A stretch of 64,000 bases of DNA from an uncultured Solirubrobacterales bacterium. Lineage in GTDB: Bacteria > Actinomycetota > Thermoleophilia > Solirubrobacterales > Solirubrobacteraceae. The notes under the pieces were generated by a model. That model saw only the letters and a list, made by a program, of their open reading frames with translations. It searched no databases and was not told where the DNA came from. The stretch spans positions 477,845 through 541,844 of the forward strand of contig CAWEXS010000001.1 of the NCBI GenBank assembly GCA_963813115.1, in the 5' to 3' direction. A program made the position numbers and the translations under genes. Shown here one piece after another: positions 1 through 64,000 of this stretch (within the stretch, counting starts at the first letter, position 1; each line of letters begins with the position of its first letter).

Positions 1-122
1 AACGACGCTGTACGCATAATGGGTCCTGAATAGACTCGTCCGATCGCTTGATGAGACTTTGCTATGAAGGTTCCCGGTTTCTGGGGGCCTATGAACGTCG
101 ACACCACACATTGGAGGTGCGC

Positions 123-545
123 ATGACGCGGACCGATTTGATGGCCTCGAACAGGCCCCACGCAGTAGCAGCATCCAAGATCACCGGGCTCTCGCGTCGC
201 CGGGCCGCACGCGCGCTCGTCGCCGTGCCCGTGGCCCTCGCCCTGCTGGGACCCGCCACGCCGGCGTTGGCCCAGAGCAGCACCTCGGGCTACAGCCAGA
301 CCCCGCCCGTGACCACACCCTCGAACGGCACCGGGCCCTCGACCTCATCGAGCCCCGCCACGACCACCCCGGCGACCTCGCCGGCACCGGTGAGCCACGC
401 CACGGGCTCGCCCTCCAGCAGCTCGCAGCTGCCCTTCACGGGTCTCGACCTGCGTTGGATCGTCGGCGGCGGCGTGCTCCTGATCCTCGGCGGTCTGTCG
501 CTTCGCATGATGCAGCGCAAGGAAGGCAGCGGCCTCGGCCGCTAG
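123..545 (+). CDS. Secreted Ser/Thr/Pro-rich protein with LPXTG-type (LPFTG) sortase sorting signal
   Basis: GGAGG RBS before ATG123; signal peptide ending ALA-Q; low-complexity S/T/P linker; LPFTG followed by a hydrophobic helix and basic tail (RMMQRK). Confidence 0.8.
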   Translation: MTRTDLMASNRPHAVAASKITGLSRRRAARALVAVPVALALLGPATPALAQSSTSGYSQTPPVTTPSNGTGPSTSSSPATTTPATSPAPVSHATGSPSSSSQLPFTGLDLRWIVGGGVLLILGGLSLRMMQRKEGSGLGR

Positions 546-725
546 CACCCCATCGGGCCCCCGGGCGGCGGCGCATGCGTGCGTGTCCGCCCGGGTTGGC
601 CCCGGCGTAGTGCCGTAGTGCGCTTGCCGTGTGCGGGTGCGGTGACTTGTTGAGTTTCGGGGACGCATAGGACTCATCTGGCGGGGCGACGGTTGCCAAA
701 CTGTTTCCACAAGAACCCCGCTACG

Positions 726-751
726 TATATACCGGCAGAAAATGGTATATA
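726..751. promoter_or_regulatory. Inverted-repeat operator of the vapBC operon
   Basis: Perfect TATATACC-N10-GGTATATA immediately upstream of the vapB ATG; type II TA operons are typically autoregulated through such palindromes. Confidence 0.7.
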
Positions 752-759
752 TTGCCTTG

Positions 760-954
760 ATGGCCAAGCACCTAGTTGACATAGACGAGCAGGCCCTGCG
801 GGATGCGCGTACCCAACTAGGCGCCACCACGATCAAGGAGACGGTCAACCGTGCGCTGCGTCTGGCGGGTGGCGAGCACAGTGCGCAGGTAACGGAGCGC
901 CTGGACGTGCTCGCCCGCGCTGATCTGCTGCCGCGCGAGCAGGCATGGCGCTGA
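760..954 (+). CDS. vapB: VapB-type antitoxin
   Basis: 64 aa, 'KHLVDIDEQAL...TIKETVNRALR' RHH-like pattern; overlaps the PIN toxin gene. Confidence 0.85.
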   Translation: MAKHLVDIDEQALRDARTQLGATTIKETVNRALRLAGGEHSAQVTERLDVLARADLLPREQAWR

Positions 955-1358
955 CGCATCTCCTGGACACGAGCGTGTTGACCCGCCTGCGCGAGCGGGC
1001 TGTCCGGGAGGCAATCGAGAAGCGGGCACAGCGGGGCGAACTTGCTCGCGCTGGGATCAGCGACCTCGAGATTGGCTTCTCGGCACGTAACGACGCCGAG
1101 TGGGACTGCCTCGTCGGTGCCATGGAGGCCTTCGAGCTGGTGGAGAGCACGGCCGAGCACATGCGTCGCGCAAGGCAGGCCCAACGGCTTCTGGCCTCGC
1201 GCCGTCAACGAGGTCGGAAGATCCCCGACTTGCTGGTAGCCGCGGCTGCCGAGGCTCGCAGTCTCACGATCCTGCACTACGACACGGATTTCGACCTGAT
1301 TGCTGCGGCGACTGGACAAGCCTGCGAGTGGGTAGTGCCGGCCGGCTCGATTGACTGA
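945..1358 (+). CDS. vapC: VapC PIN-domain ribonuclease toxin
   Basis: PIN motifs LLDTSVL, E, 'IPDLLVAA', 'LHYDTDFD'. Confidence 0.92.
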   Translation: MALTHLLDTSVLTRLRERAVREAIEKRAQRGELARAGISDLEIGFSARNDAEWDCLVGAMEAFELVESTAEHMRRARQAQRLLASRRQRGRKIPDLLVAAAAEARSLTILHYDTDFDLIAAATGQACEWVVPAGSID

Positions 1359-1472
1359 GTCGCCCCGATTGCCTTGGGGGTCTTGCCACGGGACTGCTTG
1401 CATGAGCGCGAATCGGTGCTCCAAGTCGATTATGGGCGCCAACGGCATCCGGGGGCGCGCTACTCTGTTTCC

Positions 1473-1703
1473 GTGGCGTCCTCAATTGACTTCACGATCG
1501 CTTTCGATGAGCCCGACGAGGACGGCTGGATCGTCGCACGCGTGTTGGAGGTCCCGGGAGCCCTAAGCCAGGGCCGCACGCGCCAGGAGGCGCGGGAGAA
1601 CGTGCTCGACGCGCTGCGCACGGTGCTCACACCAGACGATGAGCTTGCCGGGCGAAGCTCGGGCGAGGATTTAGAGCATCTGCGGTTCGTCGCTGCGGCG
1701 TGA
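1473..1703 (+). CDS. hicB: HicB-family antitoxin (no C-terminal HTH)
   Basis: 'EDGWIVARVLEVPGALSQGRTRQEARENVLDAL' HicB fold motif; GTG1473 is the likely start; GTGA overlap with hicA. Confidence 0.85.
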   Translation: MASSIDFTIAFDEPDEDGWIVARVLEVPGALSQGRTRQEARENVLDALRTVLTPDDELAGRSSGEDLEHLRFVAAA

Positions 1704-1891
1704 AGCGCCGCGACCTAGAACGTCACCTCCGCGAGCAGGGTTGTCGGGAGGTTGGAGGCTCAAAGCACGCCAAGTGGCGTGGACCGAAGGGTGAGGTCTC
1801 GGCTATCCCACGTCACAAGGAGATTGGGGCGGGCCTGACCCGAGCCATATGCGAGCAACTCGGCGTTCCAGCACCGTCGAATCCGCGTTGA
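1700..1891 (+). CDS. hicA: HicA-family mRNA interferase toxin
   Basis: 'MKRRDLERHLREQG...GGSKHAKW...IPRHKEI' HicA pattern with catalytic His. Confidence 0.88.
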   Translation: MKRRDLERHLREQGCREVGGSKHAKWRGPKGEVSAIPRHKEIGAGLTRAICEQLGVPAPSNPR

Positions 1892-1986
1892 CTGCGGCCC
1901 AGCGGGGCGCATCATCTTGAGGGCCCCGAAAGGCGCTGGCAATGCCCGACTACGGTCGCTGGGAGTCCAGAGGACAGCTGAGCATC

Positions 1987-2021
1987 ACTAAACGGAACTA
2001 AAAGAACTAAAGACCACTAAA
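1987..2021 (+). repeat. Four phased ACTAAA direct repeats
   Basis: ACTAAA at 1987, 1997, 2006, 2016 (spacing 10/9/10), just upstream of the ATPase start. Confidence 0.85.
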
Positions 2022-2042
2022 GCGTGGTGGTAGGCTGCAGGG

Positions 2043-3182
2043 GTGGCCACCAATAATCCCTTCACGCCGACGTTCGGCTCGTCGCCGCCACTGCTCGCTG
2101 GGCGCGAGGAGCTGATCGAGCTGTTCGGCGAGGCACTCGACGACGGGCCCGGTTCGGCGGGGCGCGCGACGCTCTACACGGGAGCGCGCGGCACGGGCAA
2201 GACCGTGCTGCTCAACGCGATCGAGGACACCGCCCGGGCGCGTGGTTGGCTAGTCGTCGCCGAGACCGCGACGCCGGGGTTTCTCACCCGACTCACCGAT
2301 GATCATCTGCCGCGGTTGCTCGCCGAGCACGACCCGGACGCACTGAAGCGGCGCCTCAGGGGCTTCGGGCTGCCGGCGAACCTCGGCTCGCTCGACTGGC
2401 AGACCATCGAACGGCACACGCGCACGCTCTCTTTCCGCTCGAAGGTCGAGCTGCTGACAGACTTGCTCGCGGAGAACGAGACGGGGCTGCTGATCACACT
2501 CGATGAGCTCCACTACCGCCATGCGAACGAGCTGCGCGAGTTCGGGACGGTAGTGCAGCACGCGTTCCGCGAGCGCCGCGAGTTCGCGTTCGTGGGCGCC
2601 GCGTTGCCAGCCGCAATCGACGAGCTGCTCAACGACGAAGTTCTCACGTTCATGCGTCGCGCCGACCGCCACCATGTCGGAGCCGTCGCTGCCGCTGCTG
2701 TCAGGGAAGCGATTGCGCAGCCGATCGCGACGCGCGGGAGGTCGATCGCCGACGACGCCCTCGACGCGATGGTAGTCGCGACCGAGGGGTATCCGTTCTT
2801 CATCCAGCTCGTCGGCGATCAGGTGTGGCGCAAGGCTGGCGCTGCCGATGAGATCACGCTCTTAGCGGCGCAGGAGGGCATCACCGCCGCGCGGCGCCGG
2901 CTCGGTCAGCTCGTGCACGCGCCGGCGCTCGCCGAGGCCTCCGACGTCGACAAGTCGTTTCTTCTTGCGATGACCCAGGATGACGGCGCGTCGCTCCTCG
3001 GCGACATCGCCAAACGACTGAAAGTAGACTCAAACTACGCAGGCCAGTATCGGCTGCGACTGCTCGCGCATGAGCTGATCGCCCCCGCGGGATACGGGCG
3101 GGTCCAGTTCGCGCTCCCCTACCTGCGCGACTACCTGCGAGAGCACGCCGCCGCCCGTGGGCTGCCTGTGCAGCCCGGTTAA
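2043..3182 (+). CDS. AAA+/P-loop ATPase with C-terminal winged-helix domain
   Basis: N-terminal NPF...P..LAGRE, Walker A GARGTGKT, Walker B LLITLDELH, C-terminal HTH-like 'LLGDIAKRLKVDSNYAGQYRLRL'. Confidence 0.85.
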   Translation: MATNNPFTPTFGSSPPLLAGREELIELFGEALDDGPGSAGRATLYTGARGTGKTVLLNAIEDTARARGWLVVAETATPGFLTRLTDDHLPRLLAEHDPDALKRRLRGFGLPANLGSLDWQTIERHTRTLSFRSKVELLTDLLAENETGLLITLDELHYRHANELREFGTVVQHAFRERREFAFVGAALPAAIDELLNDEVLTFMRRADRHHVGAVAAAAVREAIAQPIATRGRSIADDALDAMVVATEGYPFFIQLVGDQVWRKAGAADEITLLAAQEGITAARRRLGQLVHAPALAEASDVDKSFLLAMTQDDGASLLGDIAKRLKVDSNYAGQYRLRLLAHELIAPAGYGRVQFALPYLRDYLREHAAARGLPVQPG

Positions 3183-3296
3183 CCGCAACGTGTCGGGTCG
3201 TCCTTCCTGCCCATCGCCGTCAATGTTGCCTTGCCGCTTTGGCTTCGTACTCATGACCACCTCCGCGAGCACCGCGGCTCTGGTCGGAGGTCTCTA

Positions 3297-3380
3297 TGCG
3301 GATGAGAGGACTCGAACCTCCACCGGGTTGCCCCGACACGGACCTGAACCGTGCGCGTCTACCAATTCCGCCACATCCGC
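3297..3380 (-). tRNA. tRNA-Leu(CAG)
   Basis: Reverse complement GCGGATGTGGCGGAATTGGTAGACGCGCACGGTT-CAG-GTCCGTG...GGTTCGAGTCCTCTCATCCGCA; long variable arm; CCA not encoded. Confidence 0.95.
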
Positions 3381-3482
3381 TGGTGGGGGCGAAGATATCG
3401 CACCCGCCGCCGGTGCCGCCGTCCGGCCGCCCCGGGGGCCACGGCCGATCGGGTTTTGCTAGCCTCGAACTGCCGTTAGCGA

Positions 3483-3555
3483 GCCGCCATCGTCTAGGGG
3501 ACTAGGACGCCGCCCTCTCACGGCGGTAACACGGGTTCGAATCCCGTTGGCGGTA
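3483..3555 (+). tRNA. tRNA-Glu(CTC)
   Basis: GCCGCCATCGTCTAGGGGACTAGGACGCCGCCCT-CTC-ACGGCGGTAACACGGGTTCGAATCCCGTTGGCGGTA; canonical Glu D-arm. Confidence 0.95.
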
Positions 3556-3740
3556 TTTTCTCAGCAGGCCCGGGTCCCGCAGGGGCGCCGGGCCCGCCCG
3601 GCTGCGGGCCGCCGGAGTGCTCGGGAGGCTCTGTTTGGCCTTCCTCCAAGCGGTCTTGGCAACTGTGTGTAGCCCTGTTTATACGGGCACAAAAGCGCGC
3701 GTTTCTGACCCGCGAAAGCGAATTCCGTGACACAACGTTT

Positions 3741-3758
3741 TATGAGTATCAACTCATA
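3741..3758. promoter_or_regulatory. Palindrome, putative operator upstream of the TetR-family gene
   Basis: Perfect TATGAGT-ATCA-ACTCATA in an A/T-richer intergenic region. Confidence 0.5.
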
Positions 3759-4052
3759 GGCGTCACGCGGCCAGTTTCTAATAAGTTAAACCGGCGGTCG
3801 TCGGTTTGTTCGAAATTGGGCCCAAAAGGGCCCGGCGGACGGCCTCGTTTGGGTACCGCAGAAGTCGGCCAATCGGAAGTAGGAGACGGGGCTCGACTTC
3901 CAGGCGTCAACCCATGAACCTCTCTGGTGTCGCTGAACGAGGTTCGCCGCGCAACCTCGCGATGTGATCCCACCGGGCGCCGTGGCCCAGATGGGCTGTT
4001 GGTGGTCGTTTCATCGTCGAACTGTTGAACAAGACTGGTAGGCACGAACAAG

Positions 4053-5048
4053 ATGGCTTCTAAGGATGAGACGCGCTTGAGGACCCTGAGGCTGCGTCCG
4101 GGTCCCAATGGCCTGCCACGTGGGCAGGTAACCGAGATTCAGCGCAGCAGGATGCTCACCGCCACCGTCGAGGCGGTCGAGGATGTCGGCTATGCAGGAC
4201 TGACCGTGGCACAGGTCATCAGTCGCGCCAAGGTGTCGCGCAAGACCTTCTATGACGTGTTCACCGACCGTGAGGACTGCTTCCTGGCGGCCTTCGATCA
4301 GGCGATCGCCCAGGCGAGCAACGCCGTAAGCGAGGGCTACGACGCTGACAGTGGCTGGCGTGAGGGCCTGCGAACCGGGTTGTTCGCGCTGCTCGCCTTC
4401 CTCGACGAGGAGCCCGGCCTGGCGCGGCTGTGCGTGGTCGAGGCGCTCGGCGCCGGGCCCCGCGTGCTGGAGCGGCGTGCCGAAGTCCTGGAAACCCTCA
4501 AGGAGGTCGTCGATCGAGGCCGGGACGAGGGTGGCGCCCGTTCGGCACGCAGCACCAGCGAGGCCCCCAACGTGACGGCCGAAGGGGTCGTCGGCGCCGT
4601 GTTCGCGGTCATCCATACCCGTCTGCTGGGTCGCGGAAACGAACGGCTCACCGACCTGCTCGGTCCCTTGATGAGCATGATCGTGCTGCCATATCTGGGC
4701 GCCCGGGTGGCCAGCAACGAGCTGACCCGCAGGCCCCCCAAGGTCTTCAGGCCCTCCCGCGCGCCACAGCGGATCAGCAAGGATCCCCTGGAGGGGCTGG
4801 AAATGCGCCTCACCTATCGCACCGTGCGGGTGCTGACCGTGATCGGCGATCGCCCCGGGACCAGCAACCGCGAGATCGCCGAAGAGTCCGGAATCTCCGA
4901 TCAGGGGCAGATCTCGAAGCTCCTGACCCGCCTGGAGCGGCTGGACCTGGTTCGAAATACCGGCGAGGGCCAGATTCGAGGCGCATCCAACGCGTGGCAT
5001 CTCACCGACCGTGGCGCGCAGGTCGAGCGGGCGACCCGCCCGCGTTGA
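4053..5048 (+). CDS. TetR/AcrR-family regulator with an additional C-terminal winged HTH
   Basis: N-terminal TetR HTH (GYAGLTVAQVISRAKVSRKTFY); C-terminal MarR-like wHTH (SNREIAEESGISDQGQISKLLTRLE...WHLTDRG). Confidence 0.85.
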   Translation: MASKDETRLRTLRLRPGPNGLPRGQVTEIQRSRMLTATVEAVEDVGYAGLTVAQVISRAKVSRKTFYDVFTDREDCFLAAFDQAIAQASNAVSEGYDADSGWREGLRTGLFALLAFLDEEPGLARLCVVEALGAGPRVLERRAEVLETLKEVVDRGRDEGGARSARSTSEAPNVTAEGVVGAVFAVIHTRLLGRGNERLTDLLGPLMSMIVLPYLGARVASNELTRRPPKVFRPSRAPQRISKDPLEGLEMRLTYRTVRVLTVIGDRPGTSNREIAEESGISDQGQISKLLTRLERLDLVRNTGEGQIRGASNAWHLTDRGAQVERATRPR

Positions 5049-5332
5049 TCCTCGCCCGGTTTTAGCTCCTCGCCCGATGGCAGGCGACGATCGGTCGTCC
5101 GGCCACACGATCTCGGGGTTGCGTTGAGGCCACCCTTAGGCGTTGCGTGGCGCCGGTGACAAAGCAGCCGTTAGACAGCGACATCCGGTAGCCGGCGGCA
5201 AGCATCCGCGCTCGCGCTCGCGCCCTCGCTCCAGGCCCGCGTATCTTTCCGAGCGTTTTGGTGGCCCCCGTCGGAGTTACTCCAGAGGGCCCTCAATCGA
5301 GTGGGCCGTCGGACCGACCAGGAGCCGCCGAG

Positions 5333-6274
5333 ATGACCCGATTCGTACAGTCGCCAGGACACTTTTGCCCACGAACGCTCGCTGTGGGGGTTGCGGGTTC
5401 GAGCGCTCCGCCCGAGCCCGTCGCGGGCGGCGTCGGGGAGGCGATCCTGGCCTGCTATCTGGACTCCGCCGGGCGACGCCGCGAGGTGCTGGCGCGCTCC
5501 GGTTCGGCCGGCAGCCTGCTCGTGCTCGATCGCGACGGCGCCACGCTCGATGATCGTCGCCTCGTCGCCCACCTGCCGCCCGACGAGCCCGCCGGGAATG
5601 CGGCGCTGATATGTCGCCACTACCTCCACGACGCTCCCCGCAGGCGCTGCCGGCACGTCACCGTGGAGGACACCGCGATCGTCCCGTTCGCCGCCGAAGA
5701 GCAGGAGCTTTATGCGGCAGCCCCGCCGGGCAGCGGCGAGTTGCACGACCGTCACGGCTGGACTTACCGTCTGGAGCCCCAGCCCCCCGAGTACCAGTGC
5801 TCGCAACTGCGCTGGTGTCGCAGCAAGCCTCGCGACCCTCTGGAGGCGCCCGTGGCGGTGAGCGTGCGCGAGGTGATCGGGGCGCTCGAAAGCTACCGCG
5901 CGGTGCGAGTGCTGACCGTCGCGGCGCTGGTGCGCCATCGCGGCGCGCGAGACGTCTCGGTCGTGCGCCTGCGCGCCGAGCTGGAGCGGGCCAATGCGAG
6001 CCGCATCCTGCTCAATCGTGGTCTGCGTCGGGCAGTGCTCACGGTTGTGCGTAGCCAGGACGTGAGTCTCAGCGAGATCGCCAGCCGCTGTGGACGGGTG
6101 AAGTACGACGCCCGCGGCAATCCCAGCGGGGAGACCAGCTGGCTCTCACGACGCGTGGGCCTCGCGCCCGAGGGTGGGCGGCACCTGACCACGCCCTGGA
6201 TCCACACCGAGGTGCTGGCCCTGATCGCGCGTCGCGGTCTCGGGCTCACCCCGCGCGAGGTCGAAGTCGACTGA
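5333..6274 (+). CDS. Hypothetical protein with a putative C-terminal XRE-like HTH
   Basis: Long ORF, first gene of the coupling-protein operon; C-terminus 'VSLSEIASRCG...SWLSRRVG...LALIARRGLGLTPREVE'; start could be 5258 or 5333. Confidence 0.7.
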   Translation: MTRFVQSPGHFCPRTLAVGVAGSSAPPEPVAGGVGEAILACYLDSAGRRREVLARSGSAGSLLVLDRDGATLDDRRLVAHLPPDEPAGNAALICRHYLHDAPRRRCRHVTVEDTAIVPFAAEEQELYAAAPPGSGELHDRHGWTYRLEPQPPEYQCSQLRWCRSKPRDPLEAPVAVSVREVIGALESYRAVRVLTVAALVRHRGARDVSVVRLRAELERANASRILLNRGLRRAVLTVVRSQDVSLSEIASRCGRVKYDARGNPSGETSWLSRRVGLAPEGGRHLTTPWIHTEVLALIARRGLGLTPREVEVD

Positions 6275-6289
6275 AGGCGGCCCCGACCG

Positions 6290-7954
6290 ATGTCCTCCCC
6301 CGATGCTCTCCCCGACCTGAGCGGCGGCCCGCTCGCGCCGGCTGTGCGGCTCGCTCACGCGGCGATCGGCGCCTGCGAGCACGTTGCTCTGGGTTGGGTT
6401 CTCGGTGTGCTCCTGGCCCGGCTCATGCGGCGCTCGCCCCTGCACTGGAGCTGGGCGCTGGTGGCGTTGGCCTGCGTGCTCGTGCTGCGAGCGCTGTTCG
6501 CGGGTGCGATCACGACGGTCCCGGCAGTCGCGCTGCTCATCGCCGCCGGGCGAGGTGCGCGCCACCACGGGAGGGATCTGATGGACGGGGCCGATCTCGG
6601 CCGGGCAGCGCGGGCGCGGGTGAGCCCGTTCCAGGCGCTCGGTCGTCGTCTGAGCAGCGCCCAATCTCGCCGGGGCCGCTTCACCCTGGCGGCGAGACTG
6701 CCGTGGCGGCGGATCGGTGCACCGGCGGATGGGTGGTGGCCGGTCGCGGACCGGCTGACCGTGGGCGAGGATGCTCGTGGGCGCCCCGTCGCGATCCCGC
6801 TGGGCGGTATCCACGGGGGTACGCACACGCTGGTCCTCGGCGCCTCTGGATCCGGCAAGACGGTCACCCAGGCCTGGATCGCCGTGCGTGCGATCGAGCA
6901 CGGGATGGGCGCCGTGGTCGTCGATCCCAAGGACGACCGCGACCTGCGCGCCGCGCTGCGAGACACCGCGCGCCGCGTGGGGCGGAGATTCGTCGAGTGG
7001 ACCCCGCAGGGCCCCTGGATCTACAACCCCTACGGTCGCGGTGGCGATACCGAGATCGCCGACAAGCTGCTCGCGGCCGAGCGTTTCACCGAGCCCCACT
7101 ACCTGCGCCAGGCCCAGCGCTATCTCGGCCACGAGGTGCGTGCCCTGCGCGCCGCCGGAGCCCACAGCAGCCTCGCGGCGCTCGTGCGCTACCTGGAGCC
7201 GCGCGAGCTGCGGGTGCTCGCTCGGGAGCTGGAACCGGAGCAGACGCTGCCGCTGAGGGCTTACCTCGACTCGCTCAGCGCCCGCCAGCTCGCCGATCTC
7301 ACCGGGGTGCGCGATCGGCTGGCGATCATCGCCGAGTCGGACATCGGGCGCTGGCTGGAGCCCCAGGCGCACGGTCCGCCGTCGTTCGACCTGCTGGAGA
7401 TCCTGCGCGAAGGGGCCGTGGCGTACTTCAGTCTGGAGTCCGACCGCCGTCCGCTGCTCACCCAGATGCTGGGCAGCGCGATCGTCCAGGACCTTCAGAC
7501 CACGGTCGCCGCCATGCAGGGAGCCCCAGTCGCCTCGCTCGCGGTGATTGACGAGTTCTCCGCCGTCGCGGCCGAGCAGGTGGCCAGGCTCTTCGGGCGT
7601 GCCCGCGCCGCCGGCATGAGCCTGCTGCTGGGCACGCAGGAGCTGTCCGATCTCAGGCTCCCGGGGCGTGAGCTGCTGTTGGAGCAGGTGCTCGGCAACG
7701 TCTCAAGCGTGATCGCTCATCGCCAGGTGGTCCCCGCTTCGGCGGACCTCATCGCGCAGCTGGCCGGAACGGCGGGCTCCTGGAAGACATCCTGGGCCCA
7801 CGACGGCAGATTCACGCGCACTCGCGTGCGCGAGCCGCTGCTGCGCGCCGAGGAGCTTGCGGGACTGGCCCGCGGCCGCGCCGCGGTGATCACGCTCTCG
7901 GAGGGGACGAACGTCAGGCTTGCCCAGATCCACTCGATCTCCGCCCGTGGTTGA
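6290..7954 (+). CDS. Type IV coupling protein (VirD4/TraD/TrwB family)
   Basis: N-terminal TM helices, Walker A GASGSGKT, 'VVVDPK', Walker B LAVIDEF, 'ARAAGMSLLLGTQ', 'LGNVSSVIAHR'. Confidence 0.9.
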   Translation: MSSPDALPDLSGGPLAPAVRLAHAAIGACEHVALGWVLGVLLARLMRRSPLHWSWALVALACVLVLRALFAGAITTVPAVALLIAAGRGARHHGRDLMDGADLGRAARARVSPFQALGRRLSSAQSRRGRFTLAARLPWRRIGAPADGWWPVADRLTVGEDARGRPVAIPLGGIHGGTHTLVLGASGSGKTVTQAWIAVRAIEHGMGAVVVDPKDDRDLRAALRDTARRVGRRFVEWTPQGPWIYNPYGRGGDTEIADKLLAAERFTEPHYLRQAQRYLGHEVRALRAAGAHSSLAALVRYLEPRELRVLARELEPEQTLPLRAYLDSLSARQLADLTGVRDRLAIIAESDIGRWLEPQAHGPPSFDLLEILREGAVAYFSLESDRRPLLTQMLGSAIVQDLQTTVAAMQGAPVASLAVIDEFSAVAAEQVARLFGRARAAGMSLLLGTQELSDLRLPGRELLLEQVLGNVSSVIAHRQVVPASADLIAQLAGTAGSWKTSWAHDGRFTRTRVREPLLRAEELAGLARGRAAVITLSEGTNVRLAQIHSISARG

Positions 7955-8675
7955 GCGCGTGCAGCCCAGTGCCGCTCGCATCGCGCTGCTGGAGTGGGTG
8001 GCCCGCCTCGGCGTGGTCACCGCCGAGGCGCTCGCCACACGGCGGGGAGTGGAGCTGGGCACGGCAACGAGTCAGCTCGCCGCCGCCGAGCACGCCGGGC
8101 TGCTCCTCCGCCGTCGAGTTCTGACGGGGAGACCCGCGCTGTACACGCCCACCAGCGCCGGGATGCGGGCCGTCGCCGAGCCCGCCTCGGCCCCCTGCCG
8201 GGTCAATCCCGCCAACGCCCGGCACCTGATCGCCTGCGCGGCCGTGGCTGCGATGCTTGAACGTCTCTATCCCGAGCATCGGGTGCAGGGCGAGCGCCGG
8301 CTCCGCAGAGACGAGCGCGTCGCCGGCCGCCAACTCGCCAGCACACGCCTGCCTCGTCCGGGGCGAGTTGAGGCGTCGCATCATCCGGACCTCGCCGTCT
8401 GGCCCCCGCCTGCCACCGGCCTCGGGCCGGTCGCGGTCGAGGTCGAGCTGACCGTCAAGGGGGCGCCTCACCTGACCGAGATCTGCGAGGCCTGGGCGGC
8501 GAGCCGCTGCGTGGCGGGCGTCCTCTACGTCGTGGCCCCCGAAGTCGAGCGTCCCCTGACCCGAGCGATCGGGGCGGTGGCCGGGCAGCGGCGCATCGCG
8601 GTGGTAAGGCTCGACGCGTTCATCGCCCACTCGACGGGACGAAGGATTCAGCGAACCGTCTCAAGCGCGCCCTAA
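7947..8675 (+). CDS. Replication-relaxation (MOB_C-like) relaxase: wHTH + PD-(D/E)XK domain
   Basis: N-terminal wHTH; PD-x16-EVELTVK-x3-H fits the MOB_C signature D-x6-17-E-x-E-[RL]-x2-K; overlaps the T4CP stop. Confidence 0.8.
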   Translation: MVERVQPSAARIALLEWVARLGVVTAEALATRRGVELGTATSQLAAAEHAGLLLRRRVLTGRPALYTPTSAGMRAVAEPASAPCRVNPANARHLIACAAVAAMLERLYPEHRVQGERRLRRDERVAGRQLASTRLPRPGRVEASHHPDLAVWPPPATGLGPVAVEVELTVKGAPHLTEICEAWAASRCVAGVLYVVAPEVERPLTRAIGAVAGQRRIAVVRLDAFIAHSTGRRIQRTVSSAP

Positions 8676-8736
8676 ATTCGTGAGATGGGGATCGAACACG
8701 ATGGGGATCAAACACGGCAGGCAAAGGAGCAAATCG

Positions 8737-9285
8737 ATGTCCTTCTCCAACATCAACCGCGTGGTGCTCGTGGGTCGTCTCACGCGCGATCCGGAGCTGA
8801 GGGCGCTGCCCTCCGGTCAGAGCGTTTGCGGGTTGCGGGTGGTCTGCAACGGCACGCGCCGCGACGCCGACGGCACCTATCAGGGGCGACCGAACTACTT
8901 CGACGTGAGCGTTTTCGGCGCCCAGGCCGAGAACGTCAGCCGCTACACCCGACGGGGCAGCCTGCTCGCCATCGACGGGCGGCTGGAGTGGCGCGAGTGG
9001 GAAACCGCCGAGCAGCAGCGTCGCCAGACGGTGAGCATCGTGGCCGACAGCATCCAGTTCCTGGAAAGCGCCCACGCAACCGATCGCGGTGGGGAGGATG
9101 ACAGCGGCGGCGCAAGTGGCGGTGTGACTGGTAGCGCGGGCGACGGCGACGGCGACGGCAAAGGCGACAGGGACGGGGATCGCGACGGGGATCGCGGTGG
9201 CGACGGGGACGGCGGTGGTGCGGAGGACGACGGGGAGCCCGCCCCGGCCTCCGGGGCTCGTGCTGAGCAGGCGCTCGTCTTCTGA
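8737..9285 (+). CDS. ssb: Single-stranded DNA-binding protein (probably a second copy)
   Basis: 'NINRVVLVGRLTRDPELR' OB fold; AAGGAG RBS before ATG8737; Gly/Asp-rich tail. Confidence 0.92.
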   Translation: MSFSNINRVVLVGRLTRDPELRALPSGQSVCGLRVVCNGTRRDADGTYQGRPNYFDVSVFGAQAENVSRYTRRGSLLAIDGRLEWREWETAEQQRRQTVSIVADSIQFLESAHATDRGGEDDSGGASGGVTGSAGDGDGDGKGDRDGDRDGDRGGDGDGGGAEDDGEPAPASGARAEQALVF

Positions 9286-9394
9286 GATCCCGGCGATAGA
9301 GAACGCGGGGGCGGCAGCGCGCCGGGGTGGATCGCGCCGGGCCGCGCCGGGCTGAAGGGCTCGCGCGCGTTGCAAGGCGTAGACTGCCGCCTCC

Positions 9395-9434
9395 GAGTCA
9401 CCAGCATCGAATCACCCGCATTGAGTCACCAGCA
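9395..9434 (+). repeat. Three 14-bp-period direct repeats ahead of the MaoC operon
   Basis: GAGTCACCAGCA (9395), GAATCACCCGCA (9409), GAGTCACCAGCA (9423). Confidence 0.8.
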
Positions 9435-9468
9435 CTTTGTCCCGTGCGCACGCAAGGAGACCCAACCG

Positions 9469-9912
9469 TTGCCAGTCAATACGCAAGCGATCGGTAAGAA
9501 CTACGAGCCCACGCTCTACGCGGTGGGCCGTGAGAAGATCAAGGAGTACGCCCGCGCCGTGGGCGAGAGCAACCCGCGTGCACCTCGACGTCGAGGCGGC
9601 CCGTGCGGCCGGCTACGCCGATGTCGTTGCGCCGCCGATGTTCGCCGTCGTCTACTGCGCCCCCTCGGTCGGGCCGCCCGATCTTCGACCCCGAGATCGA
9701 GCTGAACTTCGCGATGATGGTCCACGGCGGCCAGGAGTTCGAGTGGGGTCCCGTGGTCGTCGCCGGCGACGAGATCACCACGACTGCCAGCGTCAAGGAC
9801 ATCTCCGAAGCGCGACGGCCGCGGCTACTACGTCTTCGAGTCAGTCTCCACCAATCAGCGCGGCGAGCAGGTCTGTCGCGGGACGTGGACCAACATCGTG
9901 CGAGGAGTGTGA
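9469..9912 (+). CDS. MaoC-like dehydratase subunit (HadA/FAS1-like), split by about 3 frameshifts
   Basis: Fragments in successive frames: 'VGREKIKEYARAVGESNP', 'VHLDVEAARAAGYADVVAPPMF', 'MMVHGGQEFEW', 'TWTNIVRGV*'. Confidence 0.75.
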
Positions 9913-9917
9913 GCACC

Positions 9918-10312
9918 ATGGCCGACCTTCAGGCGGGAACCCGATTCCCGAGGTGCGCGATCACGCCCGACAAGTATCCTCACGGTCCGCTACGCCGGGG
10001 CCTCCGGGGACTACAACCCGATCCACATCGACGAGGAGTTCGCTCGCGCGGTAGGGCTGCCCGGACGCATCCTGCACGGTCTCTGGAGCATGGCCCAGGT
10101 GGCGCGCGCGCAGACCGAGGCCGCCGGTGGGCCCGAGCACCTCAAGCGACTCGCCGTGCAGTTCCGCGGCATGGGCTGTGCCCGAGCAGGAGGTGCGTCG
10201 TCACCGGCACCGTCCGCGAGCGTCGCCGAGGGACACGCGATCGATCGACACCGTGGCCGAGCAGGACGGCAAGCAGATCATCCGCAACGCCGAGGCCGAG
10301 CTGACGATCTAG
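9918..10312 (+). CDS. MaoC-family dehydratase (HadB-like), multiply frameshifted
   Basis: 'YAGASGDYNPIHIDEEFARAVGLPGRILHGLWSM' hydratase motif; pieces lie in several frames. Confidence 0.75.
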
Positions 10313-10432
10313 CTTTTGCCGGCGATCTAGCCGCAGTTCCCGTAGTTCCCAGGAGGGTTCGTCCGCGGGCGGGCCCCGCGCAGGTGCGGCGGGTGGCTGT
10401 TTGCCCGCCCACCCTGCCCTACAATCAGATCC

Positions 10433-11460
10433 ATGCTGACACCGCCGCCAGGAGCTGATCCTGTGGAACGTCGTCGACGGCTACCTGCGCAGCGGTCAGC
10501 CCGTGGCCTCCAAGGTGATCGCCGCCGACCCCGAGCTTGACTGCGCGGCCTCCACCGTTCGCAACGAGTTGGCGCTGCTGGAGGAGTACGGGCTGCTGGC
10601 CCACCCCCACACCTCCGCCGGGCGGGTGCCCACCGACGCCGGGCACCGCTACGTGGTCGATCGCATGCTCTGCACCGGTCAGGGGCTCGTCGCCGCGCCC
10701 CGACCCCAGCTGTCGCTGACCCGTCGCGAAGTGGAGGACGCGATGCGGTCGACCACCGAGACCCTCTCGCAGGTCACCAACCTGCTGGCCGTCGTCTCCG
10801 CGCCCTCGCTCAACACCGCCACCATCCGCCACCTCGAGGTGCTCGTCGCTCCAGCCGCAGGTGGTGATGGTCGTGATCATCACCTCGACCGGAGGCGTCT
10901 CCAAGATGCTGGCCACCTTCGAGGGGCCCGTCGACCCCGGCCTGGTGACCTGGGCCGGGGAGTTCTCAACGAGCGCCTACAGGGTCTCGGGCTGGGCACC
11001 CGCATGCTCCAACAGCGACTCTCGAGCCCACGCTCTCGGGCACCGAGCGGGCGTTCCTCGATCGACTTGCACCCGCCTTCAGCCAGCTGGCTCCTGGGAG
11101 TCGGAGGACACCATTTACGTCGAGGGCGCCGCGCGTCTGCTCTCGGAGGTTCCGCTCGCCGACGTCACCCAGATCAACGAGCTTTGGAGTCTGCTCGAGC
11201 GGCGCGTGGTACTGCTCGGCGTACTGCGCTCAGCGCTCGGCGAGCCCGGCGTATACGTACGCATCGGCCAGGAGAACGAGATCCCCGCAATGCGCTCGAT
11301 GGCGCTCGTCGCGGCGAGCTATGGTGTGGCCCAGCGCAAGCTCGGCGCCGTCTCGGTCATCGGTCCGGTGAGCATGAACTACGCGCACGCCATCCCGATG
11401 GTCCGCGACATCGCCCACGAGCTGTCGCGGTTCCTTGAAGACGCCTACGCCGAGAGCTGA
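10433..11460 (+). CDS. hrcA: Heat-inducible transcription repressor HrcA (frameshifted in this sequence)
   Basis: '[32 protein letters not shown]', '[14 protein letters not shown]'; immediately upstream of dnaJ. Confidence 0.88.
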
Positions 11461-11471
11461 ACACCAACCCC

Positions 11472-12597
11472 ATGCCGCGTGATCCCTACGAGGTGCTCGG
11501 CGTCGAGCGCGACGCCAACGAGCAGCAGGTAAAGAAGGCCTTTCGCGGCCTGGCGCGCGAACTGCACCCCGATGTCAACGCGCACGACCCCCAGGCCGAG
11601 GAGAAGTTCAAGGAGGCCGCCGAGGCCTACGAGATCCTCTCAGACCCCGAGCGCCGCGCCACCTATGACCGCTACGGCCACGACGGCTTGCGCTCCGGCG
11701 GGCAGGCCCCCAACTTCGACGGCTTCGGGTCGATCAGCGATCTCTTCGAGACCTTCTTCGGCGGGCAGGCCGGTTTCGGGGGCAGGGGCGGTGGGCCCGC
11801 GGCCGGAGGTGACGTGGCGGTCGCCGTCGAGATCGACCTGGTGGAGGCCGCGCGGGGCAAGCAGGTCAACGTCGCCTTCGAGGCCGTCGAGCGCTGCGAG
11901 CACTGTCATGGCAACGGCGCCGAGCCCGGCACCCCGATCGAGACCTGCAAACGCTGTGGCGGGGCGGGGCAGCTGCAGGCCATGACCCGCACGCCCTTCG
12001 GTCAGATGGTCCGCACGATCGCCTGCGATGTCTGTCACGGCGACGGGCGCATACCCAAGCAGCCCTGTCGCGACTGTCGCGGGCGCGGTCGGCGGTCGGC
12101 CCGCGCTCGAGGTCGAGGTCGACGTGCCCTCCGGCATCTCAGACGGCCAGCGCATCCGGGTCGGCGGGCGCGGCCACGCCGGTGAAGCCGGTGCTCCGGC
12201 GGGCGACCTGTATGTGCACGTCAGCGTGCGCGCCGACGAGCGCTTCGTGCGTCAGGGCGACGATCTGATCACCGCGCTGGACGTGCCCGCGCCGCTGGCG
12301 GCGATCGGCAGCACCCAGGAGGTGCCGACGCTGGAGGGCACCTCCGCTGTCGAGATTCCCGCCGGGACACAGCCGGGCGACGTGCTCACCCTGCGCGGCC
12401 AGGGCATGCCCGGCTTGCGACGCGGCGCCCAGGGTGACCTGCGGGTGGTCGTCAACGTGCTGATTCCCCGGCGGCTCAGCGCCGAGCAGCGGGAGCTGCT
12501 GGAGCGCTTCAACGAGACCCTCACCGCGGAGAACCTGAGCACCGAGGAATCGATGTTCGCCAAGCTCCGCCGCGCCCTGCGTAGCCAGGCCGCGTGA
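11472..12597 (+). CDS. dnaJ: Chaperone DnaJ (one frameshift near 12100)
   Basis: J domain with HPD, CxxCxGxG zinc repeats, C-terminal domain in the second frame. Confidence 0.92.
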
Positions 12598-13463
12598 TCC
12601 GCCTCGCGCTGCGCGTCCGCCGCGAGGATGCCGAGCTGGTGCTCTCCGAGCTGCTCGAACTGGCTCCCGCCGGGGTGGAGGAGACCGAGCTGGACGGCCG
12701 GGTGGTCGAGTACGCGGTCTACGGGGCGCCCGGCGAGCTGCCCGAGCTACCCGACCTGCGCGCCGCCGCCGGGCGGAGCCCTGGTCGAGATCTCTACCAG
12801 CGAGATCCCCGACGACTGGTCGGAGCGCTGGAAGGCCTTTCACCGCCCGGTGCTGCTCGAGGCCGTCCCGGGCGCGCCGGATGTGGCGCTGCACGTACGT
12901 CCGCCTTGGGAGGGGCCCAGCGAGCGCCCCGGCGTGCAGGAGATCGTGATCGACCCCGGTCAGGCGTTCGGCACCGGCGCCCACGCGACCACCCGTCTCT
13001 GCCTGGAGCTGCTGCTGGAGTTGGCCGCGGCGCTCCCCGAGCGTGGCCCACTGCTCGACATAGGGACCGGCTCCGGGGTGTTGGCGATCGCCGGGTCGCG
13101 TCTGCGCTTCGCGCCCGTGCTCGGCCTCGATCACGAGCGCGAGAGCGTGCAGGCCACCCGCGAGAACGCCGCGGTCAACGCTGTCAATTTGGAGGCGCGA
13201 CACTGGGATCTGCGCAGCGAGGAGCTGCCCTGGATCGGGAGGGGGAGCCCCATCCGACCGTCGTCGTCGCCAACCTGCTGCGCCCCCTGCTGCTGGAGTT
13301 GGCCGCCGGCATGACCCTGGCGCCACCGCACCTGCTGGCCAGCGGACTGCTCGTGGCCGAGGTCGACGAGGTGGTGAGCGCCTTCGCGGAGCATCTGGGG
13401 CTGCGCGAGCGCGAACGGCGCACAAGCGGCGAGTGGGCGGCCGTCTGGCTTACCAGGGTCTAG
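12594..13463 (+). CDS. prmA: Ribosomal protein L11 methyltransferase (frameshifted)
   Basis: 'DWSERWKAFHRP', 'IDPGQAFGTGAHATT', 'LLDIGTGSGVLAI'; dnaJ-prmA synteny. Confidence 0.85.
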   Translation: MIRLALRVRREDAELVLSELLELAPAGVEETELDGRVVEYAVYGAPGELPELPDLRAAAGRSPGRDLYQRDPRRLVGALEGLSPPGAARGRPGRAGCGAARTSALGGAQRAPRRAGDRDRPRSGVRHRRPRDHPSLPGAAAGVGRGAPRAWPTARHRDRLRGVGDRRVASALRARARPRSRARERAGHPRERRGQRCQFGGATLGSAQRGAALDREGEPHPTVVVANLLRPLLLELAAGMTLAPPHLLASGLLVAEVDEVVSAFAEHLGLRERERRTSGEWAAVWLTRV

Positions 13464-13474
13464 CGCCAGACCCT

Positions 13475-13542
13475 CCTAGCCGGGTATCCCGCTCTGCTGA
13501 CCCTAGGCCGGGTCCTCCGCTCTGCTGACCCTAGGCCGGGTC
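13475..13542. repeat. About 2.5 tandem copies of a 27-28 bp unit at the prmA/amidohydrolase convergence
   Basis: CCTAG(G)CCGGGT...CCGCTCTGCTGAC repeated. Confidence 0.85.
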
Positions 13543-14678
13543 GGGTCGCTCGGTGGCGGCCTTGATGACCGAGCGGTAGAGCAGGTCGATCGCCCGGGGA
13601 CCCCACGAGCATCGGGGACGCGCAGCAGCTCGCGGGAGCCGCCAAGCGCGCTCCCCATCACCTCCAGGGCCTCGCCCACGTCGCCCGGCTCGGGGTCTCG
13701 GCAGGCCGCCATCGCCATTTCGAGCATCGCGACCGCCGCGTCCATGACGCCCCCGAAGAGCGCCGGGCCGGTCAGGCTGCCATAGCCGTACACCCGCGCC
13801 AGGCGCCCGGAGAGCGTGATCGAACGTCTCCCTCTAGGCGGCTTGGGGGCCGGTAGCCCGCGCCCGTCGATCAGTCCCGCCATCGTCTCGCCCAACAGAC
13901 CCCTGACGGCTGTCTCATCCAATCCCACGTAGGCGGCGGCGCGCAGCGCCATGTAGAGGCTGCTGGACGGGAACCCGTACGGCGGGTCCGAGGCGAACAC
14001 GATGCGCTCGGCCGGGACCCGCGCGAACAGCTCCAGCACGTCGATCGGGAAGAAGCAGGAGATGTCGTAGAGCACGCCGGGATGGTCTGCCAGACGCGAG
14101 GTCAGGATCCCCTGGTCGCAGATCGCCCCGTGGGCCAGGATCAGCACCACCTCGGGGTGGCGCAGGGCGAGGTTCGCCAGACCGTCGGCGATCGGCGGCA
14201 TGCCGCGTCCCGCGTGGATCAGGATCGGCACGTCGGCTTCGCCCGCCAGCGAGAAGATCGAGTCCATCTCGGGGCCGTCGAAGGAGAACGCCTGGGCGCG
14301 GGGATGCAGCTTGATGCCCCTGGCTCCCGCCGCGAGCGCTCGCTCGCCCTCCGCGCGCGCGTCTTCGGCGGGGTCCAGCCGGCAGAACGGGATCAGTCGA
14401 CCGTCGCTTTCGGCGGCCCAGCCGAGCACACGGTCGTTGGGCACCCGGTAGGCGGGGTGGCGCTCGGGGTCGTGCAGCGGGAACACGCAGGCCCGGCGCG
14501 CACCGGCGCCGTCGAGCTGCTCCAGCAATGCCGGCAGGCTGAGCGAGCGCCCATCCTCGTCCAGCCCCAGGTGCGTGTGAGCGTCGAAGACTTCCGCATC
14601 CGCCGGGCGCAGGGTCTGCACCTCAGCCTCGAAGGGCGCAAGCGCGGTGGCATAGATCGACTGAGGGGAGCGGTCCAT
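13503..14678 (-). CDS. Amidohydrolase-2 family metal-dependent hydrolase
   Basis: 'FDAHTHLG', 'GARGIKLHP', 'ILIHAG', 'ILAHG', 'IVFASDPPYG'; the natural C-terminus may be in another frame ending at 13531. Confidence 0.85.
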   Translation of the reverse strand: MDRSPQSIYATALAPFEAEVQTLRPADAEVFDAHTHLGLDEDGRSLSLPALLEQLDGAGARRACVFPLHDPERHPAYRVPNDRVLGWAAESDGRLIPFCRLDPAEDARAEGERALAAGARGIKLHPRAQAFSFDGPEMDSIFSLAGEADVPILIHAGRGMPPIADGLANLALRHPEVVLILAHGAICDQGILTSRLADHPGVLYDISCFFPIDVLELFARVPAERIVFASDPPYGFPSSSLYMALRAAAYVGLDETAVRGLLGETMAGLIDGRGLPAPKPPRGRRSITLSGRLARVYGYGSLTGPALFGGVMDAAVAMLEMAMAACRDPEPGDVGEALEVMGSALGGSRELLRVPDARGVPGRSTCSTARSSRPPPSDPTRPRVSRAEDPA

Positions 14679-14703
14679 GTGCACTGCACCTTATTGTGCG
14701 TGT

Positions 14704-15996
14704 ATGGCTTGGCACGTTGTGATCGCCGGTGGCGGCTTCGGTGGCTTTTACGCCGCCCGCACCCTCGAAAAGGTGCTGCCCCCGCACAGCACGCGGGTGA
14801 CGCTGATCAACGAGGCCAACTTCATGCTCTACACACCGCTGTTGCCGGGGGCCGCTGGGGCCACGCTTGACCCGCGCCATGTGATCGTCCCGCTGCGCTC
14901 CCAGCTGCGGCGCACCGACCTCGTGATCGGGCGGGTCACTGCCGCCGACCCCGCCGCGCGCACGCTCGCGGTTCGTCGGATCGACGGCGAGCACCTCAAG
15001 CTCGACTACGACCAGCTGATCGTCGCGTTGGGCTCGGTCTCGCGGACCCTGCCGATTCCCGGCCTGGCCGAGCACGCGATCGGCTTCAAGTCGCTCTCGG
15101 ACGCCACCGCGCTGCGCAACCAGGTGCTGAGCGCCCTGGACATCGCGGAGTCGCTGGAGGACCCCGAGCAGCGCGCCGAGTACCTCGGCTTTGTGTTCGT
15201 GGGAGCCGGCTACGCGGGTCTGGAGGGGCTCGCCGAGCTTCAGGACTTCGCGGCCCAGGTGATCGACCTCTACCCCCGCTGTCGTGCCGACGGGATGCGC
15301 TGGGTGCTCGTGGAGGCGCGCGAGCGAATCATGCAGGAGATGTCGCCCAGCCTCTCCGAGTTCGCCGCGCGCGAGCTGCGTGGGCGCGGCATCGAGGTCA
15401 TGACGAGCACCACCATCGAGGAGATCACCGATCGCAGCGCCACGCTCTCCACGGGCGAGGCGATCAGGGCCCGCACCGTGGTCTGGACCGCCGGGGTGAA
15501 GCCCAGCCCGGCGGTGGCGCGCCTGGGATTGCCCCTGGAGGGCGGCGGTCGGCTGGCGGTGGACCGCATGCTGCGCGTCGAGGGCCACCCCGGAGTCTGG
15601 GCGCTGGGTGACTGTGCCGCGGTGCCCGACCCCGCCAGACGCGGACAGCCGTGCCCTCCGACCGCCCAGCACGCCATCCGTCAGGGTCGGCTGGTGGCCC
15701 GCAACGTGGCCGCCACGCTCGGCAGCGGCAAGCTGCGCCCGTTTCGCTACCGCACCGCCGGGGTGGTCGCCGAGTTGGGTCACAACGAGGCCGTAGCGAT
15801 CACGCTGGGCATCCGCTGGCGGGGACTGCCGGCATGGTTCATCGCCCGCACCTACCACCTGCTGCTGATGCCCGGTCTGGGCCGCAAGTTGCGACTGTTG
15901 ATCGACTGGAACGTCGCGCTGCTGTTCGGACGCGACGCCTCCGCGCCGGGGCGTCTGGGCAGCCCGACGCCACTTGAGCACGGCGAGGAGAGCTGA
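14704..15996 (+). CDS. Type II NADH dehydrogenase-like NAD(P)/FAD oxidoreductase
   Basis: GGGFGG, 'FVFVGAGYAGLE', 'WALGDCA', 'PPTAQHA'. Confidence 0.9.
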   Translation: MAWHVVIAGGGFGGFYAARTLEKVLPPHSTRVTLINEANFMLYTPLLPGAAGATLDPRHVIVPLRSQLRRTDLVIGRVTAADPAARTLAVRRIDGEHLKLDYDQLIVALGSVSRTLPIPGLAEHAIGFKSLSDATALRNQVLSALDIAESLEDPEQRAEYLGFVFVGAGYAGLEGLAELQDFAAQVIDLYPRCRADGMRWVLVEARERIMQEMSPSLSEFAARELRGRGIEVMTSTTIEEITDRSATLSTGEAIRARTVVWTAGVKPSPAVARLGLPLEGGGRLAVDRMLRVEGHPGVWALGDCAAVPDPARRGQPCPPTAQHAIRQGRLVARNVAATLGSGKLRPFRYRTAGVVAELGHNEAVAITLGIRWRGLPAWFIARTYHLLLMPGLGRKLRLLIDWNVALLFGRDASAPGRLGSPTPLEHGEES

Positions 15997-16017
15997 GCGG
16001 CGTATCCTGAAGTTTGG

Positions 16018-16449
16018 ATGAGCGCGATCGACGACATCAAGGGCGACCTGAAGAACGCGATGCGGGCCGGCGAGAAGGAGCGCGTCGGTGCGCTGCGGCT
16101 GGTGCTCTCGGAGCTACAGAAGTCCGCCAAGGACGGTTCGGCAGACGAGCTGACCGTGCTGCGCCGCGAGCGCAAGCGCCGCCTGGAGGCCGCCCGCGCC
16201 TACACCGACGCCGGGCGCGCGGAGCTGGCGGCGACCGAGGAGTCCGAAGCCGCGCTGATCGCCACCTACCTGCCGGCCGAGCTGTCCGATGCCGAGCTGG
16301 AGGCGATCGTCGAGCAGGCCGTGCGCGACAGCGGGGCCGCCGGCGTGAAGGACATGGGGGGCGCCATGAAGGCCGCCATGGCCGTCGTGGACGGACGCGC
16401 CGACGGCAAGCGGGTCTCGGGGTTGATCCGGGCGGCGCTGGCCGGATGA
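16018..16449 (+). CDS. GatB/YqeY domain protein
   Basis: '[18 protein letters not shown]', '[11 protein letters not shown]', 'KDMGGAMK'. Confidence 0.9.
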
Positions 16450-17438
16450 GGACTCAGGTCGAGCTGCCCAACGAGGTCGCGGCCGAGCTTTCCGGTACCG
16501 AGGACGCGGTGTTGCGGGCACTCGAGAGCCAGCTCAGCTGCCGGGTCTTCCTGCGCGGCAATCTGCTCACACTGGACGGCGAGGAGCAAGCGACCCGCGA
16601 CGGCGAGCGGGTGGTGCGCGAGCTATCCCAGCTGGTCTCGCGCGGCCATCAGCTGAGCCCCGGCACGATCTCCGCGGTGACCGGGGCTCTGGAAGCGGAC
16701 GAGTCGCCCGCACGGGTGCTGGAGGACGTGGTGTGGCGTCATCGCGGCCTGCGAGTCGCCCCCAAGACGGTCAACCAGAAGCGCTACGTGGACAGCATCC
16801 GCGACAGCACCATCACTTTCGGCGTCGGCCCCGCCGGTACCGGCAAGACCTTCCTCGCGGTCGCCATGGCCGCGGCGGCGCTCTCCCACAACCAGGTCAA
16901 CCGCATCATCCTCACCCGCCCCGCGGTGGAGGCCGGCGAGCGGCTGGGCTTCCTGCCGGGCGACCTGATGGCGAAGGTCGATCCCTATCTGCGCCCGCTG
17001 TTCGATGCCCTACACGACATGCTCGACCCGGAGAAGGTCTCGGGCTACATCGAGCGCGGCGTGATCGAGATCGCGCCCCTGGCGTTCATGCGCGGACGCA
17101 CCCTGAACGACTCCTTCGTGATCCTCGACGAGGCCCAGAACACCACGCCCGAGCAGATGAAGATGTTCCTCACCCGCCTTGGCTTCGGCTCGCGGATGGT
17201 CGTCACGGGCGATGTCACCCAGGTGGATCTGCCGCGCGAGCAGCAGTCGGGCCTGATCGTGGTCGGCGACGTGCTGGAGTCGATCGAGGGCATCGACTTC
17301 GTGCGCTTCGGCGGGGAGGACGTGGTGCGCCACAAGCTCGTGCAGCGCATCGTGGAGGCCTATGACGTGCACGACCAGCGCGGCGCGCCGGAGCTGCGTA
17401 CTGCCGACCTGCGTACTGCCGACCTGCGTCGCGCCTGA
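16446..17438 (+). CDS. phoH: PhoH-family ATPase
   Basis: GPAGTGKT, '[19 protein letters not shown]', 'DEAQNTT', 'GDVTQVDL'; ATGA overlap. Confidence 0.93.
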
Positions 17439-17447
17439 GACAGTCGG

Positions 17448-17849
17448 GTGGCGATCGAGGTCGAGGTCTTTGGCGCCGCGCAGGTTGCCGGGGCGCCCCC
17501 ACGTGAGGAGATCGAGCGCCTCTGTGTGCTCACCACCGCCGCGGCCGCGATCGACGAGGGTCATCTCGCGATCGAGTTCGTCGACGCCGAGCGCATCGCC
17601 CGGCTCAACGCCCAGCACCGCGGCAAGCAGGGCCCGACCGACGTGCTGAGCTTCCCGATCGACGAAGCCGCTCCCTCCGACGGCTCGCCCCGGGAGTTGG
17701 GCGACATCGTGATCTGTCCCGAGCACACCGCGGATCTTCGCGAGGCGGTGGTGCACGGCGCCCTGCACCTGCTCGGGTTCGACCACGAGGTCGACGACGG
17801 TGAGATGCTCACCGTTCAGGCCGAGATCCTCGCCGAGGCGTCGCGATGA
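17448..17849 (+). CDS. ybeY: rRNA maturation endoribonuclease YbeY
   Basis: 'PTDVLSFP', 'LGDIVIC', HGALHLLGFDH. Confidence 0.93.
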   Translation: MAIEVEVFGAAQVAGAPPREEIERLCVLTTAAAAIDEGHLAIEFVDAERIARLNAQHRGKQGPTDVLSFPIDEAAPSDGSPRELGDIVICPEHTADLREAVVHGALHLLGFDHEVDDGEMLTVQAEILAEASR

Positions 17850-18727
17850 CGCGCAGCGGGTTCGTGGCCCTGGCCGGTAGGCCGAACGTCGGCAAGTCCA
17901 CGCTCGTCAACGCCGTCGTCGGCGGCAAGGTGGCGATCGTCTCAGACCGTCCGCAGACGACCCGCCGTGCGATCAGGGGAGTGCTCACCGCGGGCGACTG
18001 CCAGATGGTGCTCGTGGATCTCCCCGGCGTCCAGCGCCCGCGCGACGCGCTCACCTCGCGCATGGCTCGACGGGTGCAGCACGAGCTCGAGGAATCCGAC
18101 GCCGCGCTGCTGGTGCTCAACGCCGAGCAGGGGGTGGGACCCGGCGATCGTTTCATCGCGCAGGCCCTCGCAACCGCACGTACGCCCGTGACGATCGCCG
18201 TCAACAAGGTAGACCGTCTGGCTCGAGCCGCGACGATGGCAGTGCTCCAGGAGGCCTCCGAACTACAGGTGGGGGATGAGATCTTTCCCATCTCTGCGCG
18301 CACCGGGGTCGGCGTGGCGCCTCTGATCGAGCATCTTTCGGCCCTGCTGCCGGAGGGGCCGTTCATGTTTGCGGCGGGTGAGCGCTCCGACCAGTCGCGC
18401 GAGGTGCTGCTGGCCGAGCTGATCAGGGAGGCCGTGATCAGGCGTACCTTCAACGAGGTGCCCCACGCCGTCGAGGTGATGATCGAGGAGATCGAGAGCC
18501 TGCGCGCGGACCTCGTGAGGGTCCGGGCATTGATCTGGGTCGAGACCGATTCACAGAAAGGCATTCTCGTGGGTGCCGGAGGCCGCATGGTCAAGGCGGT
18601 CGGTATTGCCGCGCGGCGTGAGCTACAGCGTGAGCTGGGCTGTCAGGTGCACCTCGACGTCTCGGTGCGTGTGCGTCGCGATTGGCGAGCCGACGACGGT
18701 TTGCTGGACCGTCTCGGCATCGACTGA
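17846..18727 (+). CDS. era: GTPase Era
   Basis: GRPNVGKS, 'PQTTR', 'NKVD', KH domain 'SQKGILVG'. Confidence 0.95.
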   Translation: MTRSGFVALAGRPNVGKSTLVNAVVGGKVAIVSDRPQTTRRAIRGVLTAGDCQMVLVDLPGVQRPRDALTSRMARRVQHELEESDAALLVLNAEQGVGPGDRFIAQALATARTPVTIAVNKVDRLARAATMAVLQEASELQVGDEIFPISARTGVGVAPLIEHLSALLPEGPFMFAAGERSDQSREVLLAELIREAVIRRTFNEVPHAVEVMIEEIESLRADLVRVRALIWVETDSQKGILVGAGGRMVKAVGIAARRELQRELGCQVHLDVSVRVRRDWRADDGLLDRLGID

Positions 18728-18862
18728 CAACCGCTGTTCAAAAGGTTAACCCAGTGCCGAATCTATGGAACAGTTCGCTCTAGCACTGCAGAGTTGTGAT
18801 GTTTTCGATACGGTCCGTGAATTGAGTCGGATGGTTTGTGCGAGAGGGATCATCGGGGATAA

Positions 18863-19483
18863 ATGTCCGCAAAGATCGCAGTCTTGGGATTGGTCATCGA
18901 GGAGCCCGCACCCGCTTACCGGTTGACCGCGAAGTTGCGCCAACGGTTGGCCTCCGCCGGGTTCGTTGACTCCAACGTATATTCGGCTCTGACCAGGCTC
19001 GAACGTGACGGATTGATACGCGGCGTGATGGTCCATGTCGACAAGGGTGAGGCCGCAAAAGGCAAGACCAAGAAATCCGCCGACTCCGGCTCTGCCACAC
19101 AATACTTCGAAGCAACCGCGGCGGGCGTCCGCGTCTTTGAGGAGTGGCTGCTGGAATCCTCGGTCGCGCCGCCTCTGCGCGACGAGCTGCATATGAAGAT
19201 CGCGCTTTGTCAACCACGCAACCTGTCGCGTATGATCGAGCTGGTCCACGGTCAGGAGATCGTGTGTCTCGCCCATGTGGAAGGGCTCCAGCGAGCCTAT
19301 CAACAGACTCATCCCCCCGATCCCCACCGCTGGCAGGGACTGGTGATGACGCTCGCCAAAGATGCCGAGCTGTCCTTCTGGAAGTCCCGCGTCACCTGGT
19401 TGCAGGGTGTGCGCGCCTCGCTCGAGCGGGTGCGCGAGGGCTTTGAGGGCGTTGGCCCGACAAAGCCAAATAATTTGAACTGA
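18863..19483 (+). CDS. PadR-family transcriptional regulator
   Basis: 'IAVLGLVIEEP..AYRL', 'NVYSALTRLERDG', 'YFEATAAG...FEEWL', C-terminal 'LRDELHMKIA'. Confidence 0.85.
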   Translation: MSAKIAVLGLVIEEPAPAYRLTAKLRQRLASAGFVDSNVYSALTRLERDGLIRGVMVHVDKGEAAKGKTKKSADSGSATQYFEATAAGVRVFEEWLLESSVAPPLRDELHMKIALCQPRNLSRMIELVHGQEIVCLAHVEGLQRAYQQTHPPDPHRWQGLVMTLAKDAELSFWKSRVTWLQGVRASLERVREGFEGVGPTKPNNLN

Positions 19484-19486
19484 ACA

Positions 19487-19507
19487 GATACTCTTTTTGA
19501 GAGTATC
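19487..19507. promoter_or_regulatory. 8-bp inverted repeat (operator or terminator)
   Basis: GATACTCT-TTTTG-AGAGTATC directly after the PadR stop. Confidence 0.5.
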
Positions 19508-19736
19508 GGCCATTGGAACGGCCTGGATCTTCCGAATAAATTTTCACCTGTGTATTGAGTGTGACCACGGTTTGGGTCATGATCGTCAAAACACGATGAG
19601 CGATCAGCGGATCAGCCGGACTTTAGGCGTCAAGCGGGGAGTCCCGAAGGGGTCGCGCCCGAGTCTTCTCGCCCGGGGGTTCGCTCGCGAGAGTTCACGC
19701 TCGGGGGGTCATAGATTGCGGCATTCCCGGCGCGCC

Positions 19737-20147
19737 ATGGGTGATCGTGAAGATCGCGGGCGCGTGTTCCTTCAACTATCCGAGGAGCAGGTCGACGGCA
19801 TCATCGAGGGGGTGGCGGTTTCGGAGCGTCGCTCCGGTGCAGGCGCGCCCCAGGGTGATTTCAACGCCGCGGAGGCGGGCGGTTCCACGCAGTGGATATT
19901 CGCCCCCCTGATGGACGACAAGAGCTTTTCGCATTCGCTGCTGATCGGGCTGGAGGTGCTCACGTGCTTTCCGCTCGACGGGACCGAGCGTGGCGTTGCC
20001 GACGTGGCCGGACAGTTGAACATGAATAGCAGCACGGTGCACCGTTATATGAGTACTTTGTTAAGAGTTGGCCTACTCGAACGAAATCCTGATACGAGAT
20101 TGTACAGGGTTGCGAACGCCGGGCCCGGTGGCGGGAGAGACCGCTAG
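19737..20147 (+). CDS. Stand-alone IclR-type HTH protein (no effector domain)
   Basis: 'SHSLLIGLEVLTCF...ERGVADVAGQLNMNSSTVHRYMSTLLRVGLLERNPDTRLYR'; start uncertain. Confidence 0.75.
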   Translation: MGDREDRGRVFLQLSEEQVDGIIEGVAVSERRSGAGAPQGDFNAAEAGGSTQWIFAPLMDDKSFSHSLLIGLEVLTCFPLDGTERGVADVAGQLNMNSSTVHRYMSTLLRVGLLERNPDTRLYRVANAGPGGGRDR

Positions 20148-20154
20148 GAGCAGC

Positions 20155-21003
20155 ATGTCCGAGGTCGAGCACGCAGAGTTACAAAACGGCGGTGACTCAA
20201 CCGTCGTTGCCCGCAAGGAAGTCGAGCGCTCGCTCCGTTTCTCCTCCTCGCTGGCCGCCGGTCTGTCACTGTTGAATTGCTTCAGCGCGAGCCGCCCGGT
20301 GATGAGTATCGCGAACCTGGCGGACGAGTTGAACATGACGCGTTCCACCACGCATCGCTATGCCTCCACGCTGGTGGCCCTCGGTTATCTGGAACAGGAC
20401 CTTGCGCGTCAATATCGGCTGGCCCCACGTGTCGCCAATTTCGGGCTGTCGATGCTGGGCGCGATGTCGCTCCGTCAGCACGCCGGCGAGGATCTGCGGG
20501 CACTGCGCGAGCGCACCGGACGCACCGTCTCGATGGTGATCTTGGATGGCACCAGGATCAGGTACGTGGAACGGCTGGGCGGCTGGCGCAAAGGTCAACA
20601 CGAAATCGGCCCCGACATCGGTTTGGCCACGCGGCTGCCGATTCACTGCACGGCCACCGGCAAGCTGCTGCTCGCCCACCTTCCGCCCCCCGAGCTTGAG
20701 GAGCTGCTGGGCCGTTTGACGCTCGCGAAGCACGGCCCCAAGTGCATCACCGATCCGCGCAAGCTCAGAGCGGAGTGCAGGCGGCTGCGCTCGGGCGGGC
20801 TGGCGATCGCCGACGAGGAGCTGGTCGAGGGTCTACGTGAGATCGCCGCGGTCGTCTTTGGCAAGGATGAGGTCGCGGTCGCGGCGATCGGCATATCCGT
20901 GCCCATCGAGGCCTTCTCGCGCAGGCAGCTGTTGGCGAGCATGGGCCCCGAGTTGAGCGCGGTCGCCACCCGCATCTCCGCCGCCCTGAAGGCGGATCTG
21001 TAG
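20155..21003 (+). CDS. IclR-family transcriptional regulator
   Basis: HTH 'TRSTTHRYASTLVALGYL' plus effector domain 'RLPIHCTATGKLLLA'. Confidence 0.92.
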   Translation: MSEVEHAELQNGGDSTVVARKEVERSLRFSSSLAAGLSLLNCFSASRPVMSIANLADELNMTRSTTHRYASTLVALGYLEQDLARQYRLAPRVANFGLSMLGAMSLRQHAGEDLRALRERTGRTVSMVILDGTRIRYVERLGGWRKGQHEIGPDIGLATRLPIHCTATGKLLLAHLPPPELEELLGRLTLAKHGPKCITDPRKLRAECRRLRSGGLAIADEELVEGLREIAAVVFGKDEVAVAAIGISVPIEAFSRRQLLASMGPELSAVATRISAALKADL

Positions 21004-21012
21004 CCGCGTTCC

Positions 21013-21960
21013 TCAGAGCTTGCGCTCCAGCAGATCGGCGATTTGCCGCACATCAGCCAGTTCCAGTTCGGGCTGAAAGATGAAGGGCACGCCGAGCACC
21101 CGTGCGGGAGGGTCCTCCCCGGAGCGGCGCCGCCGCAGGCGCGCGATCTGATTCTGCTGGGTGCGCCCGCGCTCGTGCGCGGCGCGGGCCGCCCGTGCGG
21201 CGGTGCTCAGGAGCACGTGATCGCGATCGGCGCTCAGGGCCTCGATGCGCGCAAGCTCCCCACCGTCGAAGCGCTGCGCAAACGTGCCGTTGAGCAGTGT
21301 GGCGTCCAACTCGCGCCCCAGCTCGCCGCGCAGCCTCCGCGCCAGCTCCAGCGTCTCGGTGACCGCCAGCTCCGTTCCCAGGGCAACCGCCAGATAGCCC
21401 GAGCGCGCGGGGTCGTCGAGCAGCTCGTGGACCCGACGGGCCTGTCCCGCCAGCGGACCGACCCGTGCGATTGCGGCGAACGTGCGTGGCGAGCGCATCA
21501 TCGCCAGCGCGTGCCCGGTGGCGGGGGCGTCGAGGATCACCAGGTCATAGCCCGCACCCAGGCGCCCCCGCGTGTTCTGCGTCAACTCCCACAGCTCGAC
21601 CATGCTCAGCATCTCCCGCGCGCCGGGGGCCGCGGCGACGAAGTACTGGAAGGTCGAGCTGGAGCCGAGCACCCGCGCCGAGACACGCCCCCCGAGCTTG
21701 GCCAGCCAGCGGCGCAGCACGCGGTCGGGGTCGATCGTGAGGCTGAAGAGCCCATCGCCGAGGTCCACCTCGACGCCGTGCTCGGCATCGGAGGGTCGAC
21801 CCAGGAGCGCCGGCAGGCGCCGCTGCTCGCCGACCTCGACCATGATCGTGCGCAGCCCGCGGCGCGCGCCGAGCAGGCCCAAAGCGGCGGTCATGGTCGT
21901 CTTGCCGACGCCGCCCTTGCCGGTGACCACGAGCAGCTCGCGTTCGAGCACCGATCCCAT
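21013..21960 (-). CDS. ArsA/Get3-like P-loop ATPase
   Basis: GKGGVGKTT, 'ILDAPATGHA'. Confidence 0.85.
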   Translation of the reverse strand: MGSVLERELLVVTGKGGVGKTTMTAALGLLGARRGLRTIMVEVGEQRRLPALLGRPSDAEHGVEVDLGDGLFSLTIDPDRVLRRWLAKLGGRVSARVLGSSSTFQYFVAAAPGAREMLSMVELWELTQNTRGRLGAGYDLVILDAPATGHALAMMRSPRTFAAIARVGPLAGQARRVHELLDDPARSGYLAVALGTELAVTETLELARRLRGELGRELDATLLNGTFAQRFDGGELARIEALSADRDHVLLSTAARAARAAHERGRTQQNQIARLRRRRSGEDPPARVLGVPFIFQPELELADVRQIADLLERKL

Positions 21961-22021
21961 TCGAAGCATGATGGCGCGATTGCGAGCGGCACGGACCCAC
22001 CGGGGACCTACAATTCCGCGG

Positions 22022-22648
22022 ATGAGCACCCCCGAGGCAGATTCGATCGACGCCCAGGTCCGCTTCGATGAGCGCGGGCTGGTGCCGTGCGTGATCCAGG
22101 ACTGGGGCAGCGGCGAGGTCTTGACCCTGGCCTACATGAACGCCGAGGCGCTGCGCCTGACCCGCCGGTCCGGTGAGCTTCACCTCTACAGTCGCTCGCG
22201 CCGGGAGCTTTGGCACAAGGGTGCCACCAGCGGCAACGTGCAGCGCGTGCGCGCGCTGCGCCTGGATTGCGACGGCGACACCCTGCTCGCGCTGGTCGTG
22301 CCCGCCGGCCCGGCCTGTCACACGGGCGAGCGCACCTGCTTTCACAAAGGCGATCTGACACCGGCGCCCCACGAGACGCTCCCTGGGCTGGAGCGCACGC
22401 TCAGCGAGCGCGCGCGGGAGCGACCGGAGGGCTCCTACACGGTGCAGCTGCTGGAGAACCCGCCGCTGATCGGCGAGAAGGTTATGGAGGAGGCCGAGGA
22501 GGTCGCGCGCGCCGCGCGCGAGGAGTCCGACCTGCGCGTCGACGAAGAGGCGGCCGACCTGCTCTACCACCTGCTCGTGCTGCTGCACAGCCGCGGGCGC
22601 GTTCTGGGCGATGCCGAGCGGGTGCTCGATGAGCGCCGTCGCCGATGA
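22022..22648 (+). CDS. hisIE: Bifunctional phosphoribosyl-AMP cyclohydrolase / phosphoribosyl-ATP pyrophosphatase
   Basis: 'LWHKGATSGN', 'DCDGDTLL', 'ACHTGERTCF', 'EKVMEEAEE'. Confidence 0.93.
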   Translation: MSTPEADSIDAQVRFDERGLVPCVIQDWGSGEVLTLAYMNAEALRLTRRSGELHLYSRSRRELWHKGATSGNVQRVRALRLDCDGDTLLALVVPAGPACHTGERTCFHKGDLTPAPHETLPGLERTLSERARERPEGSYTVQLLENPPLIGEKVMEEAEEVARAAREESDLRVDEEAADLLYHLLVLLHSRGRVLGDAERVLDERRRR

Positions 22649-24153
22649 GCGCTGTCGCTGACTCGGCCGTCGAGGGTCTCGCACCGGGCCTGCCGATCGA
22701 GCCGGGGCTCGAGCAGGCGCGGGCGCTGGTCGGGAATGCACCCACCCACAACCTGATCCCGCTGCGTCACAGCTTCATCGACGACTGCGAGACACCGGTC
22801 TCGGCATTCCTGAAGCTGCGGGCGCTCGCACCCTCCGAGCCGGCCTTCCTGCTGGAGTCCGCCGAGCAGGGTCACGTGGGGCGCTGGTCGTTCATCGGCG
22901 TTCGCCCGCGGACGGTGCTGCGCTGGTCGCTCGCCGACGGCGGTGACCCCTACGCGCTTGCGGCCGAGCAGGTGGGGCAGTTCAGGCAGGCCCCGATCGC
23001 TGACGGCCCACCCTTCACGGGCGGCGCGGTGGGCTTTTTCGGATACGACCTCGTGCGCACCGTCGAGCCGCTCGGCGAGCCCGGCCCGGACCCGTTGGGT
23101 CTACCGGACATGGCGCTGATGCTCTCCGAGGTGCTGGTGATCTTCGACCACCTCAAGCACACCGTCACGATCCTCGCCAACGCCGACCTACAGGCCGAGC
23201 CGGATCTCGACCGCGCCTACGCCGCCGCGGCACGCTCGATCGCGGAAGTCAGAGAGCGGCTGGCCGGCCCCGTGCCCCGCCCGGAGCCCGCGAGCGAGCC
23301 GCGGGCGCTGCCGGACTTCCAGTCGAACATGCCCCGCGAGCGTTTCGAAGGCATGGTCGCGCGGATCGTCGAGTACATCTACGCGGGCGACGCCTTCCAG
23401 GTGGTGCCCTCCCAGCGCTGGTCCGCGCCGGTGCCCGTCGAGGCCTTCTCGATCTACCGGGGGCTGCGCACCGTCAATCCGAGCCCCTACATGTACTTCC
23501 TGGACTTCGGCGACTTCCAGGTCGCGGGCGCCAGCCCCGAGCCGCTGCTGACCGTCAGTCGGCGGCGCGTGAGCACCCGTCCGATTGCGGGCACCCGCCC
23601 GCGCGGCGAGGACGCCGAGGCCGACCGGCGGATCGCCAAGGAGCTGTTGGAGGACGAGAAGGAGCGGGCCGAGCACGTGATGCTCGTCGACCTCGGCCGC
23701 AACGATCTCGGCCGCGTGTGCGAGGCGGGCAGCGTCGAGGTCGAGACCTTCATGGCCGTGGAGACCTACTCGCACGTGATGCACATCGTCTCCTCGGTCG
23801 CCGGGCGGCTGCGCGAGGACGTCACGCCGATGGACGCCCTGCGTTCGGTGCTGCCCGCCGGCACCCTCTCGGGCGCCCCCAAGGTGCGCGCCATGCAGAT
23901 CATCGACGAGCTGGAGCCAATCAAGCGCGGGGGCTACGGGGGGGCGATCGGCTACCTCTCCTACACCGGCGAGCTGGACACCTGCATCCACATCCGGACC
24001 GTCGTCGTCAAGGACGGGGTTGCCCACATCCAGGCGGGCGGGGGCACCGTGGCCGACGCCCGGCCCGACTACGAGTTCGAGGAGTCGCTCGCCAAGTCCC
24101 GCGCCGTGCGTCGCGCGATCGAGCTGGCGGTCGCTCAGCCGGAGTGGCCATGA
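22645..24153 (+). CDS. trpE: Anthranilate synthase component I
   Basis: 'FLLESAE', 'NPSPYMYF', 'PIAGTRPRG', 'PAGTLSGAPKVRAM'. Confidence 0.95.
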   Translation: MSAVADSAVEGLAPGLPIEPGLEQARALVGNAPTHNLIPLRHSFIDDCETPVSAFLKLRALAPSEPAFLLESAEQGHVGRWSFIGVRPRTVLRWSLADGGDPYALAAEQVGQFRQAPIADGPPFTGGAVGFFGYDLVRTVEPLGEPGPDPLGLPDMALMLSEVLVIFDHLKHTVTILANADLQAEPDLDRAYAAAARSIAEVRERLAGPVPRPEPASEPRALPDFQSNMPRERFEGMVARIVEYIYAGDAFQVVPSQRWSAPVPVEAFSIYRGLRTVNPSPYMYFLDFGDFQVAGASPEPLLTVSRRRVSTRPIAGTRPRGEDAEADRRIAKELLEDEKERAEHVMLVDLGRNDLGRVCEAGSVEVETFMAVETYSHVMHIVSSVAGRLREDVTPMDALRSVLPAGTLSGAPKVRAMQIIDELEPIKRGGYGGAIGYLSYTGELDTCIHIRTVVVKDGVAHIQAGGGTVADARPDYEFEESLAKSRAVRRAIELAVAQPEWP

Positions 24154-24229
24154 GCGCCGAATGCCCGGTCAGGGGCGCCGCGAGGACGACCTGTGCGGTC
24201 AGCGGCGCCGACCCGCGGGGGGCGCGGGC

Positions 24230-24786
<557 letters not shown>

Positions 24787-24787
<1 letters not shown>

Positions 24788-25836
24788 TGCCCAACGAGAT
24801 CCTCACGCGGGCGATTGACGCGCTCGCCTCCCACCGTGACCTGAGCGCCGAGCAGACCGCCGAGGTGCTCGCGGAGATCATGCACGGCGAGGTCGCGGAG
24901 ATCCAGATCGCGGGCTTCCTGATCGCGCTACGCACCAAGGGCGAGACCGTCGAGGAGCTGACCGGCCTGGCCCGGACGATGCGCGCGCTGGCCGCACACG
25001 TGCCGACCGAGCGCGGGAATCTGCTCGACACCGCCGGTACCGGCGGGGGGCGGCGCACCTTCAACGTCTCGACCACCGCCGCGCTGATCGCCGCGGGCGC
25101 GGGCTGCGCGGTGGCCAAGCACGGCAATCGCTCCGCCACGAGCACCTCGGGGTCGGCCGACTTGCTGGAGGCCCTGGGGGCGCGCATCGACCTCGCCCCC
25201 GAGGGCGTCGCGCGCTGCATCGAGGAGGCCGGCTTCGGCTTCATGTTCGCGCCCGCCCACCATCAGGCCACGCGTTTCGTGATCCCGGTGCGCCGCGAGC
25301 TGGCGGTGCGCACGATCTTCAACCTGCTCGGGCCGCTCACCAACCCCGCGGGTGCCCGGCGCCAGCTGATTGGGGTGTCCGACCCGAGCTTCCTGGAGAC
25401 GATCGCGGGCGCGCTGGCGCGACTGGGTGTGGACCATGCCCTGGTGGTGTCCAGCGAGGACGGTCTGGATGAGATCTCGACTTCGGGAGCAACCCATGTG
25501 GTGGAGGTCCAGGGTGAGGACATCCAGCGCTACACCGTGGCTCCGGCAGACGTAGGTCTCGACCAGGCCGACCCCGACTCGCCCGCGCTCGCCGGTGGCA
25601 CCCCGGATCAGAACGCGGCTCTCACCAGCGCGATTCTCGCCGGTGAGAGCGGCCCGGCGGCCGACCTTGCCGTGATCAACGCAGCCGCGGCGATCTATGT
25701 CGCGGGCGTGGTGGACAGCCTGGCCGACGGCGTGCAGGCGGCGCGCGCCGCGCTCGCGGACGGCAGCGCCGCACAGGCGCTCGCGGGCTACACGCAGGCC
25801 AGTCACCGCCACGCCCCTGCGGACAAACACGCCTGA
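24787..25836 (+). CDS. trpD: Anthranilate phosphoribosyltransferase
   Basis: 'DTAGTGG', 'NVST', 'KHGNRS', 'RTIFNLLGPL'. Confidence 0.95.
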
Positions 25837-25838
25837 GC

Positions 25839-26705
25839 ATGGGGGACCGGGGCATACCCACGGTGCTGGAGCGCATCCTCGCGAGCACCCGCGAGGAAGT
25901 CGAGCAGCGCGAGCGTGCGATCCCGGTCGAGCAGCTGACGGCGAGCGTCACGTCGGGCGCGGGTCCGCTCACCGCCGCAGGAGATGGTTCGTCCGCTGCG
26001 CCAACCGGCGAACCCGGCCGGCCCTTCCACGACGCGCTCACCCGCCCCGGCATCGGGGTGATCGCCGAGTTCAAGCGCCGCTCGCCCTCGGCCGGTGAGC
26101 TGCACGAGCATCCCGACCTGGCGGCGATCGTGAACGCCTATGAGCGTGGCGGGGCCGCCGCGCTGTCGATTCTCACCGAGGGACCGCACTTCGGGGGCTC
26201 CCTCCACGACCTGCGCGCCGCCCGCGCGGCCGCCGCGCTGCCGATCCTGCGCAAGGACTTCATCCTCGACCCCTACCAGCTGCACGAGGCCCGGGCGGCC
26301 GGCGCGGACGCGGTGCTGCTGATCGTCGCGGCGCTCGACACCCCGACCCTCACCGCTTTGCACGAGCAGGCGCGTGCGTTGGGCCTGGATGTGCTGGTGG
26401 AGGTTCACGACAGCGAGGAGCTGGCCCGCGCGCTCGGCCTGGGAGCCGATCTGATCGGGGTCAACAACCGCGATCTGCGCGACTTCAGCGTGGACGTGCA
26501 GCGCACCGCGCGGCTGATGGGCGAGATTCCCGCCGGGGTAGCCGTGGTCTCGGAGTCGGGGATTGCGCACGCCGCGCAGGTGCGAGAGCTACACGAACAG
26601 GGCATCCAGGCGGTGCTCGTGGGAGAATCGCTGATGCGCTCAGGCCAGCCCGAGCAGGCACTGCGCGCGCTGCTTGAATTTAACCAATCAGATGACCAGC
26701 TTTAG
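25839..26705 (+). CDS. trpC: Indole-3-glycerol phosphate synthase
   Basis: 'IAEFKRRSPS', 'LRKDFI', 'GVNNRDL', 'VSESGI'. Confidence 0.95.
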   Translation: MGDRGIPTVLERILASTREEVEQRERAIPVEQLTASVTSGAGPLTAAGDGSSAAPTGEPGRPFHDALTRPGIGVIAEFKRRSPSAGELHEHPDLAAIVNAYERGGAAALSILTEGPHFGGSLHDLRAARAAAALPILRKDFILDPYQLHEARAAGADAVLLIVAALDTPTLTALHEQARALGLDVLVEVHDSEELARALGLGADLIGVNNRDLRDFSVDVQRTARLMGEIPAGVAVVSESGIAHAAQVRELHEQGIQAVLVGESLMRSGQPEQALRALLEFNQSDDQL

Positions 26706-26741
26706 ACCGCCTTCATACCCGTCGACAATGCTGCAGATCAC

Positions 26742-27956
26742 ATGAAGCGCCTCTTCGTAATCCCCTTCATCTCGGCGCTCGTCGGCGGTGGCGTCGTCGT
26801 CGCGGTGATCGCGGCGGCCGGTGGCCTGAAAACGTCGCAGAAGACGGTCACCACGATCCAGTCCACGCCGCTGGCGCCGTCGAACCAGAACGCCGCCCAG
26901 ACCCACGCGGTCCTGACCCCGCACGACATCTATACGCGCGACGCCCCCGGCGTGGTGTTCGTGACCTCCACGATCGTGCAGCAGACCGCCTCGCCCTTCA
27001 ACCTGGAAGGTGGCACCCAGCAGCAGGGGACCGCCAGCGGCTCGGGGATCGTGATCGACGACAGCGGCACGATTCTCACCAACTACCACGTGGTCGAGAA
27101 CGCCGTCAAGGTTACCGTTAGCCTCGAAAACAAAAAGACGGTCAACGCCCAGGTGGTCGGCAAGGACCCCTCCAACGATCTCGCCGTGCTGCGAATCCCC
27201 ACCGACGGTCTCACGCTGCACCCGCTCACGCTCGGCAACTCAAGCGGCGTGCAGGTCGGCGACCCCGTGCTCGCGATCGGCAACCCCTTTGGCCTCGATC
27301 GCACGCTCACCACCGGTGTCATCTCGGCGCTCCAGCGCCAGATCACGGCGCCCAACGGCTTCACCATCTCAAACGTGCTCCAGACCGACGCGCCCATCAA
27401 CCCCGGCAACTCCGGTGGGCCGCTGCTCGACTCGGCGGGCCGCGTGATCGGCATCAACTCGCAGATCGAGACCGGCGGCAGCAGCAACGGCAGCGTGGGC
27501 ATCGGCTTCGCGGTCCCGATCAACACCGCCAAGAACGAGATCTCCGAACTGGAGAAGGGCGGCACCGTGCGCGGCGCCTACCTCGGCCTCACCTCGCTGA
27601 CCGTCGACGGCTCGCTCTCGGCGCTCAACCTGCCCGTCAAGAGCGGGGCCCTCGTGCAGAGCGTGCAGAAGGGGACCCCGGCCCAGAAGGCGGGCATCCG
27701 CGGGGGCGAAATCAACGGCCAGACCGCGGGCGGCCAGGTCGCGGTGGGCGGGGACATCATCGTGGGCATCGACCACAAGGCCGTGCACAGCTCCGAAGAA
27801 CTGTCCGCCGACATCGGCGCGAAGAAGTCCGGCCAGAGCGTCAACATCGAACTCGAACGGGCCACCGGCAACGGTCACTACGAACACAAGACCGTCAAGG
27901 TCACGCTGGGCGCGCGCCCCAACTCGGTGCCCAACCCCAACACGCCGCAGGGCTGA
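26742..27956 (+). CDS. htrA: HtrA/DegP-type serine protease with PDZ domain
   Basis: N-terminal TM, 'TNYHVV', 'DLAVL', 'TDAPINPGNSGGPL', PDZ domain. Confidence 0.92.
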   Translation: MKRLFVIPFISALVGGGVVVAVIAAAGGLKTSQKTVTTIQSTPLAPSNQNAAQTHAVLTPHDIYTRDAPGVVFVTSTIVQQTASPFNLEGGTQQQGTASGSGIVIDDSGTILTNYHVVENAVKVTVSLENKKTVNAQVVGKDPSNDLAVLRIPTDGLTLHPLTLGNSSGVQVGDPVLAIGNPFGLDRTLTTGVISALQRQITAPNGFTISNVLQTDAPINPGNSGGPLLDSAGRVIGINSQIETGGSSNGSVGIGFAVPINTAKNEISELEKGGTVRGAYLGLTSLTVDGSLSALNLPVKSGALVQSVQKGTPAQKAGIRGGEINGQTAGGQVAVGGDIIVGIDHKAVHSSEELSADIGAKKSGQSVNIELERATGNGHYEHKTVKVTLGARPNSVPNPNTPQG

Positions 27957-28027
27957 GGGCGACGGCCCAATCGAGCGGGCCGGGCGGTCGAGCCCCACTG
28001 CCGACCCCGACCGGCTACCGTTGGGTG

Positions 28028-28852
28028 ATGTCCGATCCGAGCAGCCCCCGTGTCAAGATCTGCGGGATCACACGCCTAGAGGACGCCGAGCTGGCCGTAT
28101 CGCTCGGCGCCTGGGCGATCGGCATGGTCTTTCATGAGTCCAGCCCGCGTTGCTGTTCGCTGATCGAGGCGCAGCGCATCACCGCCACGCTGCGCCGGCA
28201 GGTTGAGCTGTGCGGGGTGTTCGTCAATGCCACCCTGGAGCACGTGGTCGGTGTCAGCGAGCAGCTCGGGCTGACCCTGCTACAGCTGCACGGCGACGAG
28301 GGACCGGCGTTCTGCGGCGAAGCCGCGCGCCGCACCGGCACACGCGTGATCAAGGCCGCCCAGATCGCCGGCATGGGCGACGTGCGCGACATCGAACGCT
28401 TCCACGTCGACTACCACCTGTTGGATGCCCGCTCCTCCGATCCCGACAGGCACGAGTTGCGCGGTGGCACGGGAGAGACCTTCGACTGGGGCCTGCTCCG
28501 CACCCGGAACTCGTCGATCCCGATGATCCTCAGCGGGGGGCTCGATCCCGAGAACGTCGCCGAGGCGATCGCGGCCACGCACCCCTACGCGGTCGACACC
28601 GCCAGCGGCACCGAGGCGGCCCCCGGACAGAAGGACCCCGGCAAGCTGGAGCGATTCTTCGAGGTCGTGCGCGCTACGGCGAACGCCGCGATCGCGCCGG
28701 ACCCCACGCCGGTGCCGCAGGAGACGATGGTGTCGGAGGAGATGGCGGTGCCGCAGGAGACGATGGTGCCTCAGCAGACGGTGGTGTCGGAGGAGACGGT
28801 GGTGGCCGATCCCCCGATCGTCCCGGACCCCACGGCGCCCGCTCCGGCGTGA
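28028..28852 (+). CDS. trpF: Phosphoribosylanthranilate isomerase with a repetitive C-terminal extension
   Basis: 'VKICGIT', 'LQLHGDE', 'GGTGETFDW', 'LSGGL', 'VDTASG'. Confidence 0.93.
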
Positions 28853-30024
28853 GCGCCGCGGCCGACAGCACCGTCGAGCATCGCTTCGGGCGCTACGGCG
28901 GCCAGTTCGTTCCCGAGACCCTGATGCCGGCGCTGGCCGAGCTGGAGCAGGCCTGGGTCGCGGCGCGCGCCGACCCCGGCTACCGGGCCGAGCTACAGCT
29001 GCTGCTGCGTGACTTCGCGGGGCGTCCCACGCCGCTCTACCGCGCCGGGCGGCTCTCCGAGCGCGTTGGTCGCAGCGTCTACCTCAAGCGCGAGGATCTC
29101 AATCACACCGGCTCGCACAAGCTCAACAACGCCCTCGGGCAGGCCCTGCTCGCCAAGCGCATGGGCAAGAGTCGCATCATCGCCGAGACCGGCGCCGGGC
29201 AGCACGGGGTGGCCACCGCCACCGTCTGCGCCCTGCTCGGCCTTGAGTGCGTGATCTACATGGGCTCCGAGGACACCCGCCGTCAGCGCCCCAACGTGCA
29301 GCGCATGGAACTCTTGGGCGCCACCGTGAGGCCCGTGGACGCGGGCGCCAAGACTCTGAAGGAGGCCACCTCGGCCGCGATCCGCGACTGGGTGACCAAC
29401 GTCGCTCAGACCCACTACGTGATCGGTTCGGCCGTCGGGCCCGCGCCCTACCCCGCGCTCGTGCGCGACCTACAGATGGTGATCGGCGAGGAGGCCCGCG
29501 CCCAGCTGTTAGAGCGCGAGGGACGCCTGCCCACGCGCGTCGTGGCCTGCGTGGGTGGCGGATCCAACGCGATCGGCACCTTCACCGCGTTCCTCGAGGA
29601 CAAGGACGTGGAGCTTGTGGGGGTCGAGGCCGGCGGCGACGGCATCGACACGCCCCGGCACGGCGCCCCGCTGACCGTCGGCGCGCGCCCCGGCATCCTG
29701 CACGGCTCGTTCTCGGCGATCATGCAGGACGAGGAGGGACAGGTGATCGAGGCGCACTCCGTCTCCGCCGGCCTGGACTACCCGGGCACCGGCCCCCAGC
29801 ACGCGTTCCTGCGCGACAGCGGGCGCGCGCGCTACGTGGCCGTCAGCGACCGCCAGGCGCTCGAGGCTTTTCGCGAGGTCACCCGTCTGGAGGGGATCAT
29901 CCCGGCGCTCGAGACAGCTCACGCGCTCGCATGGGTACTGGCACAGCGAGACGGCGAGCTTGATCTTGTCTGCCTCTCCGGGCGCGGCGACAAGGACCTT
30001 GCCGAGGTTCTGGCCCTCACATGA
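28849..30024 (+). CDS. trpB: Tryptophan synthase beta chain
   Basis: '[12 protein letters not shown]', 'AETGAGQHG', 'CVGGGSNA', 'SAGLDYPG'. Confidence 0.96.
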
Positions 30025-30869
30025 GTCAGCGCCCGCCCGCGGCCGCAGCCGCCGAGGTCGCGGGCGCTCAGCGCATCGCCGCCGCCTTTGCCGAAGCCCC
30101 CGGACGCGCCGCGTTGATGCCCTACATGATGGGCGGCTACCCCTCGCTCGAGGAGTCCGCCCGCATCGGTGCGGCCTGCGTGCATGCCGGTGCCGACATC
30201 ATCGAGCTGGGGATGCCCTACTCCGATCCGCTGGCCGACGGCCCCGTCATTCACGAGGCGGGGACGCGCGCGCTCGCGGCGGGCGCGAACGTGGCGGGGG
30301 TCCTGGAGGTCGCGCGTGCGCTGGCCCCCAGCGTGCCTGTGGTGCTGATGTGTTACGCCAACATGGTTTTCGCGCCCGGGGTCGAGGCCTTCGTCGCGCG
30401 CCTGGCCCAGACCGGGGCCTGCGGGCTGATCGTGCCCGACCTCCCCGCCGAGGAGGCCTCCGAGACGCTCGCCGCCTGCGACCGCAACGACATTGCGCTG
30501 GTGCCGCTGGTGGCGCCCACCACGCCGCCCGAGCGCCTCGCCCAGATCGGGGCGCGCGCACGTGGATTCCTCTACACCGTGTCCGTCGTCGGGATCACCG
30601 GTGAGCGGGCCACGCTCTCCGAGCAGTTCGCCGCGGTGATCGCCCGCGCCAAGTCCGCCACCGAGGTGCCCGTGGCGCTCGGTTTTGGCATCAGCACCCC
30701 CGAGCAGGCGGCGCAGGCGGCGCAGGCCGGGGCGGACGGCGTGATCGTCGGCACCCGGCTCGTGCGGGCCGCCGCCGAGGAGGCCGGTCGCGGCGATGGC
30801 GACCCCGCCCGCGCGGTGGGGAGCATCGTGGCGGAACTCGCCACCGGACTCGCGCGCGAGCCGAGCTGA
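30021..30869 (+). CDS. trpA: Tryptophan synthase alpha chain
   Basis: '[17 protein letters not shown]', 'IVPDLP', 'GFGIST'. Confidence 0.96.
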
Positions 30870-30914
30870 GGCCCTGAGACGTTCTGCTCCCGCGACCGCT
30901 AGGATTCCCGGCCA

Positions 30915-31076
30915 ATGGGACTGATTCTCACCGTCACCACCGGTCTGTTCGTCTGGATCGTGCTCTGGGCCCTGGGCAGCAAGGGCTTTGACGCCTTCAT
31001 GCTCGCCACCGCCATCATCCTGGTCGGCGCCTCGGTCAAGATCCTCTCCGGCTACCTGCCCGGTCGCCGCAGCTAG
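30915..31076 (+). CDS. Small 53-aa membrane protein (not in the ORF track)
   Basis: MGLILTVTTGLFVWIVLWALGSKGFDAFMLATAIILVGASVKILSGYLPGRRS*; two hydrophobic segments; host-like C/G third positions. Confidence 0.7.
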   Translation: MGLILTVTTGLFVWIVLWALGSKGFDAFMLATAIILVGASVKILSGYLPGRRS

Positions 31077-31083
31077 TCGGCCG

Positions 31084-32343
31084 GTGCGTCACACGCGCCG
31101 GCTCCGCCCGGCCGCTCCGGGACTCGCTCTCGCCCTGGCTCTCGCCCTGGCTCTCGCCCTGGCCTTCGCCGGCTGCGGCGGAGGGGCCGCCGCGAGCAAC
31201 ACCGGCAATCAGCTCACGATCTATTCGAGCCTGCCGCTCCAGGGTCCCTCCGGGGCCAACGCCGCACAGGTCGTGGCCGGTGAGAAGCTCGCGCTCGCCG
31301 AGGCCCAGGGGCACGTCGGGCAGTTCCGGGTCAGCTACGCCTCGCTGGACGACTCGAACCCCGAGACCGGCGAATACGATCCCGGGATCACCGCGACCGA
31401 CGCCAAGACGGCGGCGCAGGACAACAGCACGATCGCCTATCTGGGCGACTACAACTCGGGCGCGAGCGCGCTGTCGCTGCCGATCGTCAACGCCGCCGGG
31501 ATCCTCCAGGTCAGCCCGGGGAGCCCCTATGTCGGTCTGACCTCCTCGCTGGACGCCGGTCAGGACGAGCCCGATCGCTTCTACCCGACCGGCAAGCGAA
31601 CCTTCGGCCGGCTGATGCCCGCCGACCCCGTGCAGGCGGCCGCCGTGGTCACGCTGATGCGCAAGCTGCGCGTGAGGCGCGTGTACGTGATCGACGACCA
31701 GGATCCCTTCGAGGTTCCGCTCGCACAGATCGTGGCCCGCGACGCCGAAGCGGCCGGGATCAAGGTCGCCGGTCTCGACGGTCTCGACCTGACCGCCGCC
31801 ACCGAAGCCACCGAATTCGGCGATCAGCTCGCCAAGGTCCGTTCGAGCGGTGCCCAGGCGGTGTTCTTCAGCGGCGGCACCGGACCCGGCACGGTCGCGC
31901 TCTGGAAGCAGCTCTATGCCGCGGACCGCAAGCTGTTGCTGCTGGGGAGCAACACGATGGTCAACAGCCGGTTCACCACCGCGATCGGGGTGGCCGCGAC
32001 CAACACCTACCTGACCACGCCCGCGCTGCCCGTGCGCCTGTATCCCGGCGCCGCGCGTGTGCTCCGTGCCTACCGGCGCGCGTTCGACGAAACCCCCGGT
32101 CCCTACGCCCTGTATGGATATGAGACGATGAGCGCCGTGCTCGCCGCGATTCGCCAGGCGGGCGCGCGGGGCAACGATCGCGAAACCGTGATCAAGCGCT
32201 TCTTCGCGACCCACGACCGTGACTCGGTGTTGGGGCGCTACTCGATCCAGCCCAGCGGCGACAGCACGCTCACCACCTACGGCGTCGATCGCATCGTCGG
32301 TGGGCAGCCCGTCTTCTATGCCGCGCTGCCTGGTGGCCCCTGA
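31084..32343 (+). CDS. Branched-chain amino-acid-type ABC substrate-binding lipoprotein (orphan)
   Basis: Lipobox 'AFAGC', 'IYSSLPLQG', 'YLGDYNSGAS', 'LQVSPG'; no permease genes adjacent. Confidence 0.85.
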   Translation: MRHTRRLRPAAPGLALALALALALALAFAGCGGGAAASNTGNQLTIYSSLPLQGPSGANAAQVVAGEKLALAEAQGHVGQFRVSYASLDDSNPETGEYDPGITATDAKTAAQDNSTIAYLGDYNSGASALSLPIVNAAGILQVSPGSPYVGLTSSLDAGQDEPDRFYPTGKRTFGRLMPADPVQAAAVVTLMRKLRVRRVYVIDDQDPFEVPLAQIVARDAEAAGIKVAGLDGLDLTAATEATEFGDQLAKVRSSGAQAVFFSGGTGPGTVALWKQLYAADRKLLLLGSNTMVNSRFTTAIGVAATNTYLTTPALPVRLYPGAARVLRAYRRAFDETPGPYALYGYETMSAVLAAIRQAGARGNDRETVIKRFFATHDRDSVLGRYSIQPSGDSTLTTYGVDRIVGGQPVFYAALPGGP

Positions 32344-32401
32344 GCGGGTCCTGAACGGGTTCTGGGGTCCCGGGGCCCCGGGTTTCCCGAGCGGCGTGGA
32401 G

Positions 32402-33331
32402 TCAGGCGAGCGCGTCTTTGAGCGCCGCCGCGAGCCCGGGGTACTCGAAGCGATAGCCCAGCATCAGCGCCTTGGCCGGCAGCACCCGGGCCCCGCCCGT
32501 CACGATCTCGGCCATCTCGCCGTACAGCGCTCGCAGGGCAAAGCCCGGTACCGGCAACAGCGCCGGGCGATGCAGGACACCGCCGAGGACGCGTGAGAAC
32601 TCACGGTTGGTGAGCGGCTCGGGCGCCGTAGCGTTGACCGCGCCCGTCCAGCTCGCGTCGGTGAGCGCCGCCAGCATCATGCCCACCAGGTCGTCGCGGT
32701 GAATCCAGGACACGTACTGTTCACCGCCCGCCACCGGGCCGCCGATTCCGAGCCGAAAGGGGGGCAGCATCTTCGCCAGCGCGCCGCCGCGGCGGTCGAG
32801 CACGACGCCGGTGCGAACCTGGACCACGCGCAGGCCGAGCCGGGCCGCCTCCTGGGCGCCGGCCTCCCAGGCGACGCAGACATCGGCCAGGAAGTCGCTG
32901 CCGGGCGGGGTCTCCTCATCCAGGGGCTCGGGCCCGTGCGGCCCGTAGTAGCCGATCGCCGAGGCGCTCACCAGCACTCCGGGGCGCCCGCCCTGCGTGC
33001 CATCCCCCGCCAGCGCCCGCAGCCCGGCGATCAGGTTCTCGGTGCCGCGCACCCGGCTCTCACGGATCGCGGCCTTGGCCTGGGCGCTCCAACGCTGGGC
33101 GACGTTCTCGCCCGCCAGGTGTACCACCGCATCGCGACCCGCCAGGCTCTCCGGCGGCGCGGGCTCGCTCATGGAATCCCAGGCATGGACCTGCACCGCG
33201 CCGTCCCCGATGCTCGCCCGCGCGCGCTCGGGGTCGCGCGAGAGAACCGTGACCTCCGCGCCCTCTGAGCGCAGCCGCTGAAGCAGCGTCCCGCCGACGA
33301 GCCCCGTCGCTCCGGTGATCGTGACCCGCAT
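32402..33331 (-). CDS. TIGR01777-family NAD-dependent epimerase/oxidoreductase
   Basis: 'TGATGLVG', 'VVHLAGENV', 'SASAIGYYG', 'GGEQYVSWIH'. Confidence 0.9.
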   Translation of the reverse strand: MRVTITGATGLVGGTLLQRLRSEGAEVTVLSRDPERARASIGDGAVQVHAWDSMSEPAPPESLAGRDAVVHLAGENVAQRWSAQAKAAIRESRVRGTENLIAGLRALAGDGTQGGRPGVLVSASAIGYYGPHGPEPLDEETPPGSDFLADVCVAWEAGAQEAARLGLRVVQVRTGVVLDRRGGALAKMLPPFRLGIGGPVAGGEQYVSWIHRDDLVGMMLAALTDASWTGAVNATAPEPLTNREFSRVLGGVLHRPALLPVPGFALRALYGEMAEIVTGGARVLPAKALMLGYRFEYPGLAAALKDALA

Positions 33332-33406
33332 CGAGCCGACTCTCCTCTGTTGGACTACGTGGCGACTGTCTGGGCGCCGCCGCCCGAGGCTTGTCCTACC
33401 CGTTTC

Positions 33407-34909
33407 TCAGGCGGGCATGCCGGTCAGGGTATCGCCCTGTGCGAATCCGACCTTCTGCCCGGCCAGCGCCGTGCCGCCCGCGCGTGCCTGCTCGGCGACC
33501 GCGGCCGCCACGGCGGGAGCGACGTCACGGTTGAAGACCGAGGGGATGATGTAGTCCTCGCGCAACTCCTCCTCGGGGATGATCGCCGCGATCGCGCGGG
33601 CGGCGGCCATCTTCATCGGCTCGGTGATCTTGGGGGCGCGCACGTCCAGGGCGCCGCGGAAGATGCCCGGGAAGCAGAGCACGTTGTTGATCTGGTTGGG
33701 GTAGTCCGAGCGCCCGGTGGCCATGATCCGCACGTACGGAGCGGCCTCCTCGGGGTTTATCTCGGGGTTCGGGTTGGCCATTGCGAACACCATCGCGTCG
33801 GCGTTCATGCGCCCCAGCGCCTCCGCGGGCAGCACGCGTGCCCCGGAGAGGCCGATCACGAGGTCGGCGCCGTCGATCACGTCCGCCGGCTTGCCCGCAC
33901 GGCACTCGGGGTTGGTCGACTCGGCATACCAGCGCTTGATGGTCGTCATCGAGTCGCTCAGGTAGTCCTCGCGCCGCACGTGCAGGGCGCCCTGGGAGTC
34001 GGCGCCGATGATGTGCGAAACCCCGGCCTCCAGCATGATCTTGGTGACCGCCACCCCGGCGGCGCCCAAGCCGATCACGAGCACCCGCAGGTCCGCGAGG
34101 TTGCGCCCGGTCAGCTTCACGGCATTCAACAGCGCCGCCATCACGACCACGGCGGTGCCGTGCTGATCGTCATGGAAGACCGGGATGTCCAGCTCGTCGA
34201 TCAGGCGCTGCTCGATCTCGAAGCAGCGCGGCGCCGAGATGTCCTCCAAATTGATCCCGCCGAAGCCCGGGGCCATCAGCTTGACGGTACGCACGATCTC
34301 ATCGGGATCCTTGGTGTCCAGGCAGATCGGGAACGCGTCGACCCCGGCGAACTCCTTGAACAGGCAGGCCTTGCCCTCCATCACGGGCATCGCCGCCGCC
34401 GGGCCGATGTCGCCGAGGCCGAGCACGGCGGTGCCGTCTGAGACCACGGCCACCGTGTTGCGCTTGATCGTGTACTGGAAGGCCTTGTCGGGGTCGTCGT
34501 GGATCGCGTGACACACGCGCGCCACACCCGGGGTGTAGGCCATTGAGAGATCGTCGCGCGTCTTCAGCGGATGCTTGTTGTGCTGTTCGATCTTGCCGCC
34601 CACGTGCAGCAGGAAGGTGCGGTCCGTGGTATCGATCACCTCGACGCCCGCGAGCGCCCCGATCGCATTCAGGATCCGCTCCCAGTGGGCGCGACCGGAT
34701 GCATCGACGACGACGTCTCGCACACTGCCCGTGCTGTCGGATTCGATCAGATCGACGGCCGCCACAACGCCGCCGGCGTCGCCGATCGCGGTGGTCACCA
34801 AGCCGAGGTTGCCGCGGCTCTCGTCCAGTTTGACGCGAATGGTGAGGCTGTACTGCGCACTGGGGGTGACGCTCACGGGGCGAGGCTCCTCGATTGATGG
34901 CCGACCCAC
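33407..34909 (-). CDS. NAD-dependent malic enzyme with an N-terminal ACT domain
   Basis: 'LSMAYTPGVA', 'DGTAVLGLG', 'EDI', 'HDDQHGTA', 'TGRSDYPNQINN'; exact start uncertain. Confidence 0.92.
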   Translation of the reverse strand: MGRPSIEEPRPVSVTPSAQYSLTIRVKLDESRGNLGLVTTAIGDAGGVVAAVDLIESDSTGSVRDVVVDASGRAHWERILNAIGALAGVEVIDTTDRTFLLHVGGKIEQHNKHPLKTRDDLSMAYTPGVARVCHAIHDDPDKAFQYTIKRNTVAVVSDGTAVLGLGDIGPAAAMPVMEGKACLFKEFAGVDAFPICLDTKDPDEIVRTVKLMAPGFGGINLEDISAPRCFEIEQRLIDELDIPVFHDDQHGTAVVVMAALLNAVKLTGRNLADLRVLVIGLGAAGVAVTKIMLEAGVSHIIGADSQGALHVRREDYLSDSMTTIKRWYAESTNPECRAGKPADVIDGADLVIGLSGARVLPAEALGRMNADAMVFAMANPNPEINPEEAAPYVRIMATGRSDYPNQINNVLCFPGIFRGALDVRAPKITEPMKMAAARAIAAIIPEEELREDYIIPSVFNRDVAPAVAAAVAEQARAGGTALAGQKVGFAQGDTLTGMPA

Positions 34910-34965
34910 CCATGTTATTTGCTATCGCCCCGACGCTCTCCACGGCTGTCACTAGAGTGCCGGGC

Positions 34966-37551
34966 GTGGAGCCCCGCCTGTTCCTGATCGACGGTCCCAG
35001 CCTGGCCTACCGGGCGTTCTACGCGTTGCCCGAGTCGATCGCGACCTCGACCGGCATCCCGACCAACGCGATCTTCGGCTTCGCCTCGATGCTCGTCAAG
35101 ATCGTGACCGAGTACGGGTTGGCGCCCACCGTCGTGGCCTGGGACACCGGCACCTCGGGGCGCACCGAGCTGTACTCCGAGTACAAGGCCACGCGGCGCT
35201 CGCGGCCCGATCTGCTCAAAACGCAGTGGCCCGCGCTGGAACCGCTGGTGGAGGCCTTCGGGTATCGCAACGTGCGCGTCGAGGGCACCGAGGCCGACGA
35301 CGTGATCGCCTCGATCGCCGAGCGCGCACGCCTGGCCGAGGTGCCGGTGATGATCGTCACCGGCGACCGCGATGTCTTCCAGTTGATCGACGAGGCCGGG
35401 CTCGTGAAGGTGATGGCGACCGCCCGCGGCATCACGGACACCAAGATCTACGACCACCAGGCCGTGATCGACCGCTACGGCATCCCGCCCGCGCTGATCC
35501 CCGACTTCTACGGCCTCAAGGGCGACAGCTCGGACAACATCCCCGGGGTCCCCGGGATCGGCGACAAGACGGCCTCGGATTTGCTCCAGCGCTGGGGCAC
35601 GCTCGAGGGCGTGCTGGGACACGTGCGCGAGATCAGCGGGGCCAAGCGCAAACAGAACCTGATCGACCACGCCGAGAACGCGCGCATCTCAAAGCAGCTC
35701 GCCACCGTCGATCGGGGACTGCCCGTCGAGTTCGATCCCAAGGCCGAGGCCGCGCGCGAGCCCGATCGCTCAAGGCTGCGCGAGGTCTTCCGCGAATACG
35801 AGCTGCGCGACCCCCTGCGCCGTCTGGAGGAGGCCCTGGGAGATGCCGAGGTGGCCGCGCCCGCCGCGGCGAGCGAAGTGAAGTTGAGAGCCCGCGTGCG
35901 CGCCGGAGGAGTGGCCGATGTCGCGGGGCTCGGAGGCGTGGGCTCGGATGCGGAGCTGTTCGTGGCCCTGACCGAGGTGCAGGCGCCCGAGGGGGCGCTG
36001 TTCGCCAAGGGTCCCGCCTGGCGCTTCGCGGTGGCCTGCGGGGGCGAGGTGCTGGCCGGTGATGCCGAGGGGCCCCTGGAGCTGCTCGCGGCGCTGGGCG
36101 AGCGCGCGGTGGTGGCGCACGACGCCAAGGATCTCGACCTAGTGGCTGTAGGCCTTGCCCACGACACGCTGCTCGGGGCCTACCTGCTCGAGCCCGCGCG
36201 CCGCGGATACCCGTTCGCGGAGCTGTGTGAGGAGCGCGGCCTCGCCACCGACCTGGAGGACCCCGTGGCTGCGCAGGCGCTGCTGCTGAGCGCGCTGGCC
36301 GAGTGGCAGCGGGAACAGATCGTGGAGCGGGGCCTACAAAGCGTGATGGCCGAACTGGAGCTGCCGCTGGTCAAAGTGCTGAGCGACGTCGAGCGACTCG
36401 GGGTCCGCCTGAACGTGCCCCGCCTGCAAGAGATCACGGGGCGGGTGCGCGAGGAGGTCCTGACCCTCGAACGAGAGATCTTCGTGTTGGCGGGCACCGA
36501 GTTCCTGATCGCCTCCCCACAGCAGCTCGGCGAGATCCTCTTCGAGAAGCTCGGGCTCTCACGCAAACGCCGTGGCAAGACCGGGTACTCAACCGACGCC
36601 CGGGTGCTGCAGGCGATCCGCGAGGAGCACGAGATCATTCCTAAGATCGAGCGCTGGCGCGAGCTGAGCACGCTCACCAAGACCTATCTCGACGTACTCC
36701 CCGCAGTGATCGACGAGCGCTCGCGAATCCACACCACCTTCCTGCAGGCCGTCGCCCAGACCGGGCGCCTGTCGAGCACCAACCCGAACATGCAGAACGT
36801 CCCGATCCGCACGCCCTTGGGCCGCGAGATCCGGGGCTGCTTCGAGGCCGACCAGGGCAGCGTGCTGATCTCCGTGGACTACTCCCAGATCGAGCTGCGG
36901 GTGCTCGCGCACATGGCCGGCGAGCCCGTGTTGAAGGAGATCTTCCGGCGCGGCGACGACGTGCATACGGCGACCGCCTCGCAGGTCTTCCAGGTCGCCG
37001 CCGAGGACATCGATCCCGGCATGCGCTCGAAGGCGAAGATGATCAACTACGGGATCGTCTACGGCCTCTCCGACTACGGTCTCGCCGACCGTCTGAACAT
37101 TCCGCGCGAGGAGGCCAAGGAGTTCATCGACGCCTACCTCGCCCGCTTCCCCAAGGTCGCGCAGTTCATGGCCGACACGATCGAGCAGGCCAAGGAGGAG
37201 GGGCACGTCAAGACCCTCTGGGGACGGCGGCGCCAGATCCCCGAGCTGCAGGCCCGCAACTACCAGGTGCGCACCCTCGGCGAGCGCCTCGCGGTCAACA
37301 CCGTGATCCAGGGCACCGCCGCCGACATCATCAAGCTCGCGATGATTCGCTGCCACGACGTGCTCGCCGTGGCCGACCTACAGACCAGCCTGATCCTCAC
37401 GATCCACGACGAGCTGCTGTTCGAAGGCCCGCCCGCGGAGGTGGCGGTCGCACGCGAGCTGATCGAGCGCGAGATGGTCGGCGTCTGGGAGCACACCCCG
37501 TCGCTGGCCGTGGACGTCGGGGTGGGGGAGAACTGGCTACAGGCCAAGTGA
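34966..37551 (+). CDS. polA: DNA polymerase I
   Basis: 5'-3' exonuclease ('LIDG..LAYRAF', 'GDSSDNIPGVPGIG') and polymerase motifs 'DYSQIELR', 'KMINYG', 'IHDEL'. Confidence 0.97.
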   Translation: MEPRLFLIDGPSLAYRAFYALPESIATSTGIPTNAIFGFASMLVKIVTEYGLAPTVVAWDTGTSGRTELYSEYKATRRSRPDLLKTQWPALEPLVEAFGYRNVRVEGTEADDVIASIAERARLAEVPVMIVTGDRDVFQLIDEAGLVKVMATARGITDTKIYDHQAVIDRYGIPPALIPDFYGLKGDSSDNIPGVPGIGDKTASDLLQRWGTLEGVLGHVREISGAKRKQNLIDHAENARISKQLATVDRGLPVEFDPKAEAAREPDRSRLREVFREYELRDPLRRLEEALGDAEVAAPAAASEVKLRARVRAGGVADVAGLGGVGSDAELFVALTEVQAPEGALFAKGPAWRFAVACGGEVLAGDAEGPLELLAALGERAVVAHDAKDLDLVAVGLAHDTLLGAYLLEPARRGYPFAELCEERGLATDLEDPVAAQALLLSALAEWQREQIVERGLQSVMAELELPLVKVLSDVERLGVRLNVPRLQEITGRVREEVLTLEREIFVLAGTEFLIASPQQLGEILFEKLGLSRKRRGKTGYSTDARVLQAIREEHEIIPKIERWRELSTLTKTYLDVLPAVIDERSRIHTTFLQAVAQTGRLSSTNPNMQNVPIRTPLGREIRGCFEADQGSVLISVDYSQIELRVLAHMAGEPVLKEIFRRGDDVHTATASQVFQVAAEDIDPGMRSKAKMINYGIVYGLSDYGLADRLNIPREEAKEFIDAYLARFPKVAQFMADTIEQAKEEGHVKTLWGRRRQIPELQARNYQVRTLGERLAVNTVIQGTAADIIKLAMIRCHDVLAVADLQTSLILTIHDELLFEGPPAEVAVARELIEREMVGVWEHTPSLAVDVGVGENWLQAK

Positions 37552-37555
37552 GCGC

Positions 37556-38488
37556 TCAGCCGAGCGCCGTGCGAAAGCCCTCGCGCCAGCTGGCGTAAGC
37601 AGGCTCGAAGCCCAGCTCGCTCTTGGCCAGCTCATTGGACGCGCCCTGCGATTCGGTCATCACCGAGACGCCGTAGCTGCCGGCGGCCAGGCGGGCGATC
37701 GCCGTCGGGACCCGCCAGGGGCGGGGCGCACCCACGGCCGCGGCGAGCGCGGGCAGCCAGGCCGAGACCGGCGCGGGCTCGTCGTCGACGATGTTGAACA
37801 CGCCGGAGCGCTCGCGATCGAGTGCCCGCAGGGCTGCCCGGGCGGCGTCGTCGACATGCAGCAGCGACCACACGCCCGTCCCGGCGCCCACGATCGGCAT
37901 GCGGCGGCGCCTCAGGTCTTCCACGATCGAGCCCGACGGCGAGAGCATCGTGTCCGGCCCGTAGAGGAAGCCGTAGCGCAGCACGACCCCCTCGGCGCCG
38001 AGTACCGACTGCTCCAGGTCCGCCAGTGCGCGGGCGGTGCGCTGGAACGACTTGGGCGCATCCAGGAACAGCGGATCATGCTCGTGATGCAGGGTGCCGG
38101 GTGTCCCCGGGGCGTAGGCGAAGGCGATGCTCTCAGCCACTATCCGCCGGGTGCCGGCGGCGCGTGCGGCGGCCACGAGGTTGGGGGTGCCCTCGCTGCG
38201 CAGCCGGTCGTTGGCGGCCAGGTCGCGCTCCATCTTGCGCGGGTCAAGGCGCGGTGGCAGCGAGGTGAGCATGTGGATCACGGCGTCGGGCTCTGCCTCC
38301 TTGACCGCCGTCGTCAGAGCGGTTGCGTCAAACGCGTCGACCACCACCGGCTCCGCGCCCGCGGCGCGCAGGACCTCCGCCTTGGCGGGGTAGCGGGTGG
38401 TGCCCGTCACCCGGTGGCCCTCGGCGAGCAGCATCGGCACCAGCCGTCGGCCGATCACGCCCGTGGCTCCCGCGAGAAAAACTTTCAT
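37556..38488 (-). CDS. NAD-dependent epimerase/dehydratase family protein
   Basis: 'LAGATGVIG', 'LRYGFLYG', 'LLHVDDAA'. Confidence 0.88.
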   Translation of the reverse strand: MKVFLAGATGVIGRRLVPMLLAEGHRVTGTTRYPAKAEVLRAAGAEPVVVDAFDATALTTAVKEAEPDAVIHMLTSLPPRLDPRKMERDLAANDRLRSEGTPNLVAAARAAGTRRIVAESIAFAYAPGTPGTLHHEHDPLFLDAPKSFQRTARALADLEQSVLGAEGVVLRYGFLYGPDTMLSPSGSIVEDLRRRRMPIVGAGTGVWSLLHVDDAARAALRALDRERSGVFNIVDDEPAPVSAWLPALAAAVGAPRPWRVPTAIARLAAGSYGVSVMTESQGASNELAKSELGFEPAYASWREGFRTALG

Positions 38489-38937
38489 CGGACCACCTTG
38501 GGTTCGAGTGTTGCCTTGCGCCAAAGCCAGGCCAGCAGCACGCTGAGCGCGGCGAGCGAGAAGAAGTCGAAGTAGCCGTTCCAGGCCGGGTGGGCACGGT
38601 CGATGTCGACCAGATGGTTGATGCTGTGCAGCGTGAACTGGACCGTCGTCAGCGCCAGCACCGGGACCCGCCAGGAGGGCCTTCTCACCGCGACCGCGAA
38701 CGCAAAGGCGAGCGCCCCGTTGTAGCTGGCCACGTCGCGGATGTAGTGGGGGTTGGCCGCGCCGAAGGGGCCGACGTTGGTGTAGAAGGCGTGCGGGGCG
38801 ATCGCCATGAAGGCCCCCACCAGGAGGTGATAGACCGCGAAGCCCGCCACCCCCGCGGTCACGATCGTGGGCCCGGGGGCTTGCGTGAGTAAGGGCTGGG
38901 ACTGCGAGGGCTTCTGGCTGAGTGTCATGGTTGGCAC
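38485..38937 (-). CDS. Small multi-pass membrane protein
   Basis: Four hydrophobic segments; 'NPHYIRDVAS'; ATGA-type overlap with the epimerase. Confidence 0.75.
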   Translation of the reverse strand: MPTMTLSQKPSQSQPLLTQAPGPTIVTAGVAGFAVYHLLVGAFMAIAPHAFYTNVGPFGAANPHYIRDVASYNGALAFAFAVAVRRPSWRVPVLALTTVQFTLHSINHLVDIDRAHPAWNGYFDFFSLAALSVLLAWLWRKATLEPKVVR

Positions 38938-38965
38938 CCTATGGGCACCGGCCCGGCCGCGTAAA

Positions 38966-38997
38966 GGACCACTCTGCGCATTGGGGGCCGTACCACT
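38966..38997 (-). promoter_or_regulatory. Putative MocR/PdxR-type direct-repeat operator
   Basis: AGTGGTAC and AGTGGTCC on the minus strand, 24 bp apart, between the MocR gene and the membrane-protein/epimerase operon. Confidence 0.45.
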
Positions 38998-39064
38998 TGC
39001 GTGTCGGGTGCGGCAGGTGGGCGTCGGGTGCGGTCGGTGGCCTAACGCGCGGTCGGCTCGTCGC

Positions 39065-40483
39065 TCAGGTTCGATTGCTCACCTCGTTGAAGGCTTCGCC
39101 CACCAGACGCACGCCCTGCTCGATCGCGGGCTCGGAGAGATTGCCGTAGCCGAGCAGCACCCCGGGTGCTCCACCCCGTACGAAGCGGTGCCAGGAGAGG
39201 CCCTCCATCCCGACCCCGCGTTCGGAGGCGGCGCCCAGCAGCGCCGCCTCATCCAGGCCCGTGGGCAGCATCAGCAGCTCAAACAGGCCCGCCCCGCTGC
39301 CGGGCCGCACGACACCCTGTGGCAGCCAGCGCGCGAGTGCCGCCAACAGCGCCTCGCGTCGCTGCTGGTAGCGCAGGCGCATGCGGCGCACGTGGCGGTC
39401 CAACTCACCGCGCTCGATGAAGTCGCAGAGCGCGAGCTGCCCCACGACCTCCGAGCCACCGTCCTCGACGGCCTTCGCCGAGACCATTCCCCAGGCGATC
39501 CACGACGGCATCAGCACCCAGCCCAGGCGCATGCCCGGCACCAGCCGCTTGCTGGCCGAGCCGATGTACACCACTCGCTCGGGCGCGAGGCCCTGGAGCG
39601 CCCCGACCGCGATCCGGTCGTAGCGAAACTCCCCGTCGAAGTCGTCCTCCACGATCAGCCGGTCGCCGTCCTCGGCCCATTCGATCAGCGCGGCCCGGCG
39701 CTCGCGACTCAATACGACGCCGGTGGGGAACTGATGGGCTGGCGTCACCAGCACCGCGCTCACGTCCGCGGCGAGGAGCGCGTCGACGCGCAGACCCTGC
39801 TCATCCACGGGGATCGGCACGGCTTCAAGGCCGGCCTGTTCGACCGCCAGCCGGTGCACGTGCCAGCCCGGGTCCTCCAGCGCGATCCGCTCCACGCCCT
39901 GCTGCACCAGCCAGCGGCAGAGCAGCGAGAAGCCCTGCATGAAGCCGGTGCAGACCAGCATGTGCTCGGGGTCGGCCACCGCGCCGCGGACCCGGCCCAG
40001 GTAGCTGGCGAGCGCTTCACGCAGCTCGGGCACGCCGCGCGGGTCGACGTAGCCCACCGCCCCCAGCGGGGACTCGCGCCAGGCTGCGCGCAGTGAGCGC
40101 AGCCAGCGGTCGCGCGGGAAGCCCGCCAGGTCCGGCAGCCCCGAGTGGAAGTGGTAGGGGAAGCTCGGCAGCAGCGAGCGCGCGGGGGCCGGCGGTGCGG
40201 GAACTCTCACGGCTCGCGCCACCCGCACCGCGGCGCCCTGCCTGGTCTGGAGGTAGCCCTCGGCCGCGAGCTGGCCGTAGGCCTCGCTCACCACGCCGCG
40301 GGAGACACCCAGCTCAAGCGCCAGGGCGCGTGTCGAGGGTAGGCGCACCCCGGCCGGGAGGCGTCCCGAGCGGATGCGCTCGCGCACCAGGCTCTCAAGC
40401 TGCTCGTGCAGCGGCAGCTCGCTGCTGCGGTCGATCTCGACCAGCAGCTCCGGCCCGGTAACTGGTCCTGTGCTCCCAGTCAT
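39065..40483 (-). CDS. MocR/GabR-family regulator (GntR wHTH + PLP aminotransferase-like domain)
   Basis: 'RLPSTRALALELGVSRGVV', 'VTPAHQFPTG', 'VEDDFDGEFRY', 'GSASK'. Confidence 0.93.
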   Translation of the reverse strand: MTGSTGPVTGPELLVEIDRSSELPLHEQLESLVRERIRSGRLPAGVRLPSTRALALELGVSRGVVSEAYGQLAAEGYLQTRQGAAVRVARAVRVPAPPAPARSLLPSFPYHFHSGLPDLAGFPRDRWLRSLRAAWRESPLGAVGYVDPRGVPELREALASYLGRVRGAVADPEHMLVCTGFMQGFSLLCRWLVQQGVERIALEDPGWHVHRLAVEQAGLEAVPIPVDEQGLRVDALLAADVSAVLVTPAHQFPTGVVLSRERRAALIEWAEDGDRLIVEDDFDGEFRYDRIAVGALQGLAPERVVYIGSASKRLVPGMRLGWVLMPSWIAWGMVSAKAVEDGGSEVVGQLALCDFIERGELDRHVRRMRLRYQQRREALLAALARWLPQGVVRPGSGAGLFELLMLPTGLDEAALLGAASERGVGMEGLSWHRFVRGGAPGVLLGYGNLSEPAIEQGVRLVGEAFNEVSNRT

Positions 40484-40508
40484 AACTGGAACTGTATACA
40501 GGGCCAGT
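40461..40508. promoter_or_regulatory. Paired ACTGG...CCAGT inverted repeats in the divergent MocR/oxidoreductase control region
   Basis: ACTGG-N10-CCAGT (40461-40480) and ACTGG-N14-CCAGT (40485-40508). Confidence 0.5.
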
Positions 40509-40581
40509 ACGAGCGTAGTGTGCCAACTGCAACAGCTTGAGGAGGAGATCCCCGTTCTCGCCGGTTCAAAGGAGGATCGTC

Positions 40582-41751
40582 ATGAGTCAGCAGATCACGG
40601 TCGTGGGTGGAGGGATCGCCGGTCTCGTCACGGCGATCGAGTGTGCGGAGGGCGGCGCGACGGTAAAGCTGCTGGAGGCTCGGAGTGAGCTGGGTGGTCG
40701 CGCGCGCAGCACCGATGGTCCCTACAAGGCCAACCTCGGACCGCACGTCCTCTACAAGGACGGACCGTTCTGGCGCTGGATGGCCGAACGCGAGCTGCTG
40801 CCCACCATTGCACGGCTGCCGCTGGCCGGGTTCAAGCTGCGCTGGAAGGGCGAGCTGAGGCGCACCCCGCCGCTGGGTGCGATCCCCTCCGTGCTGCGCC
40901 TGCGCGGTCGTGAGGCCCCCGTGGACATGGATTTTCGCTCCTGGGCCGCGAGTCACACCGATGCCGAGACCGCCGCGATGCTCTCCGCGGCAGCCGGTGT
41001 GTACACCTTCCACCACGACCCCGGCGAGTTATCGGCGGCCTTCGTGTGGCCCCGCACGGTCAGGACGCTGCTCAGCCCGCCGCCCTCGGTGCGGTATGTG
41101 ACAGGCGGCTGGAACGCGCTGATCGCGTCGCTGGAGCAGCGTGCGCGTGATCTGGGGGTCGGCATCGAGACCGGCCACAGCGTCACCGAGCTGCCACCGG
41201 AGCCGACGGTGATCGCGACCGAACTGAGCCAGGCGCGGGCGCTGCTCGGGGACGACAGCCTCACGGGACTCAGCGGGCATACGGTGTGCCTGGACATCGG
41301 TGTGCGCCACCGTCGCGGCGATCCGTTCGTCGTGGCCGACTTCGACGAGGCGGGTTGGATCGAGCGCTTCAGCGCGCCGGACTCCTCGCTTGCGCCGAGT
41401 GGCGAGGAGCTGGTGCAGGCGCAGATGCCGATCCGTCCCGAAGAGAGCGCCGATCACGCGGCCCTACGGCTGGAGCGGTTGCTCGACGCCGCCATGCCGG
41501 CTTGGCGGGAGCGCGAGACCTGGCGTCGGCGCCAGGTCATGGATGCCCGTTCCGGGGCGCTTGACCGTCCGGGGACCACCTGGCGCGATCGTCCGGCGAT
41601 CGATCGTGGTGACGGTGTGTTCCTCGCCGGTGACATGGTGGCCGCTCCCGGGCTGCTCTCGGAGGTCTCCTGGGCCAGTGCGGTCGAGGCGAGTCGGCTC
41701 GCGTTGCAAGCCGCCGGTGCAGCGCGCCCGCGCCTGCGTGAGGTCGCCTGA
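40582..41751 (+). CDS. FAD-dependent oxidoreductase (phytoene dehydrogenase-like)
   Basis: GGAGG RBS; 'VVGGGIAGL', 'LEARSELGGRA', 'FLAGD'. Confidence 0.85.
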   Translation: MSQQITVVGGGIAGLVTAIECAEGGATVKLLEARSELGGRARSTDGPYKANLGPHVLYKDGPFWRWMAERELLPTIARLPLAGFKLRWKGELRRTPPLGAIPSVLRLRGREAPVDMDFRSWAASHTDAETAAMLSAAAGVYTFHHDPGELSAAFVWPRTVRTLLSPPPSVRYVTGGWNALIASLEQRARDLGVGIETGHSVTELPPEPTVIATELSQARALLGDDSLTGLSGHTVCLDIGVRHRRGDPFVVADFDEAGWIERFSAPDSSLAPSGEELVQAQMPIRPEESADHAALRLERLLDAAMPAWRERETWRRRQVMDARSGALDRPGTTWRDRPAIDRGDGVFLAGDMVAAPGLLSEVSWASAVEASRLALQAAGAARPRLREVA

Positions 41752-41832
41752 GCGTCCGGGTCACGACACAGCGGCGCCCCGTCAGGAGTTCAAAGGGCTT
41801 CAGCAGACCGAGGCGTCAGGAAACCGCAGCCG

Positions 41833-42978
41833 TCAGGAGACCGCGGCCACCGTGCGCAGAGGACGCTTGGATGCGCTCGGCGGGCCGCTGCCCACGAAGG
41901 AGGGCGGCGCGATCTTCAGATAGTGCTCGAAGGCCCAGGTCGACAGCGGGCCGTTTTCCAAGGCCCGCACGATCCCGCTCACCGTACGGCTGGGCGTGAT
42001 GCGCCCGACCGCGCGCTGCGTGCGCAACAGCCAGTCGAACTTCCAGGCGTGCGAGTCCGAGAACGCCCCGTAGCGGTTCAGAGCCTCGGCGCGGGTGCGT
42101 TTGCCCTCCAGCACCGCGCGCAGCTCGCGTCCGCAGGCCAGGCCGAAATACAGCGCGGTGCGGATGCCCTCGGCGGTCAGCGGCAGGCAGTGCCCGGCGG
42201 AGTCGCCCACGAAGAACACCTCGTCCTCGACCGCGGGGCGGATCTGGTGGGGGATCCAGTTGCCCTGGTAACCCTCCGCGGGCAGTCCCAGCTCGCCCGC
42301 CAGGCGCACCGTGGGCTCCTTGACGTGGTGGGAGGGCCAGAAGGAGCCCACGCCCACCCGCAGCTCATCGCCGGCGGGAAAGCTCCAGGAGTAGCCCGCG
42401 CGGATGTAACGGGCGTCGATCCACAGCTCCATCTCCTCGCCCCGGCCCGCCGGATGGACCTCCAGGCCGCGCGAGAGACGCGCCGCCGGTGGCTGGATCG
42501 CGGGAGCGTTGGAGAGCACCCGTCGCCAGCCCAGTCCGTCGACGATCAGCGGGGCGTGCAGCTCTCCGCGATCGGTGTGCACGGTGCAGCCGTCCCTGCC
42601 GGTGACGGTGGCCGTCTCGAACTCGACGTCGCCCTGCTCGCGCAGCAGCGCGCACAGCTCGCGATAGTCGAAAGTCGAAAACGTCCAGGGAAGTGTCCAG
42701 CGCCCGGTGCGCCACGGGGTGTGCACCACCAGCTCGTCGAAGGTCTGACGCAGCGAGCCCCGCAGGTCCAGCGCATCCAGCCAACCCGTCGGAATCCCGC
42801 AGGCCGAGGTCTGGCGCTCGCCGATCTCGTAGCGGTCGACCATCAACACACGCGCGCCCGCGCCGGACAGCTCGCGGGCCACCGCCAGGCCGGCAAAGCT
42901 GGCGCCGCAGATCAGCACGTCGCAATCGCGCTCCAAGCGGGTGCGGTCGGCTCCCCGCTTCGTGGCTCTCTCGGGCAT
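41833..42978 (-). CDS. Geranylgeranyl-reductase-like FAD oxidoreductase
   Basis: 'ICGASFAGLA', 'SACG', 'GYSWSFP', 'VGDSAG..LPLTAEGI'. Confidence 0.85.
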   Translation of the reverse strand: MPERATKRGADRTRLERDCDVLICGASFAGLAVARELSGAGARVLMVDRYEIGERQTSACGIPTGWLDALDLRGSLRQTFDELVVHTPWRTGRWTLPWTFSTFDYRELCALLREQGDVEFETATVTGRDGCTVHTDRGELHAPLIVDGLGWRRVLSNAPAIQPPAARLSRGLEVHPAGRGEEMELWIDARYIRAGYSWSFPAGDELRVGVGSFWPSHHVKEPTVRLAGELGLPAEGYQGNWIPHQIRPAVEDEVFFVGDSAGHCLPLTAEGIRTALYFGLACGRELRAVLEGKRTRAEALNRYGAFSDSHAWKFDWLLRTQRAVGRITPSRTVSGIVRALENGPLSTWAFEHYLKIAPPSFVGSGPPSASKRPLRTVAAVS

Positions 42979-43061
42979 CGCGACCTCAATCATACGAGTG
43001 GCGGGCGCAGGCGAGTGTCGGCGGTCTCCGCGGGCCACCCGGCTGCGCTAGGCTTCGACCG

Positions 43062-44639
43062 GTGCAAGCACTCATAGATAATCCCCAGGCCCATGTGGTC
43101 GAGGGGTCCAACGGACTCCTGCTGGAAATTGATGGGCAGATAGTCCCCAACTACGACGCCACCCTTCGTCCCTTCGAGGAGGGCGAGGTTGTCACGGGTC
43201 ACGTCGTACGCATCGACAAGGACGAGGTTCTCGTCGATATTGGTTACAAGTCTGAGGGCGTGATCCCAGCCAACGAGCTGTCGATCCGCAAGTCGGTCGA
43301 TCCTCACGAGGAGGTGACGCTCGGCGAGGAGGTCGACGCGCTGGTCCTCACCAAGGAGGATCAGGACGGGCGTCTGATCATGTCCAAGAAGCGCGCCCGC
43401 TTCGAGAAGGCATGGCGTCGCATCGAGGCCGCCGCCGAGTCCGGCGAAGCGGTCGAGGGCACCGTCATCGAGGTCGTCAAGGGCGGTCTCATCATCGATC
43501 TCGGCGTGCGCGGCTTCCTGCCCGCATCGCTGGTCGACATCCGCCGGGTACCCAACCTCGACGAGTACCTGGGCACCAAGATCGAGACCAAGGTGATCGA
43601 GCTGAACCGCTCGCGCAACAACGTGGTGCTCTCGCGCCGCGCGGTCTTGGAGGAAGAGCGCAAGGAGGTCCGTCAGCAGATCCTGGACCGCCTCCAGCCC
43701 GGGTTGGTGGTGGAGGGTCAGATCTCCAACATCGTTGACTTCGGGGCGTTCGTCGACCTCGACGGCATCGACGGCCTGATTCACATCTCCGAGCTGTCCT
43801 GGTCCCACGTCAATCACCCCAGCGAGATCCTCGCGATCGGTGACACCGTGCAGGTCAAGGTGCTCGACATCGACCGCGACCGTCAGCGCATCTCCCTGGG
43901 GCTCAAGCAGACCCAGGAGGATCCGTGGCAGCGGATCGTCGACACCTACAACGTGGGTGACGAGCTTGAGGGCAAGGTCACCAAGGTGGTCACCTTCGGC
44001 GCCTTCGTCGAGATTCTCGACGGGGTGGAGGGCCTGGTCCACATCTCTGAGCTGGCCGCCCATCACGTGGAAAACCCGCGTGAGATCGTGCAGCCCGGCG
44101 ATGAGATCAAGGTCAAGATCCTGGAGATCGACTCCGAGCGCAGGCGTCTGTCGCTTTCGGCCAAGCGCGTGGAGGGGCAGATCCTGCCGCTGCACGGCTT
44201 CGTCCCGCCCGAGGGCGGAGGGGAGGGGCAGGACGGCGAGCAGCCGATCTACTCCGCCTCCGGTGAGATCGCCGAGGGTGACGGCGAGCCCGTCGGGGAG
44301 ACCGCCTACGCAGAGACCGCCTACGCAGAGACGCCCGCTGCCGAGGCTGCCCCGGAGGCCGCTCCCGCCGAGGCGGCGGCTGCCGAGGCCGCTGCTCCCG
44401 CCGAGACACCTCTCGCCGACGCTGCAGAGGAGGCTCCGGTTACGGACGCTCCCGCTGTCGAGGAGTCCCCGGTGGCTGAGGTGCAGGAGGCGCCGGCCGT
44501 CGAGGAGACCCCCGAGACCCCGGTCGAGGAGGCTCCCGCTGTTGAGGAGTCGCCCGCGGCGGAGTCCGAGGAGACCCCCGACGCCGAGGCACCGGCGGAC
44601 TCCGAGCTACAGGCCGCGGCCGAGCCCACACAGGACTGA
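43062..44639 (+). CDS. rpsA: 30S ribosomal protein S1 with a long acidic tail
   Basis: Four S1 repeats ('VDIGYKSEG', 'DLGVRGFLPAS', 'DGLIHISELSW', 'EGLVHISEL'); GTG3 start inferred at 43062. Confidence 0.95.
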   Translation: MQALIDNPQAHVVEGSNGLLLEIDGQIVPNYDATLRPFEEGEVVTGHVVRIDKDEVLVDIGYKSEGVIPANELSIRKSVDPHEEVTLGEEVDALVLTKEDQDGRLIMSKKRARFEKAWRRIEAAAESGEAVEGTVIEVVKGGLIIDLGVRGFLPASLVDIRRVPNLDEYLGTKIETKVIELNRSRNNVVLSRRAVLEEERKEVRQQILDRLQPGLVVEGQISNIVDFGAFVDLDGIDGLIHISELSWSHVNHPSEILAIGDTVQVKVLDIDRDRQRISLGLKQTQEDPWQRIVDTYNVGDELEGKVTKVVTFGAFVEILDGVEGLVHISELAAHHVENPREIVQPGDEIKVKILEIDSERRRLSLSAKRVEGQILPLHGFVPPEGGGEGQDGEQPIYSASGEIAEGDGEPVGETAYAETAYAETPAAEAAPEAAPAEAAAAEAAAPAETPLADAAEEAPVTDAPAVEESPVAEVQEAPAVEETPETPVEEAPAVEESPAAESEETPDAEAPADSELQAAAEPTQD

Positions 44640-44652
44640 CGCGCTCGCAACG

Positions 44653-45252
44653 ATGACCGATCGGGTCGTGCCGTTCGTCGGCCTGACCGGAGGCATGGGG
44701 GCCGGCAAGTCGACCGCCCTGGCCGCGCTACAGCGGCTGGGGGCGGCCGTCCTGTCAACCGACGCCGTGGTGCACGAGCTGTACGGCGGGGAGCCCCTGC
44801 GCCGGGCCGTGGTCGAGCGTTGGGGGGCTGAGATCGCCCCCGCCGGAGTGGTCGACCGCCAAGCGATCGCCCGCCGCGTCTTCGCCGACGAGGACGAGCG
44901 CAAATGGCTGGAGGGGATGCTCTGGCCGATGGTGGGCGAGCGGATCGCCGCCTGGCTCGAAGAGGCGCGCGCCCGGCAACCGCCGCCCCTGGCCGCCGTG
45001 GTGGAGACCCCCCTGCTGTTCGAGGCCGGGATGCAGGACGCCTATGAAGCCACGATCGCCGTGGTCGCCTCGGAGGAGTTGCGCAGTCGGCGCGCCGCCG
45101 GCCGCGGGCACGCGTTGGTCGACGAGCGCGACGCCCGCCAGCTGCCCCAGGCCGAGAAGGCCCGGCGGGCGAGCTTCGCGGTATCCAACGACGGGACCGA
45201 GGAGGATCTCCAGCGCGAGCTGTCGGCTGTTCTTGACAAGCTTCGAGCATGA
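44653..45252 (+). CDS. coaE: Dephospho-CoA kinase
   Basis: 'VGLTGGMGAGKST', 'ETPLLFE'; rpsA-coaE-uvrB synteny. Confidence 0.93.
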   Translation: MTDRVVPFVGLTGGMGAGKSTALAALQRLGAAVLSTDAVVHELYGGEPLRRAVVERWGAEIAPAGVVDRQAIARRVFADEDERKWLEGMLWPMVGERIAAWLEEARARQPPPLAAVVETPLLFEAGMQDAYEATIAVVASEELRSRRAAGRGHALVDERDARQLPQAEKARRASFAVSNDGTEEDLQRELSAVLDKLRA

Positions 45253-45830
45253 GTGTCCATCGGCGGCGTCGCCTGCTCGGGACGATCGTGGCGATCGCCT
45301 TCACCGCATTATTCATCGCGGCAATCGCGCCGCGCTTCAACCACGCGGTCAACCAGTTCAGGCTGCCCCTCAGCCACGCCGCCATCATTCGCGAACAGGC
45401 CGCCGCCAAGCGCCTGGACCCGGCTCTGATCGCGGCCGTGATCTACGCCGAGAGCAAGTTCGAACCGCGCACCTCCTCCGCCGGTGCGGAAGGGCTGATG
45501 CAGATCGAGCCCGCCACCGCCAAGTTCCTCGCGCACCTCTCGGGCGGCTATCGCTTCACCACCAGCGACCTGGGGACCCCGAGCGTCAACGTGGCCTACG
45601 GCAGCTACTACCTGCGCTACCTGCTCGACCACTACAAGGGCCGCGAGCTGCCCGCCGTGGCCGCCTACAACGCGGGCCTCGCCAACGTGGACCGCTGGGT
45701 GGCCGGCGCCTCCGACGGCACGCTGACGCCCGCCCGGATCCCGTTCCCGGAGACCCGCGCCTACGTCCAGCGGGTCATGCGCGCACAGCGCGAATACCGT
45801 GTCACCTACGCGCGCGAGCTGGGGCTTTAG
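45249..45830 (+). CDS. SLT-domain lytic transglycosylase
   Basis: 'AVIYAESKF', 'GAEGLMQI', 'AAYNAG', 'ETRAYV'. Confidence 0.92.
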   Translation: MSVHRRRRLLGTIVAIAFTALFIAAIAPRFNHAVNQFRLPLSHAAIIREQAAAKRLDPALIAAVIYAESKFEPRTSSAGAEGLMQIEPATAKFLAHLSGGYRFTTSDLGTPSVNVAYGSYYLRYLLDHYKGRELPAVAAYNAGLANVDRWVAGASDGTLTPARIPFPETRAYVQRVMRAQREYRVTYARELGL

Positions 45831-45903
45831 CTTCGATTTCCCCGCCCGCTAGCGTCCGCCACCGGCAGACGCCGCGCTGAGCTACCGTAGGTAGCGCTCC
45901 TCT

Positions 45904-47940
45904 ATGCCTCCCTTCCGCCTCGACAGCACCTTCGCTCCGGCCGCCGACCAGCCCAAGGCGATCGCCGGTTTGGCTGCGGGGATCGAGGCCGGCGAGCGCT
46001 TTCAGACGCTGCTGGGGGCCACCGGCACCGGCAAGACCATGACGATGGCGGGCGTCATTCAGGAGGTCCAGCGTCCGACGCTCGTGATCGCCCACAACAA
46101 GACCCTTGCCGCCCAGCTCTGCAACGAGTTCCGCACGTTCTTCCCCGACAACGCCGTCGAGTACTTCGTGTCGTACTACGACTACTACCAGCCCGAGGCC
46201 TACGTGCCCAGCCGCGACCTCTACATCGAGAAGGACTCCGCGATCAACCAGGAGGTCGACCGGCTACGCCACGCCGCCACCGCCGCCGTGTTCGCGCGGC
46301 GCGACGTGATCGTGGTGGCCTCGGTGTCCTGCATCTACGGCCTGGGATCGCCCGAGACGTATGAGATGAACATGCAGATCCTGCGCCGCGGCGAAGAGAT
46401 CGACCGCGACAAGCTGCTGCGCAAGCTCGTCTCGATCCAGTACACCCGCAACGACACCGCGCTGGGGCGGGGCACTTTCAGGGTGCGGGGGGAGACGCTT
46501 GAGGTGTTCCCGGCCTACGCCGAGACCGCCTTCCGGGCGACCCTGTTCGGGGATGAGGTGGAGCGACTTCAGCACTTCGACCCGCTCACGGGGGAGCTGA
46601 TCGAGGACGACCTGGAGCACGTCGCGATCTGGCCGGCCACGCACTACAACGTCAAGGAGGGCACGATCGACGCGGCGGTCGCCGAGATCGGGCGCGAGCT
46701 GAACGAGCGCTGCACCGAGCTGGAGGCCGAGGGCAAGCTGCTCGAGTCCCACCGCCTGCGCCAGCGCACCCAGTACGACATGGAGATGCTGCGCGAGATG
46801 GGGTTCACCTCGGGCATCGAGAACTACTCGCGCATCCTCGACGGCCGTAAGCCGGGCGAGCGGCCCTACTGCCTGATCGACTACTTCCCCAAGGACTTCG
46901 TGTGCTTCATCGACGAGTCCCACCAGACCGTCCCCCAGATCGGAGGCATGTTCGAGGGCGACCGCTCGCGCAAGCAGACCCTCGTCAACTATGGCTTCCG
47001 GCTGCCCAGCGCGATGGACAACCGCCCACAGACCTTCGAGGAGTTCCTGTCGATCACGCCGCAGCTGATGTTCGTCTCGGCCACCCCCGGCGAGTACGAG
47101 CGCACCCGCTCCGGGCGGGTGCTGGAGCAGATCGTGCGGCCCACCGGCATCGTCGACCCCGTGGTCGAGGTGCGCGCCACCCGTAACCAGATCGACGACC
47201 TCATGAACGAGATCCGCGGGCGCGTGGACCGCAACGAGCGGGTGCTCGTGACCACCATCACCAAGAAGATGAGCGAGGATCTCTCCCAGTACCTGCTGGA
47301 GATGGGCTTCAAGACCCGCTACCTGCACTCCGAGATCGACACCCTGGAGCGCATCCAGATCATCCGCGACCTGCGCCTCGGGGAGTACGACGTGCTCGTC
47401 GGCGTCAACCTCCTGCGCGAGGGGCTGGACCTGCCCGAGGTCTCGCTCGTCGCGATCCTGGACGCCGACAAGGAGGGTTTCCTGCGCGGGGAGACCTCGC
47501 TGATCCAGACCATCGGTCGCGCCGCCCGCAACATCGAGGGCACCGTGCTGATGTACGCCGACCGCGAGACCCGGGCCATGAAGGCGGCGCTCGGCGAGAC
47601 CGACCGCCGCCGCGCGATCCAGCTGGCCTACAACGAGGAGCACGGGATCACCGCCGCCACGATCGTCAAGGGCATCTCCGACATCGCCGAGTTCCTCCAG
47701 GGCGAGTCCAAGGTGCCCCGCGGCCGGGGGCGCGGCGCCGCGGCGGCGCGCAAGCGCAGCAAGGAGCTGCCCCCGCACGAGCTTGAGCGGCTCGTGATCG
47801 AGCTGGAGGAGGAGATGGCCGAAGCATCCGAGGCCCTGCGCTTCGAGCAGGCCGCGCGGCTACGCGATGAGATCCGCGAGCTGCGCCGGGAGTTACGCGA
47901 GGTGCACGGCAGCGAGGCGCCCGCGGGCGGGCCCGCGTGA
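45904..47940 (+). CDS. uvrB: Excinuclease ABC subunit B
   Basis: GATGTGKT, '[10 protein letters not shown]', 'DESH', C-terminal UVR domain. Confidence 0.97.
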
Positions 47941-47970
47941 GCCCACGGGGAGCGCAAATGCTCCAAGCGC

Positions 47971-48855
47971 ATGGATACGCCTAGCCGTTCGCTAGGCTTC
48001 GCCACAGTGGAGCTGGACCGCCAGAACATCGAAAAACGAGACTTTCCGATCGGCCGCCGCGGCTACGACCCGTCCGCCGTGGATGCGCATCTCAGGGCCC
48101 TCGCCAGAGATGTCGACGAGCTTCAGCGCGCCGCCGCCGGTCGCGGTGGCGAGTCGCTCGGGTCCGCCGCCGGAACCCAGGTTCAGAGCATCCTCGAGGC
48201 CGCCGAGACCACCGCGGCCGAGATCGAGCGCCGTGCGGCCGAGAACGCCCAGCAGGTTCGTGACGAAGCCGCTCGCGATGCCGAGCAGACCCGCGCCGAG
48301 GCCGTGGCCCGCGCCCGCGCTCACGTCGAGGCCGTCTCCCAGGCAACCGCCGTACTGCTCCAGCAGGTCGAGTCGATGGACGAGGAGGTCGGCGGGCTCG
48401 TGCAGAGCCTGCGCTCCGGTGCCGGTCGCCTGGCCTCCGATCTGGCCTCCGTCGAGACCAACATGGGCGCGCTCTACGACGCCGCCTCGGGCCAGGCCAC
48501 GACTGCCGCCAGAGCCGAGAACGGGCCGGGTGCAGCCTGGTCCGGGGCTCCTCCCGTGCAGCACGAGCCGCCCGCGCCTGCACCCAGCGTGCCGCCCGCA
48601 TTCGAGCCGCGCGCGAGTCCGCCCCCCGCTCCTGTCCAGACCTTCGCGCCTGTTGCGGCACGGGCTCCGAGCGAGCCCCAGGCCCCCCTTCCCGGGGCGG
48701 GCGGCGGCGATCTCGACGGGGCGCGTCTGATCGCGCTCAACATGGCGCTCAACGGCGAGTCTAGGGTCCAGACCGACCGCTACCTCGCCGAGAACTTCGA
48801 ATTGACCGACCGCACAAAGCTGCTGGACGAGGTGTACGCGGCCATCGAGGGCTAG
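47971..48855 (+). CDS. DivIVA-domain coiled-coil protein with an extra C-terminal domain
   Basis: 'IEKRDFPIGRRGYDPSAVDAHL' DivIVA motif, coiled coil, Pro-rich linker. Confidence 0.85.
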   Translation: MDTPSRSLGFATVELDRQNIEKRDFPIGRRGYDPSAVDAHLRALARDVDELQRAAAGRGGESLGSAAGTQVQSILEAAETTAAEIERRAAENAQQVRDEAARDAEQTRAEAVARARAHVEAVSQATAVLLQQVESMDEEVGGLVQSLRSGAGRLASDLASVETNMGALYDAASGQATTAARAENGPGAAWSGAPPVQHEPPAPAPSVPPAFEPRASPPPAPVQTFAPVAARAPSEPQAPLPGAGGGDLDGARLIALNMALNGESRVQTDRYLAENFELTDRTKLLDEVYAAIEG

Positions 48856-48910
48856 GCCTCTCGAACGGAAACAGCGCGTGGCAGCATTGCCCGTCGCGCT
48901 ATATGCTGAG

Positions 48911-49019
48911 CGGGTCTAGGGCGGCAATAAAAGAGCCCGGAAGAGGCCTGCTGTCGCTCCAGCTCGAGAAGATCGGGTGGGGGACACGAGTCGCTAACGG
49001 GTGGACCACCCTGGTACGT
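48911..49019 (+). ncRNA. Putative structured leader of the atypical tRNA (T-box-like elements)
   Basis: TATGCT -10-like hexamer at 48902; stem CCCGG(48936)/TCGGG(48973) with an inner helix; GGGTGGACCACC at 48999. Confidence 0.3.
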
Positions 49020-49115
49020 GCGCCTGTAGCTCAGTGGTCAACGGCAACCGCGAGGGTGCCAAAGAGCGGCGGTCTTTCAAACCGCAGGTCGAGGGTTCGA
49101 TTCCCTTCAGGCGCA
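49020..49115 (+). tRNA. Atypical 96-nt tRNA, anticodon TTC (nominally Glu), with a hairpin inserted in the D-loop
   Basis: Acceptor GCGCCTG/CAGGCGC, D-stem GCTC/GAGC, anticodon stem GCGGT/ACCGC, loop CT-TTC-AA, T-arm GAGGG-TTCGATT-CCCTT; 31-nt D-loop. Confidence 0.85.
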
Positions 49116-49177
49116 TTGGCGGAAGGCTGCAAGGATGGGGCCTGGATGCCAGCCGCAGTACAGCAGCCGGAACCCCT

Positions 49178-49393
49178 CTACCGCATGTAGATCGCCGGAC
49201 GGTACTTTGGCTCGGGAATCGGCTTGTTCGCTTCTCGTGCTGCGGCGAGCCATGCTTCCTTGGCGCGCTCGACTTCAGCCAGAGCCTGTTCGGGGCTAGA
49301 GCCGAACGCCGAACAGGCCTCCAGATCCGGGATGTCGGCGATATAGCTTGAGTCCTCGTCGCTGTAGAAGACGTTGATGTGATAATCGCTCAT
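49178..49393 (-). CDS. hicB: HicB-family antitoxin
   Basis: 'YIADIPDLEACSAFGSSPEQALAEVERAKEAWL...PIPEP'. Confidence 0.9.
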   Translation of the reverse strand: MSDYHINVFYSDEDSSYIADIPDLEACSAFGSSPEQALAEVERAKEAWLAAAREANKPIPEPKYRPAIYMR

Positions 49394-49395
49394 CG

Positions 49396-49647
49396 CTAGT
49401 TCTCCAGCTTTAGATCGTAGCGCTCGACCAGCCTCAGAAACTGGCGGATCTGGTAGGGCTTGGCCTGGCCGCGCACGGCTTGAAAGTTGATCAGCTCCGG
49501 AACTGCGGGGTGAGCAAAGAGATGGTGGCTCCCGCTGACCCGGCGCAGTTCGAAGCCGAAACCTTCGATGAGCTTCTGCATGTCGCTGAACCCGACATTG
49601 GTCAGCGCTCCATGCACCAGGCGCGCAAGCAGTTTTTCTCGATCCAT
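49396..49647 (-). CDS. hicA: HicA-family toxin
   Basis: 'GFELRRVSGSHHLFAHP...AKPYQIRQ'. Confidence 0.9.
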   Translation of the reverse strand: MDREKLLARLVHGALTNVGFSDMQKLIEGFGFELRRVSGSHHLFAHPAVPELINFQAVRGQAKPYQIRQFLRLVERYDLKLEN

Positions 49648-49731
49648 CGAGAGACCGTAGGTCTCGCTTGGGACGCAACTCTTGTATCGCCCGCCCCGGC
49701 GTCAATGGATAGCGCTGCGCCCAGGTGATAG

Positions 49732-49745
49732 CGAACATATGTTCG
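49732..49745. promoter_or_regulatory. LexA (SOS/Cheo) box
   Basis: CGAAC-ATAT-GTTCG, a perfect Gram-positive/actinobacterial SOS consensus. Confidence 0.8.
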
Positions 49746-49956
49746 TTTTCCGTCCATCGGCCGGTCTACCCTCAAGCTCTCGGTTCGGAAGGTCGCCCGA
49801 GCCTGGCTCTCGGGGGAGGAGGGGATAGTGCGACCGTAGTAGGAGGATTTGAGATGCAGCATCCCCTTATGCGTGTACACGAAGGTGGATTGGCGGCAGT
49901 CGATGCGGGCGAACTCGCGATGCGCGAGGCCTCCCGTGAGGTGGTGGAGGGCCTGG

Positions 49957-50409
49957 CTAGGGCTTGTCTGACGGAGGGCTTGACGAATGCTGATCGCGCG
50001 CTGCTGGTGCGGACTCAGCGGTGCTTTGCTCGGATTGGAGGGATCGCTGCTCGAGATCTCCTTGGAGGGTCACCAGGTCTGGGTCCTTCCCATCCCCGGA
50101 GAGGCGACTGAGCAGATCCTTGAGCGTGTCTTTCACGTCGTCAACGGTGCTCTCAATGCGGTCCAGCTGGTTTTTCGTGTGGGCCTCTGGAAGGAAGAAC
50201 TCACTTATGTCAAAGCCGAACTCGGCCCCGATGCGTTCTAGGGCGTCCTCATGAGGCATGTTTTCGGCGGCTTCCCATCGTTGCCACTGCCGCGTTTCCG
50301 CTCCGACGCGCTCGGCCGCCTCGTCCTGGGTGAGTGGTTTTCCGCCTCGGCCATTCTCTATTCGTGCTCGCTGGAGTCGTGCTGCCATCCGCTCCTTTGC
50401 CTTAGCCAT
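49957..50409 (-). CDS. XRE/Cro-CI-family HTH repressor-like protein
   Basis: 'RLQRARIE...LTQDEAAERVGAETRQWQRWEAAENMP...LERIGAEFG'; ATG50409 inferred as start. Confidence 0.85.
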   Translation of the reverse strand: MAKAKERMAARLQRARIENGRGGKPLTQDEAAERVGAETRQWQRWEAAENMPHEDALERIGAEFGFDISEFFLPEAHTKNQLDRIESTVDDVKDTLKDLLSRLSGDGKDPDLVTLQGDLEQRSLQSEQSTAESAPAARDQHSSSPPSDKP

Positions 50410-50644
50410 ATGCGACTTCACGCTAGGTCCCATCGTCCTAGCCCACAACGTCACCTTTTGCCGTATATTTGCCAGAAAATGACGCATAGATCGACAGACG
50501 CTTGTCTGCGTTGACAAGGATCGAGCCTGGCAAGCGCGACGCACGCTCGCCAGGCTGGCTAAATGGACTGGAAGTCGCCTGCGGAGATGCTGCCGGGCGG
50601 ACTTACAAAGCAGGATCAGTCAATCGAATGAGTCTTTGACACAC

Positions 50645-50690
50645 TCGAAAGTACTTTCGATATATTCGATGCTCGAAGACTTTCTTTCGA
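50645..50690. promoter_or_regulatory. Tandem TCGAA...TTCGA palindromes (putative operators)
   Basis: Perfect TCGAAAGTACTTTCGA (50645-50660) and imperfect TCGAAGACTTTCTTTCGA (50673-50690). Confidence 0.5.
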
Positions 50691-50713
50691 GCTTGAAGCA
50701 AAGTGCTGGACCC

Positions 50714-50766
50714 GGAACCGCGCCGCCTACTTGATCAGGGCGGGAGGCGCGGTTCCTTCTGTTTTT
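50714..50766 (+). terminator. Intrinsic terminator-like hairpin
   Basis: GGAACCGCGCC...GGCGCGGTTCC (11-bp stem) followed by TTCTGTTTTT. Confidence 0.6.
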
Positions 50767-50868
50767 AAGGTCGCCTCCAGCTTCCAGCGGAGCTTGCAGA
50801 GATCGACCGTCTCATGTTGTGGACATCGGCGACGCAGAATAGCTGGACTTCAACACGGGACTGCGACA

Positions 50869-50882
50869 CGAACATCCGTTCG
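50869..50882. promoter_or_regulatory. LexA (SOS) box of uvrA
   Basis: CGAAC-ATCC-GTTCG, 21 bp upstream of the uvrA ATG. Confidence 0.88.
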
Positions 50883-50903
50883 CTCTCCTATTATGATCGG
50901 TAC

Positions 50904-53941
<3,038 letters not shown>

Positions 53942-53945
<4 letters not shown>

Positions 53946-54559
53946 GCGATCTCGCCGGCCAGGCGCGCCTCTGGGTTCAGAAGTGGCGTTGGTATGAGCG
54001 CAACACGCTGCCCTGGAACCGGGCCGCGATCCACTGGGAGTTCATGCGCCGTGAAGCCTTTCTGCGCTGGCCCGTCCACGGGAACGTGCTCGAGGCCCTG
54101 CGCGAGGGACGTCTGGAGATCGGGGCCGGCACGCTGCTTGAGCCTGGTGTCTGGATCACCGCACCCGGTGAGGCCCGCGTACGCATCGGCGCGGGGTCAT
54201 TCCTGAACATGGGCGTGATGATCGCCTCCGAGCGCCTCGTCGAGATCGGCGAGCACTGCATGATCGCCAACGGCTGCTTCATCACCGACTCAAGCCACCG
54301 CTACGACGATCCGGTGAAGCCCGTCACATGGCAGGGCTTCACCTCCAAAGGACCCACGCGCCTCGGCGACAACGTGTGGCTCGGGACCAACGTCGCCGTG
54401 ATGAGCGGCGTCAGCATCGGCGAGCGCTGCGTGATCGGCGCCGGCAGCGTCGTGACCGGCGACATCGAGCCCTTCTCCGTCGCCGTGGGAGCCCCGGCGC
54501 GGGTCATCAGGAAGATCGAGTACCCCGGCATTCAGGAAGTCAGCAGCACCAACCCGTAG
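53942..54559 (+). CDS. Hexapeptide-repeat acyltransferase
   Basis: LbH repeats, 'LGDNVWLG', 'IGAGSVVT', 'GAPARVIR'; TTGA overlap with uvrA. Confidence 0.88.
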
Positions 54560-54783
54560 ACCACCGCGGCCACGCAGCCCGCGAGGCTCAGTACCCCCAG
54601 GCACGCGTAGGCCATCAGCGCCGGACCGTTGCCGGCCGCGCGCGTGTCCGATACGCGGGTCAGGCCCAGGATGGCCAGGGAGAACAACACCGTCACGCCC
54701 ACTCCCGCCAGCAGCGCCGCCGCCACCACGTTCGTGAGCTTGCCCACGTCCACTGCGCCCGCGATTACGAGACCGGCCTTCAC
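54532..54783 (-). CDS. Small two-TM membrane protein downstream of the PiT transporter
   Basis: 'VDVGKLTNVVAAALLAGVGVTVLFSLAILG...[17 protein letters not shown]'; GTGA overlap with pit. Confidence 0.7.
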   Translation of the reverse strand: MKAGLVIAGAVDVGKLTNVVAAALLAGVGVTVLFSLAILGLTRVSDTRAAGNGPALMAYACLGVLSLAGCVAAVVYGLVLLTS

Positions 54784-55907
54784 GAGGCCACCGGGCCCGT
54801 GCTCAGCGTGTCCAGCGAACCCGCTCCGGGGGTCCGCGCGCGCCGCGCGAAGATCGCCGCCAGCAGCGCCAGCAGTGACACCGAGATCAGCAGGGGCCCG
54901 AGCGCACCCTTGCCGAAGATCCGCGAGATCCCGTAGGCCAGTGCGCCGATGCTGGCCGCCGCCGGCAGCGTCAGCACCCAGGCGATCACGATGTTCGATG
55001 CAACGCCCCAGCGCACCGCCGAGAGGCGTTTGGCGGCGCCCGCGCCCATGATGCCGCCCGAGATCACGTGGGTGGTGGACAGCGGATAGCCAGCCGCCGA
55101 GGCCGCCAGGATCACCGCCGCGCCCGCGCCCTGGGCGGCGAAGCCCTGGGCGGAGTCCATCTTGATGATCCGCGAGCCCATCGTCCTGATGATGCGCCAG
55201 CCACCGCTGAAGGTGCCAAGCGCGATTGCGCCCGCCGCCGAGAGCACCACCCACGCTGGGACGTGAAAGCCCTTCGCCGAGAGGCTCCCGTGAGCGATCA
55301 GCGCGAGCGTCATGATCCCCATCGTCTTCTGGGCGTCGTTCGTGCCGTGCGAAAGCGACAAGAGGCTCCCCGAGGCGAGCTGGCCCAGCCGGAAGGAGCG
55401 GTTCACCGGGCCCGGTCGTAGACGCCCCACGATCCGGTAGGAGATCGTGATCGCCGCCGCCGCGGCCACGAACGCCAGGATCGGGGCCAGGATCGCCGGG
55501 ACGATCAGCTTGCCCAGCAGGCCGTCGCCGTTGATCGCGTCGGGACCGTGGGCGACGAGCATCGCGCCGACCAGCCCGCCGATCAGGGCATGAGAAGAGC
55601 TGGACGGCAGCCCGAAATACCAGGTCGCCAGGTTCCACGCGATCGCCCCGATCAGCCCCGCGAACACGATCGTCGTGTCGATCTGGGCGGTTTCCACGAA
55701 GCCCTTGCCGACCGTCGCCGCGACCTTCAAAGAGATCAGGGCCCCCACGAAGTTCAACAGCGACGCCACCGCGACCGCCACCCTGGGCGCCACCGCGCGT
55801 GTGGAGATCGCGGTCGCCACCACGTTCGCCGTGTCGTGAAAGCCGTTGGTGAAGTCGAACGCGATCGCCGTCGCGATCACGATTACCAGGATCAGGTCAG
55901 CCTGCAT
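54780..55907 (-). CDS. pit: PiT-family inorganic phosphate transporter
   Basis: 'FTNGFHDTAN', 'PSSSSHAL', 'HGTNDAQK', 'PLSTTH'. Confidence 0.93.
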   Translation of the reverse strand: MQADLILVIVIATAIAFDFTNGFHDTANVVATAISTRAVAPRVAVAVASLLNFVGALISLKVAATVGKGFVETAQIDTTIVFAGLIGAIAWNLATWYFGLPSSSSHALIGGLVGAMLVAHGPDAINGDGLLGKLIVPAILAPILAFVAAAAAITISYRIVGRLRPGPVNRSFRLGQLASGSLLSLSHGTNDAQKTMGIMTLALIAHGSLSAKGFHVPAWVVLSAAGAIALGTFSGGWRIIRTMGSRIIKMDSAQGFAAQGAGAAVILAASAAGYPLSTTHVISGGIMGAGAAKRLSAVRWGVASNIVIAWVLTLPAAASIGALAYGISRIFGKGALGPLLISVSLLALLAAIFARRARTPGAGSLDTLSTGPVAS

Positions 55908-55941
55908 CGGCGGCCGTGCGGCAAGCGCTCAGATCAACCAT

Positions 55942-56568
55942 CTAGGCGTTCTTGATGACGATGCCCTCGAGGATGTACGCCGCCTTCTCGGTGGCGTCGA
56001 TCGCGTTCTCCAGGCGCTCGAAGATGTCCTTCCAGCGGATCACCACCATCGGGTCGGTCCCACCCTCGAAGAGCGCGCCCACCGCCTCGCGCACCACGCG
56101 GTCGCCTTCGTTCTCCAGCCGGTGGGTCTCCACCGTCTGGGCGCTGATGTCGCGGAAGTCGCGCATCAGCGGGATCGCCTGGGCGATCTGCCGCGTCGCG
56201 GCCGCCAAGATCTGGGCCATCCGCTGGGCCTGCTCCATCGGCGCCTCGATCTTGTAGACCCCCAGATAGTCGGCGACCTCCTCAATGAAGTCCACGATGT
56301 CGTCCAGCGCCGAGGTCAGCTCAAGGATGTCCTCGCGGTCGATCGGCGTCACGAAAGTCTGGTTCAGGCGGCCGATCACGCTGTGGACGATCCGGTCGCC
56401 CTCCTGCTCGCAGTCGCCGATCTCTCCCGCCAGCTCCTTGGAGTCGGGATAGTTCGCCAGCAGTCGCTCCAGCAGCTCGGCCGCACGAACATTGTTCTGC
56501 CCGGAAAGCTCGAAGAGATCGAACAGCTCCTGATCTGTTCCCCTCAGGATCCTGGCGAGACCGGCCAC
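55942..56568 (-). CDS. DUF47 phosphate-transport regulator
   Basis: 'EQEGDRI', 'TFVTPIDREDI', 'LENEGD', 'WKDIFERLE'; upstream of pit. Confidence 0.92.
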   Translation of the reverse strand: MAGLARILRGTDQELFDLFELSGQNNVRAAELLERLLANYPDSKELAGEIGDCEQEGDRIVHSVIGRLNQTFVTPIDREDILELTSALDDIVDFIEEVADYLGVYKIEAPMEQAQRMAQILAAATRQIAQAIPLMRDFRDISAQTVETHRLENEGDRVVREAVGALFEGGTDPMVVIRWKDIFERLENAIDATEKAAYILEGIVIKNA

Positions 56569-56640
56569 ATGTGAAGGATATGTGAACGGCGCCCAGCGGG
56601 GGCGCTGCCCCCCGATGTCGCTCAGGGGCCGCGGAGTCGC

Positions 56641-57528
56641 TCAAGCCTGGGGCATCCGCAGCTCCGCCAGCTCCGCGGGGTCGATCGAGTAGGTGTGCTC
56701 AGGCCCCGGATAGCGGTGTGAGCGCACATCCTGCGCGTAGGCTGCCACGCCCGCGTTCATCTCCTCCTGGAGGTTGGCGTAGCGCTTGACGAAGCGTGGG
56801 CCCAGGCCGTCGCGGATGCCCAGCAGATCGTGGAACACCAGCACCTGACCATCGGTCGCCGGGCCCGCGCCGATCCCGATCACGGGGATCTCCATGGCGC
56901 CCATCAGCTCCTCGGTGACCGCGCTCGGGATCGCCTCGAAGACAATCGCGAAACAGCCCACCGCCTGTAGGGCGAGCGCCTCGGAGGCGATGCGCCGCGC
57001 CGCCGCTGCCGTACGACCCTGGGCCTTCCAACCCCCGAGCGCCGTCGAGGTCTGCGGTGTCAGGCCCACGTGTCCCATCACCGGGATGCCGGCGCCCACG
57101 ATCGCGCGCGCCCGGCTCGCCGAAGCCTCGCCGCCACCCTCCAGCTTGACCGCATCGCAGCCGGCCTCCTTGACCAGGCGCAGGGCGCTTGCGACCGCCT
57201 GCTGATCTGAGATCTCATAGGAGCCGAAGGGCAGGTCGCCGATCAACAAAGGGGTTCGCAGTCCACGCCGGGCGGCCCGCGCGAGCACCAGCATGTCGTC
57301 CAGCTCCACCGGCGTGGTCGAGTTGTAGCCCAGGATCGTTGTGGCGGCAGAGTCGCCCACCAGCACCAGGTCGACACCGGCCGCCTCGGCCGCGCGCGCA
57401 CTCGGGTAGTCATACGCCGTCACCATCACCAGCGGCTCGCCCAGGCGCTTCTTCTCGGCCAGCAGCGGCAGGGTCATGGGCAGGCGCCCCGGGTCTGACG
57501 GGATCTTCACATCTGGATGGCTGGACAT
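56641..57528 (-). CDS. panB: 3-methyl-2-oxobutanoate hydroxymethyltransferase
   Basis: 'TAYDYPSA', 'LVGDS', 'AVKLEGG', 'GHVGLTPQ'. Confidence 0.95.
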   Translation of the reverse strand: MSSHPDVKIPSDPGRLPMTLPLLAEKKRLGEPLVMVTAYDYPSARAAEAAGVDLVLVGDSAATTILGYNSTTPVELDDMLVLARAARRGLRTPLLIGDLPFGSYEISDQQAVASALRLVKEAGCDAVKLEGGGEASASRARAIVGAGIPVMGHVGLTPQTSTALGGWKAQGRTAAAARRIASEALALQAVGCFAIVFEAIPSAVTEELMGAMEIPVIGIGAGPATDGQVLVFHDLLGIRDGLGPRFVKRYANLQEEMNAGVAAYAQDVRSHRYPGPEHTYSIDPAELAELRMPQA

Positions 57529-57566
57529 GGCTGGTGATTCCTCTCTGACGGGGGAGTTGGCGCTCG

Positions 57567-57950
57567 CTAAGACAGCAGGGTCGCCACTGCGTCGTCGACG
57601 GTGATGATTCGGTTGGACTGTGCCTCCACGTGGACCACGCGGGGCTCGTAGTGCTCCATCTCCACCCGGTCGTACTGGCCGTAGGAGATGACGATCACGG
57701 TGTCGCCGCGGTGCACCAGGCGCGCCGCCGCACCGTTGACCTTGATCTCGCCCGATCCCCGCTCACCGGCGATCGTGTATGTCTCAAAGCGGGCGCCGTT
57801 GTCGACGTCCACCACGTGCACCTGCTCGTGCTCCAGGATGTCCGCGGCCTCAAGCAGTTCCGGGTCGACCGTGATCGAGCCCACGTAGTGCAGGTCGCAA
57901 TCGGTGACCGTGGCCCGGTGGATCTTCGACTTCAGCATCACACGCTGCAT
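57567..57950 (-). CDS. panD: Aspartate 1-decarboxylase
   Basis: '[11 protein letters not shown]', YVG-S cleavage site, 'NGAAAR'. Confidence 0.96.
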
Positions 57951-58840
57951 CTGGGGGTTGCCTTTCCTGGGTTGGGGTGGAGGGTGCTCGTCGCGATGGG
58001 GTGCAAGATCACGTTGTCGATCAGGCGCGTCGCGCCCACCTGCGCAGCCAGCGCCAGCAGGCCCGGCCGATCCAGGTGCTGGAGCGGCTGTAGCGTCTCG
58101 GCGTCGACGAGCGCCAGGTACTCGGGGGTTACGCCGAATATGCCCAGTGCGCGGCGTGCCTCCTCGAGCAGAGCCTCGGCGTCGTGCTCGCCCGTGCCCG
58201 CCAGTCCGCTCGCGGCTCGCAACGCCGCCGAGAGCGAGAGCGCTCGCGCGCGCTCCTCTGGGTCCAGACGCGCGTTGCGGCTCGACATCGCCAGGCCGTC
58301 GGGCTCGCGCACCGTCGGGCAGACCTCGATCCGGACCGGCATGTTCAGGTCGCGCACCATCCGCCGGATCACGACCACCTGCTGGGCGTCCTTCTGGCCG
58401 AGGTACATCACATCCGGCATCGCCATGTTCAGGAGCTTGGCCACCACCGTCGTGACGCCGCGAAAATGCTCCGGCCCGCGGGCCTCGCCCTCAAGCGGCG
58501 CGCTGACCCCGAAAACCTCCACAGAGGTCGCAAAGCCCGAGGGATAGACCTCATCCAGCGTTGGCGCGAACAGGAGGTCGGCGCCCGCTTCGGCTGCCAT
58601 CCCCGCATCCTGCTGCTCCTGGCGCGGATAGCGCTCCAGGTCCGAGCCCTCGTTGAACTGGGCCGGATTCACGAACAGCGAGACCACCACCTGCCCACAC
58701 TGCTCGCGCGCCCGTCGGATCAGTGAGAGGTGACCCTCGTGCAGTGCGCCCATCGTCGGGACCAGCCCGATCGAGCCGCCCGTGCGCCGCGCCGGACCGA
58801 GCGCCGCTCGCAGCTCGCCCACTGTGCGGATCGTCCTCAT
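57938..58840 (-). CDS. panC: Pantoate-beta-alanine ligase
   Basis: '[11 protein letters not shown]', 'FVNPAQF', 'GQKDAQQ', 'GLAMSSRN', 'RLIDN'. Confidence 0.95.
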
Positions 58841-59658
58841 GCCGCCACCGGCGCAGTCGCCAGCTCGCGCGTGGCGTCTCCCAGGACATCGAACAACTCC
58901 AGCAGCCCCGGTGCCCGCTCGGCCACCGCCTCGCGCTGGCGCTCCACCGTCGCGTCGTCCCCGCGTGCGATCGGACCCGTGAGCGCATCCGCGCCCGCCG
59001 CACCCCAGTTCTCGACCGTCGCCCGCACCAACGGCAGCAGCGCCTCGCGGCCTACTCCGGCGCTCCCCGCCAGGCGCTCCGCGCAAAGCTCCAGGGCGAT
59101 CAGATAGTTGCTGGCCATCGAGGCCGCGGCATGATACGCAGCGCGGTCGCGCTCGTCGATGCTCATGGCGACGAGGCCGAGTGTGCGGGCCAGCTCCATA
59201 GCGGTGTCCAGGGCCTGCGGGCTGAAGGCCGCGACCGCGGCGGCCGCCCCGTCCCACCGCGGCTCGCCGGTCCCCGAGAACGTCATCAGGGGGTGCAGCG
59301 AGAAGCGCGCCGCGCGGGGGAGGGGGTCCAACAGCTCAAGCGTGCCCGCGCCCGAGCAGTGACCCACGAGCGGACATCGATCTCCAGCCCGATCTTCAGC
59401 GTGATCCCCAGTCCGATCGCCGGCTGCGATCCGCGTGGAACGGAGCCGCTCGGATAGGACCCCGGCGGCCACGGGGATCTCCCGGTCCGGCACGCACAGC
59501 AGGACCAGCTCCGCGCCGCTCAGATCCCCCGCCTCGTAGTTGCGCGTCAAGGGACCGACCACGCGATGACCGGTGCCGGTCAGACGCTGCGCCAGCGCGC
59601 TGCCGAGATGGCCGGCGCCGACGATCGCGATCTGACGGGGGTGAGTGACGTGAATCAC
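58837..59658 (-). CDS. Rossmann + DUF2520 protein (PanG-like ketopantoate reductase candidate)
   Basis: 'IVGAGHLG', 'HCSG', 'SLHPLMTF', 'YHAAASMASN', 'LTGPIARGD'; first gene of the pan operon. Confidence 0.85.
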   Translation of the reverse strand: MIHVTHPRQIAIVGAGHLGSALAQRLTGTGHRVVGPLTRNYEAGDLSGAELVLLCVPDREIPVAAGVLSERLRSTRIAAGDRTGDHAEDRAGDRCPLVGHCSGAGTLELLDPLPRAARFSLHPLMTFSGTGEPRWDGAAAAVAAFSPQALDTAMELARTLGLVAMSIDERDRAAYHAAASMASNYLIALELCAERLAGSAGVGREALLPLVRATVENWGAAGADALTGPIARGDDATVERQREAVAERAPGLLELFDVLGDATRELATAPVAA

Positions 59659-59660
59659 AA

Positions 59661-59761
59661 GTTTCGGTCCAGTTCCCTTGGGGATACCGGCGCGACGGGT
59701 AATGCAAAGCAATCAATGAACGGTCCGGCCCGAAACATCTCGGTGCCAGCCAACCAAGATG
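59661..59761 (-). promoter_or_regulatory. Putative structured 5' leader RNA of the pan operon
   Basis: Hairpin CATCTTGGT/ACCGAGATG, outer stem GTTTCGG/CCGAAAC, inner CCGGT-A-TCCC-CAA-GGGA-ACTGG; ends 2 nt before the inferred GTG. Confidence 0.45.
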
Positions 59762-59845
59762 ATAACGCCGTTTGCAGTCTCCGCAAGGGCAGCGAGGGCT
59801 GTGTGCTTATTGTCACATAGGCGACTGAGCGGGGCCGAGCGAGGG

Positions 59846-59915
59846 GTGGCCGCGGCTCTCGACATCATGAAGAACCTAGACAGTCGACATCTGAGTGGCC
59901 GCGCCTCTCGACATC
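59846..59915 (+). repeat. Direct repeats in the pan/udg divergent promoter
   Basis: 21-mer GTGGCCGCG(G/C)CTCTCGACATC at 59846 and 59895; core TCGACATC at 59859, 59884, 59908. Confidence 0.8.
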
Positions 59916-59935
59916 TTGAGGAAGCCTTACCATCA

Positions 59936-60700
59936 GTGATCGTGTCCCCAGGGGAAAGCCAGGCCTCAGCGGTGGAGCGACGCGAGCGCCTCAAGGAGGT
60001 CTTCGAAACGGCGCGTGGCTGCGTTCGCTGCCCAGAGCTGGCCGCCACCCGCAAGACGGTCGTCTTCGGCGCCGGCAACGCCGACGCTGACCTCATGTTC
60101 GTGGGCGAGGCCCCCGGCGCCAGCGAGGACGAGCAGGGCGTGCCCTTCGTGGGCCGCGCCGGCAAGCTGCTGGAGAAGCTGCTCGTAGAGATCGGCATGG
60201 CCCGCGCCGACGTCTTCATCGCCAACGTCCTGAAGTGCCGTCCGCCGGGCAACCGCGACCCGCTGCCCGTCGAGATCGAGAACTGCCGCGAGTACCTGTA
60301 CCGGCAGGTAGAGCTGATCCAGCCCCGCGTGATCTGCACGCTCGGGAACTTCTCCACCAAGCTCCTGCGCGGCGACCCCACCGGCATCACGCGCCTGCAC
60401 GGTCAACCCGAGGTACTCCTGCTCGGACGGCGCGCGGTCCGCCTCTACCCGATCTATCACCCCGCGGCCGCCCTCTACACGCCGCGCATGCTGGAGACCC
60501 TGCGCGAGGACTTCGCGCGGCTGCCCGAGTTGCTCGCCCAGCCCGAGCCCGAGCAGCCCGTGGCCGGCGAGGGTGAAGAACAGGCCCCCGAGCCCGAGCC
60601 CGGCGCGCTGGCGGGGGCCGGTCTGGAGGGTCCCGGCGCAGCGGCCGGGTCCAGCGCGTCCGGCGCGGGTGCCGAGCCGGACCAGCTCGGCCTCTTCTGA
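59936..60700 (+). CDS. udg: Family-4 uracil-DNA glycosylase
   Basis: 'CVRCPEL', 'VGEAPG', 'PFVGRAG', 'NVLKCRPP', 'YHPAA'; start placed near GTG59936/59942 after a TACCAT -10-like hexamer. Confidence 0.92.
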   Translation: MIVSPGESQASAVERRERLKEVFETARGCVRCPELAATRKTVVFGAGNADADLMFVGEAPGASEDEQGVPFVGRAGKLLEKLLVEIGMARADVFIANVLKCRPPGNRDPLPVEIENCREYLYRQVELIQPRVICTLGNFSTKLLRGDPTGITRLHGQPEVLLLGRRAVRLYPIYHPAAALYTPRMLETLREDFARLPELLAQPEPEQPVAGEGEEQAPEPEPGALAGAGLEGPGAAAGSSASGAGAEPDQLGLF

Positions 60701-61195
60701 GTGGCGTCCGCGAGGGCTCGGGGCGTCGCCGCGGCTAGAGTTTCAGGAGTGTTCGTCGTCGAGACCTCGGACCCGACGGAGACCGAGGCACTGGGTGCCG
60801 AGCTGGCCGCCGAGCTGGGCGACGGCGAGGTGGTCTTGATCGCAGGCGAGCTGGGGTCGGGCAAGACCACGCTGGTTCGCGGCGCCGCGCGCGCCCTGGG
60901 CGTGGTGGACCCCGTGACCAGTCCCACCTTCAGCATCGGACACCGCTATCGGGCGGCCCACGTCACGGTCTCCCACCTCGATCTCTACCGGCTCGCCGGT
61001 CTGGAGGACGAGGATCCCGCCCTGCTCGCCGACTACATCGGTCCCGGGCGGATCGCCTTCGTGGAGTGGCCCGAGGCCGCGTCGGGCGAGCTGGCTGAGG
61101 CCCGCATCCGCGTGCGGCTCGCCCACGCCGGTGGCGATCGTCGCCGCATCGAGGTCTCCGGCGCCCGCTGCCTGGAGGGTCGACCATCGCGATGA
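60701..61195 (+). CDS. tsaE: t6A biosynthesis ATPase
   Basis: 'GELGSGKTT', 'VTSPTF', 'HLDLYRL', 'VEWPE'. Confidence 0.93.
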   Translation: MASARARGVAAARVSGVFVVETSDPTETEALGAELAAELGDGEVVLIAGELGSGKTTLVRGAARALGVVDPVTSPTFSIGHRYRAAHVTVSHLDLYRLAGLEDEDPALLADYIGPGRIAFVEWPEAASGELAEARIRVRLAHAGGDRRRIEVSGARCLEGRPSR

Positions 61196-61980
61196 TCGTG
61201 CTTGGCTTCGACACCGCCACTTCCGCCACCGCCGTGGGCTTGCGCCTCGAGGACGGGAGCACCCTGTCGGCGCGCGATGACCCGCCCGCGGGCGCGCGCC
61301 CCGGACACAGCGCCCAGCTGTTGGCGCTCGCCGCCGAGTTGCTGGAGCGCGCCGCGCTGCCCTGGAGCGCCGTCGAGCGGATCGCCGTCGGGCTAGGGCC
61401 CGGCACCTTCACCGGTCTGCGCATCGGCGCCGCCACCGCCCACGGGCTGGCACGGTCGCTCGGCATAGAGGTGGTCGGGGTCTCGACGCTGCGGGCGCTC
61501 GCCGTCGGCGCCGAGACCGATGTCGCGGCCGCGAGCACGGGGCAGGCAGGGACCTGTGTCGCCGCCGGGAGCGGGGGCGCAGCGGGGCATGACCGCGCAA
61601 CCATCCCCACGGGCGTGCTGGGCGTGATCGACGCGCGCCGCGGCGAGGCCTTCGTTGCCGCCTACGCGCACGGGCAGGAGCTGACCGTGCCCCGCGCCGT
61701 CGCGCCCGAGGATCTCCACACGGTGGTGTCCGCAGCCGAAGCGTCCGCTGAGTGTGCGCGTTCCTGGATCGCCGTCGGGGACGGGGCACTGCGCTACCGA
61801 AGCCGGCTCGAGGATCGCGGGATCGCGGTCGCGGCGGAGGATTCGCCGATGCACCTCGTGGGCGGCGAGGCGCTCTGCCGCCTGGGCCTGGAAGCGCAGC
61901 CCGTGGCCCTCGCCAAGATCGTCCCCGACTACCGGCGTCGCCCCGACGCCGAGATCGCGTTGGAGGGGGCCCGCAAGTGA
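61192..61980 (+). CDS. tsaB: t6A biosynthesis protein TsaB
   Basis: 'LGFDTAT', 'GPGTFTGLRIG', 'IDARRGE'. Confidence 0.92.
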   Translation: MIVLGFDTATSATAVGLRLEDGSTLSARDDPPAGARPGHSAQLLALAAELLERAALPWSAVERIAVGLGPGTFTGLRIGAATAHGLARSLGIEVVGVSTLRALAVGAETDVAAASTGQAGTCVAAGSGGAAGHDRATIPTGVLGVIDARRGEAFVAAYAHGQELTVPRAVAPEDLHTVVSAAEASAECARSWIAVGDGALRYRSRLEDRGIAVAAEDSPMHLVGGEALCRLGLEAQPVALAKIVPDYRRRPDAEIALEGARK

Positions 61981-62498
61981 GTGAACCCTTCATCGATCCA
62001 GCCGTCGAGCCCGCCGCCCTTCGGATTCGCAGGCTCTCCTACCCGGACCTGCCGCAGGTGATCGGGATCGAGCGTCGCGCCTTTCCCACGCCGTGGTCGC
62101 TGGCGATGTTCGTGCTCGAGATCTCCAAACCCTCCGGCATCTGCCTCGCGGCCTGCCGTGGCGAGCAGCTCGTCGGCTATCTGATCTGCTCGCGCTATGA
62201 GACCGTGTGGCATGTCATGAACATCGCGGTCGACCTCGACCGGCGCCGCGCGGGTGTCGCCTCGGCGCTGCTGAGCGATCTCTACCGACGGGTCGACGAT
62301 CGGCACGCCCGCTACACGCTGGAGGTACGTCGCTCCAATGACGCCGCCATCCATCTCTACGAACGCGAGGGGTTTCGCGCGGCCGGGCTGCGGCGTCGCT
62401 ACTACCAGGACAACGGCGAGGACGCCCTGATCATGTGGCGTACGCCCGCCACGCTGGCGGGCTCGCTCGACGACGTGCCCAACCCGGGGCCTGTATGA
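61977..62498 (+). CDS. rimI: Ribosomal-protein-alanine N-acetyltransferase
   Basis: 'FPTPWS', 'HVMNIAV', 'LEVRRSN', 'RRRYY'. Confidence 0.92.
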   Translation: MSEPFIDPAVEPAALRIRRLSYPDLPQVIGIERRAFPTPWSLAMFVLEISKPSGICLAACRGEQLVGYLICSRYETVWHVMNIAVDLDRRRAGVASALLSDLYRRVDDRHARYTLEVRRSNDAAIHLYEREGFRAAGLRRRYYQDNGEDALIMWRTPATLAGSLDDVPNPGPV

Positions 62499-63529
62499 GC
62501 GGCGCCCCGACGATCCTGGCGCTGGAGACCAGCTGCGACGACACCTGCGCGGCCGTCCTCGATGGGGCCGGGCGGCTGCGCGCCAACGTGATCTCCTCCC
62601 AGCAGGTCCACGATCGCTTCGGCGGGGTGGTGCCCGAGATCGCCTCGCGCCAGCACCTCGAACTGATCGACGTCGTGATCGAACGCGCGCTCGCCGACGC
62701 CGGTATCGGCCTCGATCAGATTGACCTCGTAGCCGCCACCCAGGGCCCCGGCCTCGTGGGGGCGCTGCTCGTCGGGCTGTCCACCGCCAAGGCCCTGGCC
62801 GCCGCCCGCGAACTGCCCTTCGTGGCCGTCGATCACCTCCAGGGGCACGTCGCCGCGAACTACATCGACGGCTTCGAGCCGCCGTTCGTGTGTCTGATCG
62901 CCAGCGGCGGGCACACGCTGCTCGCGCACGTGCGCGAGCACCAGGGCTTTGAGATCCTCGGCCGTACCCTGGACGACGCCGCCGGTGAGGCCTTCGACAA
63001 GGGCGCCCGCATGCTCGGCCTCGGCTATCCCGGAGGGCCCGCGCTTGAACGTCTGGCCGTCGGGGGCGACGCGCGGGCGTATGACTTCCCGGCCGGCGGT
63101 TCGCGCAAGCGCCCGGGGCAGGGGGTCGGCCGCCAGGCCTTCGCGCGCAGTCTCGACTTCTCCTTCGCCGGACTGAAGACCGCGCTGCTCTATCGCCTGC
63201 GCGAGCTTTCAGAGGCCGAGGCCGCCGCGCGGGCCGCCGATCTCGCGGCCTCCTACCAGGCGGCGATCGTCGAGAGCCTGCTTGCCCGCGCCGAGCAGGC
63301 GCTGACCGCCACCGGCCTGGACCGCCTGGCCGTCGGGGGCGGCGTGGCGGCCAACGGCGAGTTGCGCCGACGCCTGGGCGAACTGGACGCCACTGTCCAC
63401 GTCCCCGTGCCGGTGCTGTGCACCGACAACGCCGCGATGATCGCGAGCGCGGCGCGCTACGCGCCGGTGCTGTCCTACCCGCGGTACCTCTCGCTCGACG
63501 TCTTCGCCACCGGCGAAAGGGCCGCGTGA
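62495..63529 (+). CDS. tsaD: tRNA N6-adenosine threonylcarbamoyltransferase
   Basis: 'ETSCDDT', 'GGVVPEIASRQH', 'HLQGH', 'DDAAGEAFDK', 'DNAAMIA'. Confidence 0.95.
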   Translation: MSGAPTILALETSCDDTCAAVLDGAGRLRANVISSQQVHDRFGGVVPEIASRQHLELIDVVIERALADAGIGLDQIDLVAATQGPGLVGALLVGLSTAKALAAARELPFVAVDHLQGHVAANYIDGFEPPFVCLIASGGHTLLAHVREHQGFEILGRTLDDAAGEAFDKGARMLGLGYPGGPALERLAVGGDARAYDFPAGGSRKRPGQGVGRQAFARSLDFSFAGLKTALLYRLRELSEAEAAARAADLAASYQAAIVESLLARAEQALTATGLDRLAVGGGVAANGELRRRLGELDATVHVPVPVLCTDNAAMIASAARYAPVLSYPRYLSLDVFATGERAA

Positions 63530-63795
63530 GCAAGAGTCCGGTCACGGTCACGGTGTACTCCAAGCCGGACTGTCATCTGTGCGTGCGGGCGCTCGAGGAG
63601 CTGGGCGAGCTGCGCTGCGAGCTGGGCTTTGAGATCGTCGAGCTGGACATCACGGCCGACGAGGCGCTGCACCGCGCCTACTTCGAGCGGATACCCGTGA
63701 TCCTGCTCGACGGGGAGGAGCTGTGCGAATACTTCGTGGATGCCGAGGAGCTGAGAGCGCGCCTGCAAGCTTCCTCTACAGTCAGGGATCGATGA
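63526..63795 (+). CDS. Glutaredoxin-like (DUF836) protein
   Basis: 'YSKPDCHLC', 'ERIPVILLDG'. Confidence 0.85.
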   Translation: MSKSPVTVTVYSKPDCHLCVRALEELGELRCELGFEIVELDITADEALHRAYFERIPVILLDGEELCEYFVDAEELRARLQASSTVRDR

Positions 63796-64000
63796 GCTAC
63801 CGCGAAACGACCGCCCCCGCGGGCGAGCAGCGAGACGGCGCTGTCCCCACCACTGAGCGGCTCTCGCTGGGCGTCGCGGCACGCCTCTCGCGCTACCTAC
63901 AGGTGCTCACCCAGGCCAAGAAGATGGGCAAGGAGACGATCTCCTCGCAGGAACTCTCCGACTACACCCACGTCAACTCGACCCAGATCAGGCGCGACCT
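63792..64000 (+). CDS. rex: Redox-sensing transcriptional repressor Rex (truncated by the window end)
   Basis: 'RLSRYLQVL...ETISSQELSDYTHVNSTQIRRD'. Confidence 0.9.
   Translation, partial: MSYRETTAPAGEQRDGAVPTTERLSLGVAARLSRYLQVLTQAKKMGKETISSQELSDYTHVNSTQIRRD

Follow-up and report, generated by a model that had tools for sequence, protein, structure and literature searches.

The GGI of Neisseria gonorrhoeae secretes chromosomal ssDNA by means of a relaxase, a coupling protein (T4CP), and a T4SS. This island is treated in PMC6736028. In CloDF13 MobB/MobC and pAD1 TraX, a PD-(D/E)XK-fold relaxase with an N-terminal HTH lies beside a TraD/VirD4-type coupling protein of its own (PMC12857230, PMC3424549). 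Bacillus phage 0305phi8-36 encodes a MobC-like relaxase (orf200) and a coupling ATPase (orf201) in a DNA translocation operon (PMC3357382). Among the T4SSs of Patescibacteria, MOBC was the commonest relaxase class found, and the genes for relaxases are frequently located close to t4cp and distant from virB4 (PMC12102498). T4SS-type ICEs of Actinobacteria have also been described (PMC3429521).

Here, we analyzed a window of 64,000 nucleotides from the chromosome of an uncultured Solirubrobacterales bacterium (Solirubrobacteraceae). Positions 5333 to 9285 form a tight plus-strand operon of ORF2, the T4CP gene, ORF4, and an SSB gene (Table 1), in which the last 8 nt of the T4CP gene are shared with the start of ORF4. 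ORF2, the T4CP, and ORF4 are each present in a single copy in the genome. The genes, coordinates, and order given in the original prediction were all confirmed, and both Pfam and synteny place the cassette, as described there, between a TetR-type regulator and the MaoC/hrcA/dnaJ genes. Its high GC content is indeed host-like: the cassette region has a GC of 0.70 to 0.75, compared with 0.68 for the genome, and the GC3 of the cassette genes (0.81 to 0.87) is similar to that of the neighboring genes. Traces of the cassette sequence were found in only one soil DNA run.

Table 1. Features of the cassette and its flanks (positions within the window)
Feature	Position	Strand	Basis
tRNA-Leu(CAG)	3297-3380	minus	ARAGORN
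tRNA-Glu(CTC)	3483-3555	plus	ARAGORN
TetR_N + C-terminal MarR-type wHTH fusion regulator	4053-5048	plus	Pfam TetR_N 5.5e-10, MarR_2 1.8e-5
Operon leader, intergenic	5049-5332	plus	Upstream-region alignment, 16 loci
ORF2, 313 aa, operon lead gene	5333-6274	plus	Conserved ATG at 5333, independent gene call
T4CP, TraD/VirD4/TraG-like, 554 aa	6290-7954	plus	TraG-D_C above cut-off
ORF4, 242 aa, wHTH + PD-(D/E)XK nuclease	7947-8675	plus	Motifs, AF2 model
Accessory SSB	8737-9285	plus	PF00436 105.8 bits, TIGR00621 117.8 bits, both above cut-off
MaoC-type dehydratases, hrcA, dnaJ, prmA	9469-13454	plus	Pfam on syntenic loci, synteny maps

The sequence of the T4CP predicts an N-terminally membrane-anchored P-loop ATPase of the coupling type. 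It contains two hydrophobic stretches (residues 24 to 87), a Walker A motif (GASGSGKT, at 184), and a Walker B motif (LAVIDE, at 417), and it matches TraG-D_C with 27.6 bits (cut-off, 22). TIGR03743 SXT_TraD was matched at 2.5e-25, below that model's cut-off, and the best PDB sequence match was DotL/IcmO. The VirD4/TraD call of the original prediction is well founded. No other T4CP homologue is encoded in the genome, and the best plasmid match, at 35% identity (2e-43), was VirD4/TraG of Carboxydocella pCCELLA01. The SSB call also held in the domain searches (Table 1). The cassette protein, which has an acidic tail with a hydrophobic tip (..ALVF), is the second SSB of the genome and a paralogue of the housekeeping copy in rpsF-ssb-rpsR (G000:C2:521659-522087), to which it is 49% identical.

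ORF4 had been proposed to encode a relaxase with the motif PD-x16-EVELTVK-x3-H. We found HPD-x16-EVELTVK-x3-H, with PD at nt 8385 to 8390 and EVELTVK at nt 8439 to 8459, and a further motif, HLIACA..LE, starting at nt 8223. Across 28 homologues, the active-site residues D148, E165, E167, K171, H93, and E105 are invariant, whereas the trailing histidine of the x3-H element is not conserved. In the AF2 model (pLDDT 90), a wHTH precedes a nuclease core of alpha-beta-beta-beta-alpha-beta order. A search of ORF4 with PF13814, which had been suggested as a check, gave no match even at E=10. ORF4 itself also did not match NF041423 (MobC_subf), although 22 of the 28 family members did so at E<=0.1, the best at 8.7e-6 and all below the curated cut-off. 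Using hhalign, we aligned ORF4 with the product of the gene immediately preceding the pCCELLA01 T4CP gene (probability, 97.5; E, 7.7e-12); the alignment with the bona fide Replic_Relax domain of a fusion protein found in related cassettes was weak and confined to the N-terminal half (E, 1.2e-3; probability, 20%). Foldseek searches with the ORF4 model returned full-length phage matches, such as Gp146 of Bacillus phage G (TM, 0.66; E, 8.6e-9). The MobC_subf matches in relatives and the pCCELLA01 homologue make ORF4 a candidate for a distant MOB_C/MobC-like relaxase by remote homology, and to that extent the relaxase assignment stands, while the expected PF13814 signature is absent.

At the same level of remote homology, the proposed analogy to MOB_C systems, which pair a PD-(D/E)XK relaxase-like protein with its own coupling protein, holds. 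As in CloDF13 and pAD1, ORF4 combines a PD-(D/E)XK core with an HTH beside its own T4CP, and its family gives subthreshold NCBIfam MobC matches. In contrast to the proteins of these plasmids, ORF4 misses both PF13814 and NF041423; the cassette is chromosomal, fixed, and vertically inherited rather than plasmid borne; it includes an SSB and ORF2, to which relatives add an ATPase-Replic_Relax fusion and a response regulator; and the channel genes reside in the host genome. Carboxydocella thermautotrophica pCCELLA01 (CTH_10018/CTH_10017) likewise carries a T4CP homologue with an overlapping upstream 205-aa gene homologous to ORF4, but on this Firmicute plasmid the order is reversed (nuclease first), and SSB and ORF2 are missing. 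MOB-suite types the plasmid pCCELLA01 as a whole as mobilizable, MOBC, and the PF13814 match of CTH_10018 is weak (0.0047). The operon of 0305phi8-36 is a further pairing of a MobC-like wHTH-nuclease with a conjugation-type ATPase off plasmids, and phage proteins matched by the ORF4 model, such as Gp146 of phage G, have this architecture. The operon differs in its phage context, in an ATPase that is AAA_10-like and not TraG-D_C/TrwB-like, and in lacking an SSB and host-level fixation.

Upstream of the cassette, the fusion regulator is one of approximately 17 paralogues in the genome. It is also the upstream neighbor in relatives (L014, L015, L019, L026, L057, L062, and L063); compared with that of L062, it shows 90% identity and a dN/dS of 0.09. 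Downstream, the MaoC/hrcA/dnaJ/prmA genes are a conserved chromosomal anchor that adjoins the cassette in relatives; frame changes detected in these genes indicate frameshifts in the window assembly. Two tRNA genes are located approximately 500 bp ahead of the regulator gene and would be possible old integration targets, albeit with no duplicated tRNA end: allowing up to 3 mismatches, the 3' ends of tRNA-Leu and tRNA-Glu each occurred once in the window. A search of the window for tyrosine-recombinase homologues was equally empty, in agreement with the reported absence of an integrase and att repeats. The proximity of the tRNA genes and an AT-richer spacer (3501 to 4000; GC, 0.62) might suggest a recent integrative mobilizable element at tRNA-Glu or tRNA-Leu, but this is contradicted by the lack of a tRNA-end repeat and of a recombinase in the window and by the host-like GC and GC3. 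Occupation of the same site in two genera and a phylogeny congruent with the flanks also argue against such an insertion, which we regard as extremely improbable.

Across the genomes compared, all of which are MAGs (that of the window with core-gene frameshifts), the cassette occupies the same MaoC/hrcA/dnaJ site in approximately 20 of 24 same-genus genomes and in a sister genus, g17. MaoC/hrcA/dnaJ synteny was found in 14 of 16 mapped loci and also in genus g17, and ORF4 homologues are present in 23 of the 24 same-genus genomes, approximately 20 of them at an identity of at least 45%. The cassette and flank trees agree in their supported clades (Mantel r=0.85, p=2e-4). Among the T4CPs, the MaoC-linked sequences form a single clade (SH-aLRT, 99), and those from G054 and G124 fall immediately outside the g1/g17 group. 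The fixed position and flank-congruent tree, together with the missing integrase and att sites and the conserved catalytic residues, uphold the original argument against a recent mobile element. The cassette proteins diverge approximately 1.6-fold faster than the flanks, and full-length alignable orthologues are kept across species in which flanking housekeeping proteins are up to 37% different. Between the window and L062, NG86 dN/dS values were 0.22 to 0.50 for the cassette genes, at a dS of 0.5 to 1.3, which is near saturation. In this dN/dS analysis, which had been suggested as a check, values were below 1 for all four genes, with ORF4 (0.50) well above DnaJ (0.08). With moderate confidence, which applies jointly to the whole interpretation given below, we consider the cassette to have been vertically inherited under purifying selection since its capture.

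The window contains no mating-pair system, as had been stated, but VirB4-like clusters lie on another contig. The genome-wide VirB4/T4SS search identified a VirB2/VirB4/VirB6/SLT-like cluster (G000:C2:1644296-1652277). Its AAA_10 VirB4-like protein scored 155 bits and its TrbC/VirB2-like protein 1.6e-4; the cluster also encodes an SLT protein and a protein of 845 aa. Like the cassette, it is fixed in the genus: synteny was seen in 9 same-genus genomes, in which VirB4 is 65 to 76% identical, and its conservation equals that of housekeeping genes. This cluster is likely the secretion-channel half of the cassette; being fixed elsewhere in the same genome, it removes the need for the borrowed helper channel that had been assumed. 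In a genome of family f4 in the same order (G054), ArdC, Mpf genes, SLT, SSB, a sigma factor, an ORF4-like gene, the T4CP, a tyrosine integrase (PF00589, 2e-36), and a C5-methylase form one co-oriented 13-kb ICE block, in which the SSB homologue comes after the SLT gene and ahead of the ORF4/T4CP pair. Identities to the window-genome counterparts are 43% for the T4CP, 43% for the ORF4-like protein, 42% for the SSB, and 41% for the VirB4-like protein. Because the channel cluster is fixed elsewhere in the window genome and is contiguous with T4CP, ORF4, SSB, and integrase genes in the G054 ICE, the cassette can be viewed as an ICE-derived half-system. This T4SS-type (MPF_FATA-class) element has the same T4CP, ORF4-like, SSB, VirB4-like, VirB6-like, and SLT genes, whereas in the window genus the block is divided between two loci far apart, lacks an integrase, shows a host-tracking phylogeny, and has gained ORF2, the regulator, and the fusion protein. 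Across the order, the distributions of the T4CP and of this VirB4 type coincide imperfectly: the T4CP is found without it in G092 and g14 genomes, and the VirB4 type is found without the T4CP in G025, G036, G044, G083, and G111.

Lineage-wide chromosomal T4SSs of conjugative ancestry are also seen in Patescibacteria and in the GGI, but the GGI is a horizontally acquired island with a MOB_H relaxase, and most Patescibacteria clusters lack a relaxase, whereas the window genus retains the Dtr half, with a MOB_C-like nuclease, genus-wide. Chromosomally fixed T4SSs of other phyla are often repurposed for nonconjugative roles, and those of Patescibacteria are mostly without a relaxase (PMC12102498), so that the T4CP might instead serve a protein-secreting (effector or contact-killing) T4SS, with the nuclease and SSB as leftovers or translocated effectors. 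We find this quite improbable for a system in which almost every carrier keeps the nuclease and SSB together with the T4CP and catalytic residues are conserved, and no effector- or immunity-like genes were seen in the cassette region or the channel cluster.

Pairs of ATPase and nuclease genes are a common logic in defense. The T4CP matches the PADLOC model mad8 (mads_8) at 1.1e-16, a STAND-type ATPase is encoded nearby (2043 to 3182), and the cassette proteins evolve fast, all of which would suit a defense or exclusion module in which a membrane ATPase and a PD-(D/E)XK nuclease counter phage or plasmid DNA entering the cell rather than exporting DNA. We nevertheless regard this role as improbable: neither ORF4 nor ORF2 has a PADLOC match, a fixed site with vertical descent is unlike patchy defense islands, the closest homologues occur in a T4SS ICE beside VirB4 and an integrase and on a MOBC-typed plasmid, and the SSB partner suggests an ssDNA substrate produced by the system itself. 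ORF2 also lacks Pfam, NCBIfam, and PHROG matches, and its AF2 model (pLDDT 73) gave no Foldseek match below E=0.2. Its family counts more than 1000 proteins, every one hypothetical and derived from a Solirubrobacterales MAG, and orthologues match HTH_20 (0.028) and MarR_2 (0.0058) weakly. ORF2 is a lineage-specific protein with no more than a faint hint, at the C terminus, of the HTH described earlier.

In relatives, the cassette additionally carries an approximately 1300-aa ATPase-Replic_Relax fusion and an OmpR-type response regulator, both missing from the window copy. The 16-locus alignment of the region upstream of ORF2 revealed, in relatives, a TTCGCGCCAACTT box, a CCGAGAYCCC-TTAA-GGGRTCTCGG palindrome with symmetric covariation, and a CTTGACGG-N17-CCTACAAG promoter. 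The window leader has none of these three elements in the same alignment and retains the conserved RBS (CCAGGAG) and ATGAC start; the same ORF2 start is kept in relatives, and an independent gene call gave the same product. A fuzzy search found one palindrome per cassette in relatives and zero copies in the window, and no sigma-70-like site was found across 3500 to 9600. The window cassette is a reduced derivative from which the fusion, the OmpR-type regulator, and the palindrome/promoter are gone. L017, L021, and L023 have a broken fusion gene, L023 has a broken T4CP as well, and in L063, one of the closest relatives of the window found, the T4CP is deleted. The module may be heading for loss in this sublineage.

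Such losses, together with the faster divergence, dN/dS values of up to 0.50, and long spurious antisense ORFs in this region (e.g., 6146 to 7372), could also mark a functionless fossil, an ICE or IME remnant in slow decay after loss of its integrase, with frames kept open by nothing more than the scarcity of stop codons at 70% GC. However, full-length orthologues persist despite the flank divergence and dS given above, catalytic and Walker residues are invariant, and dN/dS is below 1 throughout. Relatives retain a noncoding promoter and a covarying palindrome, and the unlinked Mpf cluster is conserved like housekeeping genes. We consider a fossil unlikely on this evidence.

We favor, as reasonably probable, a domesticated ICE-derived DNA-transfer module that is vertically inherited, has its channel half elsewhere, and is eroding in the window lineage. 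The cassette would represent one half, that for DNA processing and coupling, of an ancient conjugation system of the ICE type (monoderm, VirB4/AAA_10 class), captured in the chromosome of an ancestor of this uncultured soil genus of Solirubrobacteraceae and a sister genus; afterwards, the integrase would have been lost and the channel half separated, with vertical inheritance under purifying selection. ORF4 would bind a cis site through its wHTH and nick one strand, the palindrome upstream of ORF2 in relatives being a candidate oriT or operator. The SSB would coat the displaced strand, and a membrane-anchored T4CP hexamer would pass the nucleoprotein to the T4SS channel. The trimmed window module could do no more than function in trans or depend on transcripts that read through from the regulator gene. 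The cassette may serve chromosomal DNA mobilization or ssDNA export, and the outcome would be that chromosomal DNA, or a co-resident element, is exported or passed from cell to cell.

The window's genome comprises 3.16 Mb in 4 contigs (68% GC), and the known relatives of the cassette genes come exclusively from uncultured Solirubrobacteraceae or Solirubrobacterales MAGs. Four co-oriented, closely spaced genes, for ORF2, a coupling ATPase (T4CP), ORF4 and an SSB, lie between the gene for a TetR_N + MarR-wHTH fusion regulator and MaoC/hrcA/dnaJ/prmA (see table). The original prediction had described this operon as a chromosomal, possibly domesticated MOB_C-type mobilization cassette; its gene order and coordinates were reproduced, the motif that it quoted for ORF4 was found exactly, and the GC of the cassette proved host-like, as it had stated, as did GC3. 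Scanning 3500-9600 for promoters and terminators gave no useful information. In a search for expression data no RNA run was found, and a single soil DNA run contained 6% of the sequence words. The >1000 ORF2-like proteins in databases are at present each labelled hypothetical; the ORF2 structure model was of moderate confidence and gave no fold match, and its profile retrieved nothing useful from the PDB. Separately, we noted that the regulator has about 17 full-length paralogues of 48-56% identity scattered over the genome (C1:12170, C1:154164, many at C2:210093-1915660, C3:25377 and C4:72097), unusually many for a single regulator architecture, and that none adjoins the channel (Mpf) or ICE-like clusters described below.

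Coordinates and properties of cassette genes, flanking genes, channel genes and elements found in relatives (positions without prefix are window positions; dN/dS by NG86, window against metagenomic contig L062, rough because dS is 0.5-1.3)
Feature	Location	Strand	dN/dS	Remarks
TetR_N + MarR-wHTH regulator	4053-5048
ORF2	5333-6274	+	0.31	first cassette gene
Coupling ATPase (T4CP)	6290-7954	+	0.28	begins 15 nt past ORF2
ORF4	7947-8675	+	0.50	8-nt overlap with T4CP stop
SSB	8737-9285	+	0.22	last cassette gene
DnaJ			0.08
PrmA			0.18
HrcA			0.32
Mpf cluster	G000:C2:1644296-1652277 (L035:4296-12280)			co-oriented; G000, window's genome
Mpf cluster member				305-aa protein
Mpf cluster member				126-aa TrbC/VirB2-like protein, E 1.6e-4
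Mpf cluster member				200-aa protein
Mpf cluster member				808-aa VirB4-like ATPase, AAA_10, 155 bits
Mpf cluster member				845-aa protein
Mpf cluster member				369-aa SLT transglycosylase
BIG gene	L015:1331-5302 (= L059:1675-5646)			also in loci L014, L016, L019, L020, L025, L027, L057
Box	upstream of ORF2 in relatives			TTCGCGCCAACTT
Palindrome	upstream of ORF2 in relatives; L016:5878-5902, L017:14236-14259, L025:14306-14329			CCGAGA(C/T)CCC-TTAA-GGG(G/A)TCTCGG, written out as CCGAGACCCCTTAAGGGGTCTCGG; one in each of about 13 cassette loci
Promoter	upstream of ORF2 in relatives			CTTGACGG-N17-CCTACAAG

Genes for tRNA-Leu and tRNA-Glu are situated shortly upstream, and we considered whether the cassette might be a recent tRNA-targeted IME. 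Neither a tyrosine integrase nor att repeats, as expected of an ICE or IME, were found, in line with the original prediction. A tblastn search with the tyrosine integrase of the G054 ICE, an element in another family of the order, gave no match in the window (C1:477845-541844), the closest matches being at C1:358574 and C1:588368; the window contains no repeats of the tRNA-Glu or tRNA-Leu 3' ends, and no direct repeats were found in 1-30 kb. Upstream of the tRNA pair, in a stretch of slightly lower GC (0.64-0.68), are a gene for an AAA_16/STAND-type ATPase (2043-3182; 1.3e-11) and a 367-aa minus-strand ORF without family match (345-1448).

The patchy, host-incongruent distribution typical of ICEs and IMEs was likewise not seen within the genus, where the position at MaoC is fixed and the tree congruent with the flanks; the cassette is patchy at the order level only (9/48 genera). 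A tree of T4CP and ORF4 had well-supported clades in common with a tree of three flanking housekeeping genes, and pairwise distances of cassette and flanks were correlated (r=0.85, Mantel p=2e-4), with divergence about 1.6 times greater in the cassette. In a tree that included more T4CPs, those linked to MaoC in the genus were monophyletic (SH-aLRT 99), with the window's T4CP sister to that of L062; the cassette also occurs at this site in the sister genus (g17). The dN/dS comparison with L062 gave 0.22-0.50 for the four cassette genes, values that are rough because dS is 0.5-1.3; the genes are constrained, yet more loosely than core genes. The fixed site in the genus and g17 and the congruence with the flanks support the predicted status of a domesticated rather than recent acquisition, and a recent tRNA-targeted IME is the less likely explanation.

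The window's T4CP matched TraG-D_C (PF12696; 27.6 bits against a cut-off of 22), while the orthologue at locus L015 of a relative further reached TrwB_AAD_bind (PF10412; 35.5 against 20.5), which the original prediction had named, and PF02534 (28.6 against 20.1). NCBIfam TraD models remained under their equivalog/subfamily cut-offs (TIGR03743 TraD, 2.5e-25), and the best solved relative was DotL. Its N-terminal anchor is marked by Kyte-Doolittle windows >=1.6 at residues 24-43 and 51-87, followed by Walker A (GASGSGKT at 184) and Walker B (LAVIDE at 417) motifs, and no other T4CP homologue is present in the genome. The cassette SSB (PF00436, 105.8 bits against 26; TIGR00621, 117.8 bits against 53.95) has an acidic tail ending in ..ALVF (..SIVF and ..DLVF in relatives) and is the second copy in the genome, the housekeeping ssb lying in rpsF-ssb-rpsR on C2. 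The T4CP also matches PADLOC mad8 at 1.1e-16, as a defence module might; we consider a defence module less likely than DNA transfer, and the same holds for a role of the coupling ATPase in protein secretion.

The relaxase assignment of ORF4 did not hold at the profile level: the window's ORF4 gave no match to PF13814 even at E=10, and none to NCBIfam. Among 28 members of the ORF4 family, 22 matched NF041423 MobC_subf (E 8.7e-6 to 0.1, far under the 200-bit cut-off), so that the curated profiles for MOB_C/Replic_Relax (PF13814; NF041423) do not include ORF4. The contig collection has no entry for the ORF4 product of the window itself. An AlphaFold model of ORF4 (pLDDT 90) consists of a wHTH (AF2 helices 9-49, hairpin 53-68) followed by a PD-(D/E)XK nuclease core of topology alpha(88-107)-beta-beta-beta-alpha-beta. 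The wHTH gave MarR-family Foldseek matches with rmsd 1.6-2.7 across about 70 residues (Pfam MarR, 0.016), and H93, E105, D148, E165, E167 and K171 are invariant in 28 homologues. Its best PDB fold match was 1xmx (VC1899; Foldseek E 8.3e-4), a protein with a restriction-endonuclease-like domain; a sequence search of the PDB with the ORF4 profile returned nothing useful.

ORF4 overlaps its T4CP neighbour, and the pairing is retained in genomes of the window's genus, g17, another genus (g14) and another family (f4), and on Carboxydocella pCCELLA01. This plasmid, typed as MOBC by MOB-suite, bears the best plasmid homologue of the T4CP, and a 205-aa gene directly upstream of and overlapping that T4CP gene aligned with the ORF4 profile (hhalign E 7.7e-12) and has the same motifs. 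Phage wHTH-nuclease proteins match the ORF4 model over its full length, and such a phage family was earlier linked to CloDF13 MobC (PMC3357382). A tblastn search of plasmids with one ORF4 orthologue gave no match. More than 640 ORF4-like proteins are in databases, each labelled hypothetical. Because no curated profile matches, yet motifs, fold, sub-threshold MobC_subf hits and the resemblance to the pCCELLA01 and phage proteins agree, we call ORF4 "MOB_C-like by remote homology" and not a member of the family by curated thresholds; the indirect resemblance is good. Divergent ORF4-like and T4CP pairs (32-40% identity, nuclease gene first) were also seen in chromosomal contexts other than the MaoC site, at L024 (G005:C1:2774501-2794500), L049-L051 and L056 (genus g14); the two-gene module additionally circulates on its own within the family.

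Of 24 genomes in the window's genus, 23 have an ORF4 homologue, with 45-56% identity in about 20; such homologues were nearly absent from 16 genomes of other genera in a first sample. Maps of 20-kb loci showed the order ORF2, T4CP, ORF4, SSB, MaoC at a common site, and most relatives carry two additional genes: an OmpR-type response regulator (RR) gene between ORF2 and T4CP and, between the TetR/MarR gene and ORF2, a gene for a protein of 1250-1360 aa (BIG). BIG, which is absent from the window's genome, combines a hydrophobic N-terminal region with a P-loop ATPase bearing a weak resemblance to TraD (TIGR03743, 4.5e-6), and its C-terminus is a bona fide Replic_Relax domain (PF13814, 44.7 bits over the entire profile), to which ORF4 gave only a marginal hhalign match. 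To our knowledge, no membrane ATPase fused to a MOB_C-type domain has been described. BLASTP detected no similarity between BIG and T4CP, so the fusion is not a recent T4CP duplicate. In two loci, L014 (G014:C1:335201-355200) and L023 (G024:C3), the ORF2-to-SSB segment keeps its place between the MaoC genes and the BIG gene but is inverted; we found no boundary inverted repeats that would explain this.

Upstream of ORF2, the relatives have four non-coding elements in common, namely a box, a palindrome, a promoter, and an RBS with ATG. The palindrome is perfect, 24-27 bp long and present once per cassette, its arms co-vary symmetrically, and it lies just upstream of the conserved -35/-10 pair preceding ORF2. 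We regard it as a candidate operator or oriT, and it is the sole cis candidate for nicking.

The window's copy is reduced. BIG, RR, box, palindrome and promoter are missing, and the RBS and start codon alone are retained. The two closest relatives found have a reduced form too: L062 consists of TetR/MarR, ORF2, T4CP, ORF4 and SSB, with neither BIG nor the response regulator, and in L063:4661-4900 (GCA_037025325.1, contig JBAIHS010002425.1) the T4CP is a 79-aa remnant, with ORF2, ORF4 and SSB kept. Among the other genomes of the genus, three have a broken BIG and one a broken T4CP, to which long-read MAG errors may contribute. Given these reduced and broken copies, the system is dispensable and eroding in some sublineages, including the window's. 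Immediately downstream, at 9469-14663, maoC, hrcA, dnaJ, prmA and an amidohydrolase gene each contain one or more frame changes (about 7 shifts in 5 kb relative to relatives). These shifts probably reflect errors of the long-read MAG consensus that cluster in conserved regions, and may instead be real pseudogenization; the cassette region (4053-9285) and the following gene (14704-15990) are in single frames. The reduction would fit a functionless fossil, which we consider less likely; the four cassette genes still look intact in sequence.

The predicted absence of a mating-pair system had to be corrected. PF03135 (VirB4/CagE) had zero matches in 41 genomes, a model that misses the monoderm type, and PF12846 (AAA_10) detected VirB4-like genes where PF03135 did not. 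The genome-wide search revealed an Mpf cluster with a VirB4-like gene on C2, unlinked to the cassette and flanked by a BrkB-family gene and a pyridine-nucleotide-disulphide oxidoreductase gene. Nine further genomes of the genus have it in synteny between these flanking genes (VirB4 65-76% identical), and a weaker version exists in another family. A sequence search of the PDB with the VirB4-like protein returned nothing useful. The palindrome was found neither upstream of the Mpf cluster and its counterparts nor anywhere convincing in the window's genome, and thus there is no evidence for a shared regulon. Two further clusters in this genome (C2:1-14000, L033; C2:422001-442000, L034), of lower GC3, look like more recent conjugative elements. 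Their VirB4-like gene falls into two ORFs, and they also encode N6/N4 and C5 DNA methylases, a CHAP hydrolase, a subtilase, Ig-like surface proteins and a protein of 814 aa; a tblastn search detected no homologue of the window's T4CP in them.

Genome G054 belongs to another family of the order; in it, a single 13-kb co-oriented block holds homologues of the two halves, arranged as ArdC, 305-aa gene, 200-aa gene, VirB4, VirB6-like gene, SLT, SSB, sigma factor, ORF4-like (43%) and T4CP (43%). Directly past it are genes for a tyrosine integrase (PF00589, 2e-36), a C5-methylase and an EcoRV-like endonuclease, and the whole is an ordinary T4SS-type ICE; G124 has a similar arrangement. The G054 element is apparently complete (L053 + L060, G054:C2:309601-342000), further carrying an ECF sigma factor and an Ig-like protein, and it provides a useful reference for the ancestral arrangement. 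T4CP and VirB4 are thus contiguous in G054 and G124 and both present yet unlinked in the window's genome; in a set of 121 genomes from the order, 9/48 genera have T4CP and likewise 9/48 have this VirB4 type, with sets that overlap only partly, so that order-wide co-occurrence is imperfect. The T4CPs of the two ICEs branch just outside the clade of the window's genus and g17.

In the simplest history, the ancestor of the genus acquired an ICE of the G054 kind, which lost its integrase and became divided between two loci, after which ORF2, the regulator and BIG would have been gained and the system kept. By analogy with what MOB_C relaxases, T4CPs and element-encoded SSBs are known to do (PMC12857230), ORF4 would likely bind and nick a cis site, SSB would coat the displaced strand, and T4CP would pass that strand to the VirB4-type channel. 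Because the window's version has no cis site of its own, it could work solely in trans, if at all. As a tentative reading, on which we would not wager, the full system of the relatives might be a host-domesticated, regulated apparatus for the export or exchange of chromosomal DNA, a counterpart of gene transfer agents that derives from conjugation and uses two MOB_C-type nucleases, under host-level selection in an abundant uncultured soil lineage and lost stepwise in some sublineages, including the window's. Its parts would be the TetR/MarR regulator, BIG as a membrane ATPase-Replic_Relax nuclease, ORF2, RR, T4CP, the MobC-like nuclease and SSB, behind the conserved palindrome and promoter, with the VirB2/B4/B6/SLT channel unlinked and equally fixed.

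Among known systems, the nearest are CloDF13 MobB/MobC and pAD1 TraX, actinobacterial T4SS ICEs (PMC3429521), a phage MobC-like translocation operon (PMC3357382) and the fixed T4SS of Patescibacteria (PMC12102498). The present system is set apart from all of these by a MOB_C-like DNA-processing (Dtr) half and an unlinked Mpf half that are each fixed in one lineage and passed on vertically there, and by lineage-specific additions. As a rule, conjugation genes are mobile and selfish, and we know of few cases in which they are retained lineage-wide as fixed chromosomal genes; such cases inform how transfer machinery may be domesticated by bacteria to serve their own exchange of genes or their release or uptake of DNA. 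Both ICE-type halves appear to have been kept throughout the history of this uncultured soil Solirubrobacteraceae genus. The findings also give context to the two large families of ORF4-like and ORF2-like proteins, and the palindrome of the relatives is a concrete oriT or operator candidate. MOB_C is the least-studied relaxase class, and this system is built on a MOB_C-like nuclease, with an undescribed ATPase-Replic_Relax fusion in relatives; if active, it would offer a tractable way to study how MOB_C works and how chromosomal genes flow within a dominant, uncultured soil group.

Follow-up and report, generated by a model that had tools for sequence, protein, structure and literature searches.

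A tRNA(UUC) with a fifth arm in its D-loop as the probable GAA decoder of soil Solirubrobacterales

Transfer RNAs that depart from the usual shape include those with long variable arms, the tRNA-Sec and tRNA-Pyl forms, the allo-tRNAs and the armless mitochondrial tRNAs. The class II tRNAs (Leu, Ser and bacterial Tyr) and tRNA-Sec are the closest to the molecule described here, in that the ribosome tolerates an extra helical arm, or a larger D-arm, which serves enzymes as an identity mark of structure rather than of sequence. In class II tRNAs, however, this arm lies in the variable region (positions 44-48) and in tRNA-Sec it is the D-stem itself that is lengthened to 6 bp, whereas the present locus encodes a separate hairpin in the D-loop, after position 20. 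To our knowledge, a bacterial elongator tRNA with a separate D-loop helix is not listed in textbook or review accounts. The literature searched, PMC7609411 and PMC9976931 included, yielded no account of a bacterial tRNA in which a helix branches off the D-loop, and the match obtained there for a "long D-loop" concerns a 10-nt loop only.

Short inserts within the D-loop of a tRNA gene are also known as introns, which occur at D-arm positions in archaea and some eukaryotes (PMC7609411). These are flanked by a bulge-helix-bulge and removed by the splicing endonuclease, whereas the present insert is found in a bacterial host, has no such motif, is of fixed size, forms a covarying helix and is present in RNA contigs. 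In tRNA gene recruitment, or alloacceptor remoulding, the body of one tRNA takes the slot of another via an anticodon change and the original gene is lost (PMC3923123); the known cases are four-arm cloverleaves, whereas here a new arm is involved, in two GTDB families and in phages. Phage tRNA arrays, finally, can hold the five-arm tRNA beside ordinary tRNAs, and variants with other anticodons occur in phages, but the chromosomal five-arm copy is the host's only GAA decoder and not an accessory. In the reading that we prefer, a working five-arm tRNA has probably taken over the GAA slot, replacing tRNA-Glu(UUC); we put its probability at roughly 0.7.

The gene was found in the window, that is, the whole stretch of 64,000 nucleotides analysed. 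Its features, and the tRNA-Glu(CUC) gene of the same window, are the following.

49020 to 49115, + strand: whole five-arm tRNA gene, 96 nt, no CCA encoded (Rfam RF00005, model positions 1-71)
49020 to 49026, + strand: 5' strand of the acceptor stem, GCGCCUG, partner 49108-49114; pairs standard in all sequences
49029 to 49032, + strand: 5' strand of the D-stem, GCUC, partner 49064-49067 (GAGC); invariant, 100% paired
49033 to 49063, + strand: D-loop of 31 nt, made of A14, G15, U16, G18, G19 and U20, a CAAC spacer, the hairpin, an AA spacer and A21
49043 to 49060, + strand: fifth arm of 18 nt, in which GGCAACC and GGGUGCC form a 7-bp stem (one A.G mismatch) closed by a GCGA tetraloop
49069 to 49085, + strand: anticodon arm, stem GCGGU/ACCGC and loop CUUUCAA (from the sequence and the Rfam alignment)
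49076 to 49078, + strand: anticodon UUC, flanked by U33 and A37, reading GAA and possibly GAG (from the sequence)
49086 to 49090, + strand: variable loop AGGUC, 5 nt, with residue 47 (unlike canonical tRNA-Glu)
49091 to 49107, + strand: T arm GAGGG-UUCGAUU-CCCUU, in which 3 of the 5 pairs covary
[quoted passage not shown]
3483 to 3555, + strand: canonical tRNA-Glu(CUC), the sole Glu-type tRNA body in the genome (ARAGORN and Rfam)

From end to end, the five-arm gene is read as GCGCCUG-UA-GCUC-[AGUGGU CAAC GGCAACC GCGA GGGUGCC AAA]-GAGC-G-GCGGU-CUUUCAA-ACCGC-AGGUC-GAGGG-UUCGAUU-CCCUU-CAGGCGC-A. The Rfam model RF00005 covers 49020-49115 completely with 66.4 bits, for a gathering score (cut-off) of 29 bits, and places a 25-nt insertion in the D-loop. 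The cloverleaf with U8, A14, G18-G19, U33, a UUCRANY-type T-loop and a 7-nt anticodon loop is present, the nucleotides on which the L-shape depends are kept (U8, A14, G18, G19, G15 with C48, U33 and the T-loop UUCGAUU) and the four standard stems are 100% paired in 34 distinct sequences. The D-loop departs from what is expected of a tRNA, with 31 nt against about 7-11 nt. The first-pass annotation of this DNA had described four pairing stems, a 31-nt D-loop and, at 49043-49060, a 7-bp hairpin with one mismatch and a GCGA loop, inserted after G18-G19-U20 and leaving the A before the 3' D-stem (A21) intact; this anatomy proved exact. The same annotation had hesitated between tRNA-Glu(UUC) and tRNA-Lys(UUU). 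The anticodon is UUC and not UUU, and a normal tRNA-Lys(UUU) gene is located elsewhere in the genome.

ARAGORN made no call for the five-arm gene, whether run on the window or on the complete genome. CCA is not encoded in any tRNA gene of this genome, the five-arm gene included, and the promoter scan detected no sigma-70-like site upstream of it. Several other tRNA-like loci were observed. An ordinary tRNA-Leu(CAG) gene (window 3297-3380, - strand) diverges from the tRNA-Glu(CUC) gene at 3483-3555 (+ strand). ARAGORN called neither a weak tRNA-like gene of 73 nt (contig C4, 205735-205807, - strand; 29.5 bits), in which the anticodon is CAU and the D-arm aberrant, nor a partial tRNA-like fragment (contig C2, 815418-815468, + strand; 32.5 bits). 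Conversely, ARAGORN calls of 87-97 nt for "Val", "Met", "Leu" and "His" (C1:775426-775522, C1:801895-801981, C2:743004-743090 and C2:1214799-1214889) are without Rfam support and look like false positives, not extra long tRNAs.

In order to establish whether the fifth arm is a selected structure, folding of the single sequence was compared with the variation among relatives. The fold of minimum free energy recovers the arm; the z-scores, -1.8 for the whole tRNA and -1.2 when the D-loop is folded by itself, are not significant. A covariance model was built on the genus alignment, and the 100 copies aligned to it gave 34 distinct sequences. In these, 98.3% of the cells of the extra helix are paired and compensatory changes are seen in six of the seven hairpin pairs, one of which occurs as U-A, A-U, C-G and G-C. 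The observed covariation was reached by none of 500 shuffles and was destroyed when the partner strand was shifted. The hairpin loops of the relatives are UUCG, UACG, UAAC, UCAC, GCGA or GCAA; while the loops switch among the chromosomal copies, the stem remains at 7 bp and the total at 96 nt. The D-loop flanks, AGUGGUCAAC and AAA, do not vary among the 34 genus sequences, the anticodon loop is unchanged in 98 of 100 chromosomal copies, and acceptor pair 6-67 covaries between C-G and U-A among the aligned relatives. Judged by this covariation, the extra arm is a selected structural helix, at once the most sequence-variable and the best shape-conserved part of the molecule. The pairing that the first-pass annotation had read in one sequence, and for which it had looked to covariation, is in this way borne out over 34.

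Of 36 species genomes from the same GTDB genus, 34 contain an ungapped 96-nt homologue with 82-92% identity. An exact-pattern scan of the GTDB species representatives yielded at least 120 loci, several of them on closed chromosomes; among the matches listed, all came from MAGs of uncultured Solirubrobacterales, Solirubrobacteraceae or Thermoleophilia, obtained in many studies and on many platforms. Within the family (151 genomes, 51 genera), the 96-nt matches were confined to the window's genus, and the best matches in the other genera were ordinary tRNA-Arg(UCU) or tRNA-Lys(UUU) genes of 73-75 nt. When the covariance model was run over the order, 62 genomes out of 401, belonging to 4 of the 93 genera, were positive. 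The four carrier genera are that of the window and three of another family; the carriers are all uncultured MAGs, 59 of the 62 having one match and 3 a second, divergent one.

The gene does not occupy the same place in the two families. Here the neighbourhood is coaE, uvrB, a DivIVA-like gene, the tRNA, small HicB/HTH ORFs and uvrA, and in the other family the tRNA belongs to a cluster with a class II aaRS, an MFS and an SDR gene. A locus common to both families was therefore rejected, the gene being found with uvrB/uvrA in the one and after the aaRS-MFS-SDR cluster in the other. The small ORFs between the tRNA and uvrA (window 49178-50544) gave weak matches to a HicB-like antitoxin and to HTH_31, both below the Pfam cut-offs, and may be what is left of an inserted element. 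A search of this genome showed no att repeat. In 13 relatives (G009, G011, G027, G031, G032, G034, G233, G410, G417, G460, G495, G520 and G539), the 3' half of the five-arm tRNA (from about position 39/50 to 96) is repeated 1-20 kb from the intact gene. Such partial copies are the footprint of integrative elements that have the five-arm tRNA gene as attachment site.

To follow the insert at the RNA level, soil metatranscriptomes were searched. None of the runs holding the window's own allele was labelled as RNA, and the majority allele was used instead; at least 14 metatranscriptome runs contained the majority-type 96-mer in full. In four metatranscriptomes, RNA-derived contigs span the whole tRNA and its insert with 0 differences and no gaps. 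In two runs, the depths of the five-arm contigs (19.5 and 9.5) are close to those of tRNA-Glu(CUC) pieces in the same runs (15-24 and 8-11). No insert-less joint was present in the contigs of the four metatranscriptomes, as far as contigs, which hide variants, can tell: those of Logan drop rare variants. An abundant RNA contains the insert; a processed form, minor or major, may be concealed by the contigs, and metatranscriptomes can contain DNA, so that a carry-over of DNA is possible.

These data bear on the reading in which the insert is an intervening sequence, the hairpin being cut out of the 96-nt precursor and the halves religated into an ordinary tRNA(UUC) of 72-75 nt. Its precedent is the D-arm introns of archaea and some eukaryotes (PMC7609411), the conserved hairpin could serve as a processing signal, one carrier phage encodes an RNA ligase, and a spliced form could be hidden in assembled contigs. 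Nevertheless, the insert lacks a bulge-helix-bulge: it is a plain helix between the single-stranded flanks CAAC and AA, with no 3-nt bulges on a 4-bp helix. Nor is a bacterial endonuclease known to us that would cut a tRNA intron at this D-loop position, and this also speaks against excision. Group I introns are ten times longer, their self-splicing core measuring some 200 nt at least, and usually interrupt the anticodon loop; they are excluded for an insert of 18-25 nt in the D-loop in which the Rfam scan found no intron family. Moreover, the size fixed at 18 nt, the thermostable loops of the UNCG/GNRA type and the strict covariation are what is expected of a structural arm, and the RNA contigs bear the insert, are jointless and have depths like those of a normal tRNA. 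We therefore regard excision as improbable.

The place of the five-arm tRNA in decoding was examined through the set of tRNA genes. In this genome, ARAGORN and Rfam detected tRNA-Glu(CUC), tRNA-Lys(UUU), tRNA-Lys(CUU) and both tRNA-Gln, and no second tRNA with a UUC anticodon was found by ARAGORN, Rfam or a pattern scan. When 61 genomes of the genus were queried with the Glu(CUC) gene and with the Glu(UUC) gene of a sister genus, each showed one full-length Glu-type locus, the lone exception being a 3.3-kb contig whose bin is 7% contaminated; the anticodon was CUC in 11 of the 11 Glu-type genes fetched. Within the family, two Glu-type tRNAs are found in nearly every sister genus, and the second ones inspected were canonical UUC tRNAs of 72-73 nt. 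In the second carrier family, the BLAST query for canonical tRNA-Glu(UUC) was too divergent to give a full-length match even in controls, and a body-independent pattern (UUC anticodon arm and loop plus T arm) was substituted. Applied to 40 carrier genomes from the two families, of which many consist of a single contig, it detected no tRNA genes but those of the five-arm type; its two stray matches in carriers, one in a coding region and one unresolved, were not tRNAs. In non-carriers the pattern gave canonical-type matches, four of which were verified by Rfam alignment.

Since the carriers show only the five-arm UUC tRNA, and the sister genera and non-carriers the canonical one, the gain of the five-arm gene, in the genomes compared, is coincident with the loss of canonical tRNA-Glu(UUC), in two separate families. 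The two tRNAs have in common the residues U34, U35, C36 and A37, as well as A73, which is that of the local tRNA-Glu(CUC), and the decoding slot GAA, and their genes are mutually exclusive across genera. They differ in that the body of the five-arm tRNA is unrelated, with a 31-nt D-loop holding a helix, and is not a homologue of the tRNA-Glu of the family.

The tRNA set of the carriers weighs against a tRNA-shaped RNA with a task away from the ribosome (decoy or shield against a toxin, regulator, enzyme substrate), GAA being then read by other means. In carriers there is no other GAA-reading tRNA, and yet GAA makes up 14% of Glu codons and is found at invariant Glu positions; in addition, the chromosomal gene is nearly always single-copy, its anticodon loop is near-invariant, and every nucleotide of the tertiary interactions for the L-shape is kept. 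In favour of an off-ribosome role, the same body is found in phages with a variety of anticodons and with arms of 16-46 nt, some variants fit the rules of no synthetase (a UGC copy without G3.U70, an ACC variant with A73), and phage tRNAs that evade anticodon nucleases are known and offer a precedent. Such a role is, in our estimate, somewhat more improbable still than excision. The first-pass annotation had offered three options, a functional tRNA with a novel arm, a precursor from which the insert is excised and an RNA with a non-translational role. The first fits the genus-wide conservation, the covariation of the arm, its status as sole UUC tRNA, its presence in phage arrays and the insert-bearing RNA contigs, while the second is disfavoured and the third unlikely.

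The meaning of GAA in carriers was examined next. In the 980 long ORFs of this genome, GAA represents 14% of Glu codons, or 8.6 per 1000 codons. The GAA codons of rpoC and rpoB fall in the motifs GMGAEAI (RpoC), LEAE and KGEMALGKN (RpoB) and align, at three informative positions, with a conserved Glu of solved mycobacterial and other polymerases. The four GAA codons of the GluRS gene align, in five sister-genus orthologues, with E, D or Q, and with a few neutral residues at a variable site; K or R is never found opposite these four codons in the five orthologues. Judged by these positions, GAA still encodes glutamate; the sample is small but consistent.

As to charging, this genome has one GluRS-family gene, no GlnRS gene and a gatCAB operon, and a non-discriminating GluRS followed by transamidation is therefore expected. 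In the gatC-gatA-gatB operon (C1:632809-636163), frame changes were noted in gatA (near 633944-634041) and gatB (near 634751-634806), and probably reflect errors of the long-read assembly, not true frameshifts. In the order-wide search, GluRS-family matches numbered one per sampled carrier genome and two in most sister genera of the family.

The strong determinants of bacterial GluRS in the anticodon loop are U34, U35, C36 and A37 (PMC9976931), and all four are found in the five-arm loop CUUUCAA. [quoted passage not shown] The five-arm tRNA has C11-G24, C13-G22 and a residue 47; a D-arm of the Glu type is present in the local tRNA-Glu(CUC). For ArgRS, which reads A20 at the variable pocket, the main determinants are A20 and C35 (PMC9976931). 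In the five-arm tRNA, position 20 is U and then the insert, and position 35 is also U. LysRS also reads U36, in place of which C36 stands here. From these residues, the genome's single GluRS most likely charges the five-arm tRNA with glutamate, mainly through the anticodon loop.

The enzyme itself is ordinary. Its identity to GluRS sequences of the same genus is 75-79%, to those of sister genera 66-77% and to those of the other carrier family 62-67%. A co-transfer of GluRS with the tRNA is thus rejected as far as sequence can tell, since identity follows taxonomy, and so is a co-adaptation, since no carrier-specific column or indel appears in an alignment of 31 sequences. With a GluRS that is ordinary and without a carrier-specific residue, the arm as a positive determinant is disfavoured: it would not be one that required a change of GluRS.

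Charging of the five-arm tRNA according to its body, with Lys or Arg, or ambiguously, would mean that GAA is reassigned or deliberately mistranslated. The body is indeed not Glu-like, the D-arm identity elements of tRNA-Glu are absent, and the five-arm acceptor stem GCGCCCG/CGGGCGC is that of the genome's tRNA-Arg(ACG), its first five pairs being those of tRNA-Lys(UUU). But GAA stands opposite conserved Glu in RpoB and RpoC and opposite E, D or Q, never K or R, in the GluRS orthologues, the ArgRS determinants A20 and C35 are both absent, C36 replaces the U36 of LysRS, and a GAA usage of 8.6 per 1000 is normal for a genome of 68% G+C. Reassignment is thus very improbable.

The weakest reading, a decaying pseudo-tRNA or an assembly artefact, to which the missing ARAGORN call and the non-significant single-sequence fold could point, is counted as already refuted: the gene with its insert is present, at exactly 96 nt, in at least 120 independent assemblies including closed chromosomes, which rules out an artefact, the arm covaries in a conserved gene, which rules out decay, and the gene is present in RNA libraries. 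The signs that the first-pass annotation had named as counting against the gene, namely no relatives with the insert, no conserved pairing and no transcription, were looked for, and none of them speaks against it.

The origin of the working five-arm tRNA was approached through its body, which belongs to a generic GUAGCUCAG class. Without the insert, it is 75-82% identical to tRNAs for Arg, Thr, Asp, Met and Lys, and the five-arm gene was never matched by BLAST with Glu(CUC) or with the sister-genus Glu(UUC) as query. The tRNA-Arg(ACG) was considered as donor for its identical acceptor stem and stays one candidate among others, as the similarity of 75-82% extends to several tRNA types and Arg is not singled out. 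Since the five-arm body is not Glu-like, the event looks like a tRNA gene recruitment, in which the anticodon and identity of tRNA-Glu would have shifted onto a foreign body.

Five-arm tRNAs on the same body were also found in 11 IMG/VR contigs. One phage contig has 14 ordinary tRNAs and a five-arm UUC tRNA, together with genes for ribonucleotide reductase and RNA ligase, and no canonical tRNA-Glu was found in this array by ARAGORN anticodon typing. A second phage array comprises 27 tRNAs including a five-arm UUC tRNA, as counted without anticodon typing. The phage copies have stems of 7-8 bp with UUCG or CUCG-type loops and entirely different stem sequences. Variants of the body with anticodons CCU and UGC occur in phages, one of them in a tailed phage, and MAG or mobile variants have UUU (three copies with a 46-nt insert), UGU (35-nt insert) or ACC; the arms of phage and mobile variants span 16-46 nt. 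AlaRS needs G3.U70, a pair that the UGC copy does not have, and the ACC variant has A73. Because the same body occurs with UUU, UGU, CCU, UGC and ACC, the arm is not strictly tied to Glu. Furthermore, an additional UUC tRNA in one genome of the genus is built on an unrelated body (acceptor strand GCUGGCG) and has a 7-bp hairpin with a CAAG loop at the same D-loop site. On the evidence of the phage copies, the other anticodons and this second, unrelated body, the arm is, as these comparisons would have it, a recurrent and transferable design, usually but not always linked to UUC. The patchy, polyphyletic distribution, the differing loci and the carriage by phages favour horizontal transfer and at present suggest that the five-arm tRNA spread in this way.

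Some elements close to these variants were noted in passing. The three UUU copies, on contigs L035, L036 and L037 of G011, are identical 124-nt five-arm tRNAs with a branched D-loop insert of 46 nt, and are likely part of a repeated mobile element. In a tailed phage (L186, IMGVR_UViG_3300022718_000281), which also holds a five-arm tRNA(CCU) at 3503-3600, positions 1723-1813 contain a 91-nt tRNA-Sec-like or allo-tRNA-like gene that ARAGORN calls Glu ttc; its Rfam tRNA-Sec score is 39 bits, below the cut-off of 47. Another contig (L187, IMGVR_UViG_3300050821_006825) has at 9130-9491, at the end of a phage tRNA array, an ARAGORN-predicted tmRNA-like gene with a 32-residue tag, and also encodes RNA ligase and ribonucleotide reductase.

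In the reading that we prefer, the locus would be transcribed into an elongator tRNA with a normal acceptor stem, D-stem, anticodon arm and T arm and with a fifth helical arm. After U20, a 4-nt spacer would lead into the 7-bp hairpin with its tetraloop and a 2-nt spacer would follow, so that the extra helix would point outwards at the elbow, from the variable pocket exposed to solvent. [quoted passage not shown] In carriers, the canonical tRNA-Glu(UUC) would have been displaced by this recruited foreign body, spread horizontally.

For the role of the arm, which is the weakest step of this reading, we tentatively lean towards a bulky mask, or anti-determinant, at position 20/20a-b, which would spare a foreign body with a Glu anticodon from mishandling. 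The idea is attractive because the arm sits where ArgRS reads A20 and at the same site where the amidotransferase GatCAB gauges the D-loop (PMC9976931). Alternatively, and this is the main other role envisaged, the arm may shield the tRNA from a tRNA-targeting nuclease. A broader proposal joins these elements into a new structural class of bacterial tRNA: a portable D-loop arm module, borne by phages with several anticodons, would have entered soil Solirubrobacterales in at least two horizontal moves and displaced an essential canonical tRNA, the arm being selected as a steric shield or anti-determinant against a nuclease or against non-cognate enzymes that read the variable pocket. Taken in its entirety, this proposal is possible and still doubtful.

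If the 96-nt form works, the ribosome, EF-Tu, RNase P, the CCA-adding enzyme and GluRS must all accept a bulky appendage at the elbow. The structural tolerance of translation would then be wider, and the D-loop would be a natural site for engineering handles on tRNAs. As ARAGORN misses the five-arm gene, annotated genomes of these abundant soil bacteria may seem to be without a GAA decoder. The transplanted identity also bears on GluRS identity in the indirect Gln pathway. It would be a natural case in which a foreign body, with no more than the identity elements of the anticodon loop retained, has taken the place of an essential tRNA.

Follow-up and report, generated by a model that had tools for sequence, protein, structure and literature searches.

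A tRNA gene with a hairpin in its D-loop

The window, by which we mean throughout the whole 64,000-nt stretch of DNA that was analysed (contig C1, 477845-541844, of a four-contig, 3.16-Mb genome with 68% GC), holds a tRNA gene whose elements are located in Table 1 and read, in order, GCGCCTG TA GCTC AGTGGTCAAC[GGCAACC GCGA GGGTGCC]AAA GAGC G GCGGT CTTTCAA ACCGC AGGTC GAGGG TTCGATT CCCTT CAGGCGC A. The Rfam tRNA model RF00005 spans the gene end to end (model positions 1-71, E 2.6e-14), at a score well above the gathering score of 29 bits, and its alignment places a 25-nt insertion in the D-loop. The anticodon U34-U35-C36 (TTC) lies at 49076-49078 and the discriminator A73 at 49115; CCA is absent from the gene, and TTGG stands directly 3' of it. 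A scan for promoters and terminators around the gene returned nothing useful.

The gene has a 7-bp acceptor stem, a 5-bp anticodon stem with a 7-nt loop, a 5-bp T stem with a TTCRA loop, and the full set of nucleotides for the tertiary fold (U8, A14, G15/C48, G18G19 and the T-loop), with G18G19 kept for the elbow contact with the T-loop. Its D-loop is 31 nt long (49033-49063), against 8-11 nt in ordinary tRNAs (PMC7609411), and contains a 7-bp hairpin between G18G19U20 and A21, capped in the window copy by the GNRA tetraloop GCGA (49050-49053). This hairpin, absent from an earlier note on the same DNA, is the most unusual feature of the gene and the reason for its 96-nt length. ARAGORN made no call for the gene, either on the window or on the excised gene, because of the 31-nt D-loop with its 7-bp hairpin. 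In other parts of the genome ARAGORN made four over-long calls (Val, 97 nt; Met, 87 nt; His, 91 nt; Leu-gag), which had no Rfam support and were rejected as false positives.

The earlier note had described a CT-TTC-AA loop, a GCTC/GAGC D-stem and an AGGTC variable loop, all of which are borne out in the sequence, and had correctly observed that one C-to-T change would give a UUU loop. The contrast that it drew with the tRNA-Glu(CUC) at 3483-3555 also stands: the D-arm of that tRNA is TCGTCTAGGGGACTAGGAC and its variable loop, TAAC, is 4 nt long, and the D-stem of the 96-nt tRNA lacks the Glu-type U11-A24 and U13-G22 pairs.

Table 1. Locations of the tRNA gene, its structural elements, neighbouring genes and related copies. 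Plain positions refer to the window; positions with a prefix refer to other genomes or contigs.
Feature	Location	Strand	Details
tRNA gene, anticodon UUC	49020-49115	+	96 nt; RF00005 66.4 bits; model R1 110.4 bits
Acceptor stem, 5' strand	49020-49026	+	GCGCCTG; partner CAGGCGC at 49108-49114
D-stem, 5' strand	49029-49032	+	GCTC (C11, C13); partner GAGC at 49064-49067 (G22, G24)
D-loop, 5' part	49033-49042	+	AGTGGTCAAC; A14, G15, U16, G18, G19, U20, then CAAC into the hairpin
Extra D-loop hairpin	49043-49060	+	GGCAACC-GCGA-GGGTGCC; 7-bp stem, one A.G mismatch in the window copy
D-loop, 3' part	49061-49063	+	AAA, last base A21; invariant across copies
Anticodon arm	49069-49085	+	GCGGT / CTTTCAA / ACCGC; loop at 49074-49080; C32, U33, A37, A38
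Variable loop	49086-49090	+	AGGTC, 5 nt; nucleotide 47 present; C48 able to pair with G15
T arm	49091-49107	+	GAGGG / TTCGATT / CCCTT
Canonical tRNA-Glu(CUC)	3483-3555	+	ARAGORN and Rfam; sole Glu-type body in the genome
Gene island 3' of the tRNA	49178-50544	-	HicB-like antitoxin, HicA toxin, XRE-type HTH
HicB-like antitoxin	within 49178-50544	-	Pfam, 23 bits
HicA toxin	49396-49647	-	Pfam HicA, 32.5 bits
XRE-type HTH protein	49957-50544	-	Pfam HTH_31, 24 bits
uvrA	50814-53945		HicA/HicB-XRE island sits between the tRNA and uvrA
Variant-anticodon copies	L082:6298-6391 (DATBYJ010000132.1); L186:3503-3600, L185:2151-2248(-), L187:2235-2329 (IMG/VR)		
Variant-anticodon copies	L189 (G340:C14:753-853); L191 (G314:C7:158909-159009)		
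3'-half repeats, examples	G223:C1:2395906, 2404348, 2407791; G417:C1:2163377, 2171465		partial matches in G011 and G009

Conservation and covariation

BLAST found the full 96-nt gene in 23 of 24 same-genus genomes at 82-92% identity, and the 5' part of the D-loop is invariant among all copies found in this way, a search that did not impose it. A scan for the exact D-loop motif, covering one genome per prokaryotic species, yielded more than 120 species genomes among the matches listed, nearly all of them labelled Solirubrobacterales, Solirubrobacteraceae or Conexibacteraceae, with a few labelled at class level only. The earlier note had proposed a search among relatives for a TTT anticodon; what they carry is CTTTCAA, identical in all 20 same-genus copies examined and present in 77 of the 80 species copies parsed. 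The 31-nt D-loop likewise occurs in 77 of these 80.

Among 27 distinct sequences, the five-helix structure was paired in 99.5% of cells and reached a covariation of 0.351, compared to 0.149 in shuffles, with 0 of 500 shuffles attaining 0.351. The hairpin helix (helix 3) was paired in 97.9% of cells, with four of its seven pairs changed on both sides and up to six pair types at one pair, and its caps across copies (UUCG, UACG, GCGA, GCAA, UAAC and UCAC) are stable tetraloops. The acceptor stem was paired in 100% of cells, including a double change from C-G to U-A at pair 6, and three of the five T-stem pairs change on both sides across relatives; the D-stem is invariant in this set. Single-sequence folding of the D-arm did no better than shuffles, and the evidence for the hairpin is its covariation, not its folding energy. 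The 96-nt gene is real and selected as an RNA.

Model R1, run over 401 genomes of the order, identified the 96-nt type (at least 99 bits) in 62 of them, belonging to four genera from two families of Solirubrobacterales. Every one of the 22 genomes sampled from the window's genus (family f1) was a carrier, as were all those sampled from genera g68 and g76 and one of the two from g88 (family f4); the type was found in no other genus. Its presence in two families suggests horizontal spread.

The only UUC tRNA in carrier genomes

ARAGORN gave 46 credible tRNAs for the four-contig genome and Rfam gave 48 matches, and neither found another UUC tRNA. The tRNA-Glu(CUC) at 3483-3555 reads GAG, not GAA, and every Glu-type body within the window's genus is CUC; normal tRNA-Lys(UUU) and tRNA-Lys(CUU) are both present in the window genome. 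A scan of carriers for UUC tRNAs with C32 recovered the hairpin type only, and the corresponding pattern with U32 appeared in 0 of 32 carriers versus five of six non-carrier controls, making the hairpin tRNA the only UUC tRNA in the window genome and in the 32 other carriers tested.

The UUC tRNAs of non-carriers are of Glu type, with U11-A24, U13-G22 and a 4-nt variable loop, and their holders include other f1 genera as well as G157, a genome nested among the f4 carriers. Because the canonical gene is held by non-carriers, even by one nested among carriers, the hairpin gene has replaced canonical tRNA-Glu(UUC) in four genera of two families. In a comparison of synteny between hairpin and canonical loci, uvrB and the DivIVA-like gene were detectable only in the six closest genomes.

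GAA means glutamate

GAA accounts for 13.7% of Glu codons and 8.5 per 1000 codons in total, with no sign of avoidance. A codon test on UvrB and UvrA orthologues had too few loci with these genes, and 1493 orthologous ORF pairs from genomes carrying the hairpin tRNA were used instead. Across these pairs, GAA aligned with glutamate in 70% of cases (GAA 42, GAG 28), with aspartate in 7%, alanine in 6% and glutamine in 4%; arginine made up 2.6% of its partners and lysine fell outside the top seven. GAG showed the same substitution profile, and AAG aligned with lysine in 63% and arginine in 13%. Because GAA exchanges as GAG does, it means Glu, not Lys. At catalytic-Glu codons we found GAG in 33 of 33 cases (Walker B 26 of 26, DExD/H 7 of 7), an absence of GAA that is not significant given the D-E-P context, where 10.1% are GAA (P about 0.06).

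An Arg-like body with a Glu anticodon loop

Once the hairpin is taken out, the window copy most resembles the tRNA-Arg(ACG) of its own genome, at 78%. In a structure-registered comparison of the 42 positions outside the anticodon arm, the majority form of the scaffold agreed with tRNA-Arg(CCG) of the order at 40, compared to a between-family background with a mean of 25, a 99th percentile of 35 and a maximum of 38, and tRNA-Arg was the top match for nearly all scaffold variants. The copy in the window has diverged further (36 of 42 positions shared with Gly and 35 each with Lys and Arg, the Lys body being that of tRNA-Lys(UUU), with A73 also present), which explains why the earlier note took the scaffold to be Lys-like; it was right that the body is not of Glu type, but the family lies closest to tRNA-Arg. 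We infer that a tRNA-Arg of the order was the ancestor or the template of the body, with the qualification that the copy in the window shows a weak affinity to Arg and that convergence can also make tRNAs similar.

The tRNA-Arg (CCG/ACG) of Solirubrobacterales shares with the hairpin scaffold its acceptor stem (GCGCCCG/CGGGCGC), D-stem (GCUC/GAGC), D-loop start (AGUGG) and a near-identical T arm, with A73 matching as well in the CCG form. The two differ in that the hairpin tRNA has the anticodon UUC rather than CCG or ACG, has U20 and the hairpin, and decodes Glu. Compared directly, the D-loops are AGUGG-A-UA in tRNA-Arg and AGUGG-U-CAAC[hairpin]AA-A in the hairpin tRNA. The main ArgRS determinants are A20 in the D-loop and C35 (PMC9976931), and the hairpin tRNA has neither, with U20 followed by the hairpin at the A20 site and U35 at the place of C35, so that by published identity rules its arginine identity would be lost.

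[quoted passage not shown] The hairpin tRNA has the four strong anticodon-loop determinants plus G1-C72, the only one that it has outside that loop; it is without U2-A71, U11-A24 and U13-G22:A46, and nucleotide 47 is present. The Glu D-helix features are seen in the genome's tRNA-Glu(CUC) and in relatives' tRNA-Glu(UUC), and tRNA-Glu and tRNA-Gln of the order both keep a Glu-type D-arm. The genome has one gene of the GluRS/GlnRS family, the GluRS gene at C1:623301-624641, and no GlnRS, and for this reason its GluRS is presumably non-discriminating. Co-transfer or duplication of GluRS was rejected, since the gene is single and its phylogeny agrees with taxonomy, with carriers in two separate groups and non-carriers nested in the f4 group. 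The evolution of GAA, the status of the hairpin tRNA as the sole UUC tRNA and the single GluRS all speak indirectly for charging with glutamate by GluRS, in which case recognition would be driven by the anticodon, with the hairpin possibly helping.

A second, short GluRS-like gene was present in 9 of 19 sampled non-carriers and 0 of 11 carriers, a correlation that is not clean (examples are G039:C1:707689-708594, G057:C1:417696-418544 and G122:C1:2449417-2450310). It is about 40% identical, over the catalytic domain only, and looks GluQRS/YadB-like.

Phage copies, variant anticodons and repeats

Eight viral contigs in IMG/VR carry the scaffold. Two of them (L196, IMGVR_UViG_3300050821_006825, and L197, IMGVR_UViG_3300050821_004749) contain arrays of 14 and 29 tRNA genes where the hairpin tRNA(UUC) stands beside Glu(CUC) and canonical Glu(UUC) is absent. 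Other anticodons, namely UUU, UGU, UGC, CCU and ACC, occur rarely on the hairpin scaffold, and the acceptor stem is GCGCCCG or GCGCCTG across its variants. Copies with CCU and UGC lie in viral contigs, the ACC copy has an IS1595-family transposase directly downstream of it, the UUU copy is a second gene in a same-genus genome, and the UGU copy belongs to another family; the UUU and UGU copies have longer, different D-loop hairpins and are 101 nt in total. With its G3-C70 pair, the UGC copy is incompatible with the rules of AlaRS, and the anticodon alone therefore does not explain the charging of every family member. The variant-anticodon copies are either non-functional or charged by rules other than the known ones.

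Many carriers have a further copy of the tRNA's 3' half 1-12 kb downstream. These repeats look like att sites, which would make the gene an integration hot spot; in the window's own genome no 3'-half repeat was found. The HicA/HicB-XRE island next to the gene in the window is probably the remnant of an integrated element.

Interpretation and alternatives

We consider it probable that the 96-nt gene encodes a working tRNA for GAA that is charged with glutamate, has a body derived from tRNA-Arg, retains its hairpin, has replaced the canonical tRNA-Glu(UUC) and was spread by mobile elements. The single GluRS would charge it mainly via U34, U35, C36 and A37, and changes at the A20 site and C35 would have stripped the Arg-family body of its arginine identity. 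In the mature tRNA the hairpin most likely persists as a fifth arm that juts out behind the elbow, and the L-shape should be preserved, with U8-A14, G15-C48, G18G19 and the T-loop intact. Phages or integrative elements would be a likely route of spread, because phage tRNA arrays carry the gene and the gene is an integration site. The result is an undescribed tRNA architecture together with an identity switch, and miscoding is not supported. An anticodon-shifted tRNA, as the earlier note had it, thus holds as an identity switch, but its 'miscoding or alternative charging' is not supported, the alignment partners of GAA being those of a Glu codon.

That the hairpin is retained in the mature tRNA is likely, and the opposite view, in which it is a new, very small bacterial tRNA intron at 20/21 that is excised and its flanking halves rejoined into a 74-nt tRNA, with the stem serving as a processing signal, seems to us quite unlikely. 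ARAGORN and the Rfam model do treat the hairpin as an insertion, archaeal tRNA introns occur at non-canonical sites that include D-loop positions, and covariation would also be expected of a structure-specific processing signal. The genome, however, has no match to the tRNA splicing endonuclease (PF01974), for which four archaeal controls were positive, and the 7 bp of the hairpin stem are continuous, with neither a bulge-helix-bulge motif nor 3-nt bulges. The known tRNA introns of bacteria are group I ribozymes of hundreds of nt that sit in the anticodon loop and splice themselves out; the insertion here, a simple hairpin of about 22 nt in the D-loop, is not of that type and cannot self-splice, and Rfam found no intron match over 48800-49350. 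The whole 96-nt sequence is present in at least 14 soil metatranscriptome runs, and contigs from six of them contain it without differences at depths of up to 19.5, with no hairpin-less joint among them. These contigs carry genomic leaders and trailers and no CCA ends; they could represent precursors or carried-over DNA, and the mature form cannot be read from them. The 31-nt length, fixed in 77 of 80 copies, and the stable tetraloop caps fit an architectural element.

Charging with lysine or arginine, or ambiguous charging, under which GAA would be miscoded or recoded, is very unlikely. It draws on a body without the U11-A24, the U13-G22:A46 and the missing nucleotide 47 that are major determinants for E. 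coli GluRS, on the lack of GAA at the 33 catalytic-Glu codons, and on scaffold copies with other anticodons, which could hint at anticodon-blind charging. Yet GAA exchanges with GAG, Asp, Ala and Gln in GAG-like proportions and is used without avoidance, the catalytic-site result is not significant after correction for context, and the tRNA has neither the A20 and C35 that ArgRS depends on nor the UUU anticodon read by LysRS. Still more improbable is a tRNA-like RNA without a role in translation, maintained for integration or as a regulator, GAA being decoded by other means: the hot spot with its att-like 3'-half repeats and the accessory island adjoining the gene in the window would suit it, but the genome has no other tRNA to read GAA, the anticodon loop is invariant, the tertiary-contact nucleotides and stems are under purifying selection, phage tRNA arrays include the hairpin gene in place of Glu(UUC), and an att site needs no intact 5' half or anticodon. 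The earlier note had also offered a base-call error or an RNA-edited anticodon. In a metagenome assembly, with a single base change between UUC and UUU, the true anticodon might conceivably be UUU, or the insertion an artefact, and we give this practically no credence. The same anticodon loop and 31-nt D-loop recur in more than 100 species assembled independently in many studies, in viral contigs and in contigs from RNA runs, and the genome already has its normal tRNA-Lys genes; conservation refutes an error in base calling or assembly, and editing is not needed, as the encoded UUC already fits the usage of GAA.

A further possibility, which we regard as speculative and on balance unlikely, is that a portable, Arg-derived tRNA chassis has been evolving in phages or integrative elements of Solirubrobacterales, with its anticodon swapped freely (UUC, UUU, UGU, UGC, CCU, ACC) and its fifth arm having a function of its own, and that hosts capturing the UUC version could discard a vulnerable tRNA-Glu(UUC). 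On that account, the arm could shield the tRNA from the tRNA-cleaving nucleases of defence systems or toxins, or could be a recognition handle for synthetases or modification enzymes. If true, it would be the first natural structural add-on to a tRNA that spreads horizontally and displaces a core translation gene.

Comparison with known systems

The hairpin tRNA has the same U34, U35, C36, A37 and G1-C72 as canonical bacterial tRNA-Glu(UUC), the same place beside tRNA-Glu(CUC) in phage arrays and probably the same job as sole decoder of GAA. It differs from the canonical tRNA in having C11-G24 instead of U11-A24, C13-G22 instead of U13-G22:A46, C2-G71 instead of U2-A71, nucleotide 47, and a 31-nt D-loop with a hairpin where the normal loop has 8-11 nt; given the low sequence similarity, it is not a member of that family by descent. 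Membership in tRNA-Lys was also rejected: LysRS reads the anticodon UUU or CUU, with U35 as its main determinant, plus A73, and the anticodon here is UUC save in rare copies, with GAA partners that are not Lys-like.

The pattern fits alloacceptor remolding, in which anticodon shifts are known from metazoan mitochondria (PMC4783518) and eukaryotic nuclear genes (PMC3923123), with a yeast mitochondrial tRNA-Thr derived from tRNA-His as another example (PMC3113583). Unlike those cases, the hairpin tRNA occurs in free-living bacteria and phages, has a new structural arm, leaves the meaning of the codon unchanged and extends over two families; in the literature searched we found no description of alloacceptor remolding in free-living bacteria. 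Class II tRNAs and allo-tRNAs (PMC7609411) resemble it in having an extra helical arm on a conserved L-shaped core, and allo-tRNAs also in presenting several anticodons on one scaffold. Its arm, in contrast, arises from the D-loop (20/21) and not from the variable region (44-48), SerRS/LeuRS logic does not apply, its variable loop is 5 nt long, and its acceptor/T branch is 7/5 rather than 8/4 or 9/3. Phage tRNA variants that escape tRNA-cleaving defences, as in PARIS and T5 tRNA-Lys (PMC11464382) and retron evasion (PMC11555353), are likewise phage-borne duplicates of isoacceptors whose changes need not affect decoding. They carry point substitutions in or near the anticodon loop, with no structural insertion or replacement of a host gene known among them, and any link of the hairpin tRNA to phage defence is speculation. 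Across the full-text literature searched, which includes the reviews PMC7609411 and PMC9976931 and leaves subscription journals outside its scope, we found no description of a tRNA with a D-loop hairpin; what appears to be new is the combination of a probable fifth arm with a switch of identity in a tRNA that displaced a core gene.

[quoted passage not shown] It challenges the generality of the E. coli GluRS identity rules, as this tRNA seems to manage without the augmented D helix. The gene escapes standard tRNA finders, so that the genomes of its carriers seem to be without tRNA-Glu(UUC), affecting quality scores of metagenome-assembled genomes and inferences from codon usage. The hairpin site may be a natural, ribosome-compatible insertion point for tRNA engineering, and through the phage link, structural tRNA variants are possibly part of phage-host conflicts.

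Other tRNAs in the genome and its relatives

Several further tRNA-like sequences lie in the window genome outside the window. ARAGORN called a tRNA-Phe(GAA)-like sequence at C2:377275-377348 (-) with a 6-bp anticodon stem and a weak D-arm, which is not in the Rfam results; a normal tRNA-Phe is located at C2:386560-386632. A second, divergent tRNA-Asp(GUC) at C2:1442907-1442980 (+) starts with U1, scores 55.2 bits in Rfam and encodes its CCA end, a feature not shared by the other tRNAs checked. Three tRNA matches in Rfam, weak or partial and without an ARAGORN call, lie at C2:815418-815468 (32.5 bits), C4:205735-205807 (29.5 bits) and C4:105470-105558 (25.1 bits). In a same-genus genome, the tRNA-Glu(CUC) at G009:C8:36439-36512 (L031) has an 8-nt anticodon loop, CTTCTCAC, with one extra T and an anticodon given by ARAGORN as 'tctc', which is either a sequencing indel or a frameshift-type tRNA.
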